Part shown: positions 1-64,000 of the stretch, piece after piece
Numbering within the stretch: the stretch's first letter is position 1
Layout of the letters: every line of letters begins with the position of its first letter
Virus record (IMG/VR): IMGVR_UViG_3300009506_000009
Location: 1 to 64,000 of that record
Length of the DNA stretch: 64,000 bases
Strand: one strand, 5' to 3'
DNA from: a virus
The notes under the pieces: model-generated
Seen by the model: only the letters and a program-made list of their open reading frames with translations
Databases searched by the model: none
What the model was told of the DNA's origin: nothing
Translations under genes and position numbers: made by a program

Positions 1-2206
1 GAATATCATTGTACTTCAACCAGTCTTTGATTAGCTCACGAACATTATCAGAGATAGGACCAAGGCCGTCTGTAATCTTACGAAGCATATCGGTATCTAT
101 GATCCCAGTCTTATTGAACTGATCAATTAGTTTAGAGAGATCGAAGCGTGCACCAGCAACTTTTTCTAATGCGCTGGACAGCCCTTTGCCTTCTAATCCA
201 CGTGTGAGAACCTGCTGTATAATTCGCCCAACGTCATTTAATATACTGAAGTCTGCAAGTTTGAAGCCTTCAAGATAGGCTTCCATAACTTTAGAACCCC
301 ACTTGTCGATTGTACTAAGAGGTCCCTTCTTAGGAGGCGAGTGCCCCTGGAAGAAGCTTGCAATAAAGTTGGCTACCTTATTCAATGCTTGACTGATCCA
401 ACGAATTGCTCCACCAAGGAATCCATCGGCATATGTTCGTGCTAGTCTTTCACCCCAAGCTAATGCTCGTGTGCCTAAGTCAGTGAAGAACCCGGCAATA
501 TTTACTCCTGCGTTAGACAGGACTTTCATAATTCCGACGATGGCTGTGGCAACGATAGCAGGCCACCCTAGGAATACCTTACCAATACCGAGTAGGGAAG
601 TGAACAATGAAGCAAACATCCCTAATGCCTGTGGTACAAGCAGAAGTAGTCTACCAAATCCAAGTACCACCAATGAGACAGCATTAGCAAGCTGGCCTAC
701 CATAAATAGGACAGGTCCAAGAGCGACTAATGCAACAGCACCTAATACGAATAAACGTTTCTTACCACTATCAAGAGTCTTAAACCAGTCATTAAACAGG
801 CGGATGGCTGGTACAAGCATCATTATAATCTCATTTAATGGAGGAAGAAGAGCCTGACCTAGTGTTATACCAACATCATTAATGTTGTTTCTCAATAGCC
901 CCATCTGGCTCTTAGTGGAAGTCATAGCAAGCTCATACTCTTCCATCAAGGAAGAAGCTCGCTCCCATTCAGTTCGAGCAATAGATAAATTCCTACGAAC
1001 CATGTCAATATTCTCTGCAAGTGCCGCCATACCACGACCACCACGGGCACCACCAATTTCCATCATTTCTGCAAGAGCCAGAGCCTCGTTGCTTCCATTG
1101 TGAGCGGCATCAATAATATCAAGCATGACGCCCAAGGCATCCTCATTGATCTTATTTAATACTTCTTGAGCAGAACCATACCCTTCGATGGCAGACATGG
1201 ACTTAGCTACGGCATCCTTATGGGTGATCATACCCTCTGTAGCACGACGCAATGCAGTGCCTGCTTCACTTTCAGTCAAACCAAGAGCAATCAATGTAGT
1301 TGTAAGAGCGGCGGCATCCTGTGCGTTGATATCAAGAAGTGCGGCCTGCTGTGCCCAACTGGAGAGACCACGCATGATCTGCGCCGCAGTAGCACCTGTA
1401 CTGTTTTCAAGTTTGTTAAGAACATTTGCTAATCGTTCTACTTTTTCTGTGCTCTCATTTAAGTTCCATGACTTATCTGCACCAGAGAATGCATTTGCAA
1501 TCTTTCCAAGTGCAAGTGCCGCTTCATCAGCCGCAATGCCAGTAGAAACAGAAAACATGTTCATAATACGAACAGAATCTGAGATTGCTTCTACAGATGT
1601 AACACCCATTGTTCCTAATACCTCAGCGATACTTAATAGATCGTCATGAGATGTGGTTGTATTTATAGCTAGTTCACGAATCTTATCAGATAACTCCCCC
1701 ATCTGTTGAACAGTGAACCCAGTAACCTTACGAACACGAGTTAATGCATCCTCATATTCAATTGCTAGTGAAGCTTGATTCTTTAAGAATGCACCCAATG
1801 GAATGGATACAACAAAAGTAAGCACACGTCCAACCGTGGATATGGACTGTGACAACAGACGCATAGAGTCACCAACGTTTTGAATGGCTTTCTGCCATCC
1901 CATAAACGTTTGTTGCGCTGATCTTACCCTATCCTGTATGCCTTTGATCGCACTATCTATAGCCCCCCTTCCCTTTGCAAGTGCACTGCTGATCCCACCA
2001 ACAAATGAGGTTCCGGCTGTACCTACACCCCCAATACCACCTGCGATACCACCCGTGGTACCTGCTTGCTTCGCTGAAGCTGTGGCTACTTTGTTAAGTG
2101 CGGCAGTTAGGCTGTTGACCTTTGTAATTAAAGCACCAACAGCCTTCTGTGCACCGCTTGTGTCCCCACCTATTGTAAGGATAATATTATTTTTGTTTGC
2201 CGCCAT
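1..2206 (-). CDS. Tail tape measure protein (TP901-type), runs off the left window edge
   Basis: Manual translation from ATG at 2206: MAANKNNIILTIGGDTSGAQKAV...AIEYEDALTRVRKVTG...; Ala/Gly-rich, directly after the chaperones. Not in the ORF track because it is truncated. Confidence 0.9.
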   Translation of the reverse strand, partial: MAANKNNIILTIGGDTSGAQKAVGALITKVNSLTAALNKVATASAKQAGTTGGIAGGIGGVGTAGTSFVGGISSALAKGRGAIDSAIKGIQDRVRSAQQTFMGWQKAIQNVGDSMRLLSQSISTVGRVLTFVVSIPLGAFLKNQASLAIEYEDALTRVRKVTGFTVQQMGELSDKIRELAINTTTSHDDLLSIAEVLGTMGVTSVEAISDSVRIMNMFSVSTGIAADEAALALGKIANAFSGADKSWNLNESTEKVERLANVLNKLENSTGATAAQIMRGLSSWAQQAALLDINAQDAAALTTTLIALGLTESEAGTALRRATEGMITHKDAVAKSMSAIEGYGSAQEVLNKINEDALGVMLDIIDAAHNGSNEALALAEMMEIGGARGGRGMAALAENIDMVRRNLSIARTEWERASSLMEEYELAMTSTKSQMGLLRNNINDVGITLGQALLPPLNEIIMMLVPAIRLFNDWFKTLDSGKKRLFVLGAVALVALGPVLFMVGQLANAVSLVVLGFGRLLLLVPQALGMFASLFTSLLGIGKVFLGWPAIVATAIVGIMKVLSNAGVNIAGFFTDLGTRALAWGERLARTYADGFLGGAIRWISQALNKVANFIASFFQGHSPPKKGPLSTIDKWGSKVMEAYLEGFKLADFSILNDVGRIIQQVLTRGLEGKGLSSALEKVAGARFDLSKLIDQFNKTGIIDTDMLRKITDGLGPISDNVRELIKDWLKYNDI

Positions 2207-2209
2207 AGG

Positions 2210-2647
2210 TCACTCTCGAATAGTTTTGACACCCGTGAATAATGGGTTCTGTTTGATACCCTTTTCACTTTCACCTTTGCCCAAGATGACCCGTACTTCG
2301 CCTGATGGTATCTTATCACGCAAGTGAGACAGTCTTCCTCCTCCCCTGGAGGCCCTACTCCAAGGTACTCGGTTGCCTAACGCTCGTGTGACTTTCTTTG
2401 TATAGTCTTGTAGACTCTTTGCTCCCTTCTTATCCATCGGGGTACGTGCTATTGGTAGCAACATAACCATGTCGTTTAGGAATTGTACCTTGTCTTCTTG
2501 TACTAGTTTCCAGGTTTCAAGAAGCCAATCAAATCCATATAAACGAACGTGATCAAGGATCACATCATCAGGCCAACCATAGGCTACTCTGATGTCGTGG
2601 AGGATTCGGGCTGTCCGTCCTGTTCCGAATCTGAAGTAGAGAAAAAA
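2210..2647 (-). CDS. Tail assembly chaperone T (C-terminal part of GT, reached by -1 frameshift)
   Basis: The -1 frame from slippery T-TTT-TTC (2641-2647) is open into ORF 2210..2563. Confidence 0.8.
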   Translation of the reverse strand, partial: FFLYFRFGTGRTARILHDIRVAYGWPDDVILDHVRLYGFDWLLETWKLVQEDKVQFLNDMVMLLPIARTPMDKKGAKSLQDYTKKVTRALGNRVPWSRASRGGGRLSHLRDKIPSGEVRVILGKGESEKGIKQNPLFTGVKTIRE

Positions 2648-3027
2648 CGGTCTATCAAGCTCCTGACTGTTGGATGTTTCTCGTATACTACAATCCCGGC
2701 TTCAATAAGGACTGCGGCATCAAAATATAATTCAGCCTCTTCTGCCGTACACCCAGTAATTGCATGAAATAAGTCAATCATAGCATCCGCAGTGAGAAGG
2801 GTAAGGATATTAGCAAGAAACTCAACTCCGGCCTCGGCGTCTGAGTTACCTTGTTTCTGAAGTTCTGAATATATAGAACCACCATATTTAGCGGCCCATC
2901 TTGTCAGACCCTGCATCTGGATAGCCTGACGCCTACCTCGTGTGATTAACGGGTATTCATTCCCATCAATGAAGATACTTTCATTTTCAACATATACTAC
3001 TTGTTCTGTGCTCATTCTACTCTCCAA
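2584..3027 (-). CDS. Tail assembly chaperone G
   Basis: Lies between tail tube and tape measure; slippery heptamer near its 3' end. Confidence 0.8.
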   Translation of the reverse strand: MESRMSTEQVVYVENESIFIDGNEYPLITRGRRQAIQMQGLTRWAAKYGGSIYSELQKQGNSDAEAGVEFLANILTLLTADAMIDLFHAITGCTAEEAELYFDAAVLIEAGIVVYEKHPTVRSLIDRFFSTSDSEQDGQPESSTTSE

Positions 3028-3085
3028 TGTAAAAAGCCGTCTTGTTCAGACGGCTCATGTGTTTTTAATTGTTCTCTACTCAGGA

Positions 3086-3514
3086 TTATGCTGGTGTCGC
3101 AGTAACTCGTGATAGAGCACCTTGACCTTCGGCATCAACATCTAGGGTAGCGTAGTCATCGGTTCCAACGCTGTGGTCAACGCTGGTCAGCACTGCTAAG
3201 CCTTCCCAACAATCACCATCGTCGTTCTGCGATACCCAAAAGCGAAGTTTACAAGTTGTACCTGCAACCACCTGATCAAAGATGGTATCGTCGCCAATGC
3301 TGAAGTAACCAGAGATACTTGCACTCCAAGACATCCAGGTTCGGGCCTTAGTGATCCACGCATCCGATAAGCTGGCAACAAACGGTTTGTACTCCGCTGT
3401 ATCAACGGTGATTGAAATGCTGAACTCATTTCGCTCAGGCAAATCAACGAATGCGGTGTAAGGTGATGTATCAGAAATCTGAATAAGAGCGTCAATTCCT
3501 ACAATAGCCGCCAT
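3086..3514 (-). CDS. Major tail (tube) protein
   Basis: 142 aa; W-x-A-S-I-S-G and 'WEGLAVLTS...DDYATLDVDAEGQGAL' tube-like pattern; strong RBS; followed by a terminator. Confidence 0.8.
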   Translation of the reverse strand: MAAIVGIDALIQISDTSPYTAFVDLPERNEFSISITVDTAEYKPFVASLSDAWITKARTWMSWSASISGYFSIGDDTIFDQVVAGTTCKLRFWVSQNDDGDCWEGLAVLTSVDHSVGTDDYATLDVDAEGQGALSRVTATPA

Positions 3515-3663
3515 AGTTTATTCTCCTTGGTGTTAAATATTCATATACCAATCTCCTTTGCTCGTGAGTGTTCTCAATAGATTGTGTAGTGTGTGTGTTC
3601 TCAAAGTCAGAGTGCCATCTCATCTATCACTCTGCCACGTTGCTTTCTACAATCGAAGTATAG

Positions 3664-4095
3664 TTACTTCGTATACTTCTTGTATCCCTCTACATGTGCT
3701 CTAGCTGGATTCACATCAACAGGTAATACAGGGAAGTCAGCCGGGATAAACAAACAGCTTCCAGGCTTAAGGCTCTTCCAGAATATACGTACAAGGGCAG
3801 TTGCCTCTCTTGCTTTGTAACTAGACTCCATAGCCAGCACCACATCTCCTAATGATCCTGCCTTTGGTTGGGCATAGGTGTTATGTAAAACCAACTGGGC
3901 AAAGTCGTCATTGACGTATGTTCCCTTTGGTGGTAACTTTGTTGGATCAGGCTCTGGCTCCGGCATATCTTGTGGGGCCATGCGAAGCTTCCCTGTGGAT
4001 TCTGGCTTCACACTAGGCACTTCCATCACGTACTTTTCCTTGGCAACCAAGTGATCAACACCCTTCTCTTCTTCCTTCTTTTCTTTATCAGACAT
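3664..4095 (-). CDS. Hypothetical protein in the neck/tail module
   Basis: ORF with RBS inside the operon. Confidence 0.6.
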   Translation of the reverse strand: MSDKEKKEEEKGVDHLVAKEKYVMEVPSVKPESTGKLRMAPQDMPEPEPDPTKLPPKGTYVNDDFAQLVLHNTYAQPKAGSLGDVVLAMESSYKAREATALVRIFWKSLKPGSCLFIPADFPVLPVDVNPARAHVEGYKKYTK

Positions 4096-4105
4096 GACTC
4101 ATCTC

Positions 4106-4573
4106 CTATAGAGCAATACTACGATCCAACGCCTCAACATAGAAGGGGATCAAGTAAAAGCTAATATCATTTAACTGACCAATTGCCGCATCCCCAATGT
4201 CCGTAACATAGGCTTTGGGAGTGACACTGCTAAGCCGTGGGTCTTCCTGTAAGGAAGTGGGCAACCTTGAAACAACTTCACGAAGGTCTGCTTCAATTCC
4301 ATCATGATAGCGGATCATATAGACACAAGAGATTACCCAGGCCCATTTAATATTACCAAATGTTCTACGAGGTTGGCTAGTTCCTCCGCCAAACTCTAAC
4401 ACAATACCGTCTGTGACACCCTCATCAACGCTACCTGCCATTATTCTGTCGAAAACGGTATCAACATCGCCTATCTGACACCGCTCTTCAGAGAGACGGT
4501 CCTGGAAGGCCACAACGAATGCTTGTCTTACGGCTTCCTCGATGGTGCTATAACTTAAACCGGATACTGCCAT
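4106..4573 (-). CDS. Putative tail terminator/completion protein
   Basis: Size and position upstream of the tail tube. Confidence 0.5.
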   Translation of the reverse strand: MAVSGLSYSTIEEAVRQAFVVAFQDRLSEERCQIGDVDTVFDRIMAGSVDEGVTDGIVLEFGGGTSQPRRTFGNIKWAWVISCVYMIRYHDGIEADLREVVSRLPTSLQEDPRLSSVTPKAYVTDIGDAAIGQLNDISFYLIPFYVEALDRSIAL

Positions 4574-5274
4574 CAGCTTCTCCTCTTCAAAAACTCTTTG
4601 ATCATCAGCTTTCCCCAGTCCTCTAGCTCTTTCGCAATAAACTGGGAATCATTCTCTAAAACATAAAGTGGGTAGTCAAACTTTCCTTGACCAGCCGGGA
4701 CCAATGGGTACCAGTCCGCAGTAGGTCTCTCAGTACCATGCTTGAATAGGGCAAACCGTAGGGCATATATAGCATTACGGGTTACACTAGTGTCTGGCTT
4801 CCTCTTACTCCTGGTAGGTTTAGTTCCAACAGCTTTAAACCAGCGGGAGTCATATTTAAACCCGGAGACTTGCTTTACATCCTTGAGTTGTGTAGTCTCT
4901 CCAGGCATAGACTTATAGTACAGCGTAATCCCCTTGTCCATGGCCCACTTACGCAGGACATTGTAGGATACTTTTCGTCCAGGCTTGATGCCGGATCGGA
5001 TGGTGCGATTCGCACCACGCCTACCTTCAAATAGGACCCATTGAGGATTGTCACCTTCTTGCCACTCGTGTAAAATATTCTGTGCTGACCTGCCACTAGC
5101 ACCAACGTCAACAGTATGCCCCTTCTTGAGCACGTTTTTGAATCTCTGTTCGATTCGAATAACGTGATGGAACCCTTTACGTAGGGCCTGAGTAGAGGCA
5201 AGCTGTACTTGTTTTAACTCTTCAATGGTTTCAGGACCATTGATTAGCTGAACGTTTAACGTAACAATAGGCAT
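4573..5274 (-). CDS. Putative neck/tail-completion protein (HK97 gp10-like, basic)
   Basis: Basic composition, 'SGRSAQNI' motif and synteny. Confidence 0.45.
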   Translation of the reverse strand: MPIVTLNVQLINGPETIEELKQVQLASTQALRKGFHHVIRIEQRFKNVLKKGHTVDVGASGRSAQNILHEWQEGDNPQWVLFEGRRGANRTIRSGIKPGRKVSYNVLRKWAMDKGITLYYKSMPGETTQLKDVKQVSGFKYDSRWFKAVGTKPTRSKRKPDTSVTRNAIYALRFALFKHGTERPTADWYPLVPAGQGKFDYPLYVLENDSQFIAKELEDWGKLMIKEFLKRRS

Positions 5275-5846
5275 TAGGCAATCTTCAAAGTCTTCTTTTT
5301 GATCATTGATTTCATGATACCATCGAGGTGGGAAGCAAGACCTAAATTCTTATCGGGACTTGGTTCTCCGCCCTTATCTTTGCTATCTGTCATCGTTGAC
5401 CACTTCAAGCTGGAGTCTGATCCCTGGCGACCATAGAAGTTATTGATAGCAACAATCATAGTAGCCGCCGCCAATCGAATATCAGCCGTAACATCACCTG
5501 ACCCTGCGGTATAAGTAATGTCTACATTACGTACACCACGGGTAAAGGACAAATTGTTCTTTAGCTGTACATAATACTCGCCAACATAAATATTGTCAGC
5601 ATCTACAGCTACATCAGACACTAGAATCTGACTGACAGCCACAATAGGAGTATGCTTTAGCCGCATCCATGTGGAGCCATCACCTGATTTAGTTTCTGTA
5701 AAGGAAGTGGTGGTCAGCCCAAGCTGAGGACGACCAATAAATTCTCGGATCATACCTTCTACCATCTCACTCCAGGTCTCTGGAATAGTTGAAGGTATCG
5801 TTTGGATGTCTCGGACATCCTGCTCAGTGCATAAAGTCCACGCCAT
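5274..5846 (-). CDS. Head-tail connector/adaptor
   Basis: 'ITYTAG...DIRLAA' gp6-like motif; directly after the capsid gene. Confidence 0.75.
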   Translation of the reverse strand: MAWTLCTEQDVRDIQTIPSTIPETWSEMVEGMIREFIGRPQLGLTTTSFTETKSGDGSTWMRLKHTPIVAVSQILVSDVAVDADNIYVGEYYVQLKNNLSFTRGVRNVDITYTAGSGDVTADIRLAAATMIVAINNFYGRQGSDSSLKWSTMTDSKDKGGEPSPDKNLGLASHLDGIMKSMIKKKTLKIA

Positions 5847-5940
5847 ATTCTTCTCCTAAAAGTAGTTCATCATCTACAATTGAAAAAAAGAGCACCCCGG
5901 TTAGGGGGTGCTCCGTAAGGGTTAATATGATGACTGTGGA

Positions 5941-7245
5941 TTAGACAGTCTTGACGTTGCGGGTTACACTGATCAAGTTAGGATGTACCACACGAGGTGC
6001 CACATAGGTCTTGATGAAGTAACCGTAAGCATCCTTGGTGCGTGCTAGTTCAACGAAGTTGAACATGTTGCCAACGGACTCACCCATGTCATCGTAGAGA
6101 GATCGGATACCAAGACAACGATCAGGATTGATGTTGACAAGGACAATAATCTGCTCACCAGATGCAAGAGGAGTAATGTTGGCTTCACCAGCGGTTGCGC
6201 CCAAGTCTTCGTAGGTTGCAACGGTACCAGTGACATCACCATTGGAGTCGTAGGTCTTTGCGGCAATAATGTCAACCAACTTGAAGTCACCTGCGCCTGC
6301 GTCCTGACGGAAGATCATGTAAGCAAGAGCAGTAGCATCAGCAGTCCAGGCCAAAGTAACCTTCTGGTTAAGGGTAACAGCGGTCGCACCAACAGCGGTT
6401 CCGGCAACCTGCTCACCATCAGCGGTGACGGAGGCAATCTGCCAGTCGTAGTTTGCGGCGGCGAAGCTACCACCAGATGCAGGGGTTGCACTGGTTACAG
6501 CAGGGCTGGTGCTAGTGGACTGAGGAGCAACATAGTGAGACTCAAAGATCGGAGTATCACCGTATGCTCGCATGGTCAAACGACCTTCAAGCAGTTCAGC
6601 GTTCTGTAGAGGAAGCTGTACCTTGGTTTGTAGACCGTCAACAACCTGCTTCATTTTCATGCCCATCAAGAAAATACGAGGGTCATTACGTACACCACGA
6701 TAGTGGTTAACGTCATAAAGCATGTCGTCAAGTGCGGTTAGTGTGACCTTTGCACCTGCGAAGTCATGAACATTGGAAGGGGCCTCAGAATAAACAATAG
6801 GAAGAAGACCGGACGCCTGATAAGCATCACCAGTCCAATCGTAGTCATCTGCGGTACCGTAAAGAAGCATCCATTCCATAGCATCTGCCATACCTTCGAG
6901 GCTGTTCATAATCTCCTTTTCAAGAGCATTGATGAACTTAGCGGTAACACGCTGAGCGAACCCAGTTACCTCACCCCAAATACGGATGATCTTCATCTGA
7001 ACAGTCTTACGGGTGTATGCGCCCTTCTGGTTGGTACCAGTGGCGGACTCACCTTCGAACCAACCACTTGGGTGACTGGTCTGGACGTTGTACTCGTGGG
7101 TCTTACCTTCGGCTGGATCGATTGCGATAAGCTCGAACAATGGAGCAAGGTTCAAAAGCTCATCCTTCAATACAGGATCAAGATTCTCAGGAATAAGAGC
7201 AACGGCATCAACGCTGGTAAGGGCTTTGTTAATTTCAGTAGCCAT
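5941..7245 (-). CDS. Major capsid protein (HK97 fold) with an inserted beta-rich domain
   Basis: 434 aa after protease/scaffold; followed by a strong terminator. Confidence 0.85.
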   Translation of the reverse strand: MATEINKALTSVDAVALIPENLDPVLKDELLNLAPLFELIAIDPAEGKTHEYNVQTSHPSGWFEGESATGTNQKGAYTRKTVQMKIIRIWGEVTGFAQRVTAKFINALEKEIMNSLEGMADAMEWMLLYGTADDYDWTGDAYQASGLLPIVYSEAPSNVHDFAGAKVTLTALDDMLYDVNHYRGVRNDPRIFLMGMKMKQVVDGLQTKVQLPLQNAELLEGRLTMRAYGDTPIFESHYVAPQSTSTSPAVTSATPASGGSFAAANYDWQIASVTADGEQVAGTAVGATAVTLNQKVTLAWTADATALAYMIFRQDAGAGDFKLVDIIAAKTYDSNGDVTGTVATYEDLGATAGEANITPLASGEQIIVLVNINPDRCLGIRSLYDDMGESVGNMFNFVELARTKDAYGYFIKTYVAPRVVHPNLISVTRNVKTV

Positions 7246-7264
7246 TTTTATCTCCTAAATAATA

Positions 7265-8338
7265 TTAGTTGTTGAAGTGAAAACGTGCGGATAACGCCTT
7301 GTGTAAGCGGGTTGTTGCATCGTCATCTTCAACATCATTTTCAATAACAGTAGACTCATCAGTTTCAGGTACGACTGCTTTGTGGGCATCGGTCGGAACT
7401 TCGGCATCTTCACTGTCACCGTCTACTTCATCAGTATCCTGATCCTTTTCGACGGTCTCTTCAATGACTTCGGCTTCCTTTTCAACCAGTGACTTCACTA
7501 GGTCAGTAAGAACTGCCAACTGTGATTCGATATTTTCGAGACGGTCCGTTTCCTCTTCGGGAGTTTCGTCAACTTCCTCGGTGGTCTCATCGGTCTCTTC
7601 TTCTTCAATCGCTTCCTCGGTCTCTTCTACAACTTCTGTTGCATCTTCAACTTCGGTTTCGATTTCCTTGGTGGTCTCAACATCTTCCTCTTCAACAGGT
7701 ACATCTTCTGTTTCAATGGCTTCCGCTTCGATTTCATCCAGGACATCCTTTTCAAGGTCTGTTTTTTCTGACATCGGATTTTTCTCCTCTAGGATTGCAA
7801 GCATTTCCTTCGACAGTGTGTCCATACCGTATCGTTTGATCAATAGGTTAACATCAGTGTGTGCGGCTTTGTCACTGCTAAGGACTGCATCGTAATTGCC
7901 TGGGTGATCGACAAGTGAGATTTCACCCAGTAGGTAATCACTAATAAGCATGCCACCATCTTCAAGCCATGTGATGTCTTCAAAGTTGATCATCGCTCCA
8001 ATAGATAAAGCCTGGAGTAAACCAGTCTCAACTTCATCAGCGGCCTGCTTATTAATAACTTCGATCTTAACTTCGTTCCACTCCAGACCATCTTCAACAC
8101 CAATACCTAGAACCTTTCCAACTGGGTCGGGCTGGTGCATGCGGCGAATGTTGCCCCATTGTCGGTATCGAGAGATTGCTTTCTCTGTAGCGGATCGGGT
8201 AATAATATCACCGTGCATGTCCTTATTGTCGCTTGTGAAGAAACCCTTTGTGACTAACGTACCAGCTTTGGTACGGGTCATGGCTTCTTTACTCAGACGG
8301 ACCCCCACGGTTTTCTGAATAACGGTTGTGTTAGGCAT
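7265..8338 (-). CDS. Prohead protease fused to an acidic scaffold region
   Basis: Catalytic motifs MH, LSIG and EISLVDHPGN; Glu-rich C-terminal half. Confidence 0.85.
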   Translation of the reverse strand: MPNTTVIQKTVGVRLSKEAMTRTKAGTLVTKGFFTSDNKDMHGDIITRSATEKAISRYRQWGNIRRMHQPDPVGKVLGIGVEDGLEWNEVKIEVINKQAADEVETGLLQALSIGAMINFEDITWLEDGGMLISDYLLGEISLVDHPGNYDAVLSSDKAAHTDVNLLIKRYGMDTLSKEMLAILEEKNPMSEKTDLEKDVLDEIEAEAIETEDVPVEEEDVETTKEIETEVEDATEVVEETEEAIEEEETDETTEEVDETPEEETDRLENIESQLAVLTDLVKSLVEKEAEVIEETVEKDQDTDEVDGDSEDAEVPTDAHKAVVPETDESTVIENDVEDDDATTRLHKALSARFHFNN

Positions 8339-8612
8339 TTGAATTTACCTCTGCGGCATGGTGAATACGTTCACCACGTACTTTACCGAATGTACGGTTT
8401 AGTTTGGACTGGGGTACTTGTAACACAGCTTCACAGGAGATACCTTTTACTCCGCCAGGAAACTCAATAGGTGCAGGCCAATCGCTCTTCCAGCGACTGT
8501 ATAGGACTTCAATATCTTCATCAGAAAGGAAGCCATCAATGATAATTTCGCTGACAACGTTAGGCGCACCTTCAGTAGTAATCGTGTAATTAGTGCTCAT
8601 TTGTTTCTCCAA
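8331..8612 (-). CDS. Hypothetical protein
   Basis: Overlapping ORF in the head operon. Confidence 0.6.
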   Translation of the reverse strand: MEKQMSTNYTITTEGAPNVVSEIIIDGFLSDEDIEVLYSRWKSDWPAPIEFPGGVKGISCEAVLQVPQSKLNRTFGKVRGERIHHAAEVNSNA

Positions 8613-8898
8613 TCGATTTTTCGAAGTCTTGTCTCAATTGATACAATTCGTGGCTCACAGCTTTAACTGCGGCACGTGCCGTTTCAGACGCAATTACATC
8701 AATGAGTTGCTTTAATACTCGCAACATTGGATCAGCGGGATACCACACCTTTCGTGCTCCACACTTTGGGCAGGTTATGACAAGGTTTGCTCCTTGTGTG
8801 CGTACTTGGGCATTATCAATCGGGAATAACTCGGACCCAACAAGATCGCCCAACGAGGTACCACATGATATACACACCCACGTGTTATTTTTACTCAT
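8590..8898 (-). CDS. Zinc-ribbon protein
   Basis: CxxC...CPKC. Confidence 0.65.
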   Translation of the reverse strand: MSKNNTWVCISCGTSLGDLVGSELFPIDNAQVRTQGANLVITCPKCGARKVWYPADPMLRVLKQLIDVIASETARAAVKAVSHELYQLRQDFEKSIGETNEH

Positions 8899-10522
8899 TC
8901 GATTCTTCTCCTATAACTTCCAGAACAGCCTGGAAGATCGCAGTAACGTCCTCTTCTGTCTTGGCCTCATCCAAGAATGTTTGGATTAAGTTAGCAGATT
9001 CTGGACTAATATGTTCAGCATTGAATTTGCGTGCATTCGCAGAGCCTAGTCGGTTCTTTGCAAAGCGACGCCATGCCCTTACTTCTTTAAGTGTTTCTTC
9101 CCGAACACGGGTGTCATGGTCATCTCCACGTTCTGGATCACTATCGAAGTCATCCTCTGGTGGAGCATCATCATCCGGTTCTTCATCACGACCTTCAGGT
9201 GGGCTACCCTGTGGTTCGTCTGGTTCCATGTCTGTGTCTTCCTGGGCAGAGGACTTAGCCTTTAACTGATCCAGGAACAGATCACCATCTTCATCCTTGC
9301 GTGCAGTCATATCTCGACCAGCACGGATTTCATTAGGTGTCACAGAGTTATTCTGGTAGTAGCGCATGTCTACAGTAGCACGTTCAAGAGCAGTCAAGAA
9401 GTCTGGTGAATTAAAACGGAACCACCAATCTCGGAACTGAAACTCACGAACAATAATCTGCCAGTAGAAAGCCTCTTCAACAACACGGAAGAGTGGCTCC
9501 ATGACAGTCTCGTGAAACTCTCGGCGAGCTTCTTTCATACCAGAGGCAGAGAGACCATCATATAATCCTACCTTGGCACCAGAAACACCAGTGACTGCAA
9601 ACTCTTCATCACGAGCAGACCCACGGCTTTCATTATATGGAAGTGCATCAGGAAGATTGCCAAGCTTATGGACCTTAAAGTTGCCTTGGACAACAATAGG
9701 TGTGCGGCCTGCATTATCAGGACCACGCCAACGGGCTGTGACCTCTTCAACAAAATCCTGGAAGCTTTCTTCAGAAATAGTATCCGGGAGTTCGTAGATC
9801 AACTCCGGTCTGGTATTGTTCTGAAGATAGGATCGTGCTAGTGTCTGTAAGTATATGTCAATTGGGAATGTGAAGTCGGAAAGAGCAACTAAATCGGACG
9901 CTCCCATTGGTGAGCCTCCGAAGTCAGGGTTAATTATATACACAATATCCCGTGGGTTTGAGTACTCCACTGGATCACCTGTTCCAGAAACAGGATATGC
10001 AATAAACGCTGGTGTTTTAAAGTTACCAAACCGATCAACTTGTGGTACCATAAATGCAGGAATGTGATCCATACTAATTGGAGTCCCACCCTCATCACGC
10101 ACTATATGGTAAGCTACCTGCCCAAATAATTTCAGGTACATTGTGCCTATAATAATCTTATAGGCCATTGAATAAAAGTCATTAATATTAGTCCAGGTTC
10201 CAGATGGTTCCGCAAAGAAACGGTACAGCTTTTTACGATGTAATTCTCGTGGACTGTTTGTCTCTTTATCGGGTACCAAAGACCACCATGCACCAACAGC
10301 GGAGCGACCAATCACAGCGATTGCCGCTCGAAGATAACCATGTTTGTCAATCAGACTATACAAGTCTTGAAGGTCAAGTATCCTTGTCTTTGTGTTGCCA
10401 AACGATGTCTTCTCGGACTGTAACAACGGTGTCTTATGAGTCACCGCTTTATCGGTTGCTACGAAGCCAACTCTCCCAGTACTGTTAGTTGACTTAGCAG
10501 TAGAGATAATTTGTATACTCAT
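8891..10522 (-). CDS. Portal protein
   Basis: 543 aa; 'WRGPDNAGRTPIV' and 'TPNEIRA' HK97-portal motifs. Confidence 0.9.
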   Translation of the reverse strand: MSIQIISTAKSTNSTGRVGFVATDKAVTHKTPLLQSEKTSFGNTKTRILDLQDLYSLIDKHGYLRAAIAVIGRSAVGAWWSLVPDKETNSPRELHRKKLYRFFAEPSGTWTNINDFYSMAYKIIIGTMYLKLFGQVAYHIVRDEGGTPISMDHIPAFMVPQVDRFGNFKTPAFIAYPVSGTGDPVEYSNPRDIVYIINPDFGGSPMGASDLVALSDFTFPIDIYLQTLARSYLQNNTRPELIYELPDTISEESFQDFVEEVTARWRGPDNAGRTPIVVQGNFKVHKLGNLPDALPYNESRGSARDEEFAVTGVSGAKVGLYDGLSASGMKEARREFHETVMEPLFRVVEEAFYWQIIVREFQFRDWWFRFNSPDFLTALERATVDMRYYQNNSVTPNEIRAGRDMTARKDEDGDLFLDQLKAKSSAQEDTDMEPDEPQGSPPEGRDEEPDDDAPPEDDFDSDPERGDDHDTRVREETLKEVRAWRRFAKNRLGSANARKFNAEHISPESANLIQTFLDEAKTEEDVTAIFQAVLEVIGEESNE

Positions 10523-10624
10523 TTTTCTCCTATTTACACACTACACCATCTACAATCTTATTTGCAAGCTGACGACAAAAAGCCCCCTATATAAGGGGGC
10601 ATGCGGCCTTACAGATAGGATCAC

Positions 10625-10897
10625 CTACCTCTCTTGTACTCGAATAGTCATAGTACGCTGGCAGATTCTACTAGCGTCAGTTGTTATCTTACAAGAAAGT
10701 TTATAGACTGTGCCTGCTACACCCGCACTGAGCCAAGCGGTTACGATTCCACTGTTCTCGGAATAACTATCGATCACTAAACCAGAGTCATCGACAGTGA
10801 CCTCTTGAGCGGTGATAGTCTCCGTGGTATCGAGCCAGTCTGTCCAGTCGAATAAGTAGTCTAGGGTCGAGTCCGGGTCTTTGAAAAATTGTAACAT
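10625..10897 (-). CDS. Putative fibre-attachment adaptor
   Basis: 'KDPDSTLDYLFDWTDWL' motif typical of small virion adaptors found next to fibre genes. Confidence 0.6.
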   Translation of the reverse strand: MLQFFKDPDSTLDYLFDWTDWLDTTETITAQEVTVDDSGLVIDSYSENSGIVTAWLSAGVAGTVYKLSCKITTDASRICQRTMTIRVQER

Positions 10898-10921
10898 GAA
10901 GACCTCCGACTGTTAGATTAC

Positions 10922-11296
10922 TTATGCAGGATCAGGGAACTCAACGTCAAATGCAGTAAGTGTGAATGTGTTACCGTTGGTAACGTTCTGAGTGGATGCA
11001 AGCGCACCTGCAACCAACAGCTTGGTTGCGGAGTTGTCAGTAAGTGACCACCAACCAGCAAGCTGTGTGTCATCTACAGTTCCGTCAGTGATAGCATCAA
11101 CGGTAATCTTACGACCAGATGCGTCACCATTGGCAGGTCCTGTAAACGAAGGTGCCGCTTTATAACCACACTCATAGGTTGACTGTGCCTCGGCATAAGT
11201 CGTAGGTTCCTGTGTGAAGTTGATATATAGATACTCAGTGTTCGTAGAGATATATGAACACGCCGCATCAAGGATATCATCGTGGATAAAAGCCAT
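10922..11296 (-). CDS. Virion fibre/appendage subunit
   Basis: Small beta-rich protein ending 'VTNGNTFTLTAFDVEFPDPA'. Confidence 0.6.
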   Translation of the reverse strand: MAFIHDDILDAACSYISTNTEYLYINFTQEPTTYAEAQSTYECGYKAAPSFTGPANGDASGRKITVDAITDGTVDDTQLAGWWSLTDNSATKLLVAGALASTQNVTNGNTFTLTAFDVEFPDPA

Positions 11297-11317
11297 GGTT
11301 TTTCTCCTTAAAGATTG

Positions 11318-14188
11318 TTATGCAGTCAAAACACGTGTCTCAATTGGTATACTAAGTGTCCTCATATCGCTTTCAACACTCAACACACGTACCTCTCCCG
11401 GAACTGCTAATGTTCGATCATCTTCTTCAATCGCCAATACTCGTGTCTCTGCATCAACGACTAAGACTCTATCATATGGTCTAAAGTAATTCCATAAAGT
11501 TGGTGCATCATACGCTACTGTTCCAGCTAATACATCACTTGCAAGCAGAACGTGTACCTGACCAATACTTGGAGTGTCTATGGTTGGTACGCCACTGGCA
11601 ATGTCAGCAGAGATCAAGTAGTTCCAACCATATGCTCCAATAGTTGGCTCTTCGATTGTAACCTGACTTGTTAAATCATTAATGGATAGTACATGTACCT
11701 GTCCAATAGTCGCATTGTCAATAGTCGGTGTTGATGTTAAGTCAACAGACGTTAAAATATGTATCTGCCATACCGTAGGATTTTCAACAGTTGGTGAAAG
11801 TGCTGAAATTTCTGAAGAAACAAGCTGGTGTACCTGTCCAATATCAACACTATCAAATGTAGGAACAGGTGTGGTAATCTCGGTAGCAGATAAGGCATGT
11901 ATCTGGTTTATGGTAGTTGAGTCTACCGTAGCCTGGGAGGATAGCTCGGTTGCAGTCAGGACATGGACTTGACCTATTGTGCTTGTGTCTACTGTAGCTG
12001 TTCCAGATAGAAGATCGTTAGCCACCAAAGCCACAATCTGAACTAGTGCAGGTTGATCTACCCCAGGTCCTACTGAAATCAGATCAGAGGATGTCAGTAT
12101 ATGCGTCTGACCAATCGTAGACGTATCAACCGTTGGCGTTCCAGACAATAAGTCACTAGCTACAAGATTGTCTTCACCTTCTGTAGACAAAGAAGGTTGG
12201 TCTGTTGTTGGTGCTCCGGCTGTAACTTCGCTGGATGTCAGTACATGGGTTTGCCCAATAGTGCTGGTGTCAAGCGTTGGTGTCCCGGAAGTGACATCAT
12301 TGGCTGTCAGGTTGTCGGTTGCCTCTGAAACCGTAGGTGCGTCTAATGTTGGAGTGCCAGATGTAACATCAGAAGCAGTTAATACATGCACCTGTCCAAT
12401 CGTAGGTACATCAATGGTTGCTTGACTATAAACATCAACAGCACTAAGATTATGAATTTCTGTAACTGTTGGAGCATCAAGCGTTGGTGTACCCGAAGTT
12501 ACATCATTAGCTGTTAGAGCATGTTGTCCTTCGGCAAGAGTTGGAGCATCATAGGTTGGGGCACCGCTAGTAATATCAGTAGCTACTAATACCTGGGTTT
12601 GTCCAACCGTAGGTGTATCTAAAGTAGGTAGGCCACTAGTAGTATCCGTTGATACAAGCACATGAGTTTGCCCAATAGTTGGTGTATCAACAGTAGGTGT
12701 TCCACTAGTTACTTCTGTAGCCGTTAATGGATGCGTCTGCCCCACAATAGGAGTATCTAATGTTGGGGTACCGGACGTGATCTCAGATGCGGATAGGGCA
12801 TGCTCTTGACCAATAGTTGGCTGGTCAATAGTCACTTGACTTGTGAGATCGTTTATAGATAAAGTATGTACCTGCCCAATAGTTGGTGCATCTATCGTAG
12901 GTACTCCACTAGTGACATCACTGGTAGTAAGCGTATGCGTCTGGCCTAGAGTCGGGCTGTCTGCTGTTGGGGTGCTAGAAGTCAACGCTGATGCTGTAAG
13001 GATGTGTGTTTGCCCAATCGTTGCGGTATCAGTTGTTGGTACCCCGATGGTAACATCAGACGCTGTAAGGACGTGGGACTGCCCTATAGTTGGCGTATCC
13101 GTGGCTGGTACACCACTGGTATTATCGGAAGCAGTCAGGACATGGGTCTGCCCTACAGTTGGAGTATCCGCTGTTGGGGTACCACTTGTAATATCAGCCC
13201 CGGTAAGATGGTCAACAGTTCCCGATCCCTGTGGGATGGAGAACATTACCCAGGTAACAACAGCATAAGTATTTTCTGTAAGTGTAGACGTATCTGTGGT
13301 TGGCGTACCAGAAGTACTCTCAGAAGCAGTGAGAACATGGGTCTGCCCAATTGTGGAAGTATCTAGGGTTGGTGCACCTGATGTTATTTCAGACGCAGTT
13401 AGATGTACCACCTCTGCAATAGTTGGAGCATCCATCGTTGGCACTGCATTGGTAAGCTCAGATGAAGTCAAAATATGGGTTTGACCAATGGTACTTGTGT
13501 CAAGAGTAGGTGTTCCACTCGTAACATCTGAAGCTGTTAGGCTATCTTCGGTTGATGCTATTATTGGGAAGCAAACAGCCCCACATACCCACGAATCTGT
13601 CTGTGCTGTACTAAAGGTTGTAGTTAACGATCCACTAGCTGTGTCTGTTGCGTAAGCTGACGCCGTTTGGTATGATCCACGATCCGTTGCATCTAGGGTT
13701 GTCTGCCCGGTTACCCCACTCCATGTATTAACTCCAGCACCAGAGTTTGCCTCAGACACCATTGCCGCAAGCACATGACCGCCATCTGCGGTAGGAGAGA
13801 TGGTGGCTTCTGGGGCTGAACTTGTTCCTGTTCCTACAGTGTATCCATCTGTGATGGCTGTTGTATCCATCCCGGACATGTCAAGAGCCGAGATTGTTAC
13901 TACCGTACTAGAAGACGTGGTTACTCGAAGAGTTTGGCTGGCACCTGCTGTTGGGTTTAGGTACCTATACACATATATATAGTTATTGCCATTATTACCC
14001 GATGTAACCAGGGTCAAGGTTTCATCATTTCCACCAGGGTCAAGCACTACTGATGATAACAAATCTCCGTCTCCATAAAGACAGATTACTGCACCCAAAA
14101 TACGATCACTATTAGATGAGATCGTGATCGTTGCATCATGCTGTGTAGTGCCCGATGAGTATTGGAAAGCGGTATTATCTATAGCCAT
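11318..14188 (-). CDS. Large Thr-rich fibre protein with about 30 copies of a ~23-aa repeat
   Basis: Repeat HxLTASDVTSGTPTLDTPTIGQT; C-terminal 9-aa R-x-L-x-V-x-x-E repeats. Confidence 0.8.
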   Translation of the reverse strand: MAIDNTAFQYSSGTTQHDATITISSNSDRILGAVICLYGDGDLLSSVVLDPGGNDETLTLVTSGNNGNNYIYVYRYLNPTAGASQTLRVTTSSSTVVTISALDMSGMDTTAITDGYTVGTGTSSAPEATISPTADGGHVLAAMVSEANSGAGVNTWSGVTGQTTLDATDRGSYQTASAYATDTASGSLTTTFSTAQTDSWVCGAVCFPIIASTEDSLTASDVTSGTPTLDTSTIGQTHILTSSELTNAVPTMDAPTIAEVVHLTASEITSGAPTLDTSTIGQTHVLTASESTSGTPTTDTSTLTENTYAVVTWVMFSIPQGSGTVDHLTGADITSGTPTADTPTVGQTHVLTASDNTSGVPATDTPTIGQSHVLTASDVTIGVPTTDTATIGQTHILTASALTSSTPTADSPTLGQTHTLTTSDVTSGVPTIDAPTIGQVHTLSINDLTSQVTIDQPTIGQEHALSASEITSGTPTLDTPIVGQTHPLTATEVTSGTPTVDTPTIGQTHVLVSTDTTSGLPTLDTPTVGQTQVLVATDITSGAPTYDAPTLAEGQHALTANDVTSGTPTLDAPTVTEIHNLSAVDVYSQATIDVPTIGQVHVLTASDVTSGTPTLDAPTVSEATDNLTANDVTSGTPTLDTSTIGQTHVLTSSEVTAGAPTTDQPSLSTEGEDNLVASDLLSGTPTVDTSTIGQTHILTSSDLISVGPGVDQPALVQIVALVANDLLSGTATVDTSTIGQVHVLTATELSSQATVDSTTINQIHALSATEITTPVPTFDSVDIGQVHQLVSSEISALSPTVENPTVWQIHILTSVDLTSTPTIDNATIGQVHVLSINDLTSQVTIEEPTIGAYGWNYLISADIASGVPTIDTPSIGQVHVLLASDVLAGTVAYDAPTLWNYFRPYDRVLVVDAETRVLAIEEDDRTLAVPGEVRVLSVESDMRTLSIPIETRVLTA

Positions 14189-15354
14189 TAGACTACATCA
14201 GCCTCAATTCGTATTCGCAGGTTAGCATAGTTAGTAATGCTGTCCGCCTCGGCTCCAGACAAGGTATAAGAACCTCCAACCACAGAAGCACCAATATCGT
14301 TATGGCTCCAGGTTGCACGTTGGGTAACCCCTTCCATCAGGTAGAATGTAAGATTAACTGTGCTAGAACCAACTTTATAATAGCGGTAGTAAATAATATG
14401 GTCTGTAGAAGACTCCGGGTCATCACCGGGATCAAATGCCATTTCACATTGATCATTCGATGGGTTATTCCCACTGCGAATATAGTCTCCATCTACCGCA
14501 GGGTTTTCGTCAACCATGGCGTACAGGTCTACTCCAGTTGATGGGGTCCAGTTACCATCGGAAATATCAGATGCGGGTGAAAGCTGTTGTGGCTCTGTTA
14601 AAGTAGGAGCATCAAGAGTAGGTGTACCTGACGTTACTTCGGTAGCTGATAATACGTGTGTCTGTCCTATGGTAGGCGTATCGGTGGTAGGAGCTCCTGC
14701 TGTAACATCCGCAGAAGTTAAGGCGTGAGTTTGCCCAATCGTTGTAGTATCAACTATAGGTGTACCACTGGTCACATCGGATGCGGTTAAGGCATCAGCC
14801 CCACCTAAATCACCAGCCTCCCAATCATCGGCACGAGCGGTGGTGCTGTCACCATATGCATACATGCCCCCGTTGCCAGAAGATAAACCGGAATCTGTTT
14901 GCGCCCCTGGTGTGCCAGTAGTACTACCATCAATCGTAGGGGTAATTGTAGTGCCGCTGACTTCGATACGAAACACTTCACTAACGGCGGCAGTATGGCT
15001 TGCAGAACTGCCAAGCTGTGTTGGTGTAGATGCGGCATACCTCAATAAATAGTTGGTGTTGTTTAGCGTAACAAAAGTATAACAGCTTAAATTCGTCAAG
15101 CATCTTACGGCTGGACCAAAACTAACTGATGCAGATAAACCCGAAACAGATGCTAAAACAAATTGTGCATACTGATCGTTGTCAAATGTATCCGCATTCC
15201 AATATGGAAATTGTGGGATACTGGCCGCATCGGGTGCAACGGCATTGCTCTGAATATCAGGATCATAAGAACCTTGCTTAGACCAGCTAGTACCATGACT
15301 AGTTAGCTGTACTCCATCCGTATCAGTAAATGAATCGGTAGCCGGAAGTGCCAT
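14188..15354 (-). CDS. Fibre protein: N-terminal lectin-like sandwich, 3 repeats, C-terminal beta domain
   Basis: Same 23-aa repeat; TAATG stop/start coupling to the next gene. Confidence 0.75.
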   Translation of the reverse strand: MALPATDSFTDTDGVQLTSHGTSWSKQGSYDPDIQSNAVAPDAASIPQFPYWNADTFDNDQYAQFVLASVSGLSASVSFGPAVRCLTNLSCYTFVTLNNTNYLLRYAASTPTQLGSSASHTAAVSEVFRIEVSGTTITPTIDGSTTGTPGAQTDSGLSSGNGGMYAYGDSTTARADDWEAGDLGGADALTASDVTSGTPIVDTTTIGQTHALTSADVTAGAPTTDTPTIGQTHVLSATEVTSGTPTLDAPTLTEPQQLSPASDISDGNWTPSTGVDLYAMVDENPAVDGDYIRSGNNPSNDQCEMAFDPGDDPESSTDHIIYYRYYKVGSSTVNLTFYLMEGVTQRATWSHNDIGASVVGGSYTLSGAEADSITNYANLRIRIEADVV

Positions 15355-15355
15355 A

Positions 15356-16189
15356 CTAGAACTCCAAACCCATTAAATAAAAAGGTTGATCTGCCCAATA
15401 GTTTCCTGCTGTTTTTACCAAAGATCGAAACTTTACATTAGGCAAAATAATTCCAGGATCATATCCGAAGGACTCAACTGTGGCATCAAACCATGCTTTT
15501 TCATAGTCAAGCAAGTCTCTATATGAGTCATCAAGTGCCACATTATCGAAGATTGATCTGTTTATACCTGACACAACAGAGAAAATAAGCACAGTTTCAG
15601 GAGTACCATTATTCCATCCAGGTAGTGTCAAGGCAGAATCCATATAAACATTCGCTGTGTCTGCGGTAGCATTTCCGATATGCCCTAAATGTGGTTGTAA
15701 TGCATCATCTAATACAATTACTGACATGCCAATGGTAGCGTAAGCATCAAAGCCCGCATCTAGTGCGGTAATCGATGTGTCCGCTACTGTAAATATACTA
15801 CTCTGAATAAGAGGAAAAGATATTGCTATACCACTGTATCTTTGGTTAAACTGAAACATTCCTGCTGTCTGTCGTAGGAGTTCACGATAGGTTGTGGAAG
15901 GGGTTAACCAATCTGTTGGAATATGTAATCCTTCAAAAAACGCATCGATTGTTGGATCGCTTATTGGGTCATCAAGACTTTCAGGAAAAGAGTATACGTC
16001 AGTATTCAAAATTAAAGCATCATGGTCTGTTTGCAATATATCTGCTAGTAGTAGCATAGTAGGAAGGAACCCATAATCCATGGCACCCCACTGACATACA
16101 ATGCCATCTGTGTTCATTATCCAATTAAAATATTTTGGACCTCGCCACCCATTAATGGTCTCAACAGGAATAAGGTAAAAGCGTAACAT
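15356..16189 (-). CDS. Hypothetical virion-associated protein
   Basis: First gene of the fibre operon; RBS AAGGAG. Confidence 0.6.
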   Translation of the reverse strand: MLRFYLIPVETINGWRGPKYFNWIMNTDGIVCQWGAMDYGFLPTMLLLADILQTDHDALILNTDVYSFPESLDDPISDPTIDAFFEGLHIPTDWLTPSTTYRELLRQTAGMFQFNQRYSGIAISFPLIQSSIFTVADTSITALDAGFDAYATIGMSVIVLDDALQPHLGHIGNATADTANVYMDSALTLPGWNNGTPETVLIFSVVSGINRSIFDNVALDDSYRDLLDYEKAWFDATVESFGYDPGIILPNVKFRSLVKTAGNYWADQPFYLMGLEF

Positions 16190-16280
16190 GATTGTCTCCT
16201 TCTTTAGGTGCTATAGGCTACAATCGGTGCATAAAACAAAAAAGCCCCGCAAATGCGGGGCCATTATCTCCACTAAGACT

Positions 16281-16958
16281 TTAGATATTCGGGTTGTCTT
16301 GTCTCCATTTTACTGTTAGCTGAGCCATCCTGGTAAACACTCTGTAGTTCAGCTTCGCTCCTTCCAGAGCATTGTGGATTTCTGGTTCAGGCTCTACATT
16401 CAACGCTAGTGCCAACCCTTTACCATTCTTTCCTTTACGGCTTCGAGAGCCGTTGATGAATGGAACAATGAACTTACTTTCAGCTACGGAGTATAAGTCG
16501 ATGTTGTCAAACACACGACCACCATCAGGCACCCAACCGTATCGCTTGATAATCTGTGGAGCCTCAGCTTCCATAAAGGCAAGGTCAAATCCTGGGTTCT
16601 GACCAACATACTGCCATCTGGTTGCATTTACTTTAAGCTCCTTTAACCACTTTTCAAACTTTCCCCAAGCTTCATCAACAGGGATACCCTCCTTACGAAG
16701 AGCTTCCTCCGTCCATCCGTTTACTTCCAAGGCTTTAGGACTAGCCTTAGCCATCAACTCATCAGACGGCATAATAACACAATAGAACTCGTCCAGTACT
16801 TCCCCATCAAGTCCCATTGCAACCGCACCAATTGATAATGTACAGGCGTCTGGAATATGATGCTGTAATCCAGAAGTCTCAAGGTCCACAAACAACACAT
16901 GCTTAGTGAACGCACAGTCGCTTAGTGCGGGTAGTACGCTTTCATCGATTGTATTCAT
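16281..16958 (-). CDS. DEDDh 3'-5' exonuclease
   Basis: DLETSG, GQNxxFD and HNALEGA motifs. Confidence 0.85.
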   Translation of the reverse strand: MNTIDESVLPALSDCAFTKHVLFVDLETSGLQHHIPDACTLSIGAVAMGLDGEVLDEFYCVIMPSDELMAKASPKALEVNGWTEEALRKEGIPVDEAWGKFEKWLKELKVNATRWQYVGQNPGFDLAFMEAEAPQIIKRYGWVPDGGRVFDNIDLYSVAESKFIVPFINGSRSRKGKNGKGLALALNVEPEPEIHNALEGAKLNYRVFTRMAQLTVKWRQDNPNI

Positions 16959-16994
16959 ATTCACCTCGGTGAGTAGTATACCATACTACAGTAA

Positions 16995-17237
16995 TTATGT
17001 CAAGGCTGTAAACTCAATTAGCTGTGCGTGTGATCCATGTATGATTGCAATATTTGACCCCTTCAACCCCTCGACAAGGGCATCTACTTGTTCATTGGTT
17101 AATACATCTTGAATAACTAACATATAGTTTTTCTTTGGGTCAAGCTCCATCAGGGATGGTTGTCCAATCAATTGGAATACTTCACCTGCAAATTCAGGAT
17201 CAGTCTTCAAGGCTTTACGCAGTAGTTGTTTGATCAT
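16995..17237 (-). CDS. Hypothetical protein
   Basis: Starts 9 nt after a TTGACA-17-TATAAT promoter. Confidence 0.6.
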   Translation of the reverse strand: MIKQLLRKALKTDPEFAGEVFQLIGQPSLMELDPKKNYMLVIQDVLTNEQVDALVEGLKGSNIAIIHGSHAQLIEFTALT

Positions 17238-17368
17238 AGTGGAGTAATTATATCATAGTTATCTTTGTATGTCAAGGTTTTCCACAAATTAGATCATAAG
17301 ACACAAAGTGTATGCAATATTGTTTGGTCCCCTTGACAATTGAACCGCTTTGGGTTATACTTATTGGC

Positions 17369-18781
17369 ATGACTCCTCCCCACGTTTCTGCATATACAAT
17401 GTTGGGCTTTAAAACACTGCCTATTACCTACGGTAAGAAAGCATCTCCACCTCCTGAATGGACTCACACAGATAGTGAAACGCTGTGGGCTGATGCTCCC
17501 CGCCGATGTAATACCGCATTACAAGCCGGATATAATAATATGTTCCTTCTTGACCCGGACACAGACGTGGGTCAAAAGCATGTTGAGTCTTACTTATCTG
17601 CGCTAGGCATAAACCCCTGGCGCATTATTACATGGCGTGGATATACCCACTTTTGGTTGAAGACGGAAGTACCTACTAACACACAATGGAATGGTAAACT
17701 GAAAGATGGTATGGGAGATTGGCGTGGTAAAAATGGGTATGGGCTTGCCGCCCCATCATACGTTCGCATAGGTAACCAATCGGGGGTATATACTCTCCCT
17801 GGTAACAACCCACTAGAAGTACCCTTTGTTCAATGGTCTGATATCCTTCCATTGTTACAACTTGGCAAAAGTGTAAATATAGACCCTGAGTTATTGACAC
17901 TTCCAGTCCAAACTGTACGTAGATCAGTTCCTCGTTGGGCTTATGATGTTGTTAAGATTGTGAATGATATGGACGCTCCGGGAGATATAAAGCTTGGTCA
18001 CCGCTCATGGTACTCCCGATCTGAGGCCGTCTTTAGTGTAATCATGTCTGGCCTTTTAAGTGGTCGTTCCTTTCGAGAAGTACAACATTGGTTTAGTGAT
18101 TATCGAACTGAAAGCTGGTGGAAGGCATCTACTGCCAAAGCAATTGCGTACATGCGTGACGAAGCCGAACGTCCAGTGTTAGAAGAGATGTATAACTCCG
18201 CCTTTAAACTGCCGTTAAAAGATGAGCGGGTACTGCGTGCTATGATTGCAATCTTATGGTACGTTGGGGACCTGGAAGGATGTGTTGCCAATCGTGATCT
18301 GCAATTATTGGTTGCTCGTGGTCGTCATTCGGTATCATCCTCAGTAAGTCGGCTTATCAAACAAGGTTACGTTGAGTTAGTAGAGGAGTCAGAAGGTGCC
18401 AAAGCTTCCAAATACAGAATTAATCCAGATGTTGAACGATCCAAACGTACAGAAACTATTCTTGACCGAGTACATCATGAAGCATTCCGTCATGGTGGCA
18501 TCCCTGCTTCCGCTGTCACGGTCTTACAGTCCTTATCCCAACCACGAACGGTCAACGAACTGGTTCAAACAACAGACCTTAGTCAATCCGCAGTCTACTC
18601 TGCCCTCCACACCCTTAAGGACCTCGATCTTGCCGTCAAGAGCGGAAAGCATTGGGCTAAAAATGGTACGACAGTGGATCAGCTTAACTCCACGTTGGAT
18701 ACCACTACGTCGCACGCAAAGCGGAAGCATAGAATAATTGAGGAACGAAGCAGGTACTACCGTAACAGAGGGACAGCTTGA
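17369..18781 (+). CDS. Bifunctional primase-polymerase (Prim-Pol) domain with C-terminal winged HTHs
   Basis: LDPD, TxRGxxH and DWRGxxGYxxAAPS motifs. Confidence 0.8.
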   Translation: MTPPHVSAYTMLGFKTLPITYGKKASPPPEWTHTDSETLWADAPRRCNTALQAGYNNMFLLDPDTDVGQKHVESYLSALGINPWRIITWRGYTHFWLKTEVPTNTQWNGKLKDGMGDWRGKNGYGLAAPSYVRIGNQSGVYTLPGNNPLEVPFVQWSDILPLLQLGKSVNIDPELLTLPVQTVRRSVPRWAYDVVKIVNDMDAPGDIKLGHRSWYSRSEAVFSVIMSGLLSGRSFREVQHWFSDYRTESWWKASTAKAIAYMRDEAERPVLEEMYNSAFKLPLKDERVLRAMIAILWYVGDLEGCVANRDLQLLVARGRHSVSSSVSRLIKQGYVELVEESEGAKASKYRINPDVERSKRTETILDRVHHEAFRHGGIPASAVTVLQSLSQPRTVNELVQTTDLSQSAVYSALHTLKDLDLAVKSGKHWAKNGTTVDQLNSTLDTTTSHAKRKHRIIEERSRYYRNRGTA

Positions 18782-18837
18782 CAATGCCTAAGTAACCCTG
18801 TTATAATTAGAGTATCTTTATCTAATTAGGGTACTTA

Positions 18838-19077
18838 ATGACAAATACATCACTAACGGCTCCAGGTATTCTACCAGTAGATCAAGACCTGATTGAAGAC
18901 ATTACGGATATCGCAAAAAGGTTGCCCGTCATCGAACGGGCTGTTTTGTCTCTCATAATGATGGACTATAGTCAGGTTGAAATAGCACACCTCTTTCATG
19001 TGCGGAAGAATAAGATAAGCACCATAAAGATTAGTGCTAGGAATCATGTACTGGAGAAGTTTAATGAGTCAATATAA
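18838..19077 (+). CDS. Sigma70 region-4-like HTH protein
   Basis: 'LPVIERAVL...YSQVEIAHLF'. Confidence 0.65.
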   Translation: MTNTSLTAPGILPVDQDLIEDITDIAKRLPVIERAVLSLIMMDYSQVEIAHLFHVRKNKISTIKISARNHVLEKFNESI

Positions 19078-19291
19078 GCATATGTGTACAGCAGGGTGTG
19101 GGAAAGTAATCACTTGGAGATTCGCAATCTGTTCTGACTGCGAAAAGATTTATGGAAACCGGGCAACTGGCTGGCCTGATTGGTTGCGTGAACGGTGGAA
19201 CATGACACAGCGTGAAAGGCGTCAACATAAGCGGGTTGTTATGCATGAGGTTGAAGCCGGGATCAATGACGAGGTGTTCCATGTTGCCTAA
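19064..19291 (+). CDS. Small Cys-rich hypothetical protein
   Basis: CxxxC...CxxC; coupled ORF. Confidence 0.55.
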   Translation: MSQYKHMCTAGCGKVITWRFAICSDCEKIYGNRATGWPDWLRERWNMTQRERRQHKRVVMHEVEAGINDEVFHVA

Positions 19292-20102
19292 TAACGAAGA
19301 AAATGCTCTTGCTATTCCTGACGAGCTAGATTGGTCTGAGCTTATTGATGAGGTGGCAGACCTTGTTGATATGGGGGACCTCCCGTCAAAGGCCCTGGAA
19401 GCGGTACCTTACTTAATGGCAGGATTGCCTAAAGCAGAAGTTGCTCGCATAGTGCATGTAACCAGACCAACTATATCTAATTGGTTACGACAGTACCCCG
19501 CCATGCAGATAGCTGTTTCTCGTGGTAAGGAACTCGCCCAACAGTACCGTTTATCTATGCTTGAAGGTCAGTTCATCCAGGCACTCCGTGTATCTGAGCA
19601 GATTCTTGGTCTTGAAATGACAGGTAAGAAAGAAGTTATGGGAGAGGATGCTCCTGAAGAGGAGCAGGTAAACTCAAAACTTGTCACTGCCATGGGTCAA
19701 CATGCCCGGTACATATTGGGGTTATTTGTATCATCCAAACATGATCTCACTATTACACATGAAGTAGGGGATAGTGTCCTTGAAGCTAAGAAGGATGCTT
19801 TAGATTACTTGGCGCATGTCATGTCTTCTCCAGAAGGAGATGAACCAATTGATGTGACGTACCGGGTGATCGATGCAAATGTGCACAACGAAGGGCCTAT
19901 GCTGAAAGCAAATGGAGAACCAAACTTTGGTACGCTTGGGGAGTTTGTTACTGATCCAGAGATAGGAACACAATGTCATGATTGTGGACAGTTTTACCAA
20001 TCGCTATCGTCCCATATTCGTAAAGCGATGAACATATCGATCTCTGCTTATGAAACAGTTTATGGTCTTGAACCAGGAAGTGTATCGAGGGTCTCACCCT
20101 AA
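19281..20102 (+). CDS. Putative terminase small subunit (HTH plus Ros/MucR-like zinc finger)
   Basis: HTH 'KAEVARIVHVTRPTISNW'; C-terminal 'QCHDCGQFYQSLSSHI...YGL'; coupled to TerL. Confidence 0.6.
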   Translation: MLPNNEENALAIPDELDWSELIDEVADLVDMGDLPSKALEAVPYLMAGLPKAEVARIVHVTRPTISNWLRQYPAMQIAVSRGKELAQQYRLSMLEGQFIQALRVSEQILGLEMTGKKEVMGEDAPEEEQVNSKLVTAMGQHARYILGLFVSSKHDLTITHEVGDSVLEAKKDALDYLAHVMSSPEGDEPIDVTYRVIDANVHNEGPMLKANGEPNFGTLGEFVTDPEIGTQCHDCGQFYQSLSSHIRKAMNISISAYETVYGLEPGSVSRVSP

Positions 20103-28598: not shown

Positions 28599-28671
28599 GG
28601 GTCTGTAGCTCAACGGTTAGAGCAACTCCCTCTTAAGGAGAAGGTTGGTGGTTCAAATCCACTCAGGCTCA
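28599..28671 (+). tRNA. tRNA-Lys(CTT)
   Basis: Cloverleaf. Confidence 0.92.
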
Positions 28672-29022
28672 CACGAGGCATCCGGCATTGGTTAGCCGGG
28701 AAACGCACGTATGACCGTAACCCTTCACAGGTACGTAGAAGCGTATTCTAGTGTGATAAAAATGATGACTGCGTGACTAGGCAGAGGTACTGTCCGGGCA
28801 GATGTAAGACTGCACTAAACAACTGGTCTGAGCGAAAGTCCGAGGACGCAAACGGGCGTGGAAGGAAAAACCGTATAGCTGTGCTTTGCAACCACAGTGA
28901 GTGGGAAACCACCTAGCCTTTACGGTTACGGACAATCACTGTCGGGAATACGATGCTCGTATTAGCCCGATGGAGGATCGAGCATAGTTGTGTGCCTGTC
29001 CTGGAGCACTTAATCCAGGCAT
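28672..29022 (+). ncRNA. Unidentified ~350-nt structured RNA
   Basis: CCGTAACC/GGTTACGG long-range helix, 3' H-type pseudoknot, GNRA-type loops, no ORF. Confidence 0.6.
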
Positions 29023-29024
29023 AT

Positions 29025-29096
29025 CCTCCCATGGTCTAACGGAAATGATAGCTGACTGTCGATCAGCAGGCCGGGGTTCGACTCCCCGTGGGAGGG
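29025..29096 (+). tRNA. tRNA-Asp(GTC)
   Basis: Cloverleaf, G73. Confidence 0.9.
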
Positions 29097-29295
29097 CTAG
29101 ACCCTTTACCGCTGATGAAATTCACCGAAATACATGTTAAGTAGGTGTGCGTAGTTCCCGGTACCGTTGAAGCAGATCACTTTAATGGGTGGTAGCAGAC
29201 CACATTGGTCTTACAAAATTATTGCCCCACTTATGTGGGGCTTTTTCTATTGACAAGTAATGCTTGTTGTGGTATACTTTAGTGGTGGAGGTAAC

Positions 29296-30354
29296 ATGAC
29301 AAATTTATTCATCCCTAAAAAATTGATGGTTGGTTTTCAAAAACGAGGAGGAACCTACAATGGTCGCCTTGCATACGTCATCTACTATGATGAGAGGGGC
29401 AAGCTTCGTAAGGAAAAATCTTGGCAAAGCTGGCGGCACGATGATATTGAACCAGTAGAGATGGAGAACATGCCTTTCGAAGGGTTTGTTTTAAATAAAA
29501 AAGCCGGGGGATACACCTCACATTGGAACACACGTAAGACGTACTCACGTGTGTACGACCCTCGTGGTGGCGGTTTTGAGTTCGAGATTGACATCACCAA
29601 CCTATTGTTTATCCTTGAGCACTTAGGGAGCCAGCCTGGGAAAGCAATCCAGGGAGAACTGGTTTACGCATGGAATGGAACAGAGCTTGTTCTGTTGCCA
29701 ACCAACTCGTTGGACTACCAGGAAGCACAGGATATTAGTAAGAAGATGCTTGCTGACAAAGCTCTAGTTAAGGCAGATATGATTGAAGGTGCTCGGTACC
29801 TTATGAAAGACGGTGAGATTGCAACCTTCATGTGTCATGCTAACCGATATGCAGGACCCTATACATCCTATAAGCGTGATGAAGGGGAATCAATGGGAAA
29901 ATATTATTGGTTCTGTCTGCCAAGTGGTAACTTCAGTTATGTTAAATCATTACGTGGTAACATCATAGAACGAGTAGGATCAGATATCGATCAAGAATAC
30001 CCGTTTAAGATGGACGCCCTTGAGACCAACGACGAGTTCTGTCCTAAGAGCTTGGATGACTTTGAGTATATTAAGCTAAATAAACCAGGATACTGGGATA
30101 AAATCTACTTAGTTCCACGAGAAGAAGAGCGTGAACCAGATATTGATGATCGTGTTTCTTGGAAGAGTGGGTGGGGCTACTCGTCATACTCACAAATAAC
30201 GTTTACCTATCGACATCACACATACAAAATGGTGCAAGATGAACTTAAACGGAAGTTCAAACTGTACAAAAGAGTAGCCAAACTGCAAAATGGAAGATCA
30301 AATAAAGGACGGTATATACCAAATGAAAACAGACAGCAAAGTATTATCTCTTAA
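29296..30354 (+). CDS. Hypothetical phage protein
   Basis: Own promoter (TTGACA 29250) and GGAGGT RBS; long ORF. Confidence 0.75.
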   Translation: MTNLFIPKKLMVGFQKRGGTYNGRLAYVIYYDERGKLRKEKSWQSWRHDDIEPVEMENMPFEGFVLNKKAGGYTSHWNTRKTYSRVYDPRGGGFEFEIDITNLLFILEHLGSQPGKAIQGELVYAWNGTELVLLPTNSLDYQEAQDISKKMLADKALVKADMIEGARYLMKDGEIATFMCHANRYAGPYTSYKRDEGESMGKYYWFCLPSGNFSYVKSLRGNIIERVGSDIDQEYPFKMDALETNDEFCPKSLDDFEYIKLNKPGYWDKIYLVPREEEREPDIDDRVSWKSGWGYSSYSQITFTYRHHTYKMVQDELKRKFKLYKRVAKLQNGRSNKGRYIPNENRQQSIIS

Positions 30355-30724
30355 AAAGATTGTTGAGGAGAAGAAGGCAAACCTAAAGAAGGTCAGCTTC
30401 CAACCACGAACAAACTGTAGCATCAAATGGGTGGGTCAGTCCGTCAACCTGCACGTAGCAACCATGCCGGAATTGGTAGTTACCTTGGGATTATTGCAGT
30501 CCGTTGTTAACGCTACCCCGGTGGAGTTACACTCTTACCTGCTTCTTGGTTCGTTTACCTTCCAGGAATACCTGGAGGATATCCGCTCTAAGATAGCAGT
30601 CCTGGAGTATCAAGCAGACCTTGCTGAACTCAGACGATACCAGACAAAACTAGATGAGCTACTCTCGTCTGAAGCTAAGGTGGACCTAGAGCTTCAAGAA
30701 CTAGAAGAGTTGATCAAAGGGTAA
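30323..30724 (+). CDS. Hypothetical coiled-coil protein
   Basis: Overlaps the upstream gene; terminator follows. Confidence 0.7.
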   Translation: MKTDSKVLSLKKIVEEKKANLKKVSFQPRTNCSIKWVGQSVNLHVATMPELVVTLGLLQSVVNATPVELHSYLLLGSFTFQEYLEDIRSKIAVLEYQADLAELRRYQTKLDELLSSEAKVDLELQELEELIKG

Positions 30725-30802
30725 TAGTTAAGCCCCGTAGTACGGGGCTTTTTATTTAAAACAGCCTTGACATAAAACCGTTGGTATGATATTATTGTAC
30801 AC

Positions 30803-31336
30803 ATGAACAAGCTCTATTATGGAGGATCAGGTCTTCCAATTGAACCACGTGAAGTTAAATCTGTCTGTCGAGAATATAATATCCAAACCACAGATGGTAT
30901 GAGTCTATGCTTGGTTCTTGACTGGGACGGCCCATTTATGCAAGTGATGTATGTCAACGGAGAAGTGGAAGTTGTTGATCGTCGCTTCATGGGATGGGAG
31001 CGTCCACTACTACCAAATGGTAAACCAGACTGGAATGCTAATCGCCCATCACAAACACACTTCTATAAGACGATCCTCTCGAACCTTTATGGTCCAGTTT
31101 GCATGGCATGTGGTGTACCTGTCCAAATGAACGAAGATGGTATTACGGATAACCTAACCATCGACCATGTAATCCCTAGAGCAGAGAATGGCTGGTCTAG
31201 TCTTGATAACCTACAGCTTCTATGCAAGACGTGTAATGTTAAAAAGTCGGACTCCTATATTGATTATCGTCTTATGACCCCATCAGAAATCTTCTGGCTT
31301 TGGGCTGACCGATATGACAAACGAGTTAACGGGTGA
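30803..31336 (+). CDS. HNH endonuclease
   Basis: CxxC...TIDHVIP...NLQLLCKTCNVKK. Confidence 0.85.
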   Translation: MNKLYYGGSGLPIEPREVKSVCREYNIQTTDGMSLCLVLDWDGPFMQVMYVNGEVEVVDRRFMGWERPLLPNGKPDWNANRPSQTHFYKTILSNLYGPVCMACGVPVQMNEDGITDNLTIDHVIPRAENGWSSLDNLQLLCKTCNVKKSDSYIDYRLMTPSEIFWLWADRYDKRVNG

Positions 31337-31572
31337 TTGTAGAAAGGTACAATGAACATGTTATGTGGATTCCCCTTCGGTTATAGCTCACATTCTGGTC
31401 TCAATCAGAGTGTACTTAATGTTGGGTAGTCGATAACGTCTAGCAGGCAATCCTAAAGGACTACCCGGAAAAGGTGGTCCTTTTTTTATTGTATATTTTT
31501 CCAGTAATTAACCCATAAGACACAAGGTTTATATATAGAAGCCTATGGGTGAGATAGCGGAAAAATTCCCCC

Positions 31573-31632
31573 TTGACAACTAGCTTGACCTGTAGTAGAA
31601 TAGGGACAGTCGGAACTTTAATAATCGAATAG
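31573..31632 (+). promoter_or_regulatory. Sigma70-type promoter followed by a boxA-like element, heading the second RNA operon
   Basis: TTGACA-17-TAGAAT, then GAACTTTAATAATCGAATAG. Confidence 0.65.
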
Positions 31633-31699
31633 CTTCAAACTAACAATCAACATGTGTGCAGAATGTACGCTCTAATGTATACAAACTGCACACATTCAT

Positions 31700-31780
31700 G
31701 GTGCGTCTGGTCCTGGGAGAGATCAAGTGGCTGTAACCCACCCGCCAACGGCTGAGTAGGTTCGAATCCTACACGCACCA
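31700..31780 (+). tRNA. tRNA-Tyr(GTA)
   Basis: Long variable arm; loop CT-GTA-AC. Confidence 0.85.
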
Positions 31781-31784
31781 CTAT

Positions 31785-32069
31785 GGGCCTGCCCTGGCTT
31801 CGATTGTTGTCAGTATGCTTCGGTTTCTATCATAAAACATAATTGCAAACGAACCAACGTTAGCAGACGCTCTGTTCAGCGGCGTCCAATCCCTAGCTGA
31901 ACAACTGTTTTCTGCGCCCGTAGCAGTTGCGGCCTAATAGCAACTCTTGGTGGAGTCACCCTAGCCGTTATCCCCAGGTGACAAACTCTACTCAGTGAGT
32001 GACTGAGAATGATAGTAACAAACCAACAGTGAAATCAGCAAGACATCGGTTCAATTCCGATCAGGTCCA
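31785..32069 (+). ncRNA. ssrA: tmRNA; tag ANEPTLADALFSGVQSLAEQLFSAPVAVAA**
   Basis: Acceptor GGGCCTG/CAGGTCC with G3.U70, GGCTTCGA, T-arm; tag ORF 31845-31937 ending AA followed by two stops. Confidence 0.92.
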
Positions 32070-32323
32070 CTTCGCCACGCAGGGGCGACTAAAAATACCT
32101 GACACATGACCTTGGTATGTCAGAAACTACCCATTATTAGATGGCTTTAAAAAGGGCTGGCCTGCTAAACCAGTTACCGAGGAATAAAGTGGAGTAGCTA
32201 ACCATATAATACTTGGTCGAAATCTAACAAAGGCGGCGAGTCGCCGTCCACTGGATGCAAACGCAGTAACGGATAGGACAGTGCTTTGTAAAGATGCACC
32301 CCGGATCATGTAACCGGGATAAT

Positions 32324-32405
32324 GCCCACTTGGTGGAATTGGTATACACAACAGCCTTAGAAACTGTCGCCTTCGGGATTAGAGGTTCGACTCCTCTAGT
32401 GGGCA
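32324..32405 (+). tRNA. tRNA-Leu(TAG)
   Basis: Cloverleaf. Confidence 0.92.
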
Positions 32406-32554
32406 CTTGATGTCGTCACACGGTATTAGCCCTGTGCGTGGAAAAGCATCAACAAAGGGAAGAAGCCTGTTCAATAGTATCCGTTTCCACGATGCTGAAC
32501 AGGGGGGTGCAAGCGGTTCCCCACGGTAGCTGACAAGCTAGGCTACCCTACTAT

Positions 32555-32626
32555 ACGGGAATGGTCTAAAGGTAAGGCACTCGGTTTGGGACCGAGACGA
32601 TGGAGGTTCGAATCCTCTTTCCCGTA
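32555..32626 (+). tRNA. tRNA-Pro(TGG)
   Basis: Loop TT-TGG-GA; A1-T72. Confidence 0.85.
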
Positions 32627-32696
32627 CAACACGGTGACGTGGTAACTATAGATGCCACGGTGATCGGTTGGCTAAGACTTGATCACTTTGACTGTG

Positions 32697-32762
32697 GAGC
32701 GCATGGCGGAATTGGCATACGCATCGAGGGGACCCGTCCAGGTTCGAGTCCTGGTGCGCTCA
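32697..32762 (+). ncRNA. tRNA-Leu-like RNA lacking the anticodon arm
   Basis: Perfect acceptor, Leu-type D-arm and T-arm; only 15 nt between D and T arms. Confidence 0.75.
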
Positions 32763-32799
32763 CATGTGTCGTCATTCCTGGTGGTATGACCGATCCAGG

Positions 32800-32871
32800 T
32801 ATGCAGTAGCGAAGGCGCAGATAACGGTTCAGACCCTGCGTAGATAGGTGGTGTGAGTCCACCCGGCATAA
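32800..32871 (+). ncRNA. Divergent tRNA-like element
   Basis: TATGCAG/CGGCATA stem and GGTGG-TGTGAGT-CCACC T-arm-like hairpin. Confidence 0.4.
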
Positions 32872-32876
32872 GATAT

Positions 32877-32960
32877 GCCTCATTGCTGGAATTGGCATAC
32901 AGGCTCGGCTAAGAACCGAGTGTCGTAACAGACGTATAGGTTCGACTCCTATATGGGGCA
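32877..32960 (+). tRNA. tRNA-Leu(AAG)
   Basis: CTCGG-CT-AAG-AA-CCGAG; long variable arm. Confidence 0.88.
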
Positions 32961-33077
32961 CACTGAGTTTCATCAGTTCTCAGGCAACAAAGACTGAAGT
33001 GGTCCAGCCATGACTGCCTATCGACGGGTAGGTGTACGTTACAGCACACAGCATCGACGGATGGTGTGGGATTACGT

Positions 33078-33142
33078 TCGGACAGTGGTGTAATTGGAAG
33101 CATGCCAGATGTGGTAGGAAAGGTTCGAGTCCTTCTGTCTGA
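33078..33142 (+). ncRNA. tRNA-like RNA with a truncated anticodon arm
   Basis: Acceptor CGGACAG/CTGTCTG, D-loop AATTGGAA, mini arm CCA-GATG-TGG, T-loop TTCGAGT. Confidence 0.6.
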
Positions 33143-33148
33143 ATTTAT

Positions 33149-33223
33149 AGCGGAGTGGGGAAGCCCGGAGTTCCCGCCTGCCTTGGACGCAGGAGATCGC
33201 TGGTTCAAATCCAGTTTCCGCTA
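33149..33223 (+). tRNA. tRNA-Pro(TGG), atypical (A37, A1-T72)
   Basis: CCTGC-CT-TGG-AC-GCAGG. Confidence 0.8.
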
Positions 33224-33228
33224 CTTAT

Positions 33229-33300
33229 GGAGACGTAGCTCAGTGGTAGAGCGACGGTCTGAAGAGCCGTGCGTCGGTGGTTCGATCCCACTCGTCTCCA
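33229..33300 (+). tRNA. tRNA-Phe(GAA)
   Basis: Cloverleaf. Confidence 0.95.
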
Positions 33301-33301
33301 C

Positions 33302-33399
33302 TAACCTCTTGGAAAGTTGGCTTAAAAGCAGTCATCTTTTAAAGAGTGACGCCTGTGTCGTGCCTTTGAGTCTTTGGCGTAATAGCACACCAGAGGTTA
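33302..33399 (+). ncRNA. Stand-alone mimic of 23S rRNA H43/H44 (uL11-binding GTPase-associated centre)
   Basis: GTTGGCTTAAAAGCAGTCATCTTTTAAAGAGTG...GCGTAATAGCACAC closed by TAACCTCT/AGAGGTTA. Confidence 0.85.
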
Positions 33400-33417
33400 A
33401 GTGGAAGAGAGGTAGAA

Positions 33418-33720
33418 ATGGAATCAATAGAGTTTGAGACTAACCCCGATGGTGGGGTTAACCTATATGTTAACGACGTATTCATCTCCCCTAAGCGATC
33501 ACAGAAAGTATGGAACCATAGCCCCGATGGATTTAACATTGGGTACCATGGTTCTGGTCCTGCACAAACAGCTTTGGCTATCTTAATGTGCTTTACCATC
33601 GACAATAACGATCTGGCTGTTCGATTGCATCAGGACTTCAAGCGGGAGTTTGTTGCTAACTGGGAAGTTGGTACGGTTTATTATGTTGATGTTGACAAGT
33701 GGATCGAGGAGCACAAATGA
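33418..33720 (+). CDS. DUF6166-like protein
   Basis: HSPDGFxxGYxGSGPAQxALAIL motif. Confidence 0.7.
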   Translation: MESIEFETNPDGGVNLYVNDVFISPKRSQKVWNHSPDGFNIGYHGSGPAQTALAILMCFTIDNNDLAVRLHQDFKREFVANWEVGTVYYVDVDKWIEEHK

Positions 33721-33989
33721 AAGTATGGGTTGTAACTGCTGAATCAGAATCTGGCGATGACTATGGCCCGGTTGTTTATACTGAAGAGCCAGCACCGCAA
33801 GTACTGAAGCACCTTGCCCAATCCTGGGATTACGACGACGGTGATGGCCCTGGTGACTATGGGTCGTATGTATACCTTGTTACAACGGCTGTGCGAGTTA
33901 TCGAGTTATGCCCCGGATGTGGACATCTACCCCACAAAGATATCTGTCCATCAGGATGTGCCTGTGAATATGTGGGATACACGGAGTAG
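33717..33989 (+). CDS. Hypothetical protein
   Basis: ATGA-coupled ORF. Confidence 0.6.
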   Translation: MKVWVVTAESESGDDYGPVVYTEEPAPQVLKHLAQSWDYDDGDGPGDYGSYVYLVTTAVRVIELCPGCGHLPHKDICPSGCACEYVGYTE

Positions 33990-34068
33990 CAAGCAGATTG
34001 GCTGACTGCACCCGGCTTGAACCCGGACGAGCCTAACGGCCTTGGGAGTTCGAATCTCTCCTGCTCCG
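33983..34068 (+). tRNA. tRNA-Ser(TGA)
   Basis: Long variable arm, G73. Confidence 0.88.
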
Positions 34069-34073
34069 CCTTT

Positions 34074-34155
34074 GGGGTGTAGCTGACATGGTGTCTAACG
34101 GGCTTCGAACACCCGGCCTACCGAAAGGTAGATGGTTCGAGTCCATTACGCCCCG
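34074..34155 (+). tRNA. tRNA-Ser(CGA), probably 8/4 (allo-tRNA-like)
   Basis: 8-bp acceptor possible; GACA-TGG-TGTC D-arm; long V-arm; G73. Confidence 0.65.
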
Positions 34156-34181
34156 CTAATGTGATAAATGTAGTTCCTAAT

Positions 34182-34266
34182 GGAGAGTGCCTGGGTTGGC
34201 TCCCTAACTGCGTTGGAAGCGCAGGGTGTCTCAGTTGAGACAGAAGTTCGATGCTTCCATTCTCCG
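34182..34266 (+). tRNA. tRNA-Ser(GGA), 8/4 cloverleaf
   Basis: GGAGAGTG/CATTCTCC acceptor; GAAG/CTTC T-stem; G73. Confidence 0.8.
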
Positions 34267-34307
34267 CCTAAATGTCCCGCTTAGGGACACCTGGAGAGGT
34301 GTAACTT

Positions 34308-34559
34308 ATGTCCCATGAAATGTCCCTGAAACATATATATCCTACTGGTGCTGAACTATGGGAGTGCAACGAGTGTAGTAGAATGTTCGTCCTCACATGG
34401 CCCCCAAACTACCGAAAGATTGTTCTTGATCGTGGTGAGTTTGACATTGAACATACAGGAGTCAAGGGTGGTATGCAGATTAAGCCACCAGATGTGATCC
34501 AGCAGGATCGGTACTTGGACATTTGGGAGGAAGGACTGAAAGGTTTGTTTGATGAGTGA
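34308..34559 (+). CDS. Hypothetical protein
   Basis: GAGGTG RBS. Confidence 0.65.
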   Translation: MSHEMSLKHIYPTGAELWECNECSRMFVLTWPPNYRKIVLDRGEFDIEHTGVKGGMQIKPPDVIQQDRYLDIWEEGLKGLFDE

Positions 34560-34767
34560 AGATATCAACGAGTATATACTCACATACTCATTTGGAGTTG
34601 AACCCATTGGTGTAATCAAAGCCAACCAGAAAGTTATTGATATGCTCCTTAGTGGGGAAGCTGAATTGGCTGGAGCTTATAAGGTAGATGGAGAGCACAT
34701 GGAGCTTATTAGTGTCAGTGTTGTTCCATTACCTTTGATGAAAAGAACTACTTACTTAGAAGAATAA
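34552..34767 (+). CDS. Hypothetical protein
   Basis: Overlapping ORF. Confidence 0.55.
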   Translation: MSEDINEYILTYSFGVEPIGVIKANQKVIDMLLSGEAELAGAYKVDGEHMELISVSVVPLPLMKRTTYLEE

Positions 34768-34770
34768 TAT

Positions 34771-34842
34771 TCTCCCTTAGCTCAGTGGCAGAGCGGCGTG
34801 CTGTTAACTCGACGGTCCCTGGTTCGATCCCAGGAGGGAGAG
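34771..34842 (+). tRNA. tRNA-Asn(GTT), mismatched anticodon stem
   Basis: Cloverleaf with GCGTG/CTCGA stem. Confidence 0.8.
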
Positions 34843-34944
34843 CTAAGTCCACTGCATCGAGGGCATAGTAGGATGACGTTGCGAGGACGCACCCTAGACC
34901 CCTTCCGAATTGAGTGACCTGGACAGTGGACCTACTTTTGATTG

Positions 34945-35139
34945 ATGAAGGAGATTACAATGTACTTTATCTTTAATCTAAAAGCAACTAGTGGTACTGC
35001 ACACTATATTAAATGTGAAACCAGACAGGACCTTGAAGATCAGGTTGAATGGGCAATGAATCGAGAAGTTGCCTTCTTTGTTTCCCCTGATCTTGAAACC
35101 GTTCGCAGGGTTGCGGGTGTTGAATTAGAAGAGTTTTAG
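34945..35139 (+). CDS. Small hypothetical protein
   Basis: ORF ending at the RNase P 5' end; true start may be the GGAG-preceded ATG at 34960. Confidence 0.55.
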   Translation: MKEITMYFIFNLKATSGTAHYIKCETRQDLEDQVEWAMNREVAFFVSPDLETVRRVAGVELEEF

Positions 35140-35344
35140 ATTGACCAGAGAACTCGTCGCTGTACGGCAGTGCCGTATAGAGGAACTTCAGGACTCCACT
35201 GCTAGAGGAAGGAGGCTAACGCCGATTGCACTTCCGAGGGAGCAAGCCAAACAGACCTAGCTGGAAAGCAGGGCAATGATGGTCGGGTTGGTGCATAGGT
35301 AGATGACGAGATAGAACAGAATCCTGGGTAAGCTCAGTCAATCT
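35138..35344 (+). ncRNA. rnpB: Minimal RNase P RNA (catalytic domain, about 207 nt)
   Basis: P1-P8 and P15 pair; GAGGAA-CTTCAGGA / ACAGAA-TCCTGGGT P4; GGAGCAAG; AGATGAC. Confidence 0.88.
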
Positions 35345-35349
35345 TTCAC

Positions 35350-35421
35350 TGACATGTGGTATAATGGTATTATGTCCGGCTGTTAACCGGAACGATGTAG
35401 GTTCGAATCCTACCGTGTCAG
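35350..35421 (+). tRNA. tRNA-Asn(GTT)
   Basis: Cloverleaf. Confidence 0.88.
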
Positions 35422-35436
35422 CCTTTAGGAGGAACC

Positions 35437-35787
35437 ATGGCGAAAGATCGAAACATCAGAAAGAAGACCCGCTTCAACCCATACAAGAGTTGGGAAGGCG
35501 ACTGTGAGAGCTTCTCAGATGCTAGTCGTCGCCAGTTTGCCGAAGAACAAGTGGACCCCCCACGCAATAGACATATTAGAAAAAAGAAGAAACTGATCTT
35601 CATTATGGCTACAGCCTATGGTACCCCAAAGTGGTACATGCCAAAGGGTGCCTGGAGAATAGGCAAGTATGAGAAGATGCGGGATGCTGAAAAGGCTCTG
35701 GAGACCATGCAGAATAAACGCTGGCCTGGAGACTTCTACGAATTGAGAATCGAAGACAGGAGACCTGAGAGTGAAAAGACTGCGTAG
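35437..35787 (+). CDS. Basic hypothetical protein
   Basis: AGGAGG RBS. Confidence 0.7.
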   Translation: MAKDRNIRKKTRFNPYKSWEGDCESFSDASRRQFAEEQVDPPRNRHIRKKKKLIFIMATAYGTPKWYMPKGAWRIGKYEKMRDAEKALETMQNKRWPGDFYELRIEDRRPESEKTA

Positions 35788-36820
35788 CTTTTTAATTGGG
35801 ATTGTAATCGGGCTGATCGTTGTGTATCTACTTTCATCCTGTAAGCCAGAAGAAGAGATCAAATCTATCCCACAGACTCTACCAAGGCAGTACCAAGTAA
35901 TCCTTCCATTAGCGATGAAGAATTATAGAGTTCCTACTATCGTTGCTGTTGAAGCAGAGACTCCTGCTGATCCCAATCAATACCTATGGATGGGGGATAT
36001 TCTAAAAGTGTCATGTGGTGCTGAGAATACTGAACGGTATGGTATGTCGTACTGTACTGACAAGGTTAAAGGGTTCCCGGATGGAACACACATCTGGTTA
36101 CAGTTAAAGCAGGGACACTCCTGGTGGGTTACTCCAGCATGTAGACCTATACCAGAGAAGTATTGGGATGCCTGGGTTGAGCAGTTTGCTCTTGTTGTGA
36201 TCCAGGAAATGGAAGACATTCTTGGTCCAGATGCAGTTTGGTATCTGTCGTATACAAATGAACCAGATACTTCTTTTGCAGGTTTGGGTGAGTGGCTCGG
36301 GTGTTGGGGTGAGACCTTTGAAGAAGGTCAATATTATGCTCAGTTCGCAAATCATGTAATCCCACAAATCCGGGCACGATATCCACATATTAGGCATGTT
36401 GTAGGTGAGTTTATTAATTATGGGTTGCCTTTTGCAGAGGGTGTAGCATCAACAATTACAGAGGCTGATGTTATCTCTTTTCATAGTTATAGTGGATGTG
36501 GCTGGAGCACAACAGGACTTGTTGAGCGTAAGATAGCTTGGTTCACAGAAAACTTTCCTGGTTTTCCCTTAGCTTTATCTGAGACAGGAATGACCTATGA
36601 TACCCCATCGGATGAATGTGATCTTCAGCAAGCAGAGTATGTAAAGTTTGTAACCAGCGATATTGATGTAGAAGCAGTGGGTTTATATACAGGCTGGCCT
36701 AACGGTTGGAAAAATACAGACTTGACAAGGTTTGATAAAGATGGTAAAATTGAACTTAAGCCGTCATATTTTGTTTACGAGTCACTACAGATATCCAAGG
36801 GATGGGAACCTTGGAGATAA
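35771..36820 (+). CDS. Exported/lipoprotein clan-A glycoside hydrolase-like protein
   Basis: Signal peptide ending LSSC; TNEPD acid/base, SFHSY and LSETG nucleophile motifs. Confidence 0.7.
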   Translation: MKRLRSFLIGIVIGLIVVYLLSSCKPEEEIKSIPQTLPRQYQVILPLAMKNYRVPTIVAVEAETPADPNQYLWMGDILKVSCGAENTERYGMSYCTDKVKGFPDGTHIWLQLKQGHSWWVTPACRPIPEKYWDAWVEQFALVVIQEMEDILGPDAVWYLSYTNEPDTSFAGLGEWLGCWGETFEEGQYYAQFANHVIPQIRARYPHIRHVVGEFINYGLPFAEGVASTITEADVISFHSYSGCGWSTTGLVERKIAWFTENFPGFPLALSETGMTYDTPSDECDLQQAEYVKFVTSDIDVEAVGLYTGWPNGWKNTDLTRFDKDGKIELKPSYFVYESLQISKGWEPWR

Positions 36821-36825
36821 ATAAT

Positions 36826-36897
36826 TGCCCTGTCGTACAACTGGCAGTATGCCTGACTCTGACTCAGGTGATCTAGGTTCAAATCCTAGCGGGGCGG
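36826..36897 (+). tRNA. tRNA-Gln(CTG)
   Basis: Cloverleaf. Confidence 0.9.
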
Positions 36898-37133
36898 CTA
36901 GTGTATATAAGGTTCGTTACTAAGACGTATGCAGTGGAAGGTTGTTGGAGTTGCGTCCAAGAGGAAGCCTTTATCCGGGCACGTCGGGATACGGCATTCC
37001 ACAAACCTCACTTCGAAGTATATACACAAACAGGCTAATAAAGGCAAGTCTCGATTGAGACAGGAACTGTATGGTAGCCACTACACACCGTAGACCCGGA
37101 GACTCCCTCACCTTGCCTTGGCCTGTATAACAT

Positions 37134-37207
37134 GGAGCCTATAGTATAACGGTTCAACATTCCTGACTGTGGATCAGGAGATACGGGTTCGAATCCCGTT
37201 AGGCTCC
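37134..37207 (+). tRNA. tRNA-His(GTG)
   Basis: G-1:C73. Confidence 0.88.
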
Positions 37208-37219
37208 CAAGGAGTTACA

Positions 37220-37393
37220 ATGAGTAAATATCAGATCGAAGAAAACCCAGGTGATCTGCCTACAGTATTGATGGTTGGTACCTTTAGCATTGATCAGCTT
37301 CAAGAGATTATTGCTGAGATGGAAGACTTGTATGCTTCCCAGGATACTGACTTTACTGATGAGATTGTTTCTCAGATGATGGAGGATCGCTAA
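37220..37393 (+). CDS. Small acidic protein
   Basis: AAGGAG RBS. Confidence 0.6.
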   Translation: MSKYQIEENPGDLPTVLMVGTFSIDQLQEIIAEMEDLYASQDTDFTDEIVSQMMEDR

Positions 37394-37803
37394 TGGCAGT
37401 TCTCGTAGGCAAGAATGCTGTAATCACCATTGACAACTCCAAACCGTTTTATACCACTGAGTTTGACTTGACGCCTATCAAGTATGTCAAAGATGCTCTT
37501 CCAGAAGTTAGCATCACTGCTAATTTTGATGGTCTTGGTCCTTCATTAGACCTGTTCAGTTATGCTCAATACCATACAACCACGTTGTATTACGAGACTG
37601 GAACATATTGGTTCTGCCACCGCAACAAGATGGAAGTATATACACGTGGTATGACAGTACTTGATAATACAGTTAGTATTGACTTCGAAGTTGTTCCTGG
37701 ATCAGAAGTTGACCTAACAAACTATAGCTGGATTGCACGCTTCCTACGTTTCGTGTTTCGCCACAAAATGGGAAGAGTGGCAATTGAATACTTTACGAGG
37801 TGA
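37393..37803 (+). CDS. Hypothetical protein; N-terminus resembles the tail tube protein
   Basis: MAVLVGKNAVITID versus MAAIVGIDALIQIS. Confidence 0.55.
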   Translation: MAVLVGKNAVITIDNSKPFYTTEFDLTPIKYVKDALPEVSITANFDGLGPSLDLFSYAQYHTTTLYYETGTYWFCHRNKMEVYTRGMTVLDNTVSIDFEVVPGSEVDLTNYSWIARFLRFVFRHKMGRVAIEYFTR

Positions 37804-37805
37804 GT

Positions 37806-38078
37806 ATGCCTGTTATCTGGAAGTATGATCTTAGTGAAGTAGAGAGGCTAACGTATGTAGACATTCCAGGTCTGATACAGGTTTTGTCCGTTGGCACTCA
37901 GGATGATCAACCAGTTGTATGGGTTATGTGCCAGCCAAAAGAGCCAACGAAAAGGTACTTATTCTGGTATGCTCAAACAGGCCGTCCGTTTGATCCAGAC
38001 AAAGGTCTAAAGTATATTAATACAACTCAACACATGGGCGGTTTGTATGTAGCTCATTGGTTTTATATGCGGGTGTGA
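37806..38078 (+). CDS. Conserved small phage protein
   Basis: IWKY...VLSVG.Q....VW...TG pattern. Confidence 0.65.
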   Translation: MPVIWKYDLSEVERLTYVDIPGLIQVLSVGTQDDQPVVWVMCQPKEPTKRYLFWYAQTGRPFDPDKGLKYINTTQHMGGLYVAHWFYMRV

Positions 38079-38139
38079 TGTAATGGTAACGTGCCGTCCT
38101 TCCAAGTCGGTCTTCGGAGTTCGAGTCTCCGCACCCGCA
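38069..38139 (+). tRNA. tRNA-Gly(TCC)
   Basis: Cloverleaf. Confidence 0.88.
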
Positions 38140-38195
38140 CTTTTCATGTAATGATAATACCCCTTAGGAGGCACTATCACTACACAAAACATCAT

Positions 38196-38266
38196 GCGGT
38201 ATTAGTTTAGGGGTAAAACGAGTGCTTGCCAAGTACTAGTCAGCAGTTCAAATCTGCTATACCGCT
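38196..38266 (+). tRNA. tRNA-Gly(GCC)
   Basis: Cloverleaf, T73. Confidence 0.9.
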
Positions 38267-38294
38267 CTGGTAACCATTAGACAGGAGAGAGGAT

Positions 38295-38567
38295 ATGTCT
38301 GAAAAAGTGTTTGTTTTGGTGAGTGAAGAAGGGGATGTGTATGGTGTGTTCAAAGATAAGGAAAATCTTGAATGGGAAATCCTGCGAGCCGCAATGGACG
38401 GGTATGACCGGGACCCGGAACTACCATCGCCAGAGTTTGCATCCTTCTGTCTGATCCCGAACTACTATTCAGAAAACTCATATGGAGTTTACGTTGCAGG
38501 TATGGGAAAACACCCTGAGCCTTTCCTTTGGGATGTTGTTTATCTAGAAGAGAGCACACTCTATTAA
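38295..38567 (+). CDS. Hypothetical protein
   Basis: RBS; ORF between tRNAs. Confidence 0.65.
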   Translation: MSEKVFVLVSEEGDVYGVFKDKENLEWEILRAAMDGYDRDPELPSPEFASFCLIPNYYSENSYGVYVAGMGKHPEPFLWDVVYLEESTLY

Positions 38568-38568
38568 T

Positions 38569-38640
38569 GCCCTGGTAGTCGAGCGGATAAGACGCTACCC
38601 TGCGAAGGTAGAAGCGAAGGTTCGAGTCCTTCCTGGGGCA
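38569..38640 (+). tRNA. tRNA-Arg(GCG)
   Basis: CTACC-CT-GCG-AA-GGTAG, A20. Confidence 0.9.
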
Positions 38641-38744
38641 CTTGACAACTTCCGGCTCGTATGGTAAAATACTTTTGCCGGGTTGGGGAAACTCTGGAGC
38701 GAGTCACTCCACCCCTCCCGGCTCCACGATATGGCGCAGATACC

Positions 38745-38978
38745 GAACGGTCAGAGTATTCTTGTATCATCTGTGGTTGGAATGAGATTAGTCCATCACT
38801 AGGATATTCTCCCCTACAAATAGACCATATCAACGGAGATTGGACGGATAACTCTCCAAAAAATCTTAGAGTTATATGTCCTAATTGTCACAGCCTCACG
38901 CCAACATACGGTTCTCAGAATACAACAATAGAGAAAAACGCAAGAGGTAGAGGCTTACAAAGAGAGTACAAGGGGTAA
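38745..38978 (+). pseudogene. HNH endonuclease remnant without a usable start
   Basis: CIICGW...LQIDHINGD...NLRVICPNCH; the only in-frame ATG lies inside the promoter spacer. Confidence 0.6.
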
Positions 38979-39041
38979 GAGCCATATGGAGAGGCTACGG
39001 TCTGCAAAACCGTTTAAGGAGTTCGATTCTCCATTACCCCT
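38972..39041 (+). tRNA. tRNA-Cys(GCA)
   Basis: Cloverleaf, T73. Confidence 0.85.
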
Positions 39042-39052
39042 CTGGAGAAACT

Positions 39053-39235
39053 ATGTGGTTAAACTTAAAGCTCTGGTTAGAAGAATGGTGGATACTAATG
39101 TATAATTGGTATCGCTTAAAGAAGATCAACTACTTGATGTGGAAGCTTGATCGTCTAATGAAAAAGCATATTGTGGTTGAAGGTGACTTTAAAGTGAGTG
39201 AAGAACAGGAGAGTAGTAATGAGTCGAAGCAATAA
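39053..39235 (+). CDS. Small hypothetical protein
   Basis: GGAG RBS. Confidence 0.55.
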   Translation: MWLNLKLWLEEWWILMYNWYRLKKINYLMWKLDRLMKKHIVVEGDFKVSEEQESSNESKQ

Positions 39236-39411
39236 AGAAATCAAACGGTTGGTGTCTGATGCGGCCTTGATAGTTGCTGGAATGGTTTTGTTTGTGTATG
39301 GTTTTGTGTCCAAAGACCCGTATGTGGCTTTTGGCGGGGCTGTTTGTTTTATTGTGGGGTTAATATAGTGTGCCTATATCGACTCCCACTTGCGTCTCTA
39401 GGAGTTTAGTA

Positions 39412-39609
39412 ATGGCAGGAGAAAATATAGAACTAGGGTTGACGTGCATTAACGATGAGTTTCAGGATGCAGATGCGGTTGCCTTTGAAGACGATCATGG
39501 TTTGCTTATTAGCTTATCCCACGATACGTACATCCGAATTGAGCCACAGGTGTTCCCAAAGCTGATCGCACTGATGGCAGAAACAATGGATGGGATGGTA
39601 GCCTTTTAA
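39412..39609 (+). CDS. Small hypothetical protein
   Basis: AGGAG RBS before MAGEN. Confidence 0.55.
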   Translation: MAGENIELGLTCINDEFQDADAVAFEDDHGLLISLSHDTYIRIEPQVFPKLIALMAETMDGMVAF

Positions 39610-39618
39610 TAATCGTAT

Positions 39619-39705
39619 GGAGTCGTGACAGAGTACGGTAATGTGCCCGGTTGCTACCCGGAGACCATGGGAAACCATGCGGAGGTTCAAATCCCCCCGG
39701 CTCCG
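39619..39705 (+). tRNA. tRNA-Ser(GCT)
   Basis: Long variable arm, G73. Confidence 0.9.
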
Positions 39706-40031
39706 CTGATGATTGTAGTATGAAGATGTTCGAAACTAACATAAGGAAAATCATGTTTTACTTTAACACTCAGAGCTTATCCATAGCTAAATCCCAATTG
39801 CCACTACTTGTGGAGTTTTTGGTTTGAGTGGATAAGTCTCGATTGATACAATGATTGGACCACCCAGGCCGGATGGTCTTTTTATTTGGAACCTTGACAA
39901 CTGAATAGTAATGTGGTAAACTATACTCGTGACGAAAAACAAACTCTTTCTCATTATTGCAATCTGCATCTTTCTAGGTCTCAGCCTGCTAGGTGCAATC
40001 TCATATCTGATGTTTTCTTAGCAATAATATT

Positions 40032-40104
40032 GGAGGCGTAGCGCAAAGGTTAGAGCACCCGTCTCATAAACGGTAGGTTGAGAGTTCGATTCTCTCCGCC
40101 TCCA
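40032..40104 (+). tRNA. tRNA-Ile2/Met(CAT)
   Basis: Cloverleaf. Confidence 0.85.
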
Positions 40105-40115
40105 CAGGAGTTCTT

Positions 40116-40628
40116 ATGATCATTGGATGTGTATATAGGCTAGAAGCAAGTGGTGATGTGAATGGTATCCCGCTGTTTCTGTATGATAACGGAAGTACCG
40201 TGGATGTCCGTGGTTTCCCTAACATAACGTCTGACGACATGAAGTTCGTGCTCTCATGGGCGTCCAAACCAACGGATGATGATATAGAGATCGTGTGGAA
40301 AAATATCTCAGCACCATACTTTTTGCACCTGTTCCGTGATCAGTATGTATCTGAGGTCCCAATTCAATACGTGCATATTGGTATCTTCAAACATCTGGCG
40401 TACAAGTATCCGCCAGCAATGGTACAGCACGATGTCACCAGCCAATTAAAATCCCTTGATGCATATTGGTCAAACGTGGCACGGCAGGTTGCTGGACTAA
40501 CTAACTTACAACAGTGGACCATGCTTGAGCTTCGTGACCTGAAATATACACCGGAGCAGATTGCTAATGAGCTTGGGATCGATGAAGCTGTTGTGATCGA
40601 GTACTTCAAAACAAACATATTGGTATAG
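40116..40628 (+). CDS. Hypothetical protein with a C-terminal HTH
   Basis: 'TPEQIANELGIDEAVV'. Confidence 0.65.
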   Translation: MIIGCVYRLEASGDVNGIPLFLYDNGSTVDVRGFPNITSDDMKFVLSWASKPTDDDIEIVWKNISAPYFLHLFRDQYVSEVPIQYVHIGIFKHLAYKYPPAMVQHDVTSQLKSLDAYWSNVARQVAGLTNLQQWTMLELRDLKYTPEQIANELGIDEAVVIEYFKTNILV

Positions 40629-40629
40629 A

Positions 40630-40703
40630 GCCGTCATAGTTTAATGGATAAAACAGACGCCTTTTAAGCGATCAGACTGAGGGTTCGAGTCCTTCTGGCG
40701 GCA
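40630..40703 (+). tRNA. tRNA-Lys(TTT), Arg-like D-loop
   Basis: Loop CT-TTT-AA; D-loop AATGGATA. Confidence 0.75.
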
Positions 40704-40724
40704 TAAAAACTATGGAAATCATAA

Positions 40725-41006
40725 ATGCACATTGACAAGTTCAACAGCTACGTGCGTATTCTAAGCACACGTTTTTGGGTAAGACATTGGTACAACTTCT
40801 ATGATGTGCCCCTGTTTACTGACCACAAGCGCACTATGGCGATCAGCCTAATTGACCTTGTTGATCGTAAGAATATGTTTGAAGAAGTCTGTCGGGACTT
40901 AAAGAAAGCCGGGTTTGATGTCCGAGTAAAGCTGGATGCAACTAGCCCCTACCCATATGCGGAGTTGGTTGCGTTTGTAGAAAGAACAGATTGGCCTATA
41001 GTGTAA
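40725..41006 (+). CDS. Hypothetical protein
   Basis: ORF overlapping tRNA-Gln. Confidence 0.6.
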   Translation: MHIDKFNSYVRILSTRFWVRHWYNFYDVPLFTDHKRTMAISLIDLVDRKNMFEEVCRDLKKAGFDVRVKLDATSPYPYAELVAFVERTDWPIV

Positions 41007-41063
41007 TGGTTATCACGTCTGCCTTTGAAGCAGAAGACCCAGGTTCGAACCCTGGTGGGCCAG
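40992..41063 (+). tRNA. tRNA-Gln(TTG)
   Basis: T1-A72, G73. Confidence 0.92.
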
Positions 41064-41093
41064 CTAACCTATCAATGAGTGAAGGAGATTAAA

Positions 41094-41621
41094 ATGATTA
41101 ACCCAAATCAAGGAAGCGGTGTGAAAATCCAGATTAACAGTTTAGCGGCATTAGAACGTCTGCTCGGTGATGATGCGAAAATGGAGATCGAAGTTCGGCA
41201 GTCTGTTGTAGAAGCTTTTGCTCGTGGTTTTGTAAAGAACATTGCGAATGCTGATGCTGTTGCTAAGGTTATCGAAGACCTTAAAGACTTTGTGAAACGG
41301 GAAGTTGTGGAAGAGACATCTAACCAGATGGCAATGGCTGGTATTGTCAAGGATGGGTCCTGGTATCAGACGAAGTTGAAACTTACCGATACTGCTGAAG
41401 AGAAGATCGCATCGGAAGTACGTATACAAGTGTATGATAATATACGTAAAGCAATCAGCGAAATGAATATTGATGAGATTGTAACCCGTTATGTTACGGA
41501 TGCTATCCGTCGTGAAGTCAACCATCAGGTCAAGGCTATCACCCAATCCACTGTTATGGCATCCCTACAGTTGGCAATGGATCAAGCCTTAGATACTGAC
41601 CCGGTAGATAATGAAGATTAA
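41094..41621 (+). CDS. Hypothetical helical protein
   Basis: AAGGAG RBS. Confidence 0.7.
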   Translation: MINPNQGSGVKIQINSLAALERLLGDDAKMEIEVRQSVVEAFARGFVKNIANADAVAKVIEDLKDFVKREVVEETSNQMAMAGIVKDGSWYQTKLKLTDTAEEKIASEVRIQVYDNIRKAISEMNIDEIVTRYVTDAIRREVNHQVKAITQSTVMASLQLAMDQALDTDPVDNED

Positions 41622-41745
41622 ACTTACGCTTTACAATGATGATGGTCAGCCTGTTGCATCTGCTACTCTGAAGTCCGGGGTAGTGGATGCCAACGGTAAT
41701 ATCTTGACAGAAGAAGCCCTACGAAGTATGGTAGGTAGTATAAAT

Positions 41746-41827
41746 ACCAGCGTGGCGGAACTGGTTTACGCAGAGGACTTAAAACCCTCCGACTCCGGTC
41801 ATGTGGGTTCGACTCCCACCGCTGGTA
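41746..41827 (+). tRNA. tRNA-Leu(TAA)
   Basis: Cloverleaf; nested in ORF 41611..41838. Confidence 0.92.
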
Positions 41828-41839
41828 CAAAGGATTAGC

Positions 41840-42271
41840 ATGGACATTCTCGAAGTGCAGTATGGTATCATCGTCCATCAGGTAAACTTACAAGGTAAGA
41901 TGGGTGCTGGTCTTGCAAAGCAAGTCAAAGAAACGTACCCACTCAATTATGAGAAATACCTGGAAGATTATCATGTACGTGTCCTTGGGGATGTCTTGGT
42001 TGTGACTGTAAAAAAGAACCTTCACATTGCTAACCTGTATGGACAAGAGAGCGTTGGTGCAGGTCTCCAAACAGATTATACCGCTATAGCAACAGGTCTC
42101 GACTTGATTGCTCATTGGTCTGAGCATGCACAGCTTCCTGTATATATTCCAGAGAAGATGGGATGCGGCCTCGGTGGTGGAAACTGGAATGCAATCAAAG
42201 CGATTATTAAAGATACAATTCCGTATGCCTGGATCGTTTCTTTAGAAAGGTCTACACCGTATAGATTATGA
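41840..42271 (+). CDS. Macro-domain (Poa1/DarG-like) ADP-ribose hydrolase
   Basis: HQVN..GKMGAGLA and P.KMGCGLGGGNW motifs. Confidence 0.85.
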   Translation: MDILEVQYGIIVHQVNLQGKMGAGLAKQVKETYPLNYEKYLEDYHVRVLGDVLVVTVKKNLHIANLYGQESVGAGLQTDYTAIATGLDLIAHWSEHAQLPVYIPEKMGCGLGGGNWNAIKAIIKDTIPYAWIVSLERSTPYRL

Positions 42272-42738
42272 CTCCTATACCACAACCTGCTAACTTGTCG
42301 TACATTGTAGGTTCTCACTTTAACCATATTGAAGTATGTACTGCATTCCCACGCACACGAGAAGATATCTCCAGGATGTCTTGTGGTCACATTTCGGTAG
42401 AGAGTGTAACGTATGATGATAGGCCAGATGGCACAGTTATGTGGGTAAAACCTGGAACAGCAGGAGATATTATTAGAAGCGGTACTGTTACATACTTTGC
42501 AATCTGTGACAGTCACAGTACACCTATCCTGGTAAATACATTCACACAGAAGTTTCAATTGCAGGAAGGTTGCATCTTTACATTGGCTCCGTTTGATGTT
42601 ACTTTGGCTCCAACAGATGTAGTGGTAGGCACGTATCCATACAACGATTCGGGCCTAAACGAAATAGAGTGCATCTACTGTGGACAACCAAGGCGTCCAA
42701 ATATACCGTGCCCACATTGTGGTGGGCGCATAGACTAG
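42268..42738 (+). CDS. Paralogue of fibre subunit 10922..11296 with a C-terminal zinc ribbon
   Basis: 'EGCIFTLAPFDVTL' versus 'NGNTFTLTAFDVEF'; CIYC...CPHC. Confidence 0.55.
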   Translation: MTPIPQPANLSYIVGSHFNHIEVCTAFPRTREDISRMSCGHISVESVTYDDRPDGTVMWVKPGTAGDIIRSGTVTYFAICDSHSTPILVNTFTQKFQLQEGCIFTLAPFDVTLAPTDVVVGTYPYNDSGLNEIECIYCGQPRRPNIPCPHCGGRID

Positions 42739-42819
42739 CCAGCATGGTGGAATTGGCAGACACAGTGTCCTCAAAAGGCACCGGGTAAAACCGTGAGAGT
42801 TCGACTCTCTCTGCTGGCA
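42738..42819 (+). tRNA. tRNA-Leu(CAA)
   Basis: Cloverleaf. Confidence 0.92.
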
Positions 42820-42831
42820 CAAAGGATCAAC

Positions 42832-43062
42832 ATGCTTCCAACACAGATTTATGATCTTGAGATTGACGTACAAGGGGTCTTCACCATGACAGGCAACTCC
42901 CCTATCCCTATTGTGGTTGGTCATATTTTCATTACATCTACTGGTATGATTGTTCGCATTACTGAGGTTGAGATAGATTTTGACACAAGAAAGATTATGT
43001 GTAAAGCAATGTCCAACCTAATCACGTTTACAGAAATTGAAAATGGTTCAGCCTATAACTGA
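42832..43062 (+). CDS. Hypothetical protein
   Basis: AAGGA RBS. Confidence 0.55.
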   Translation: MLPTQIYDLEIDVQGVFTMTGNSPIPIVVGHIFITSTGMIVRITEVEIDFDTRKIMCKAMSNLITFTEIENGSAYN

Positions 43063-43471
43063 TAAGAGAGTAGAGTGGTACTATATTTACCTACCAGAAT
43101 TAGGAACCAACCCATTAACCATATCCCTGTTATCCCGAAGAGCCGTCCCAGGATTGTTCCTAGGTTTTGATAACAGGGTTTATTTGTATTCAGAGGTTGT
43201 AGATATTAGTAACCCGCACCATCCATACATCGTATGTACACATGTTGATGGTGATCTAAAATATTTAAATGTGGAGGCCACACGTGCGAGTCATTTACAA
43301 AGGACGGGTGATCGGGGAGTGCCCCGACGAACACAGATCAGGAGAAACTGTGCAATTAGCTGGATCGGATTACGTAATTTTATACGTAGACAAGCTAAAC
43401 GATTTAGTAGCTATAGTTCAAAAGGTAGAGTGATAAATGAAGAAAGCACCTGCATACTGTTATGGAACTAG
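43043..43471 (+). CDS. Hypothetical protein
   Basis: Overlapping ORF. Confidence 0.5.
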   Translation: MVQPITDKRVEWYYIYLPELGTNPLTISLLSRRAVPGLFLGFDNRVYLYSEVVDISNPHHPYIVCTHVDGDLKYLNVEATRASHLQRTGDRGVPRRTQIRRNCAISWIGLRNFIRRQAKRFSSYSSKGRVINEESTCILLWN

Positions 43472-43730
43472 AGATGGGACCTATCTTGTTATCCGGGATT
43501 GGGGGCACGCTAGGATTGTTCCTGCTGAGGAGGCGTTGGATGGGAGGCATATTCTTCTTGTATATACCGCACTTGGGACTGCGAAGAAGGCCCTATCCTC
43601 CAGAGTAATATATCCTTTTTATCAAGACGGTAACCGTTGGCATTATAAGAATGACGGCAGTACGCCGTTGGTAACAAAGGAGCTACTTGTGATCTTACCT
43701 CTAAAACTGACCCTTGACATCGAAGATTGA
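43437..43730 (+). CDS. Hypothetical protein
   Basis: Overlapping ORF. Confidence 0.55.
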   Translation: MKKAPAYCYGTRDGTYLVIRDWGHARIVPAEEALDGRHILLVYTALGTAKKALSSRVIYPFYQDGNRWHYKNDGSTPLVTKELLVILPLKLTLDIED

Positions 43731-43792
43731 CTGTGGTAAAATAGTGTTGCTGTCGAAAAAATTCTAACAACTAATTAATAAGGAGCAAACAA

Positions 43793-44209
43793 ATGTCAGC
43801 ACAGAATCAACTCACTTTACTTGGAAACGTTGGAGGTGAAAACACAATCCGTCAGTCTACAAACGACGAGGGTAAAGTTACCGTTATCTCGTTTTCTTTT
43901 GCTGTTAATGAGTGGAGGTACAACAAAGCTACCAACCAGAAAGAACGCATGACCGACTTCCATAACGCTCAGGCGTTCGGTTACGTGGCTGGTCGCTTGG
44001 CCCAGTTCGTTGAGCAAGGCCAAGGTCTGTTACTTCAAGGGCGACTATACAAAGACCAATACACCAACAGTGAAGGCGAACAGCGCACCGCTTATGGTAT
44101 CGAGGTCGAGGACTTCGCTCTAGTTGGTGGTGGTGGACGTGGTGCCTCACAAGATGCTGAAGAGTCGGATGCCTCATCTGGATTGGAAGAGGATGAGTTC
44201 CCGTTCTAA
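43793..44209 (+). CDS. ssb: Single-stranded DNA-binding protein
   Basis: NxLTLLGNVG, GRL, acidic C-terminus DEFPF. Confidence 0.92.
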   Translation: MSAQNQLTLLGNVGGENTIRQSTNDEGKVTVISFSFAVNEWRYNKATNQKERMTDFHNAQAFGYVAGRLAQFVEQGQGLLLQGRLYKDQYTNSEGEQRTAYGIEVEDFALVGGGGRGASQDAEESDASSGLEEDEFPF

Positions 44210-44655
44210 CCCCTTCTCGTCACCAGAAGTAGTTGTAAATACCGTGCCCCCTACCGAACTGGATGGGGGCACATTTGCAGAGCAGATGATGTATCACTTA
44301 TATGTTGCCCTTTGGTACGCCGAGCAAAACCATGCATCAACCAGGATAACACAGCCAATCCGTCTTGCTTTACGAATGACACTAACGCTTCACCAACGTG
44401 GTAAATACTTTGATGAACATGGTCGTATCCGGCGATCAGCTAGGAGATAAGCATGAGCACTGAAATACTTTTGAATTGGATAGCAGATACGTTTGCTAAG
44501 ACTGATGTCATTGACTTATATTTTATATTATCTGACCTAGTTGATATTCCTATCAGCGAAGCTGAATTATGTGAGACTGCTTACTTTGATGCCATGGCAA
44601 GTGAGTCTGTCAATCAATATACGGGAGACAATACACCCATTGGTAAGACAGTAAT

Positions 44656-45033
44656 ATGATCTCATTAGCAGAATACCGTAAACAAATGCGCTTCCTCGCC
44701 ATTACTCGTGACGGGGGACTTTGCATGATATGCAAATGGGTCCACCATCGAGAACGGGATGCTCAGGAAGTACACCACGTGTTTGGTAGGGGGACCAGTA
44801 ATGCATCGGTCAAAGAATATTATACTTCTCTCATGAGTGTTTGTATAGAGTGTCACCCACAACCAATCCTGTTACCACCAACAATGGAATGGCAGGCTAC
44901 GATCCTCAGAGTTTGGAGAAACATGAACTGTGATCATCATAATAAAACAATGTTGATTGCACCAGAACTCGTTGTTGATAACCCGGTTGGCCTATCAAGA
45001 TTTAACATAAGTGATGGTCTGATCTACGATTGA
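44656..45033 (+). CDS. HNH-like zinc-binding nuclease
   Basis: RDGGLCMIC...EVHHVFGRG...VCIECH. Confidence 0.7.
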   Translation: MISLAEYRKQMRFLAITRDGGLCMICKWVHHRERDAQEVHHVFGRGTSNASVKEYYTSLMSVCIECHPQPILLPPTMEWQATILRVWRNMNCDHHNKTMLIAPELVVDNPVGLSRFNISDGLIYD

Positions 45034-45044
45034 AGGAAGTAAGA

Positions 45045-45614
45045 ATGAGTAAGCCGCCAGCTACCTGGAAAAAGGTAGAGTTACGGATAGCACGATACTT
45101 AGGTGGTCAACGCCGGGGTGCGGATTTTTCGGAGAGAGATGGTTCCAATATTGGGAAAGACGATGTTATTGATGTCCCAGGTTGGGCTATAGAAATCAAG
45201 CACGCCAAAGATGCAAGCTACGGATTAGCTTGCGAGGCGTTAGATCAGGTTGATCAAGTCTATGGAGTGGTGCAAGGCGAGGCCATGCCCGTAGCAATCA
45301 TCCACCGTGGGGGAACACGGATAATTGAAGAGTCAGTGGTATGCTTCAGACCCAGGAAGTTCTGGTACTTAATGGCAGAACGCCCTAACGATAGCAAGTT
45401 TACGCTAGAAGCACCTATCTACTCGTCAACCAAACCGCTGTGGAAAAATATTATATCTGGTGTAACCAAGGTAAAACAGTTTATAGATGTTCCTTGTGTC
45501 CAAGTATATAAAATAGTTATGACAGAGGAGGGTCCTGATGTATATCGGAATCCTTGCTTTGTAGCCTGCTCTCTCCCGAACTTTAAAGAGTTCATCCTTC
45601 CTTTGCGTCAATAG
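45045..45614 (+). CDS. PD-(D/E)XK nuclease, putative Holliday junction resolvase
   Basis: E..IA..LGG.R, D..., IEIK. Confidence 0.65.
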   Translation: MSKPPATWKKVELRIARYLGGQRRGADFSERDGSNIGKDDVIDVPGWAIEIKHAKDASYGLACEALDQVDQVYGVVQGEAMPVAIIHRGGTRIIEESVVCFRPRKFWYLMAERPNDSKFTLEAPIYSSTKPLWKNIISGVTKVKQFIDVPCVQVYKIVMTEEGPDVYRNPCFVACSLPNFKEFILPLRQ

Positions 45615-45672
45615 GCGCAACTACAACTGAATACCCAAGCCACCTAGTGTGGCTTTTTGTTTAGGAGTTATT

Positions 45673-47331
45673 ATGGTAGAATATACCCCTATGTCTCCGC
45701 TTAGTCCAGAAGCGGAGAATGTTTTACGGTCTCGATATTACAAAGATGGTGAAACGTCTTGGGAAGAGGTAGTGGATCGTGTGTGTGAGCATATGCACAT
45801 TACCGATAAAAGTACACATGACATGTTGTTGCATCGTTACTTTCTTCCCAATACCCCTACTCTTGTAAATGCCGGGACACAATCTGGACTGAGTGCCTGC
45901 TTTGTACTTGATATGTACGACAGCATCGAAGATATCTACTCCGTAAAGTTTGACGTTGCACGGATAGCCAGAGCAGGTGGCGGAGTTGGGATCAGTTTGT
46001 CTCACTTGAGACCGATGGACCAACCAGTAAAGGGATCGTCTCATGGTAAGGCCGCAGGTCCGGTTGCCTTTGCCAGTACAATCTCCGTAGATGCTATGAT
46101 TTTGACCCAGGCGGGATCACTACGGCCTATGGCTTTGATGTTTGTCATGGATGTTAGCCACCCTGATATACGAAAATTCATCACGGCTAAATCAGAAGAG
46201 GGAGTTATCACCAATGCGAATATTAGTGTTATGGTTGACGATGAGTTTATGCTTGCTGTTATTGAGGATCGGGATTATGACCTTACGTTTGAAGGCACAG
46301 TTTACGAAACAGTAAAAGCACGAGAGCTTTTCGATCTAATCACGGAGCACACCCACAAGAACGGTGAGCCTGGACTTCTCTTCAAAGATAAGATTAACAA
46401 TAACACCCCATATAGGTATGATAATAGAGTAATCTATGCCACAAATCCTTGTGGAGAGATACCTGCTCCAGACAATGCTGTCTGCAACCTTGGTTCATTG
46501 AACCTTGCTAACTTTGTACACGAAGATGGGTATGTAGATGCGTCACTACTTTCTGATGCCACTATACGTGCGGTAAAGTTTCTGGATAACGTGATCACTT
46601 ACAATCACTATCCTACAGAGGATATACGCAACTTCGTTGAAAGGTACCGTCCTATTGGTCTAGGCGTCATGGGTGTGGCGGACATGTTTCTTAAACTTGG
46701 TGTGCGATACGGCAGTCAAGAGTCGTTGGACCTCTTGGACAGTGTCATGGAGATAATCGCTACCGTAGCCAACCAGACATCTATGGCTTTGGGAATTACA
46801 CTAGGAATACCCGAAGGGTGTGAGAACTTGCCAACACCACGTCGCCACGTAACCTGGGGTTCAGTTGCGCCCACAGGCAGTATCTCTATGATAGGTGGTT
46901 GTTCTTCGGGTATCGAACCTGTTTTTTCTCCTGTCGTGTATCGTCAAGACAACACAGGGACCTACACGATACCACACCCTGATGCTGACTTAGATTGTTT
47001 TGTTAGTGCTGTTAATTCAGACCCCTCTCGCATAGTGTCGGTAGAGGAGCACATAAAGATGCTCTCTGTGGCACAGAAACACGTTGACAGCGGCGTAAGC
47101 AAGACAATCAACCTCCCACATGAGTCTACCGTGGAAAACGTCGCAGAAGCCGTCCTGATGGCTTGGAGAGACCCTTTCATCAAAGGTACTGCATTGTACC
47201 GTGATGGGTCCAGGGATGTGCAAGTGCTCTCATCCGTTGATCTGTGCCCTGAATGTGAGACCCCATTGGAGTCTGATGGAGGTTGTCAACACTGCCCAAG
47301 CTGTGGATGGGGAGCTTGTGCTATTTCTTGA
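45673..47331 (+). CDS. nrdJ: Class II (B12-dependent) ribonucleotide reductase
   Basis: PNTPTL.NAG, SACF, TNPCGE, CNLGSLNL, APTGSIS, C-terminal CxxC motifs; no beta subunit nearby. Confidence 0.88.
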   Translation: MVEYTPMSPLSPEAENVLRSRYYKDGETSWEEVVDRVCEHMHITDKSTHDMLLHRYFLPNTPTLVNAGTQSGLSACFVLDMYDSIEDIYSVKFDVARIARAGGGVGISLSHLRPMDQPVKGSSHGKAAGPVAFASTISVDAMILTQAGSLRPMALMFVMDVSHPDIRKFITAKSEEGVITNANISVMVDDEFMLAVIEDRDYDLTFEGTVYETVKARELFDLITEHTHKNGEPGLLFKDKINNNTPYRYDNRVIYATNPCGEIPAPDNAVCNLGSLNLANFVHEDGYVDASLLSDATIRAVKFLDNVITYNHYPTEDIRNFVERYRPIGLGVMGVADMFLKLGVRYGSQESLDLLDSVMEIIATVANQTSMALGITLGIPEGCENLPTPRRHVTWGSVAPTGSISMIGGCSSGIEPVFSPVVYRQDNTGTYTIPHPDADLDCFVSAVNSDPSRIVSVEEHIKMLSVAQKHVDSGVSKTINLPHESTVENVAEAVLMAWRDPFIKGTALYRDGSRDVQVLSSVDLCPECETPLESDGGCQHCPSCGWGACAIS

Positions 47332-47404
47332 CAAAACAAATCAAGTGTGTTATACTGTAGCCCAATGAAACCGTTGGGCTTTTTTTGTTTACCTGGAGGT
47401 TCCT

Positions 47405-47674
47405 ATGTTGAGAGATATACTTGAGGTAATACAGGATATCTGGAATGATGCGTTTGGTAAGGCGATTGCAATTACATGTATGGTTGGGATCGTTCTAATT
47501 ATTGTTCTTGGCGTGCTTGCAAGCCAGCACTCAACCAATACAATGATGCTACGTAAAACTTGTGCCGACAATGGATACCCAACCTTTCGTGAGATTGGAG
47601 GGGAGTATTACTGTCAGAGGTTAGTTGATGGTACTGATGAGATTGTGCCTGTCACTATCTTCATAGGAGACTGA
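47405..47674 (+). CDS. Membrane-anchored hypothetical protein
   Basis: GGAGG RBS; one TM segment. Confidence 0.65.
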   Translation: MLRDILEVIQDIWNDAFGKAIAITCMVGIVLIIVLGVLASQHSTNTMMLRKTCADNGYPTFREIGGEYYCQRLVDGTDEIVPVTIFIGD

Positions 47675-47675
47675 T

Positions 47676-48401
47676 ATGGCTAGTCGTGCTAAGGCTAAGA
47701 ATTATACAAACAACACACGTACAACTAAATCCACTGGAAAGATCAGGCCAGAAGAGGCTCGTGTTTGGATGCTACGGTTTATGGGTTTGCTCTGGTCTCT
47801 TGGTGCCGCTGGTTTTACTATCTACTTTTCAGCCAGTGGGTTTGGTACCTTGTTTGATGGTGGACCTGTCATTAAAGCGTTTGGTGGGTTTATTGCGTTT
47901 GGTGTTGTCTTCTGGCAACTTTACTTCTACCAGGGGTATACTGAGAACAAGACCTTCCTATCTGTAAGTGTGTTCGCTATGCTGTACTCTCTTTGGAGCA
48001 CATGGATTGGACTGATGACTTTGGGCAACACAGATATGTTTGCTGAACCTATGAAGGCTCTCTGGAAGCTGTTCTTTGCTGTTCTTATTGACTGGACTGC
48101 TGAGCCTGTCTTTCTGTTTGCTGTCTTTGGTAAGGAAGCTCTTAGAGTTTCTGATGCTATTGGTGCGTTCTTTGATATCATTATCCCTGGTGATCAGAGT
48201 GGCTTGTACAAGAAGCGGTCCTTTTCTCTCTTCAACCGAAAGAAGAACCACACACCATATACCACCCCCTCTACGGCTCCGTTACGAACTACACCAGTTG
48301 CTGGTGGTCGTACCAACTTTAACGCTACAGCACATGGTGAGGATCGTCGCACAATCCCATCACATGTTGCTGAGTTACAGGAACGACTAAAGAGGATATA
48401 A
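47676..48401 (+). CDS. Multi-pass membrane protein
   Basis: About 4 hydrophobic segments. Confidence 0.7.
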   Translation: MASRAKAKNYTNNTRTTKSTGKIRPEEARVWMLRFMGLLWSLGAAGFTIYFSASGFGTLFDGGPVIKAFGGFIAFGVVFWQLYFYQGYTENKTFLSVSVFAMLYSLWSTWIGLMTLGNTDMFAEPMKALWKLFFAVLIDWTAEPVFLFAVFGKEALRVSDAIGAFFDIIIPGDQSGLYKKRSFSLFNRKKNHTPYTTPSTAPLRTTPVAGGRTNFNATAHGEDRRTIPSHVAELQERLKRI

Positions 48402-48404
48402 TAT

Positions 48405-48623
48405 ATGAGCGTGATTACTGTACTATTGTTGATCTGGCTAGTTGGCTTTGCATTAACAACGTTGGCGGTTTTTTGGATAGATGGAGATGATGCAGGTCAA
48501 CCAGGATGGGGATGCACCGCTCTTGTGGTCTCGGTGTTTTGGTTTGTCTTCTGGCCTTATATTGTGATAGCTCAACGTAAAAGGGAAAAGAAACTGAGGA
48601 GGTTTATCCATGATGACCATTAA
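48405..48623 (+). CDS. Small membrane protein
   Basis: Two TM segments. Confidence 0.6.
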   Translation: MSVITVLLLIWLVGFALTTLAVFWIDGDDAGQPGWGCTALVVSVFWFVFWPYIVIAQRKREKKLRRFIHDDH

Positions 48624-48891
48624 ATCAGATACCTATATGCTCTGGCAGAATAATGACCCCTCCAAAGATGTCACAGTTGAAATGACTATTCGGTGGGGTA
48701 TTGAGCACTTTGAACGTAAGTATCAACAGCCAGTTGTGCATATCTCATGTCATAAGCAGGTACCTCTATCGGACTTGGTGAAAACCTTTCCTGGGATCAC
48801 TTTTAATCATGATGAGTCCATCTATACCACGTCCCTGCTTTACATTTATGGTAAGTTGAAACCAGAAGTAGAGCAGGAAGAATTACTCTAG
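48610..48891 (+). CDS. Hypothetical protein
   Basis: GGAGG RBS. Confidence 0.65.
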   Translation: MMTIKSDTYMLWQNNDPSKDVTVEMTIRWGIEHFERKYQQPVVHISCHKQVPLSDLVKTFPGITFNHDESIYTTSLLYIYGKLKPEVEQEELL

Positions 48892-48899
48892 GAGAAACT

Positions 48900-49433
48900 A
48901 TGTATGTAGAATTAGCAAAAGCTTTAAGTGAATACCAGCCCAATACCCACTTGACTGCCATCTACCCACGGGAGCATGCCCTTAGCTATCTTTTAATGGG
49001 TCTTATGGCAGAGGTCTCTGAGTTTGGTAACAGCGAGACTAGAGAGGACGCCATCAAAGAGTTGGGCGACCTATTCTGGTTTACCTCCGAACTTGCCACC
49101 CTCATTAATGCCGACCTCTCTACTCTCTATCAGGCCAGCCCCGGCATCAACGAACTCGGAGAAGCTTGGCGACCACCCAAGGGCGATGTAATCGCTATGG
49201 CGATCTTCTCCAACGAGGTCATGGACATCCAGGGTGTAGCCGCAAAACATCTTCGTGATGGTACACCCTATGAAGATGAGATGTCTTTGTTCCTGACACG
49301 AGCACTCCGCACCTGGGAAACGATTGCAGATGCGATGGGGGCAGATGCTGTACCGCTATTATATGACAATCTGGCAAAACTACAGTCCAGACAACGCCGG
49401 GGTGTACTCGGTGGATCAGGAGATAATAGATAA
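48900..49433 (+). CDS. MazG-like NTP pyrophosphatase
   Basis: GLxxExxE, KELGDLFW, NLAKL..R..RG.L.GSGDNR. Confidence 0.85.
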   Translation: MYVELAKALSEYQPNTHLTAIYPREHALSYLLMGLMAEVSEFGNSETREDAIKELGDLFWFTSELATLINADLSTLYQASPGINELGEAWRPPKGDVIAMAIFSNEVMDIQGVAAKHLRDGTPYEDEMSLFLTRALRTWETIADAMGADAVPLLYDNLAKLQSRQRRGVLGGSGDNR

Positions 49434-49516
49434 CCGCCCCCGTAAGGGGGTTTTTCATCCTTGACACAGCCTGCCTTCTGTGTTAAAATCATTCTACTTT
49501 TTATGGAGGTGTAACT

Positions 49517-50707
49517 ATGGCAGACCTTTATATCCCAGGCAACCCATCAATAGATGAGGCAATAGAATACTTCGGCGCAGAAGCAATGAAGCAGGTCCAG
49601 ACCCTGGTCTCTCGACCAGAGTTTACTCATGTGCGCCTAATGCGGGATGGTCACCTTGGCTATCAGTCTATGCCAATCGGTGGGGTAACTGTATCACATC
49701 GATATATTGCTCCTGGTGGGGCAGGGTTTGATATTGGGTGTGGTAATTGGGCTGGTAAAACAGAAGTTCATATGTCTTACTTAACCAGAGGTGACCTGTA
49801 TGAATTGGGGATCGAAATCTCTAAGAAGATTGCTATTGGTCTTGGTCAGGCTTATGGTACGTTCGCTGACCACCCACTGCTTCCAGACATCATCCATGCA
49901 GTTAAGGATGCTCATATCAATATCACACCTGAAGTTATCATTAACCAGTTTGGTTCCGTTGGTGCAGGCAACCACTATATTGACCTGATGACAGACTCCG
50001 AAGGATATATCTGGATCGCTCTTCACTATGGCTCCCGTAAGCTTGGGCATACCATTGCTGATCACTACCTTAAGATGCTTGGAGCTAATGACGGTATGTT
50101 CTCGATGCCTGTATTCCTGGATACATGGTCGATGGTTGGTCAAGAGTACCTACGCCTTATGGAGCTTGCAGGTGAGTATGCTAGAGTATCACGCCGCTTG
50201 GTAGGTACAAAGATTGCTACGCAAATCCTTCAAGACACTGTGGTTGATGTAGTAGAGAACCACCACAACTACATCTGGCAGGAAGTACATCATGGTGAAG
50301 CTGTCTATGTTACCCGCAAGGGTGCAACTCCCGTTCACCCAGGTGTACGTGCTTTCATCGGTGGCTCCATGGGTACGGACTCAATTATTGTGGAAGCAAT
50401 TGACTGTGACGAAAACAACAAGACATTCCGCTCGGCTATGCATGGTGCTGGACGTACTATCAGCCGTGGTATGGCAAAGGGTAAGTTTACACGCAGTGGA
50501 GAAATGAAGCGTGCTCCACTAGTAACAAAGGAAATGATGAACGGCTGGATGAATACGGAAGGGATCATTCGGATTGGTGGTGGGGTTGACGAGTCACCAC
50601 ACTGCTACCGTAACTTGATCGAAGATGTGCTTCCTTATTACCCGCACCTTAAGGTTAAGGAAATCCTATCTCCAGTCGTAGTTATCATGAACCCTGATGA
50701 GCATTAA
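49517..50707 (+). CDS. rtcB: RtcB RNA ligase
   Basis: D.H.G, G.DIGCG, GNHY, HHNY, RKGAT, HGAGR, DESP..Y. Confidence 0.95.
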   Translation: MADLYIPGNPSIDEAIEYFGAEAMKQVQTLVSRPEFTHVRLMRDGHLGYQSMPIGGVTVSHRYIAPGGAGFDIGCGNWAGKTEVHMSYLTRGDLYELGIEISKKIAIGLGQAYGTFADHPLLPDIIHAVKDAHINITPEVIINQFGSVGAGNHYIDLMTDSEGYIWIALHYGSRKLGHTIADHYLKMLGANDGMFSMPVFLDTWSMVGQEYLRLMELAGEYARVSRRLVGTKIATQILQDTVVDVVENHHNYIWQEVHHGEAVYVTRKGATPVHPGVRAFIGGSMGTDSIIVEAIDCDENNKTFRSAMHGAGRTISRGMAKGKFTRSGEMKRAPLVTKEMMNGWMNTEGIIRIGGGVDESPHCYRNLIEDVLPYYPHLKVKEILSPVVVIMNPDEH

Positions 50708-50774
50708 TGAGTGGCCCACTTCGGTGGGCCTTTTTCTTGACTTTTACTAGGGAGTATGGTACAATACCTGCACT

Positions 50775-51575
50775 ATGAAAAACGAACTCAGCCTACTAGA
50801 ATATATGTACAACCTGGACCTGCTAGGGTTCAGGGGTTCCCTGCCACCTGTGGAAAATAAAATCTTCGAAGTGTATGCCGGGTCCTATGGTCGTAAGATC
50901 GCTGGTCTTATGTCAGATGTAGATATCGTGGCTGTGTATGTACCAGACTATGATGACCTTTACGGGCACCTTGTACCTGGGTTTGGTACAAAGACAGAAC
51001 GCTTCAAAGCCTTTCACACACCAGACTATATGGTGAAGCTCAATGCTGGTATGAAGAAAGTAGATGTAACAGCGTTTGATGTGGTACACTTCTTCAACTT
51101 ACTACTCAAAGGTAGCCCAAATCATGTGGAATACCTATTCCTTGAGCCAGGACGTAAGCTCACAGAAGCTGGAAGTATCCTGCTGGCTAATCGTGATCTG
51201 TTTGTTACGCAAACACTGGTTACCAAGCTGATCGCCGCAGGCAAACACATCATGCTTAGAGAAAGCCCACACTCCATCAAAGACTACATGCTGGCTACCC
51301 GCTTCTTTATCTATGCGGTACACGCCTACAGCCATGGAACACTGATGCCTGAACTTACGGTTAAGCTAATGCGAGAGATTAGGGATACAAATGATTGGGA
51401 TTACGCTCAGATGTGGGCAAAATCTTTCTATGAGCATGTCACTCAACTAGTAGAGACAAAAGATACTTTTATCCCGAAAGAAACCAGTGAAGAGCTTGCT
51501 AATGAAGTCCTGCTACAGGTCCTACACGCTCATTGGAACTCACGAGCAAAGGAGAACTATGACTGCTACTCTTGA
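50775..51575 (+). CDS. DNA pol-beta superfamily nucleotidyltransferase (RlaP-like)
   Basis: GS...G..SDVD..VYV; 'FFNLLLKGSPNHVEYLF'. Confidence 0.75.
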   Translation: MKNELSLLEYMYNLDLLGFRGSLPPVENKIFEVYAGSYGRKIAGLMSDVDIVAVYVPDYDDLYGHLVPGFGTKTERFKAFHTPDYMVKLNAGMKKVDVTAFDVVHFFNLLLKGSPNHVEYLFLEPGRKLTEAGSILLANRDLFVTQTLVTKLIAAGKHIMLRESPHSIKDYMLATRFFIYAVHAYSHGTLMPELTVKLMREIRDTNDWDYAQMWAKSFYEHVTQLVETKDTFIPKETSEELANEVLLQVLHAHWNSRAKENYDCYS

Positions 51576-52569
51576 TCTTGTACGTAAAGCGTTTGGTCCT
51601 GAAATCGCATATCAGCTAGGAGAGGAAGGCCGATCACCGAATGTGACCTTCCTCCCTACAGGCATTGCTACACTCGATGAAGCTTTGGGGGGTGGGGTAC
51701 CTGCTGGACGGATTATAGAGATTTACGGTCCTGAAAGCTCAGGAAAGACTGCCACTGCGTGTGCCATTGTGGGGTCCTTACAACGCCATGGGTATGATGC
51801 TGTCTACGTTGATCTTGAATATTCTCTCAACCTACAGGAGGCTGACAGCAATGGAATGAGCATCGATGATGTGATTATCTCTCAGCCTGACGATGCTCGT
51901 ACAGCTATGAAAGTTATTGAAACCGTTGTTCGGGGAGCACAGAACAAAACTGTTGTCGTGCTCGATAGTGTTGCTGGCCTCGTCACACCCGCAGAGTTAG
52001 AGGCTGATCCTGGTGATGCCAGGATTGGCGAGACAGCTAGACTTATGTCTCAGATGATGCGTAAGTTGGCTGGTCCTACCAGTACTGGAGAGCATGTGCT
52101 AATATTCACAAACCAACTACGTATGAAGATTGGTGTAATGTTTGGCAACCCGGAGACTACTACAGGGGGTCGTGCCTTGCGCTTTTGGGCGTCTCAACGG
52201 ATACAGCTACTTGGTCGTCAGAAACTCATGGAAGGCAAAACCACCCCTATTGGCATTAACTGTAGGGCACGTATTGACAAAAATAAAGTAGCTCCACCAT
52301 TCAAGAATGCCGACTACGTGATCCTGTTTGATGGTACCGGGATCGACCGAGTACCTGCAACCCTTACCGTTGCAAACAAGTATGGGATCGTCCGTAAGAG
52401 CGGTGGATATCACTACTACCCACCAGACGCCGAGAAGTATACTGCTTCATCGTTTGACAACATGGTGGCATGGTTGAAAGATAAAGAGCACGTAGAAGAC
52501 TACCAAGAAATATACAACCAAGTTGTTGAAGCTGTAAAGCCCCCTACTATCGAAACCCCTTCTGCGTAA
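51559..52569 (+). CDS. recA: RecA recombinase
   Basis: GRIIEIYGPESSGKT, DSVA, NQLRMKIGVMFGNPETTTGG. Confidence 0.95.
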   Translation: MTATLDLVRKAFGPEIAYQLGEEGRSPNVTFLPTGIATLDEALGGGVPAGRIIEIYGPESSGKTATACAIVGSLQRHGYDAVYVDLEYSLNLQEADSNGMSIDDVIISQPDDARTAMKVIETVVRGAQNKTVVVLDSVAGLVTPAELEADPGDARIGETARLMSQMMRKLAGPTSTGEHVLIFTNQLRMKIGVMFGNPETTTGGRALRFWASQRIQLLGRQKLMEGKTTPIGINCRARIDKNKVAPPFKNADYVILFDGTGIDRVPATLTVANKYGIVRKSGGYHYYPPDAEKYTASSFDNMVAWLKDKEHVEDYQEIYNQVVEAVKPPTIETPSA

Positions 52570-52673
52570 GGGGTTTTTCTTGTTTTTCACGCCTGGGGAA
52601 GTGGTTAGTATAGGCATATCATTGGAGTGGGGGAGGGGTTGACAGTTGTCCTCGTATGTGATATAATGACGAC

Positions 52674-53231
52674 ATGCCCGATGGAAAGACTCACCTAACA
52701 TATAATAACCGATGGAAACCTGCCCTACTTTTTCTAGGGTCTATCTTCTTTCTATCTGTTGGCTTTGGCATGTTCCCTGATCTTCCCAGTTTATCCTGGA
52801 AGGTAACCATCCTGGGGTATGTGGGATACTTATGTGGGATATTCATCAGCCGTTGGATTGATCCAGACTCTGACCTCATGGGTATGACAGAATCAGAAGG
52901 TCGCTTAATGAATGAATGGCGCATCACAAAGTTTCGTTTTATCCAGGAGCTTGGTGGTGCCTTTGGTTTCTTGATCGTTTGGTGGATGCTACCTTATGCA
53001 TATATCATGCGCTTCTTTGGTGGACATCGTGGACTATCCCATGTCTATGTCCTTGGGACCCTTACTAGAGTCCTCTGGTTGCTGGTCCCCATTGCCCTAG
53101 TCTGGTGGTGGTATTACTGGAGCTACCCTGAGTTTGTGACTCCCTGGCTAATTGGGGTCTTCATCGGACTATCCATAATGGATAGTCTACACGTTTGGTT
53201 AGATAATCACCCACCCAGGAGGCTAAGATGA
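52674..53231 (+). CDS. DUF2227-like metal-binding membrane protein
   Basis: MP.GKTH, PD.DL, HRGLSH, H..LD. Confidence 0.75.
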   Translation: MPDGKTHLTYNNRWKPALLFLGSIFFLSVGFGMFPDLPSLSWKVTILGYVGYLCGIFISRWIDPDSDLMGMTESEGRLMNEWRITKFRFIQELGGAFGFLIVWWMLPYAYIMRFFGGHRGLSHVYVLGTLTRVLWLLVPIALVWWWYYWSYPEFVTPWLIGVFIGLSIMDSLHVWLDNHPPRRLR

Positions 53232-53461
53232 CAGCCCCATTTCTTCCAGACTTTCAGATTGAATTAGAGGCTGAGGACTTTACATTGTGCAGGCTAAACA
53301 TAGATGTTAAACCTGTATTATGGGGAGAGTGGTATGTTAGAATAAGTGAAAAACGATGGTATGTGGTTGACTTTAAAATGGGTCATATCGCTAGAATGAA
53401 GTTGAAAAGACAGTGGTCCAGGCTAGAGGCTCTGTACCAAAAAACAAAGGAGATGAAATGA
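53228..53461 (+). CDS. Hypothetical protein
   Basis: ATGA-coupled ORF. Confidence 0.6.
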   Translation: MTAPFLPDFQIELEAEDFTLCRLNIDVKPVLWGEWYVRISEKRWYVVDFKMGHIARMKLKRQWSRLEALYQKTKEMK

Positions 53462-53853
53462 AAAAGTTAGTTGGTTTGGTTATAGCATTGGTGTTGCTGT
53501 TTGGGTCGTTGACAAGTTGTATGACATCTGATGCAGATATTGCATCAAAGAACTTATCCCGGTCTGCGGATCAGTTTGAGGTTACTCGTCGGATCGTGTT
53601 TTATAACGGGATCACTGGTGAGTATATCCTGCAACTAGAAGGGCTGTGCTCACTTGGTAATTACGATTCCGCTGGAGAACTGACGGTCACGTGTAAGACT
53701 GGACCAGACCAGTACAAGAAACACTTCCTGGGCCTATCGGATAATGTTACGTACTTCGCTGAACAGATTGACTCTGCTGGTGTCAGCCCGTATCACTACC
53801 GAGTGATCTTCAAGCCTGCCGCAATCATCCCGGACATCGACCTGGAGCCGTAA
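53458..53853 (+). CDS. Conserved phage lipoprotein
   Basis: Lipobox LTSC; 'NLS..ADQFEV.RRIVFYNGIT'. Confidence 0.8.
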   Translation: MKKLVGLVIALVLLFGSLTSCMTSDADIASKNLSRSADQFEVTRRIVFYNGITGEYILQLEGLCSLGNYDSAGELTVTCKTGPDQYKKHFLGLSDNVTYFAEQIDSAGVSPYHYRVIFKPAAIIPDIDLEP

Positions 53854-54326
53854 TGAGCGTAATCGAACAGCGGTGGGTAGGAACGGGGTTCGAATTAAAC
53901 CATGTGGGCACGGACGATGTGCCCACAACAACTCTTTCCTATGTCAGCATGGGGTCCAAGCTTGAGCGGGTCACTCACTCCGTTATTTTGCGAGACTCCA
54001 CCAGGATTCAATACCCACATTGGAACTACAAGCGTGAGGTCCAGGACGCAATGGAGTACCTTACTCGCTGTCTCAAAGAAAGTTGTCGAGGCAAAGGCAT
54101 CCTGGACGAGAGTAGCATCGAGTTCACTACTGACTATGATTATGATAGAAAAGGTGAAATCCTTCGCATCCATGCTAACTTGATGGTTCCGTACTCACCA
54201 CCACCAACGATAATTAAGGCAGAGCCTAAAAAGTATTATTGTGATCACTGCGACTCCGTTGCATTAGAAGATGAGTACCACTCAGGCACCTGCGAGAATT
54301 GCGGTGCACCGTTTCCAAAACCATAG
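53853..54326 (+). CDS. Hypothetical protein with a C-terminal zinc ribbon
   Basis: CDHC...CENCGAP. Confidence 0.65.
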   Translation: MSVIEQRWVGTGFELNHVGTDDVPTTTLSYVSMGSKLERVTHSVILRDSTRIQYPHWNYKREVQDAMEYLTRCLKESCRGKGILDESSIEFTTDYDYDRKGEILRIHANLMVPYSPPPTIIKAEPKKYYCDHCDSVALEDEYHSGTCENCGAPFPKP

Positions 54327-54335
54327 GAGAACATC

Positions 54336-54938
54336 ATGCCGTTAATCGTAATTGAAGGACCAGACTTTTCAGGTAAGAGCACACTAGCAAAACAGCTTTA
54401 TGAAGACTGCTTCCCGGCACAGTTACTTCACGAGCCTGGGTCCACCAAATTAACTGAGCATATTCGCCTGGGTATGAAAAGTTACCCGATGCAGATTGAT
54501 GCTCGACAGCTTATTATGCATGGCTGTAGACTTGATCTAGTTGGAACAGAAAACCTTTGGGATACTCAGGATCGACTGGTGATCCTGGATCGGTATGTCC
54601 CGTCCACAATCGTTTATGGTGTCACTGATGGAATCCCACTTGATACCTTACAGAATCTGTTTCATCTATTCCCGGTCCCGGTGCCGGATGTCACGTTTGT
54701 GCTAGTCCCTCACCTTGAGACAATCTTAGGCAGGTTTGCGATGCGATCTGGACTCGATGCATTGGAAGGGTCCAGAGAAAGAATCATTCGAATATACCAA
54801 AATTATAAGGCTCTTGCCCATAATTTCCCTGGTATGGTACACATTATTGAAGAGCACAACCCATACCCCGCTATCAGAGAAATCCTATTGTCTAATCCCA
54901 GGTATGCATCCTACCTATATGAAACCTGGACAAGATAG
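54336..54938 (+). CDS. tmk: Thymidylate kinase
   Basis: IEGPDFSGKST, EPG, LDRY..S..VY, PD. Confidence 0.88.
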   Translation: MPLIVIEGPDFSGKSTLAKQLYEDCFPAQLLHEPGSTKLTEHIRLGMKSYPMQIDARQLIMHGCRLDLVGTENLWDTQDRLVILDRYVPSTIVYGVTDGIPLDTLQNLFHLFPVPVPDVTFVLVPHLETILGRFAMRSGLDALEGSRERIIRIYQNYKALAHNFPGMVHIIEEHNPYPAIREILLSNPRYASYLYETWTR

Positions 54939-54971
54939 CTATCTTGTGGTATACTTGCAGTGGAGGTATCT

Positions 54972-55544
54972 ATGATATCATTTGAACGAGAAATCCGAGA
55001 GTACTTGAAAGCCAAGAATGTTACATTCATTGACTATGGTGCCTCTTATGACCAGCCTGACTTTGAGATCAAAGGGCGGACAACAACCTTTTTGGCGGAA
55101 GCCAAAGAGAAGAGGCAGACCTACTCTACCAGCACATGGCCTATTAACTTCCCTGAAACCAAGGCGTTCATCTTGGATGAACTAACAGCACGTAAGTTGA
55201 TGATGTACCCACAGAACGGATGCCTTGTTATCCGGGATAACACCACCGGATTGTACTACTTCACTGATCCTGTCCGACTCTGGTTGATGCCACGCACCCG
55301 CTGTGAACGCAACCATAACGGCTTTATGAAGGGTAAGTGGGTTCTAAACTTTGATAGCTTCATGCAGTCTGACCGTTTATCTGATCTGTTCGTCTGGATG
55401 AGAGATTGGGTAAATGAGTCCAAAGAGTTATTCAGCAGGGACGCACACTTACACGCTGTGGATATCCCAGGTGAAACCATTGTAGAAGCTGGTACCCCAC
55501 GTACCGAAGAACAGAAGGAGCACGATGTCCAGGAAACCCGCTAG
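54972..55544 (+). CDS. PD-(D/E)XK nuclease-like protein
   Basis: PDF...EAK. Confidence 0.6.
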   Translation: MISFEREIREYLKAKNVTFIDYGASYDQPDFEIKGRTTTFLAEAKEKRQTYSTSTWPINFPETKAFILDELTARKLMMYPQNGCLVIRDNTTGLYYFTDPVRLWLMPRTRCERNHNGFMKGKWVLNFDSFMQSDRLSDLFVWMRDWVNESKELFSRDAHLHAVDIPGETIVEAGTPRTEEQKEHDVQETR

Positions 55545-55818
55545 AAAACTTCGTACCAAATACATGAAACAGATCACGCAACAACCTGTCACTGTGATGC
55601 AGTCTATTATGCAATCTAATGGGGGGTTATCTGTTAAGCTGTTGATGCTTATGTTCGCTCGGCTGGTACACATCTTAGTATCCCGTGGCTTTCTTCATGC
55701 TGGAGAAGTTTTGTTTATTACCTCCGGGTATTACTTCCCGGATGAAGAGTACGCTGATTGGACCCCTGCGGATGAGCTAGATCAAGGTCCAGAAATCCCA
55801 ATTATAAGGACAAGATAA
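55525..55818 (+). CDS. Hypothetical protein
   Basis: AAGGAG RBS. Confidence 0.6.
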   Translation: MSRKPARKLRTKYMKQITQQPVTVMQSIMQSNGGLSVKLLMLMFARLVHILVSRGFLHAGEVLFITSGYYFPDEEYADWTPADELDQGPEIPIIRTR

Positions 55819-56123
55819 TGCCTAAACACAAACCAACACCGATGGATATTGATGCCTTGTTTTCGAAGGTACCCTTCAAACCAGGGTTCTCTTTCACCCC
55901 TCACATCCCTACACAGCTTAAGGAAATCCTCAAGGCTATGCCTGAGTATGATGTAACCTACCTGAAGAAGGTTGTCCCAAAACCTCAGTCGGTAAAAACT
56001 CTGTTGGCCCAGGCTGGCTATGGTCCACTGCGTGGGGTAGGATATACACGCAAGAATAAGGATCAAACCAAGAAGGCCAGGAAAACATCTGCACGCTCAC
56101 GAGCCAGGAATAGGAGGAGCTAA
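55818..56123 (+). CDS. Basic hypothetical protein
   Basis: TAATG coupling. Confidence 0.6.
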   Translation: MPKHKPTPMDIDALFSKVPFKPGFSFTPHIPTQLKEILKAMPEYDVTYLKKVVPKPQSVKTLLAQAGYGPLRGVGYTRKNKDQTKKARKTSARSRARNRRS

Positions 56124-56219
56124 TGTGTAATTGCTGGTGTCCAGACCTTACGTTCGTAGTGGCACAGTTGGTGGTTACAATAATTGTCTGTGCGCTCTAT
56201 ATTATTCTGAGGCTAAAGT

Positions 56220-56504
56220 ATGATGATTGATAAAACTGTTGATCTACTCGACTATATGCTTGATCTCCTTCTAAGTCACCTGAAGGATGTCAAGATTAAA
56301 CGCTTCACTTATGGTACCCTTATTGGTTACCGTATGGGCAAGCTGTCTCCTGAAGCTGTCGAAGGTCTATTTACCCATGGTGACCTGTGGACATTGATGT
56401 ATGACCTGTGTCTGCGGTGGGATGGCAGGGAAGACATCCATGGTCCTGTAGATATGGTAAACGATTGGTTCTCTGTGGAGGAAAGCCCCTATGCCAACTG
56501 CTGA
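56220..56504 (+). CDS. Hypothetical protein
   Basis: Operon ORF. Confidence 0.6.
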   Translation: MMIDKTVDLLDYMLDLLLSHLKDVKIKRFTYGTLIGYRMGKLSPEAVEGLFTHGDLWTLMYDLCLRWDGREDIHGPVDMVNDWFSVEESPYANC

Positions 56505-56835
56505 ATTAAGAACTGAACGCAAGTCTCTGATTAAGAGAGCCGCTGTGCTCCTGGGATGGTTCGTTGCCGGAGTCGTGGCTGTTATCGGGACAGTGCTACT
56601 GCTCCCCTATCCCACAGATTGGGTCGTAGCAGGTATCCTTGGATTCTTACACTTCTCTGTTGTTGGGTATGAGGTTGGTATCTATATCCGTAAATGGCAA
56701 ACGTATGCAAGGCTGGTTCACTACGCTCAGTATGATGATCAGGTGTGCAGTCAGTGTTCGTTGCAAAACTCAGCGGCATGTCAGGACTTGAAGGCACAAA
56801 TCTTTGAGGACTTGAAGAAAGGAATCCTAGAATGA
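56491..56835 (+). CDS. Membrane protein
   Basis: Two TM segments. Confidence 0.65.
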   Translation: MPTAELRTERKSLIKRAAVLLGWFVAGVVAVIGTVLLLPYPTDWVVAGILGFLHFSVVGYEVGIYIRKWQTYARLVHYAQYDDQVCSQCSLQNSAACQDLKAQIFEDLKKGILE

Positions 56836-57392
56836 GTACAATCATCTTTGATGTGGATGGCACGGTCTTGGACCTGCATACCCCATGGGTAAAAGAGTAT
56901 AATCGCTTGACTGGCTCTGATCTGCGGCTCCATCAGATTACTGATTGGTATATACCTCCCTTCATGCCAAAACTCTCTGAGAAAGAGATCGTAGCTATCA
57001 TCGCCGACCCACTCATCTATGATGAGGTTGAACCTATCCCAGGCGTGTGGGAAGTGATTGAACAGCTTCGCAAGGAACAGCACACGGTCCTGTTTGCTTC
57101 TGATTGCTATCCTAGTTTGTTCCGGGCTAAGTTCATGTGCCTCAAACGCCATGGCTTCTTGGTTGAACGGGAAGACTTCTGGTCTGTCCCCATCAAGTAT
57201 AAGCACCTGCTGAAATGCTCTGCAATAATCGATGACCATAACGGGATAGTGAACGACCATCCTAATGGCATCCTGTATTGTCAGCCCTGGAATAAGTGGG
57301 CGAGGATGACTCCCGGCAAACAGTTCATCTATAACTGGTTGGATGTGGACGGAGCAATTGAAACCATCTATGATGTGGTGTTTGACGACTAG
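56832..57392 (+). CDS. 5'(3')-deoxyribonucleotidase (HAD, NT5C-like)
   Basis: DVDGTV, PIPG, IIDD, PWN. Confidence 0.85.
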   Translation: MSTIIFDVDGTVLDLHTPWVKEYNRLTGSDLRLHQITDWYIPPFMPKLSEKEIVAIIADPLIYDEVEPIPGVWEVIEQLRKEQHTVLFASDCYPSLFRAKFMCLKRHGFLVEREDFWSVPIKYKHLLKCSAIIDDHNGIVNDHPNGILYCQPWNKWARMTPGKQFIYNWLDVDGAIETIYDVVFDD

Positions 57393-57458
57393 GGTTTTTG
57401 AAATCCACCAACAAAAAAATTAAGGCCCCCTTTCCTTCGGGATTGGGGGTCTCTTTTT

Positions 57459-58076
57459 TTATTTATTTATTTCAATTTCTTTTTCTATTTTATTTTGTTT
57501 TAAATATTTTATTGCATTTTCTAATGTGGGTATTTTCTCTTTGAGTAAGCCTAGAGATACGTTACATCCATGACACAAAACTCCTCGATACTTTCCCGTG
57601 TCATGGTCATGATCGATGCATAGCTGTTCTTCACTCCCGCATATCTCACATTGCGTAGGCATCTGCTGTAGATCAGTTAATGTCATGTTGTACCGGGTAG
57701 CGTATACCCCCCACCCTTTATCTGTGCAGGATGTACAGTACTTTTTAGACGCAGGCTCCCCACATATCTCACAAACGACATCAAGCTCTATCTTGCCTTC
57801 TCTCTGCCACAGGTCTATGGTGCTTGAGTGCACATCGACTAGGGTTGCTAACTCCGTCCTCCGAATGTTAGGCCGTACCTCTAAAATATCCTGTGCCATC
57901 AGGAGCTTACGGTTGCAACTTTTTGATATGTTGTATAGATGGGGATCACGACTCTTTGCCCAGTAGCTTACTGATTGGGTTGAGATTCCGAACATTCGAC
58001 TTACCTGTTCCAGGGTTAGGTTTGTGTGCAGGAATATATCTGCAACTAGCTGTTTGTATTTTGGGTGGTATGCCAT
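57459..58076 (-). CDS. Endonuclease VII-domain protein with N-terminal HTHs (homing-type)
   Basis: CEICG...IDHDHDTGKYRGVLCHGCN..LG. Confidence 0.85.
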   Translation of the reverse strand: MAYHPKYKQLVADIFLHTNLTLEQVSRMFGISTQSVSYWAKSRDPHLYNISKSCNRKLLMAQDILEVRPNIRRTELATLVDVHSSTIDLWQREGKIELDVVCEICGEPASKKYCTSCTDKGWGVYATRYNMTLTDLQQMPTQCEICGSEEQLCIDHDHDTGKYRGVLCHGCNVSLGLLKEKIPTLENAIKYLKQNKIEKEIEINK

Positions 58077-58262
58077 ACCGGACATTATACCACAGGTGGG
58101 GGTAATTGTCAAATCGGGCCTACGGGTGGTGGTGGTCAGGGTTTTTGAAACACCACAAAAATTAACTGCCAGGGTGCCTACTTACACGTGTAAGGCGATC
58201 AATCCGCCCAACATTGGTCCGAATTGTCCACTTCACGTCTGGATGACCCTTCGTGTCACAGT

Positions 58263-58480
58263 GACACTAACCCACTGCTGGACGCCTAATCGGACGTATG
58301 CGACCGACTATATCTTATTACGTGCACGTATGCGTTAGTGTGCGTATGACACTAACTAATAATCGGACTAACATGGTCGGCAATATCCAAATAGGATGGT
58401 GTCATGCCGACACTAACCCCCCTTAGTGTTTACTTGACAATAACTCCCAGGTTGAAACATAGTGTCGCCGATACACTAAC
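58263..58480. repeat. ACACTAA(C) repeats, 4 direct and 3 inverted
   Basis: Direct copies at 58263, 58348, 58409, 58472; inverted TAGTGT at about 58336, 58424, 58460. Confidence 0.7.
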
Positions 58481-58679
58481 CCCCATTTTTGTCCAAACAT
58501 TGTCATAATTGGACAATGCAGGTCTTATTACACCAATTCCTTTTTGAATATGACAAAGGTTGTCCGATTCACGCCTGGGTGACGCCTGGGAGAATGGTGC
58601 GACAAATGTCATAAAAAACATGTGACAAATGACACTTGACCCATTACGAAAAAATTGGTTGAATAGTGGCAGAACCTTA

Positions 58680-59390
58680 CCAACCCGCCTGACCCGCTCG
58701 CTCGCTCGCACATTCGTGTGCGGTCGGGTGAGTGCGAGCGCAGGCACACACACACACTCACGGGGGCGCACCAGCCCGCCTGTGCGACGCCACATGCGAC
58801 AGCCCGCCTAACGAGCATATACGTGAGTGTGTACGCCACCCTACGGGTGGCAGGCAACTAGCATAACGCACATCCGTGTCCGTGAAAGCCTGCACGCCTA
58901 TAACACCCACATCCGTGACCGTGAAAGCACCCCGTAGGGGTGGCGACCAATAACCAAGTCCTACGCTAGTCACGTAGTGACTGGGTTGCGACCTTAACAA
59001 CCAAGCCGTACCTGAAAGTCCCCTTTAGGGGACTGCCAATCAAGCCTTCCGCAAGGGTGACTTGTTCCAGGCAGGCGGCGGAATATCCACGCAATCTCAC
59101 CCCGTAAGGGGTGGGGCAACCACTGAGCGACGCAATAGCCAGCCGTAGGCTGAAGCTACCCCCACTGCAAGTACTGCCGTAGGCAGAGACCCTGGTGGGC
59201 AACCCAAAGCCGCACAAGCGAAGGCAACATATGTTGCCTGACTAGCAACTCACTCTCAAGTCCTTCGGACTTGGAGATGGCGACCAAACAGGCGTACCCT
59301 GCGAAGCAGAAGTGGGAGTGGGAGTTTCGCACCAAGCACTCGTAAGAGTGCTTCGCAGGCGGCTCGGATGTGCTGAGTACACACACAATT
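58680..59390 (+). ncRNA. Long hairpin-rich non-coding leader/RNA before the early genes
   Basis: Serial GC stems with UACG, GCAA, GUAA and UUCG loops; duplicated CATCCGTGwCCGTGAAAGC. Confidence 0.55.
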
Positions 59391-59405
59391 TACCGGAGGT
59401 AAATC

Positions 59406-59591
59406 ATGTCCCCTACCAGCAAAACCTACAACGTCGTGATCACAGTCCAAAGGACTGTGGATAGTAAGTCCACCACTTTTGGTCACCCTAAGTTTCTGCC
59501 TTTGGCAGAAGCATTGCAGGTGGTTAGCGATTATGCTAATCGCTATGCTAAGCACTACTCGGTTTCTAGCACCCTAATCCCCACCCGTTAG
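59406..59591 (+). CDS. Early small protein
   Basis: GGAGGT RBS. Confidence 0.65.
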   Translation: MSPTSKTYNVVITVQRTVDSKSTTFGHPKFLPLAEALQVVSDYANRYAKHYSVSSTLIPTR

Positions 59592-59692
59592 TCCGTAGGA
59601 CTAACGATTTCACTCAGCACATCCGACCTGCTTGCGAAGCAGGCTAAGTACTTCGTACTTAGTCAACCTACCCCTAAATCGGAGATTTAGCC

Positions 59693-59821
59693 ATGAAAAA
59701 AGCACTCGTTATCGGTCTCGCAATCGTGATTATCCCCCTGCTCAACTACGTTGGGATGTCGTTGGCAGATGTCATCAATGTCCTTACGGACATTGGCAAC
59801 CAAGTACTGGCGGCTTTCTAA
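59693..59821 (+). CDS. 42-aa hydrophobic peptide, Flp-pilin-like
   Basis: GGAG RBS; MKKALVIGLAIVIIPLLNYVGMSLADVINVLTDIGNQVLAAF. Confidence 0.55.
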   Translation: MKKALVIGLAIVIIPLLNYVGMSLADVINVLTDIGNQVLAAF

Positions 59822-59901
59822 GCACGCCAATTTCTCAACTCAGCGTATCCGACCTGCTTGCGAAGCAAGCAGAGATCACACATTAGTCCAAGGAGTATAT
59901 C

Positions 59902-60183
59902 ATGTCCACAAACCCGGAAGCCCACCTTTGGTGGAAATTTAGCGACAACTATACCGCCGCTTATTACAAGTTAGACCACAAAGTGGTCTATGTGCAAGCC
60001 AAGACCGAGACTGCCGCAGTCGCACGATTCGAGCGTGTGACAGGCTGTGACCCTTGGGTCACCCACTGCCGTTGCTGTGCAAGCCGTGACTTTCACTGGG
60101 AGCGTCTGGAAGGTACTCCCTATGGGGAGTATAGACCACAAGGTCTGTTGATCTTCGTGGATGATAGCACTGAAGTGCTATAG
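59902..60183 (+). CDS. Early hypothetical protein
   Basis: AAGGAG RBS. Confidence 0.7.
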   Translation: MSTNPEAHLWWKFSDNYTAAYYKLDHKVVYVQAKTETAAVARFERVTGCDPWVTHCRCCASRDFHWERLEGTPYGEYRPQGLLIFVDDSTEVL

Positions 60184-60193
60184 GAGATAAGCC

Positions 60194-60424
60194 ATGTACA
60201 CGTATGTCATCCTGCAAGCGTATGCCGACCCTAGCGACCCGCAGTATTATACCTGCACACTCACCCGCTATGCTGGCCCAAGTAAGGCCATCGCCAACCG
60301 AACCATTGAGCAGGTTCGTAAAGAACCTGACACCGAATGGGTTGAAGTGGAAGTCTGGCAAGACACAGACAAAGTCTGTGAGTTTAGCGTGTCCCCCGAT
60401 GGGGAAGTAAGCCAATTCGAGTGA
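60194..60424 (+). CDS. Early hypothetical protein
   Basis: AGGAG RBS. Confidence 0.7.
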   Translation: MYTYVILQAYADPSDPQYYTCTLTRYAGPSKAIANRTIEQVRKEPDTEWVEVEVWQDTDKVCEFSVSPDGEVSQFE

Positions 60425-60517
60425 CGTTTGTCATAGTCAACTAGTGACATTTGTCACTGTCCAAGTCATGCCAACCCCAGTATACTGGGGATAAATCTGC
60501 ACCACAGGAGTTTAGCT

Positions 60518-60904
60518 ATGCTAAAGTTTACTCGCAAGATCGTTGTCCACGTCGTGACTGCCGAAGGCAGTCCAGAGAGCCACAAGTACTGGCGAGACCG
60601 CTTTGCGGCTTGTGCGCCAGACGGTTTCACCGTCTTCTTGCCGGAAGCCGTCGAAGGTGGGTGGCGGATGGCTGATGGCTCAGTTGTCACTGAGCCAGTG
60701 TCACTGTTCGAAGTGTGGGAACCTTCGGTTCCCCAGGTGGTCGATGTACTGACCGTTGCAAGTCAGTTGCAAACTGACGAGAACCAGGAAGCCGTGAGCG
60801 TGCAGTGGGTTTCACCCACTGGTTGGGTTGCGGCAATCTGCTTCGACAGTGCCGACTGGTTAGAGTTAGAAACTCTAATCCGGGCGGATCAACCAGCCGA
60901 CTAG
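60518..60904 (+). CDS. DUF3574/SAM-lyase-like early protein
   Basis: GFT...G.W....G....E...QEAV pattern. Confidence 0.5.
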   Translation: MLKFTRKIVVHVVTAEGSPESHKYWRDRFAACAPDGFTVFLPEAVEGGWRMADGSVVTEPVSLFEVWEPSVPQVVDVLTVASQLQTDENQEAVSVQWVSPTGWVAAICFDSADWLELETLIRADQPAD

Positions 60905-60959
60905 TCGGCTGACAAGTACTGGGACCCCTTCGGGGGTCCCAATTTCCAGGAGTAAAATC

Positions 60960-61562
60960 ATGATCGAGAATTTGTTGGCGTTTTACGCCAAAGCACTGCC
61001 CACCGAACGTGCCCAGGCACGCTGGTATCATACCGCCCACGATGAGTGCAAGTCCGTTGCCTACGAGTTAGGCGTGCCGTTCAAACACTTCGTGTTTGCA
61101 GTGGCGGCACTGTCACCGGGGTGCTACTGGGAGCGGAACATCCTAGGGGTCGAGCAACTGGTCACCGAAGGTGACACGGGGTACGGCTATCGGCGCAACA
61201 GAGCGAAAGCTCTGGAGTGCTTAGCAGGGAACCTGCAAGCACTGCGGGGACCGAAGGTCACTCGCTTTGCGGCGAATATCCTGGACCCGGACCAACACGC
61301 CTACGATGTGGTCGTGGACATGTGGGCATGGCGTGCCTGGGAAGGGGTCGTCATTGGCGAAGCCAAGAGCCTGACCCCGAAGCAGTACGAAGCCATAGCC
61401 GAAGGCTATGTGTCGGCGGCTAAGCAAGTCGGCCTAACCCCTTCGGCCTTTCAAGCAGTCGTCTGGACCGTAACCCGGCGACTGGGCAAGTCTGCTCTGT
61501 TAGAGCAGAGATTGGAGCGTAATCGTGAGAAGCGACAAGCAAAGGTTAGCGGAGCTAACTGA
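60960..61562 (+). CDS. Conserved phage early protein (HhH-glycosylase-like fold)
   Basis: WY..AH, AALSP...W..N, GPKV..F..NI, VVD.W, QA..W. Confidence 0.7.
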   Translation: MIENLLAFYAKALPTERAQARWYHTAHDECKSVAYELGVPFKHFVFAVAALSPGCYWERNILGVEQLVTEGDTGYGYRRNRAKALECLAGNLQALRGPKVTRFAANILDPDQHAYDVVVDMWAWRAWEGVVIGEAKSLTPKQYEAIAEGYVSAAKQVGLTPSAFQAVVWTVTRRLGKSALLEQRLERNREKRQAKVSGAN

Positions 61563-61761
61563 GAAAGCCAACCTGATCCTGGACATCCGGGATCGAGAGC
61601 ACTTGGCAGGTGTTCCACCTGTCAACCTGGAAGGTTACGACTGGCAAGCACTTCGTGCTTACTATCGGAGCCTGACCCCTGTTATCACAGGGGACGACCG
61701 ACCGTTCAACCCCGAAGCCCACTACGGGACCCTTGGGGATTATTACGACAGTCAGGAATGA
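61525..61761 (+). CDS. Early hypothetical protein
   Basis: GGAG before GTG. Confidence 0.55.
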   Translation: MRSDKQRLAELTEKANLILDIRDREHLAGVPPVNLEGYDWQALRAYYRSLTPVITGDDRPFNPEAHYGTLGDYYDSQE

Positions 61762-61785
61762 CTGTCAATTTGCAGGAGTAAAGCC

Positions 61786-62112
61786 ATGACCATCACACTG
61801 ACCGCCCACGTGTTAGACCGTATTGCCGACCGACCGCTCATCAGCTATGCTGACCTGTGCAAGGCCGTTGACAACATCGAGCAGTGGATTGGCAAGTATG
61901 CCAAGTGCCGCCAAGTGGCGGTAGTACTGCGTGAGTATGACCACTGCGTGAACCTGGGGAACACCTACGGTGACCGTCTGGTTCTCGTGGTGGATGTGGA
62001 ACAGGGTACTGTTCCGACGATCTTCTGCCGCAACAAAGTCCAACGTAAGCCGCAGTCAGTCCAGGCATACGTGAACATGTACGGGTATCCGGTGCAGGCC
62101 GGACGCCGATAG
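61786..62112 (+). CDS. Early hypothetical protein
   Basis: AGGAG RBS. Confidence 0.7.
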   Translation: MTITLTAHVLDRIADRPLISYADLCKAVDNIEQWIGKYAKCRQVAVVLREYDHCVNLGNTYGDRLVLVVDVEQGTVPTIFCRNKVQRKPQSVQAYVNMYGYPVQAGRR

Positions 62113-62121
62113 GAGCAAGTT

Positions 62122-62304
62122 ATGCCACCCCTAGTTGTTGTCCCAATCCTGATTGCACTGATTGCATGGTGCATTGGCCTGCTGTCCTACTTCGTAGGGC
62201 AGTTCTTCGAAGTCGAGAGCTTTATACTTGTGAGCAAGTTCTGTAAACTGACCATTGTGCTCTGCTTTTTAGCAGAGATCGCCGTAGTTGTATCCACCTG
62301 TTAG
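62122..62304 (+). CDS. Small membrane protein
   Basis: AGGAG RBS; two TM segments. Confidence 0.65.
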   Translation: MPPLVVVPILIALIAWCIGLLSYFVGQFFEVESFILVSKFCKLTIVLCFLAEIAVVVSTC

Positions 62305-62392
62305 TCCAGCCAGACCTAAGCCAGTCGGCTTACATCGCAGTCACACGTCCCGACTGGCTAGGATTTCATCCTAGAACCGAAGGAGTAATGAG

Positions 62393-62596
62393 ATGACATA
62401 TTACACAGTCGAAATCCGCAGTGACGGTGAAACCGTCATGATAGGACGTACACCAGGGTTGGACACAGCCCTGCTCACCGTGCACACCAACCTGAAGCAC
62501 TACGGGGGATTGGTCAAGCCCGTGCGTAACGTCAAGCACCGATGGGTGGGGTACGTTGATGGGCACACCATCGCCATCCAGGTAACACAGGCGTAA
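62393..62596 (+). CDS. Early hypothetical protein
   Basis: AAGGAG RBS. Confidence 0.65.
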   Translation: MTYYTVEIRSDGETVMIGRTPGLDTALLTVHTNLKHYGGLVKPVRNVKHRWVGYVDGHTIAIQVTQA

Positions 62597-62800
62597 GTAC
62601 TGGCTGGTGCTTCGCTCTCCGCCGACCCTATTGGGGTAGCCTACCAAGGCATGGGCGATGATGGACGACCCCCAGGCGTCCGGGGCGGACAGCGGGGCAT
62701 CAGTTTTATTTTTTTTCTCTCGTGTGTACATGTGCGTACACGTATTGGGTTTTTTAGAGTACTTTGCGGGGTCCCTTTTCCGGTCCCTATAGGAGAGTGA

Positions 62801-63160
62801 GTGATGAAAGTCGGACGTATTGCAGTAAACGCCCAATGTTTCTTGGGCAACCTTCCCTTCCAGGCTGTAAGCCTTCCCGAAAGTCTGGCACACTGGAAGT
62901 TCTACCTGGACACACACATGTCCATCATCGAGACCCCTGGTCTCAGCTTCACGGATTGGAACCTGGGCAACGACTGCTTTGGGTTCTACTTTTGGGATAC
63001 CGAAGGCAACGACATCACCACGCAAGCACTGGCACAGATCAGCGACGTGCACTTGCGCCTATATGCTGGTTGTCGGTCAGCCTGCCTAGTTTTCCACCTT
63101 ACCGAAGGTAACCACACAGATCAGGCATGGGTTTGGTTCCAAGCCTGCACCATCCGATAG
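62801..63160 (+). CDS. Early hypothetical protein
   Basis: AGGAG RBS. Confidence 0.65.
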   Translation: MMKVGRIAVNAQCFLGNLPFQAVSLPESLAHWKFYLDTHMSIIETPGLSFTDWNLGNDCFGFYFWDTEGNDITTQALAQISDVHLRLYAGCRSACLVFHLTEGNHTDQAWVWFQACTIR

Positions 63161-63169
63161 GAGAGTATC

Positions 63170-63397
63170 ATGTTGACAGTTTCGAAAGTTCGTGTTACCC
63201 TTAAGGGTAAGCAAGCAGTGAAGGCAGTATTCACCACCACAGGTGAGTACTTCACCTTCCGCTATGGGTCATGGATGACCCCTGGCTCCATCCTGCACCT
63301 GGACAGTGCGGGTAAGCCTGTCCGTGGTGACATCCGCAGGGGTGAGGACGCAGATGGACCCATCTTCACCGAAGGTGTGGCCTTGTGGCCCATCTAA
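63170..63397 (+). CDS. Early hypothetical protein
   Basis: AGGAG RBS. Confidence 0.7.
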   Translation: MLTVSKVRVTLKGKQAVKAVFTTTGEYFTFRYGSWMTPGSILHLDSAGKPVRGDIRRGEDADGPIFTEGVALWPI

Positions 63398-63465
63398 GTA
63401 CAGGCAGGGGTCGAAGGACCCCTGATTTCGGACCATTCAACCTAATGAGTACAAAGGAGTAGATC

Positions 63466-63702
63466 ATGAGAAACGTTTACGGAGTACGCTGTGGTAGTGA
63501 GAGTATGTACGGGCATGTGATCTGTGTGGTCGCCGCTGAAAGCGTAACAGAAGCACGTGATGTAGTTCGCAAATCACAGGAGTACGCCACACTCAACAAG
63601 CAATGGCAAGTATACTGCACATCGCTGAATGCAGTCAATGGTCCCTTCGGGATCACTAGTCAGGAAACAGGTGTTTTACACACCTATCCAGAGTTAAATT
63701 AG
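63466..63702 (+). CDS. Early hypothetical protein
   Basis: AAGGAG RBS. Confidence 0.65.
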   Translation: MRNVYGVRCGSESMYGHVICVVAAESVTEARDVVRKSQEYATLNKQWQVYCTSLNAVNGPFGITSQETGVLHTYPELN

Positions 63703-63712
63703 GAGATTACAC

Positions 63713-64000
63713 ATGTTAACTTTAGTTCCAGCATACGGTCGTGATTACAAAAGCAAGGCGGCAGTCCAGGCGGACCTGGACGCAGGCAAGGACTTCGAAG
63801 TAGTCTGGACGCCTGTCGATCCTGGTGGGTACGCAACTGCGTCGGACCTGTTAGAAGACGGGCACACTCAGGTGCGGGTGCGCTACCAGCGTAAGACCAA
63901 GGTGGGAGTGTTTACACTCCATGAGCCTGAGCCATATGACAAGGGTCTTGAGCAGGGGGCAACGAACCTGGAAGAGTTCGTCAACACGTACATCAGTACG
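63713..64000 (+). CDS. Phage early protein (MLTLVPAYGRDYKSKAAV...), runs off the right edge
   Basis: AGGAG RBS; open to the window end. Confidence 0.65.
   Translation, partial: MLTLVPAYGRDYKSKAAVQADLDAGKDFEVVWTPVDPGGYATASDLLEDGHTQVRVRYQRKTKVGVFTLHEPEPYDKGLEQGATNLEEFVNTYIST

Follow-up and report, generated by a model that had tools for sequence, protein, structure and literature searches.

An E. coli 'minimalist' tRNA-Leu with an engineered deletion of the anticodon arm was reportedly made by Larkin et al. in 2002. An Aquifex aeolicus tRNA-Leu without the whole anticodon arm was leucylated with an unchanged kcat and an approximately 2.5-fold weaker affinity, whereas A73 and the tertiary core of the D- and T-arms were essential, substitutions of A73 costing 45-143-fold (PMC2377443). 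The editing step was impaired in the arm-less construct, the anticodon arm being needed for it (PMC2377443). Complete phage tRNAs are known to act against host enzymes that attack tRNA. Retron-Eco7 and Septu cut the variable loop of class-II tRNA-Tyr, phage tRNAs counter both systems, and 'decoy or supplement' were named by the authors as possible modes of action against tRNA-cleaving defences (PMC13096335). For retron-Eco7, a change of the anticodon in the rescuing phage tRNA abolished the rescue (PMC11555353). Neither phages nor tRNAs lacking the anticodon arm come up in a review of naturally non-canonical tRNAs (PMC7609411). No description of anticodon-arm-less phage tRNA genes was found in the full-text literature of a limited library, which is no proof of novelty. 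The 'anticodon-less tRNA' of a 2026 review was set aside, as it is a nuclease cleavage product and not a gene.

A gene of this kind was analyzed in a 64-kb window, the whole stretch of DNA under study, which is the first part of a 98.9-kb IMG/VR viral contig. The contig was assembled from a marine sediment metagenome and is about 68% complete with a GC content of about 45%. The terminase of the phage has only about 23% identity to that of any cultured phage. Anticodon-arm-less phage tRNA genes, here called minis, form a recurrent, virus-enriched and apparently undescribed class. Because tRNA finders discard genes without an anticodon, such headless genes are invisible in phage annotation.

Structure of the 66-nt element

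The element is a tRNA-Leu body of 66 nt without an anticodon stem-loop, located at 32697..32762 on the plus strand, as judged from the sequence, the Rfam tRNA model and fold energies. All parts described below are on the same strand. The acceptor 5' strand GAGCGCA (32697-32703) is followed by a TG spacer and forms 7/7 Watson-Crick pairs with the 3' strand TGCGCTC (32755-32761). The D-arm GCG-GAATTGGCATA-CGC (32706-32722) has a 3-bp stem (32706-08 / 32720-22) and a Leu-type loop, and the T-arm CCAGG-TTCGAGT-CCTGG (32738-32754) has a 5-bp stem, so that 15/15 stem pairs of the element are Watson-Crick. D-arm and T-arm are connected by a 15-nt linker, ATCGAGGGGACCCGT (32723-32737). The discriminator A73 is found at 32762 and no CCA is encoded. 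Of the core positions, U8, A14, A15 and G18G19 are present, and the T at 32737 sits where U48 belongs. Pair 3:70 is G:C and not G3:U70, and the 66 nt contain no coding part.

A preliminary description, made from the sequence alone, had called the element a tRNA-Leu body of 66 nt from which the anticodon arm is gone, and the sequence agreed with this base for base. With permissive filters, Rfam model RF00005 (tRNA) matched exactly 32697-32762 at 37.4 bits, compared to a gathering score of 29, with E-values of 1.3e-6 over 301 nt and 9.6e-5 over 21.5 kb. The anticodon-arm positions were deleted in this alignment. The tRNA family was the only one in Rfam to match the element, which was skipped in the window by both ARAGORN and the default filters of Rfam. 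Scanning the window for closed acceptor plus T-arm modules returned the element as the only one that had a Leu-type D-arm and an interior too small for an anticodon arm. The 15-nt interior is unable to form a 7-nt loop closed by a stem of at least 3 bp, in agreement with the earlier claim that the RNA is non-decoding.

We read the 15-nt interior, A-T-CGAGGGGACCCG-T, as position 26, position 44, a bulged hairpin and U48. A bulged hairpin of 4 bp with a GGA loop, CG(A)GG-GGA-CCCG, is possible within the 12 nt CGAGGGGACCCG and is weak at -1.4 kcal/mol. The interior also lines up with the variable arms in all four resident tRNA-Leu genes, e.g. CGGGTAAAACCGT of Leu-CAA, and the bulged hairpin is a probable retained class-II variable arm. 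If the interior is read in this way, only the 17-nt anticodon stem-loop is missing. In the alignment with the four resident Leu genes the D-loop was identical to that of tRNA-Leu(AAG), GGAATTGGCATAC, and the acceptor and T stems were strongly unlike those of every resident gene. Because of these differing stems, the element is no fresh copy of a resident Leu gene.

Thermodynamic folding of the element was not distinctive (z = -0.62). The tRNA-like fold with the small variable hairpin was calculated at -22.6 kcal/mol, 1.6 above the MFE of -24.2 kcal/mol. A tRNA fold somewhat above the MFE is common among tRNAs. The case for the element is comparative and not energetic, because the folding energy is undistinctive. 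Model R1, built from 13 minis, gave the element 69.1 bits compared to 38-49 bits for true tRNA-Leu, a score that is partly built in, the element being one of these 13 seeds.

As the window comes from a metagenome-assembled contig, a tRNA-Leu gene that was mis-joined or collapsed during assembly could have produced such a structure. The 7/7 acceptor pairing implies that both ends come from one gene, no other tRNA of the contig was matched beyond the D-loop, and the same architecture recurred in other samples, on more than 80 independent contigs. An assembly artefact is hardly credible in view of these findings. Two other identities were rejected, namely an att-site remnant, as both acceptor strands and the D-arm are present, and YrlA, as the topology is different.

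The tRNA array and related phages

ARAGORN identified 36 tRNAs and a tmRNA in the window, in a plus-strand array from 22.5 to 42.8 kb. The tmRNA lies 630 nt upstream of the element. An intact tRNA-Leu(AAG), also identified by ARAGORN on the plus strand (32877..32961), begins 115 nt downstream and lies between the element and a second mini described below. A strong promoter-like site, TTGACA-17-TAGAAT (11/12; plus strand, 31573..31601), was found upstream of tRNA-Tyr by consensus scan only, and the same type of scan found no terminator-like site on the plus strand between this site and 34000. With a promoter-like site before tRNA-Tyr and no such terminator-like site before 34000, the element is probably co-transcribed with its neighbours in a Tyr-tmRNA-Leu-Pro-mini-Leu-mini2-Pro-Phe operon. 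A gene for a CCA-adding-type nucleotidyltransferase is present in the phage genome just past the end of the window, which fits with the element encoding no CCA. The phage also has a minimal RNase P RNA.

Two further arm-less elements on the plus strand were identified by the module scan. The first (33079-33142) had an Rfam tRNA score of 30.9 bits, E-value 5.7e-5, and an R1 score of 30.9 bits. Its acceptor CGGACAG/CTGTCTG is 7 bp long and its T-stem 4 bp, the D-loop TAATTGGAAG is class-II-like, A73 is present, and the anticodon arm is replaced by a 3-bp stub, CCA-GATG-TGG, with a 4-nt loop. The other element, 68 nt in length (27870-27937), scored 28.2 bits with the Rfam tRNA model, just below the gathering score. 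Its acceptor pairs 6/7, and a 5-bp hairpin CCGGA-GAG(T)-TCCGG with a loop of 3-4 nt is found at the site of the anticodon arm. No stem sequence is common to the three arm-less elements of this phage. Several further irregular tRNA-like elements were seen in the same array.

A syntenic array was found in L008, the closest available relative (terminase 68% identical), in the order Trp ... Tyr, tmRNA, Leu-TAG, Phe, Pro. The preliminary description had raised the question of a complete tRNA-Leu at this locus in close relatives, as expected for a recent deletion or an assembly error. The Pro-mini-Leu-mini2-Pro block is absent as a whole from L008, which has neither a complete tRNA-Leu nor a mini there, and the outcome of this comparison is neutral. 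At other positions L008 carries two arm-less elements, one a class-I body of 62 nt in which a 13-nt linker is unstructured (17925-17986), the other a 59-nt acceptor/T-arm module with CCA encoded at the end (21490-21548). The arm-less design thus appears to recur in the clade while single copies turn over, since L008 is without the block and carries its own elements elsewhere. Five terminase relatives, P0002-P0006, were 71-73% identical to the terminase of the window's phage.

No homologue of the 66-nt copy was detected. Megablast and blastn searches with the 1-kb region and the 66 nt against 50,697 phage records returned generic tRNA matches only, and an exact 37-mer spanning the junction of the element had no match in IMG/VR. 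A tmRNA-anchored pattern scan for relatives matched only the contig of L008 itself. The relatives of the upstream 364-aa protein were distant jumbo phages without the 66-nt element.

Two of these results count against a functional element, the missing homologue of the 66-nt copy and the four other tRNA-Leu genes (TAG, AAG, TAA, CAA), which according to ARAGORN cover all six Leu codons. Both would be expected if the element were a redundant fifth Leu isoacceptor (e.g. CAG or GAG) that died recently, when one deletion, for example by replication slippage across the stem, took the anticodon hairpin and left a gene without function in which further damage has yet to accumulate. The array does turn over fast, as seen from L008, where the block is absent and the variable region of the Leu-TAG tRNA is only 4 nt, and it contains several irregular tRNA-like elements. 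A very recent deletion would look just as intact with regard to the 15/15 pairs and the core positions. Against a recent death, all stem pairs and tertiary partners are intact even though the stems are unlike those of the resident Leu genes. The loss appears to be exact, with position 26 and a probable variable region retained, and the same phage carries two more arm-less designs of unrelated sequence. A recently dead gene is regarded as a somewhat unlikely explanation, also because of the distribution of the architecture described in the following section.

Occurrence in viral and cellular genomes

IMG/VR was searched with a pattern consisting of a Leu-type D-loop and, within 10-24 nt, a T-arm, a gap too short for an anticodon arm. 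Pairing of the acceptor stem and T-stem was not required. The pattern was found in 37 contigs, 25 of which were closed with 7/7 acceptor and 5/5 T-stem pairs at lengths of 58-70 nt. Together with the 66-nt element, the closed Leu-type minis make up 11 sequence families, which demonstrates that the design is recurrent. U48, the partner of A15 in the Leu-type Levitt pair, was present in 11/11 families and A73 in 10/11, neither of them forced by the pattern. CCA is encoded in two Leu-type members, L029 and L041. None of the Leu-type interiors is able to form a 3-bp stem with a 7-nt loop. The variable hairpin is absent from some minis, e.g. L029.

Covariation was evident for every helix in an alignment of 13 minis, where 97.4% of the stem cells pair, compared to 38-47% in slid controls. 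All 7 acceptor pairs change on both sides among the aligned minis, and RNAalifold recovered the same three helices de novo. The covariation between families could partly be due to independent origins out of different tRNA genes. Only a comparison within a family avoids this objection, because there the starting point is a single arm-less ancestor. L018 and L021/L044 have the same interior junction sequence and must derive from one such ancestor for that reason. They differ by compensatory double changes at acceptor pairs 5:65 and 7:63 and at D-stem pair 11:25, and by one G-U-preserving change in the T-stem, with 0 pairs broken. At the level of sequence, this shows that selection acted on the mini after loss of the arm, in the one informative family, the other multi-member families being nearly identical in sequence. 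The earlier argument that intact stems speak against random decay is supported for the class by the covariation, the RNAalifold result and the compensatory changes between L018 and L021.

A control scan of IMG/VR with the same short spacing and the commonest class-I D-arm matched 81 contigs. The closed elements, defined by at least 6/7 acceptor pairs and an intact T-stem, numbered 59 and formed 28 families. The commonest length of the class-I minis was 58 nt, i.e. a 75-nt tRNA minus 17. C48, the partner of G15, was present in 28/28 families, and the tertiary 15:48 pair is consequently kept in 39/39 mini families (11 Leu-type and 28 class-I). The discriminators of the class-I minis were mixed (A 10, G 8, C 6, U 4), and G3:U70 was found in 0/39 mini families.

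Applied to 185,579 prokaryotic species, each represented by one genome, the Leu-type pattern gave only 32 matches. Thirteen of these contained masked N runs and were discarded as unusable, 14 were not closed and 2 keep the anticodon arm but are without the variable arm. Three candidates at most were left, and two of them still show remnants of the anticodon loop. Anticodon-arm-less tRNA genes are shown by these pattern counts to be a virus-enriched class. It also speaks against a recently dead gene that the architecture is maintained by selection elsewhere and is almost missing from cellular genomes, in which tRNA pseudogenes arise as well. Among cultured phages, nothing matched the two mini-bearing loci used as queries.

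Many minis stand alone as the only tRNA-like gene at their viral locus. In three Leu-type families the genes for a Sak4-like annealase and a helicase lie downstream of the mini, within early or replication modules. No partner protein was conserved near the minis across the 39 families, the generic Sak4-like annealase, helicase and YopX being found near a few. The ORF spacing revealed no consistent operon-embedded position of the minis.

The genomic context bears on the possibility that the minis are cis-acting processing signals, in which the tRNA shape recruits RNase P and the 3' enzymes to cut the transcript and the mini RNA is a by-product. Such 'tRNA punctuation' is known for mitochondrial transcripts and mascRNA. 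The parts conserved in the minis are the ones needed by RNase P, RNase Z and the CCA-adding enzyme, and the retention of class-I minis regardless of their discriminator base would be accounted for by a processing signal. L062 and L079, both stand-alone minis, have same-strand ORFs at distances of 10-50 nt on both sides. Only 4/39 families are located tightly between same-strand ORFs in this way, however, and in the window more than 36 real tRNAs already give cleavage sites every few hundred bases. A processing signal would have no need for the Leu-specific A15:U48, for the A73 kept in nearly all Leu-type families or for an encoded CCA. This explanation is considered improbable.

Maturation, charging and possible role

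The best explanation is that the element derives from a class-II tRNA-Leu, is functional without decoding, and is one of a widespread and virus-enriched class whose tRNA genes would have lost exactly the anticodon stem-loop. We put the chances of this explanation, taken as a whole, at about even. The element would be transcribed together with the phage tRNA operon. RNase P and 3' trimming enzymes would then generate the ends, and the CCA would come from a CCA-adding-type enzyme, either that of the host or that of the phage. RNase P, RNase Z and the CCA-adding enzyme could all act on the mini, as nothing beyond the acceptor/T-arm helix and the elbow is required by them. An L-shaped fold, made of the core and the top half of a tRNA, is expected from the retained D/T-loop partners and the A15:U48 pair. 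It is very probable that the element adopts a tRNA-like fold and is processed as tRNAs are, as far as can be judged from sequence comparison.

All known determinants of bacterial LeuRS appear to be retained in the element, which would probably be leucylated and yet be unable to read a codon. By analogy with the arm-less tRNA-Leu constructs, leucylation is probable also for the other Leu-type minis. The preliminary description had considered the element chargeable. A73, A15:U48, U8/A14, G18G19, the Leu D-loop and the precedent of deleted anticodon arms agree with this, and leucylation can be inferred from them on good grounds. Most class-I synthetases need the anticodon, and efficient charging of the class-I minis is unlikely for this reason. 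With their mixed discriminators, the class-I minis indicate that whatever function both types share is probably independent of aminoacylation, and together with the missing G3:U70 this makes leucylation less important. The Leu-type minis nonetheless keep a strikingly complete Leu identity set.

The preliminary description had proposed a decoy, an aminoacyl donor or an EF-Tu/SmpB ligand. None of these roles received direct support: G3:U70 is not present, and no genes for L/F-transferase, FemAB, SmpB or a class-Ia synthetase were found in the available 68% of the genome. A dedicated leucine carrier could serve L/F-transferase, a Fem-type transferase or a cyclodipeptide synthase, and a partner of SmpB could enter stalled ribosomes. 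The full LeuRS identity set appears to be kept and there is a precedent for charging (PMC2377443), and L/F-transferase recognises the acceptor stem and not the anticodon (PMC4105747). The phage also invests in trans-translation by encoding its own tmRNA close to the element. The lack of the L/F-transferase, FemAB and SmpB genes speaks against such a role, and no gene of this kind was linked to the minis of the other 38 families. In addition, the alanine identity G3:U70 of tmRNA is missing and the class-I minis would be unable to share the role. A leucine carrier or SmpB partner is very improbable on this evidence.

We favour a role as ligand or decoy over a dedicated aminoacyl-donor or SmpB role. 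As a best guess, the functional tRNA-Leu body would occupy a host factor that reads the elbow, the variable region or the acceptor end, and a candidate target is a tRNA-directed defence enzyme or a tRNA sensor. A pure decoy mechanism is without precedent in retron-Eco7, because the change of anticodon abolished rescue there. An unlikely but more far-reaching possibility is that 'headless' tRNAs are widespread in phages and serve as stand-ins, either uncleavable or sacrificial, which blunt tRNA-directed immunity or tRNA sensing. These would be matured by host enzymes, which would also aminoacylate the Leu type, and the phage studied here would deploy at least three of them beside the tmRNA, the minimal RNase P RNA and the CCA-adding enzyme.

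The tertiary core of tRNA is preserved as a whole in at least 39 sequence families, and the one testable family evolves by compensatory changes. If they have a function, the minis are the natural counterpart of the 'minimalist tRNA' with which synthetase recognition was mapped, and their presence implies that a tRNA body taking no part in codon reading is useful to phages. For the Leu type, the prediction is a leucylated RNA of about 69 nt off the ribosome. The question bears on how phages answer tRNA-targeting defences and on the extent to which host translation is remodelled, and stand-ins of the kind outlined above would, if real, be a new class of RNA-based counter-defence. Should the minis be no more than processing signals or transient debris, annotators would still learn from the survey what the frequent sub-threshold tRNA matches are.

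Comparison with known systems

The laboratory tRNA-Leu constructs without the anticodon arm resemble the mini most closely, with acceptor, Leu D-arm, variable arm (a probable one in the mini), T-arm and A73 but no anticodon stem-loop. Unlike these constructs, the mini is a natural gene of a phage tRNA operon and one of many. The tRNA-like domain of tmRNA (RF00023) is likewise a natural acceptor/T-arm module with no anticodon that functions off normal decoding; it is processed and aminoacylated like a tRNA, and SmpB stands in for the anticodon arm (PMC3985003). tmRNA is charged with alanine via G3:U70, has no true D-stem and has an mRNA-like domain, whereas the mini has a full Leu D-arm, no G3:U70 and no coding part.

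Bacterial YrlA Y-RNA (RF02553, PMC4201824), mascRNA (RF01684) and the Bacillus cereus pseudo-tRNA tRNA-Other (PMC3399842) are small, stable, non-translational RNAs in which the tRNA elbow is kept and on which tRNA enzymes act. In YrlA the 'anticodon' side runs into the Ro-binding stem, and mascRNA and tRNA-Other keep an anticodon-arm-like stem, both unlike the mini. The Leu identity set and a precise removal of the anticodon arm are found in none of the three. With regard to a possible role, the best parallels are T5 tRNA-Tyr, which acts against retron-Eco7, and T6 tRNA-Tyr, which acts against Septu, as phage tRNA bodies that neutralise host enzymes attacking tRNA (PMC11555353, PMC13096335). 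These two tRNAs are complete and decoding, whereas the mini is unable to supplement translation.

Longer Leu-scaffold RNAs, in which an insert replaces the anticodon arm, were found in SPP1 (6647-6756), in L014 (4048-4143) and in four copies in L026. The SPP1 RNA scored 27.9 bits with R1 and has a 7-bp acceptor, a Leu-type D-arm, an insert of about 55 nt, the non-canonical T-loop TGCAAAT and U73. In L014 a mini and the longer form lie 200 nt apart, and long forms are found beside minis in L026 as well. Like the mini, these RNAs have a Leu-type acceptor and D-arm, occur in phages and are not called by ARAGORN. They carry 25-67 nt extra where the mini has nothing, and the SPP1 form is accordingly a longer relative of the mini and not a mini itself.

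Anticodon-less tRNA-like genes in viral and cellular genomes

Closed class-I-type tRNA genes that lack the anticodon stem-loop were identified in IMG/VR contigs (L052-L132). The 59 genes fell into 28 sequence families, with 58 nt as the most frequent length and linkers of about 8 nt, e.g. CTTGGGTC. C48 was invariant among them and the discriminators were mixed. Screening of 185,579 cellular genomes with the Leu-type pattern (a Leu D-loop followed by a T-arm at a spacing too short for an anticodon arm) gave a sole clean anticodon-less Leu-type gene, 69 nt in length, at 4572-4640 on the reverse strand of a locus (L391) in a Dehalococcoidales MAG (CAZMKF010000003.1). It has a 7/7 acceptor stem, an interior hairpin with a GCAA tetraloop and an encoded ACCA, and may be located in a prophage.

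A Leu-type D-loop and T-arm were also found in a conserved group of loci (L012, L019, L023, L025, L028, L038 and L047), with GAGGAAGG in the interior and TACCT downstream. No closing acceptor stem was present at the expected offset in this group, and the elements may be a piece of a bigger RNA.

Longer RNAs on a tRNA-Leu scaffold

An unannotated tRNA-Leu-scaffold RNA was found in Bacillus phage SPP1 (NC_004166, 6647-6756, + strand), with a 7-bp acceptor stem, a Leu D-arm, an insert of about 55 nt and the T-loop TGCAAAT. It is positioned between gene 9 and gene 11 and overlaps the antisense "gene 10", for which the record reports a discrepancy from the conceptual translation. Two further loci carry Leu-scaffold elements with lengths of about 84-100 nt, one in L014 (4048-4143) and four copies in L026 (5276-5375, 4997-5093, 4619-4716 and 552-635). 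These elements adjoin or replace the anticodon-less genes. ARAGORN called none of these elements except one, which was assigned a 4-nt "anticodon".

Irregular elements in the tRNA array and CCA addition

Several irregular elements were detected on the + strand of the window. A 119-nt tRNA-model match at 26978-27096 (48 bits), not called by ARAGORN, is probably a tRNA interrupted by roughly 45 nt of inserted or intronic sequence; its counterpart in the related phage L008 (18219-18337, 53.9 bits) has the same length. Two closed acceptor/T-arm modules, 77 nt at 24004-24080 (28.8 bits) and 75 nt at 26506-26580 (35.7 bits), were not called as tRNAs either. They are paralogous, and their irregular interiors have the motifs AAACCGTAA and GGAnGAAAAT in common. 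Also within the tRNA array, the 207 nt at 35140-35346 partially match the class A model of bacterial RNase P RNA (42.9 bits, E 1.8e-10). The match covers the ends of the 367-position model and may represent a minimal, phage-encoded RNase P RNA.

Just past the window end, at 64244-64618 of the fuller contig of the same phage, a 465-aa ORF gives a 75.7-bit match to PF01743, the family of PolyA_pol/CCA-adding nucleotidyltransferases, in keeping with the absence of encoded CCA in the phage tRNA genes.

Unusual tRNA-Leu genes

A at position 34 is rare in bacterial-type tRNAs except Arg-ACG. The tRNA-Leu at 32877-32961 (+ strand) of the window has the anticodon AAG; its A34 may be converted to inosine by deamination, or the tRNA may be restricted to reading CUU. 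A 76-nt tRNA-Leu(TAG) of L008 (IMGVR_UViG_3300028883_000060, 21552-21627; Rfam 27.5 bits) combines a Leu-type D-loop with a variable region of just 4 nt, and is a class-I-like Leu tRNA. In this it resembles the type I tRNA-Leu that has been described from Streptomyces (PMC6614811).

Follow-up and report, generated by a model that had tools for sequence, protein, structure and literature searches.

A Compact Phage RNA Resembling the GTPase-Associated Centre of 23S rRNA and Its Apparently Undescribed Family

A Copy of the GTPase-Associated Centre among Phage tRNA Genes

Positions 33302-33399 on the plus strand of the window, i.e., the whole analysed stretch of 64,000 nucleotides, constitute a 98-base, self-closed copy of 23S rRNA 1051-1108, which comprises the end of H42 together with H43 and H44 (GTPase-associated centre, GAC). 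The element is among the most compact members of a large family of phage GAC-mimic RNAs with more than 150 homologues in unrelated phages. On the comparative evidence, the sequence of the RNA, its predicted secondary structure, and two predicted tertiary signatures are those of the GAC, and the family is under purifying selection in these unrelated phages. We class the element as a compact representative of a novel type of phage RNA, and its family is apparently undescribed. Region 33302-33399 is probably, if by no means certainly, the gene for a small stable non-coding RNA. The sequence-only reading of this DNA had recognised a GAC mimic that stands free within a phage tRNA operon and is closed by its own stem. 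This structural description is fully upheld by the match to E. coli rrlH, the score of a family covariance model (R1), and the element's own closing stem, and it gains further strength from the many covarying homologues.

Architecture of the Window Element

The numbering of 23S positions was fixed on the E. coli rrlH sequence. The letters quoted in the earlier reading are present at the positions given there, and the element indeed starts directly after tRNA-Phe (Table 1). Compared with rrlH, 42 of 50 positions are identical: 29 of 36 in the stretch 1055-1090 and 13 of 14 in the stretch 1091-1104. The substitutions relative to E. coli are G1056A, a compensated exchange of the pair U1058-A1080 for A-U, and C1075U, which retains a G.U pair. 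An alignment of GGAAAG with GGATG printed earlier turned out to be one base out, since there is no extra base at this place but just G1056A and the compensated 1058-1080 swap. The equivalents of A1067 and A1095 are kept in their loops, as had been noticed before. The element also carries the family signature A1101 (within GCACAC) and a C/C-G triple at 1072/(1092-1099).

In the closing stem, 33302-33309 and 33311-33312 pair with 33390-33399, which results in 10 pairs and one bulged U: 8 bp (TAACCTCT with AGAGGTTA) are followed by the bulged T and two G-C pairs. Between 1090 and 1091 the GAC copy is split by a 29-nt insert, composed of a 25-nt arm and a UUUG linker. This arm is the weakest among the members examined and consists of GAC/GUC, a G.A mismatch, a C-G pair, and a 15-nt loop.

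Folding by minimum free energy (MFE) fails to recover the GAC fold in the window and partly recovers it in the E. coli control. The GAC-like fold of the window element has an energy of -6.5 kcal/mol (-11.0 kcal/mol if constrained) versus -30.4 kcal/mol for an unrelated MFE structure; in case of the E. coli domain, the fold also lies above its own MFE, with a smaller gap (-9.1 versus -16.0 kcal/mol). An alternative pairing of the window element, ACGCC/GGCGU, would hide the H44 loop and is absent in L104, the one other member checked by eye.

Table 1. Features of the window element and its immediate surroundings. Positions are those of the window; numbers in brackets are 23S positions.
Feature	Position	Strand	Remark
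Sigma-70-like promoter match TTGACA-17-TAGAAT	31573-31601	+	Agrees with the consensus at 11 of 12 positions; precedes the tRNA-Tyr/tmRNA/tRNA run to which the element belongs
tRNA-Phe(GAA)	33229-33300	+	66.7 bits; discriminator base 33300, 2 nt ahead of the element's first paired base
Closing stem, 5' strand (counterpart of the H42 end, 1051-1055)	33302-33312	+	T33310 bulged
rrlH 1054-1090	33311-33347	+	
H43-like hairpin (1057-1081) with 1067 loop	33314-33338	+	A1067 equivalent is 33324
Junction UUAAA (1082-1086) and basal H44 5' strand GAGU (1087-1090)	33339-33347	+	
Inserted arm and UUUG linker	33348-33376	+	
Variable arm between 1090 and 1091	33348-33372	+	Basal arm pairs covary in the family
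Conserved UUUG linker	33373-33376	+	Family consensus UUUR
rrlH 1091-1105	33377-33391	+	
Apical H44 hairpin GC-GUAAUA-GC (1091-1100)	33377-33386	+	A1095 equivalent is 33381
Basal H44 3' strand AC (1101-1102), A1103, and closing stem 3' strand	33387-33399	+	
DUF6166 ORF	33418-33720	+	ATG 19 nt past the element, Shine-Dalgarno in between; not part of the RNA

Distribution of the Family

In cultured phages, blastn located the two halves, H43-like and H44-like, in gaps of the annotation of unrelated genomes. Carriers are Aeromonas phage 4_4572, Pseudomonas phages pf16, Astolliot, Milchi, and UNO-G1W1, Cronobacter phage GAP32, Pectobacterium phage CBB, Serratia phage BF, several Erwinia jumbo phages, Xanthomonas phages XbC2 and XacN1, Ralstonia phage RSP15, Acinetobacter phage ME3, and a Vibrio phage. 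The loci of 4_4572, GAP32, RSP15, pf16, UNO-G1W1, the Vibrio phage, ME3, and BF were inspected in sequence. A blastn match in Paenibacillus phage Pd_22F represents true 23S and was set aside. In UNO-G1W1 (L005 1272-1379), a minus-strand "hypothetical protein" CDS is annotated over the RNA, and hypothetical-protein CDSs are situated under the matches of Pseudomonas phage Milchi and Erwinia phage Kaldavass as well; we presume that these are annotation mistakes.

A 20-nt pattern of the H43 3' strand was found in 91 IMG/VR stretches, all of which contain complete elements except for one chance match and two truncations at contig ends. Together with the inspected cultured-phage loci and the window, these stretches form the non-redundant set of 70 sequences (n = 70). 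A gapped pattern revealed 10 further compact members with inserts of 26-49 nt, and a signature of the 3' half only was found in at least 120 stretches. On one IMG/VR contig (L110), two GAC-mimic RNAs occur approximately 1 kb apart, a compact one with a 49-nt insert (1119-1233) and a larger one (2174-2362). In prokaryote genomes, the H43 pattern predominantly matched ordinary uninterrupted 23S of CPR bacteria and cyanobacteria with U at 1092, and two family members on MAG contigs were found too.

The covariance model R1 was built from eight compact members with the window excluded. A search of this kind had been proposed in the earlier reading; it recovers the window element with 73.1 bits (E 3.4e-15) over model positions 1-98 of 98 as the sole match in 64 kb, and among the 3'-half matches listed, 49 of the 55 new loci match R1 as well. 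Real 23S rRNA sequences score 39-54 bits against the same model.

Covariation and Tertiary Signatures

Lack of covarying homologues in related phages had been named beforehand as an observation that would speak against the element; such homologues do exist, and every helix of the family covaries. In 52 model-aligned members, 96.4% of the cells are standard pairs, and in 14 of 21 pairs both partners have changed. The covariation score of these sequences is 0.605 versus 0.164 if shuffled (none of 500 shuffles reaches 0.605) and does not exceed 0.138 if the partners are slid. All 7 modelled pairs of the closing stem covary in the family. Since this alignment had been fitted to the model, the counts were repeated by fixed anchors. 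Pair 1058-1080 then occurs as A-U in 20, U-A in 19, G-C in 24, C-G in 4, and G.U in 3 members without any mismatch (n = 70). Ranked by mutual information, the top positions are exactly the predicted pairs and nothing besides.

The base triple 1072/(1092-1099) is C/C-G in 52, U/U-A in 15, U/U-G in 2, and C/U-A in 1 of the 70 members. The alternative U/U-A is that of real 23S in CPR bacteria and cyanobacteria. Indeed, the 23S genes of many Patescibacteria (CPR) and filamentous cyanobacteria (L114-L193) possess U1072/U1092-A1099 instead of C/C-G, which represents a natural swap of the triple. For the lone pair 1082:1086, U-A (15), C-G (12), A-U (5), and U.U (2) were counted in those members in which both positions are free of the search pattern.

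Positions G1059, U1060, G1071, A1073, G1091, G1093, U1094, A1098, C1100, and C1102 show no or almost no variation (n = 70), and position 1061 is free. Somewhat more variation is allowed at A1103 and C1104 (68 of 70 each), A1095 (65 of 70), and A1067 (59 of 70), the last of which is replaced by G or U in the other 11 members. Position 1101 is A in the family, resulting in a U1090-A1101 pair, versus U1101 in the real 23S sequences examined. In two members, L288 (9932-10127, minus strand) and L242 (814-979, minus strand), an extra hairpin is located in the H43-like 3' strand near 1077, beside the usual arm.

The Variable Arm and the UUUR Linker

Each member contains an insert at 1090/1091, composed of a helix with covarying basal pairs followed by UUUR, and a search of IMG/VR revealed no arm-less form with the family signature. 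The insertion of approximately 28 nt reported earlier is present in the window, with 29 nt, but it is not an incidental feature: the variable arm together with UUUR is universal in the family, and any mechanism must include both arm and linker. The linker is U in 70, U in 69, and U in 68 of the 70 members at its first three positions, followed by G in 59 and A in 11.

Arm and linker range from 29 to 304 nt in the 70-sequence set and belong to many unrelated sequence types. In at least 7 separate loci, the arm is cut down to a plain hairpin of 26-49 nt with the frame intact, which suggests that selection acts on the frame as such. A comparison of the arms with the remainder of 23S gave just scattered chance matches of 10-13 nt and no sarcin-ricin motif, and Rfam 15 at E up to 10 returned nothing over the arms of the window element and the eight cultured-phage loci.

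Genomic Context

A same-strand tRNA gene is located within 2.5 kb of 52 of the 70 members; for 44 members it is no more than 300 nt away, frequently just 10-20 nt. The window contains 36 tRNA genes and a tmRNA. Between the promoter match listed in Table 1 and the element, no terminator-like site was detected on the plus strand. The tmRNA (31700-32072, plus strand) comprises approximately 286 nt, starts 3 nt after tRNA-Tyr, carries a predicted tag of 30 residues, and scores 47.7 versus an Rfam cut-off of 47. A 119-nt Rfam tRNA match at 26978-27096 (plus strand, 48 bits) was not called by ARAGORN and may represent an intron-containing tRNA or one that carries a large insertion. An HNH endonuclease ORF (PF01844, E 2.5e-13) is situated within the tRNA region at 30803-31336 (plus strand). 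In Ralstonia phage RSP15 (L003 1695-1748), the tmRNA model, with its two ends joined, matches approximately 200 nt downstream of the GAC mimic (20.6 bits, E 7e-5), which suggests an unannotated tmRNA-like gene adjoining it.

No protein family is common to the neighbourhoods of the family; the top-ranking "family" is spurious, being an ORF antisense to the RNA. None of the loci studied shows linkage to a toxin or immunity gene. Neither a uL11 gene nor a RelA/SpoT domain was found in five carrier genomes, including that of the window.

Possible Functions

As the best explanation we favour, with some reservation, a stable phage RNA that would act as an off-ribosome mimic of the GAC and would probably capture a ligand of it. 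The element may be co-transcribed with the tRNAs and excised by tRNA-processing enzymes; cleavage at the 3' end of tRNA-Phe would put its 5' end at approximately 33301. The RNA would then adopt a GAC-like fold, aided by ions or protein, and would capture, away from the ribosome, a ligand that normally recognises the GAC. The first partner would most likely be uL11, because the isolated rRNA fragment 1051-1108 (58 nt) represents a complete high-affinity site for uL11 and thiopeptides. The phage RNA retains the RNA elements of this fragment. Due to the absence of uL11 and RelA/SpoT genes from the five carriers, this partner would be a component of the host. If ribosomes were deprived of uL11 in this way, RelA would be activated less strongly in the course of infection, and since RelA is blind on ribosomes without uL11, a benefit for the phage is plausible; the biological pay-off of uL11 capture is speculative.

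The leading hypothesis, a decoy that would titrate uL11 or stalk-base ligands and thus damp the stringent response or absorb effectors, is the one put forward in the earlier reading, and it is plausible. A trans-acting "spare ribosome part" that captures uL11, or absorbs toxins or factors directed at the GAC, and thereby blocks RelA signalling or shields ribosomes is a possibility that we regard as nearly balanced, leaning slightly towards the doubtful side. Several features weigh against the uL11 model, namely, the poor predicted fold energy, the weak arm of the window element, and the replacement of A1067 in 11 of 70 members. The short distance between the window element and the downstream ORF is a further counterpoint. 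The uL11 surface might, moreover, be occluded by the arm that every member has at 1090/1091 and by the additional H43 hairpin of L288 and L242. Because most uL11 is already bound to ribosomes, a sponge would require a high copy number or protein exchange.

The RNA might also draw off enzymes directed against the GAC, such as toxins or defence effectors modifying or cutting H43/H44, by serving them as a decoy substrate or a sink. A parallel would be the phage tRNA genes whose products replace or shield tRNAs struck by defence nucleases. The element is located in tRNA arrays, and the H44 loop bases G1093, U1094, A1095, and A1098 are the best-conserved exposed part of the family. Nevertheless, this explanation is unlikely: we know of no anti-phage defence system that targets the GAC, a sink of this kind would face the competition of tens of thousands of ribosomes, and the loci studied are devoid of a linked toxin or immunity gene. 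A natural toxin aimed at exactly the GAC exists in Tre23, which ADP-ribosylates 23S H44 around bases 1095-1098 (PMC8661411), but Tre23 is an interbacterial T6SS effector. Counter-defence by phage RNA mimicry has a precedent in pseudo-ToxI (PMC3475682).

It is rather improbable that the RNA provides an off-ribosome platform for translation GTPases or tRNA elbows, holding EF-G, EF-Tu, RelA, or tRNA via the 1067 and 1095 loops. Both loops are largely conserved, A1067 is stacked against the elbow of the A/R-state tRNA in the RelA complex (PMC5829649), and binding of EF-G to oligoribonucleotides mimicking the thiostrepton domain has been reported (Munishkin and Wool 1997, as cited in PMC5829649). 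However, off-ribosome contacts of this kind are weak, the arms offer no mimic of the sarcin-ricin loop alongside the GAC, and A1067 is not invariant.

A similarly low probability is assigned to the GAC fold being just a sturdy scaffold, with the real function residing in the inserted arm. The presence of an arm in every member, the large size of many arms (up to 304 nt), and conserved motifs in some arm types, e.g., CACCCCG-GNRA-CGGUAAGG in one group, are in agreement with such a role. These points are opposed by the many unrelated types of arms and by their reduction to a plain or weak hairpin in at least 7 loci, the window included; moreover, conservation is concentrated in the frame and the UUUR linker and extends to exposed loop bases, for which a mere scaffold would have no use.

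Regulation of the DUF6166 gene in cis, with the RNA as its 5' leader, is suggested by the position of the window element shortly before ATG 33418 with a Shine-Dalgarno in between. Since no gene family is common downstream elsewhere and most members are flanked by tRNA genes, we consider this highly improbable. The DUF6166 ORF itself has no relatives in IMG/VR.

Distinction from 23S rRNA Genes and Introns

The Rfam model LSU_rRNA_bacteria aligns 33310-33392 to its positions 1094-1147 with 13.6 bits and E 0.044 for a 401-base stretch; scored over the whole virus record, the same match reaches 18.7 bits and E 5e-5. No second LSU-like match occurs anywhere in this 98.9-kb IMG/VR record (98,893 bases), and thus, as had been claimed earlier, no further 23S sequence flanks the element. 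The element is not a genuine 23S gene or fragment (RF02541), which would have contiguous 23S sequence on both sides and a score above the cut-off of 50; the single match spans 83 nt and reaches 18.7 bits.

The region is present on contigs from two marine-sediment samples of one study, one of which may be the source of the record. The contig of the second sample is identical over 33000-33376, which spans the joint between tRNA-Phe and the element, and no variants were seen. An assembly chimera with host rDNA, which the sequence-only reading had listed among its own tests, is ruled out by this identical joint, the sole LSU match, and the covariation; nor is the resemblance a matter of chance, given the score with R1.

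A group I intron was considered as well and rejected. Introns of this group comprise approximately 200 nt or more. Intron_gpI gave no match in the window (E up to 10) or in eight related phage loci with arms of 127-265 nt (E up to 5-10). The arms are hypervariable, with lengths down to 26 nt, and the matching bacterial sequences are plain CPR and cyanobacterial 23S genes with U1092.

Except for the strong resemblance to 23S rRNA and an insert that is preceded by U and ends in G, as in a group I intron, an explanation as artefact or relic (host-rDNA assembly chimera, decaying captured 23S fragment, or intron with exon flanks) is contradicted by the data and its probability is next to nil, in view of the single LSU-like match in the record, the identical joint in the second sample, covariation of all helices, a closing stem unrelated in sequence to H42, the lack of any Rfam intron match, a 25-nt window arm far too small for an intron, and the ordinary uninterrupted 23S genes in the pattern-matching bacterial genomes.

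Relation to Known RNAs

The GAC of bacterial 23S rRNA (E. coli 1051-1108) shares with the window element the three helices, 42 of 50 letters, and the 1067 and 1095 loops, together with the U1060.U1078 mismatch, the free position 1061, the lone pair 1082:1086, and the 1072/(1092-1099) triple. In contrast to the ribosomal domain, the phage element is free-standing among phage tRNA genes with an unrelated closing stem of its own, and the phage family always possesses the arm and UUUR at 1090/1091 as well as A1101 instead of U1101.

Leaders of ribosomal-protein mRNAs are likewise RNAs outside the ribosome that imitate a protein-binding site of rRNA. The L10 leader mimics the neighbouring H42 site, and an L1-binding leader occurs in the L11 operon. 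These leaders differ from the phage RNA, since they act in cis in bacterial ribosomal-protein operons and their likeness to rRNA is loose. No Rfam leader family matched the window at E up to 10, and DUF6166 is encoded downstream instead of a ribosomal protein. An autoregulatory leader is also at variance with the absence of a uL11 gene from the five carriers and with flanks that usually consist of tRNA genes.

With other RNAs of phage tRNA arrays (tRNAs, tmRNA, GOLLD, and ROOL), the GAC mimic has its genomic setting and probably its co-processing with tRNAs in common, but no relation in sequence or structure. Phage pseudo-ToxI resembles it as a phage RNA imitating a host RNA to neutralise a protein, by which ToxIN abortive infection is defeated; unlike the RNA described here, it mimics an antitoxin repeat and not a ribosomal site, and its sequence is unrelated.

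Searches of Rfam 15 (gathering threshold and E up to 10) with the window and eight phage loci returned LSU rRNA alone over the frame. The full-text literature outside subscription journals yielded no description of such a phage RNA, nor did we find there any previous account of a functional rRNA centre that a virus encodes as a free-standing copy.

Biological Implications

The GAC is the site of action of uL11, the stalk, EF-G, EF-Tu, RelA-bound tRNA, and thiopeptide antibiotics. Because so many factors and at least one bacterial toxin act at this site, a conserved phage mimic of it points to an unexplored manipulation of translation or stress signalling. Due to the cultured carriers among the phages of Pseudomonas, Aeromonas, Cronobacter, Serratia, Erwinia, Xanthomonas, Ralstonia, Acinetobacter, and Vibrio, the family is directly testable, and the 98-nt copy in the window, being near the minimal natural form, is convenient for binding and structural work. 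If the interpretation as a spare ribosome part is true, the family would represent a new class of viral counter-measure that imitates a functional rRNA centre.

Follow-up and report, generated by a model that had tools for sequence, protein, structure and literature searches.

The stretch of DNA analysed here (64,000 nt, hereafter the window) comprises positions 1 to 64,000 of the IMG/VR record IMGVR_UViG_3300009506_000009, a linear sequence of 98.9 kb that is 68% complete according to CheckV. It encodes a major head protein, a head protease, a portal and a large terminase, and the carrier is a tailed phage. Genes for ribonucleotide reductase and an RtcB ligase are also present in the window. 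Between 22.5 and 42.8 kb (22550-42820), an island on the + strand comprises 36 tRNA genes and a tmRNA gene. Within this island, and on the same strand as the tRNAs, lies a 207-nt segment (35138-35344, +; counted from the 5′ strand of helix P1 to its 3′ strand) that matches the Rfam model of bacterial class A RNase P RNA (RF00010). A tRNA-Asn(GUU) gene (35350-35423, +) begins 5 nt past its end. At its other end, a 65-aa open frame (34942-35139) without a Pfam match overlaps the P1 strand by 2 nt. A promoter and terminator scan around the segment found nothing above background.

The tRNA genes of the island (window 22550-42820) have a U at leader position -1 in 28 of 36 cases, and AU at positions -2/-1 in 24. 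U(-1) is the leader base favoured by bacterial RNase P RNA. By inspection, CCA is not encoded in any of the 36 tRNA genes. Just beyond the window end, at 64244-64618 of the window's own record, a 465-aa open frame (L183) for a nucleotidyltransferase of the CCA-adding family carries a CCA-adding/poly(A) polymerase head domain (PF01743, 75.7 bits). After the RtcB RNA ligase (179.8 bits) comes an RlaP-like nucleotidyltransferase, which belongs to the RNA-repair pathway (window 49517-51575). The phage thus seems to have a tRNA repair kit besides its tRNA supply.

Identification and secondary structure of the RNA

RF00010 aligns end to end (model positions 1-367) to 35140-35346 of the window, with 42.9 bits and an E-value of 4.9e-12 (1.9e-13 over the whole 98.9-kb record). 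It is the best member of the RNase P clan for this RNA in the Rfam scan. The comparison with Rfam RNase P models had been proposed in a first-pass annotation of this DNA, and it supports the assignment, yet at a score under the curated gathering cut-off of 100 bits. For that reason a default Rfam scan of the window reports no RNase P, and the match becomes visible only in E-value mode. The minimum-free-energy fold of the single sequence is not distinctive (z = -0.94), as expected for an RNA that is pseudoknotted and stabilised by tertiary contacts. Judged from sequence and alignment, we regard the segment at 35138-35344 (+) as truly homologous to type A RNase P RNA of bacteria.

The helices of type A RNA (E. 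coli M1 RNA, rnpB; RF00010) are matched one for one in P1-P5, P15-P17 and the P6 pseudoknot. All of the features given below are on the + strand. P1 is formed by 35138-35145 (AGAUUGAC) and 35337-35344, and P2 is read from the sequence as CUCGUC (35153-35158) pairing with GACGAG (35305-35310). P3 is a hairpin of 9 bp with the loop AGU (35160-35180). It is followed by J3/4 GAGGAA (35180-35185), as located in the RF00010 alignment. The 5′ strand of P4, ACU-U-CAGGA (35185-35193), has its bulged U at 35188 and pairs with UCCUG-GGU (35322-35329; from the sequence and homologue alignments), all 8 of 8 pairs being formed. P5 is evident in the sequence as CUCC (35194-35197) and GGAG (35239-35242), which together with the P1-P2-P3 stack frames the core as in type A RNAs.

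Covariation places the P6 pseudoknot between CUGCU (35199-35203) and AGCAG (35267-35271) in the loop of P17. J5/15 is CAA (35243-35245), where we place the counterpart of the adenosine (E. coli A248) through which bacterial RNase P contacts leader nucleotide -1. P15 consists of CCAA/TTGG (35246-49/35289-92), and homologue alignments define P16 (35254-57/35281-84) and P17 (35258-62/35272-76). The L15 loop is GGGU (35285-88); in type A RNAs, the GGU of L15 pairs with the 3′-CCA of the tRNA. The stretch 35293-35321 consists, in the RF00010 alignment, of J15/2 with no P18, the 3′ strand of P2 and an A-rich J2/4. In this stretch, the J2/4 of which reads AUAGAACAGAA (35311-21), AG..AUG and ACAGAA are conserved.

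The strings that the first-pass annotation had quoted for P1, P2, P3, P4 with its bulged U, P5, P7, the P8-like hairpin and P15 all occur where it had placed them. Its reading of the RNA as an RNase P RNA encoded by a phage, with P18 and almost all of the specificity domain lost, is likewise supported. Its version of P6 is not: the strings GCTAG/CTAGC occur, but this pairing forms solely in the window sequence, and only 47% of cells are paired across 20 homologues.

The characteristic type A elements are divided between those kept and those lost. The phage RNA has P4 with its bulged U, J3/4 GAGGAA, ACAGAA of J2/4, the J5/15 adenosines, the P15-L15(GGU)-P16-P17 arrangement and the P6 pseudoknot. 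Conserved regions II and III of the specificity domain (P7-P14) are absent, as is the P18 hairpin that docks on P8. P9-P14 are missing altogether, and none of the 24 RF00010 positions of P18 has a base aligned to it. The strands of P5 lie just 41 nt apart, compared with about 150 nt in a normal type A RNA. A typical type A RNA measures about 330-400 nt; the phage RNA, at 207 nt and without P9-P14 and P18, scores 43 bits against a cut-off of 100. It also departs from rnpB in being encoded by a virus, within a tRNA operon.

A 29-nt stub (35207-35235), consisting of P7 and P8, remains of the specificity domain. P7 (GGAAG/CUUCC, 35207-11/35231-35) leads into an asymmetric internal loop, GA (35212-13) opposite GAUUGCA (35224-30), which is closed by a P8/P9-like hairpin, GGC-UAAC-GCC (35214-23). 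The same layout (G-GA, a hairpin closed by G-C, then G-W-U-N-N-N-A) is common to at least 20 relatives, and both P7 and the hairpin covary across the family. The 3′ side of the internal loop reads, for example, GUUCGAA, GUUAGACA or GAUUGCA, and some of these versions look T-loop-like. This loop, with GA across from G-W-U-N-N-N-A, might serve as a novel minimal module for docking of the substrate or of a protein. Hairpins at the P18 position are apparently kept, by eye, in the relatives DLP6, L003, L102, L133 and LR756501. In full-size RNase P RNAs, the specificity domain reads the tRNA elbow, and P9-P14 hold the elbow-binding modules. From the missing P9-P14 we infer that the miniature RNA would act independently of the elbow.

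A family of miniature RNase P RNAs in phage tRNA arrays

This ribozyme is not a singular object; it is one member of a widespread phage family. Relatives were sought by scanning for patterns built around the P4 and P5 strings, and then with our own covariance model (R1). About 25 distinct relatives of 190-276 nt were found, so that the window RNA, at 207 nt, is small for the family and not its smallest member. Nearly all of them lie in phage tRNA arrays on the tRNA strand, often no more than 10 nt from the neighbouring tRNA gene, and each of six records searched whole holds a single copy. Members come from viral contigs of IMG/VR (L002, L003, L018, L058, L097, L144-L148), from metagenome contigs (L101, L102, L110, L115, L120, L122, L133, L134, L143 and others) and from MAG bins (L164 and L175, two short tRNA-array contigs).

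Blastn from the window RNA added three GenBank phages, namely vB_SmaS-DLP_6 (DLP6), LR756501.1 and LR745206.1. DLP6 is a cultured T4-like Stenotrophomonas phage, and its RNA (KU682439.2, 105774-106022; L149:1390-1638) matches RF00010 with 54.7 bits and an E-value of 7.7e-15. This RNA, of ~245-249 nt, is located a few nucleotides before tRNA-Arg(CCG), and no annotated feature underlies the blastn match. Its P5 is CUGG/CCAG and its P6 pairing has 8 bp. The other two carriers are huge phages of 735 kb (LR756501.1) and 635 kb (LR745206.1). An Rfam scan reported neither of their copies at E below 0.01, and R1 detects both. Further blastn searches with L146, L003, L002 and the DLP6 RNA gave no additional isolates.

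As modelled in R1, the family is defined by a type A catalytic domain combined with the stub (P7, GA loop, G-C-closed hairpin and G-W-U-N-N-N-A) and by its location in a phage tRNA array, all of which are found in the window RNA. R1 scores the window RNA at 146.9 bits on the core 35180-35331, this RNA being one of its training sequences. Members outside the training set score 110-128 bits, and full-size bacterial RNase P RNAs 21-55 bits.

A scan of one genome per species (185,579 species) for one exact pattern found the phage type only on the two MAG tRNA-array contigs. Scoring of 20 candidates per genome in 151 Pseudomonadota genomes, a weak negative, gave no model match. The tRNA-rich phages S-CRM01, KVP40, Bxz1, CcrColossus and XacN1 gave no match either. 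The miniature RNA is hence dispensable for a large tRNA array, since these five well-known phages have none.

Several sets of candidates were rejected. The pattern GGAGCAAG...TCGGGTTGG matched 95 stretches in viral contigs, nearly all by chance; two of them, L018 and L058, are real members that the regular-expression filter had missed. Among the pattern matches in metagenomes and genomes, many proved to be N-masked assemblies, or bacterial RNase P RNAs of full size in which the inner motif occurred by chance. The blastn match in Agrobacterium phage Atu_ph04 is due to chance, having no model match and no tRNAs.

Covariation and conserved sites

MAFFT alignments that included P1-P3 were misaligned, so core-only alignments were used and P1 and P2 were tabulated by script instead. 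In the alignment of seven cores (P4, P5, P6, P15, P16 and P17), 96.2% of cells are paired and 15 of 30 pairs are changed on both sides. None of 500 shuffles was as good, and controls with slid partners had 30-44% of cells paired. Realignment of 30 distinct sequences with R1, which leans towards structure because the model is fitted to it, gave 90% of cells paired and 27 of 32 pairs changed on both sides, compared with 34-47% paired in slid controls.

Pairing of P4 in homologues, the lack of which would have refuted the first-pass annotation, is complete in 19 of 20 sequences, with one mismatch in L148. Variants in this 20-sequence alignment include ACU-U-CAGGA, AGU-U-CGCGA and ACU-U-CGACA, and six of the eight P4 pairs are changed on both sides among the 30 sequences. 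P5 is invariant in most of the 20 and doubly compensated in three phages (CUGG/CCAG, CAAC/GUUG and CUAC/GUAG). P6 (CUGCU/AGCAG in the window) has four of its five pairs changed on both sides among seven sequences, and the homologous place is paired in all homologues (CUGCG/CGCAG, UUACG/CGUAA, GAACC/GGUUC, GUGAGAAU/GUUCUCAC). P1 and P2 are present with differing sequences in all 20 tabulated relatives, P2 covarying for example as CCUAUC/GAUAGG and GCACAC/GUGUGC. P3 is variable, and in L143, L115, L097 and L146 it is just 9 nt long (CACUACGGU or CUCUACGGA), which by eye resembles a stem of 3 bp capped by a UACG tetraloop. The architecture is kept across phages of 37-63% G+C.

Across the 20 sequences, the unpaired sites are also strongly conserved. 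Five bases of J3/4 GAGGAA are invariant and its G4 is nearly so; the bulged U of P4 is invariant, and the C after it invariant or nearly so. The two adenosines of J5/15 and the GGU of L15 are invariant. In the ACAGAA of J2/4, the C and one A are invariant and three more bases nearly so. Selection for activity would be expected to preserve precisely such positions, which serve in catalysis and substrate binding. The homology, the fold with its covariation, the conservation of catalytic and substrate-contact sites and the genomic context of this RNA are thereby demonstrated.

Comparison with other reduced RNase P RNAs

The nearest analogue of the phage RNA is the archaeal type T RNA, which is likewise natural, similar in size and left with the catalytic domain after the loss of most of the specificity domain. 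Type T RNA derives from archaeal type A RNA and has Pop5, Rpp30 and Rpp29 as its protein partners (PMC3579882). Its catalytic domain, of the archaeal type, has a P2 of 3 bp, a shortened P15 and 2 nt linking P5 to P15, and its specificity remnant amounts to P7 plus one or two short capped stems (PMC3579882). The characteristic type T features are not found in the window RNA. Unlike type T, the phage RNA has a P2 of 6-7 bp, a J5/15 linker of CAA and the type A arrangement of P6, L15, P16 and P17. The losses of the specificity domain in the phage RNA and in type T are independent and convergent.

The engineered E. coli ‘CP RPR’, from which the specificity domain has been removed, is active with and without protein, depends on a P6-like pairing and can dispense with P18 (PMC5839562). 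The phage RNA agrees with these requirements in keeping P6 and in having lost P18. It differs from the laboratory deletion in being natural and selected, with a conserved 29-nt stub. In vitro, isolated catalytic domains are far less efficient than full enzymes (PMC5839562).

In location, the ribozyme resembles the tRNAs and the tmRNA of phages, being part of the same island, on the same strand, and of the same translation and RNA-repair kit. Phage tRNAs and tmRNAs are well documented, whereas no report was found of a phage ribozyme that matures them. A survey of huge phages describes their tRNAs and tmRNAs with no mention of RNase P (PMC7162821). Full-text searches of the literature found no description of a phage-encoded RNase P RNA, and none appears in a 2024 review of RNase P or in the DLP6 genome paper.

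Protein partner

The absence of a visible rnpA in the window, reported in the first-pass annotation, extends to the whole 98.9-kb record, itself 68% complete, in which none was found. Nor was rnpA found in the complete genome of DLP6, in a 100%-complete relative of 184 kb, in an 82%-complete relative of 186 kb or in LR756501.1. With no phage rnpA found in most carriers, the partner must be that of the host, or there is none. The 635-kb phage LR745206.1 (L152) has an RnpA homologue (76444-76752, +; 115 aa; PF00825, 49 bits, E 2.9e-13) as well as a miniature RNase P RNA at about 502058-502280. This pair could amount to a complete RNase P holoenzyme of viral origin. The protein of full-size bacterial RNase P binds to the catalytic domain.

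Proposed function

We propose, with a probability of roughly 0.7, that the segment is a miniature RNase P RNA gene transcribed with the tRNA operon, whose product matures tRNA 5′ ends without reading the elbow, most probably together with host RnpA. The RNA would be co-transcribed with the phage tRNA operon. Its ends would probably arise from tRNA processing at the flanking genes, which would release it from the operon transcript; a cut at the 5′ end of tRNA-Asn would define the 3′ end of the ribozyme. It folds into a full type A catalytic domain, with the P1-P2-P3 stack, P4, P5, P15-P16-P17, the GGU loop and P6; the P7/P8 stub takes the place of a specificity domain of roughly 150 nt, and P18 has been lost. 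A pre-tRNA would be bound through its acceptor stem, its 3′-CCA (at the GGU of L15) and leader nucleotide -1 (at the A of J5/15), with no reading of the D/T elbow. The 5′ leader would then be hydrolysed, most probably by a holoenzyme with host RnpA, and the phage would be able to mature its 36 tRNAs with a ribozyme of its own. That the RNA is catalytic, which protein it works with and what the phage gains from it are what we infer from these features.

Self-cleavage in cis of the tRNA located 5 nt downstream was also considered and judged unlikely on geometry, as the tether leaves from the P1 end; in RNase P RNA, this end presumably lies far from the active site.

The loss of the elbow-reading domain, in a phage that also encodes a tmRNA, could instead point to a specialised ribozyme with widened or shifted specificity, whose main substrates would be odd tRNA-like RNAs (armless tRNAs and mimics), the tmRNA precursor or phage mRNAs. 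We consider this unlikely, as the same stub is found in many phages with ordinary tRNA arrays (as predicted by ARAGORN), the invariant GGU of L15 and adenosines of J5/15 are contacts for a standard acceptor end, and nothing ties the presence of the RNA to abnormal tRNAs. Since so many phages with ordinary-tRNA arrays share the design, abnormal tRNAs are not needed as an explanation, and the suggestion of the first-pass annotation that the ribozyme is suited to the abnormal tRNAs and mimics of this island is not supported.

Somewhat more doubtful still is a role as a weak or inactive decoy that would titrate host RnpA or compete with the host RNase P RNA, thereby redirecting or shutting down tRNA maturation in the host. 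The retained protein-binding catalytic domain and the many carriers without a phage rnpA, in which the RNA would have to compete for the host protein, fit such a role. A protein-binding surface alone would suffice for a decoy, however, and conservation or compensation extends to the bulged U, GAGGAA, most of ACAGAA, P4, P6 and the GGU that binds CCA. With 36 tRNAs to mature, the phage has a need of its own for RNase P activity, and one carrier, LR745206.1, brings its own RnpA.

A functionless, decaying fragment of host rnpB or an attachment-site remnant is very improbable, even for an RNA that is strongly shortened, scores below the Rfam cut-off and has apparent truncated 5′ counterparts in L099, L100 and L107: both halves are present and pair (P1, P2 and P4), which rejects an attachment-site fragment, the deletions are clean and compensated, the architecture persists over a wide range of G+C through many double substitutions, and the one-pattern scan of a single genome per species found the type only on two short MAG contigs with tRNA arrays.

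The preferred reading, a tRNA 5′-maturase of the phage, has consequences beyond this locus. RNase P RNA is one of two universal ribozymes, and as far as our literature searches show, none from a virus has been reported before. The odds seem about even that these RNAs constitute a virus-specific RNase P class of tRNA-rich tailed phages, elbow-free and the smallest natural bacterial type (190-250 nt), with a holoenzyme that includes phage RnpA in some huge phages. If so, then together with the phage tRNAs, the CCA-adding enzyme and RtcB, it would free the tRNA supply from dependence on the host, and might also protect it from host shut-off or from tRNA-targeting defences. A natural bacterial-type enzyme without a specificity domain would be an evolutionary experiment on the minimal catalytic core, bearing on substrate recognition without the elbow and on the extent to which phages rebuild the translation apparatus. 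Function of the family is directly testable in its cultured member DLP6, the host of which is tractable. Standard annotation misses the family because its scores fall below the Rfam cut-off; with a covariance model made for it, many phage genomes would have the RNA annotated.

Partial copies and other reduced RNAs

In addition to the intact members, we observed several partial or divergent RNAs. A second, degenerate copy (L097:3381-3523, -; 51.8 bits) is found directly upstream of the intact RNA of L097, and similar cases occur in L106, L117 and L123. The degenerate L097 copy retains the 5′ strand of P4, the stub and P15-P17, while its 3′ part is replaced by P1-P3 of the next copy, so that it looks like a tandem partial duplication. 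In the metagenome contigs L099, L100, L107 and identical loci, the RNase P RNA is limited to its 5′ portion, with P1-P5, a short S region and the beginning of P15; past this point the contigs differ from one another in sequence. An integration boundary or a truncation of the gene may account for this.

RNase P RNAs of 232-258 nt are found on two metagenome contigs that have no tRNAs nearby (L140:2332-2563, -; L126:13026-13283, +). These have a canonical P4, an apparent P18 (by eye) and a differently reduced specificity domain that keeps GGUAAAC, and they score 50-63 bits with R1. They are not of the phage type and may be cellular reduced forms.
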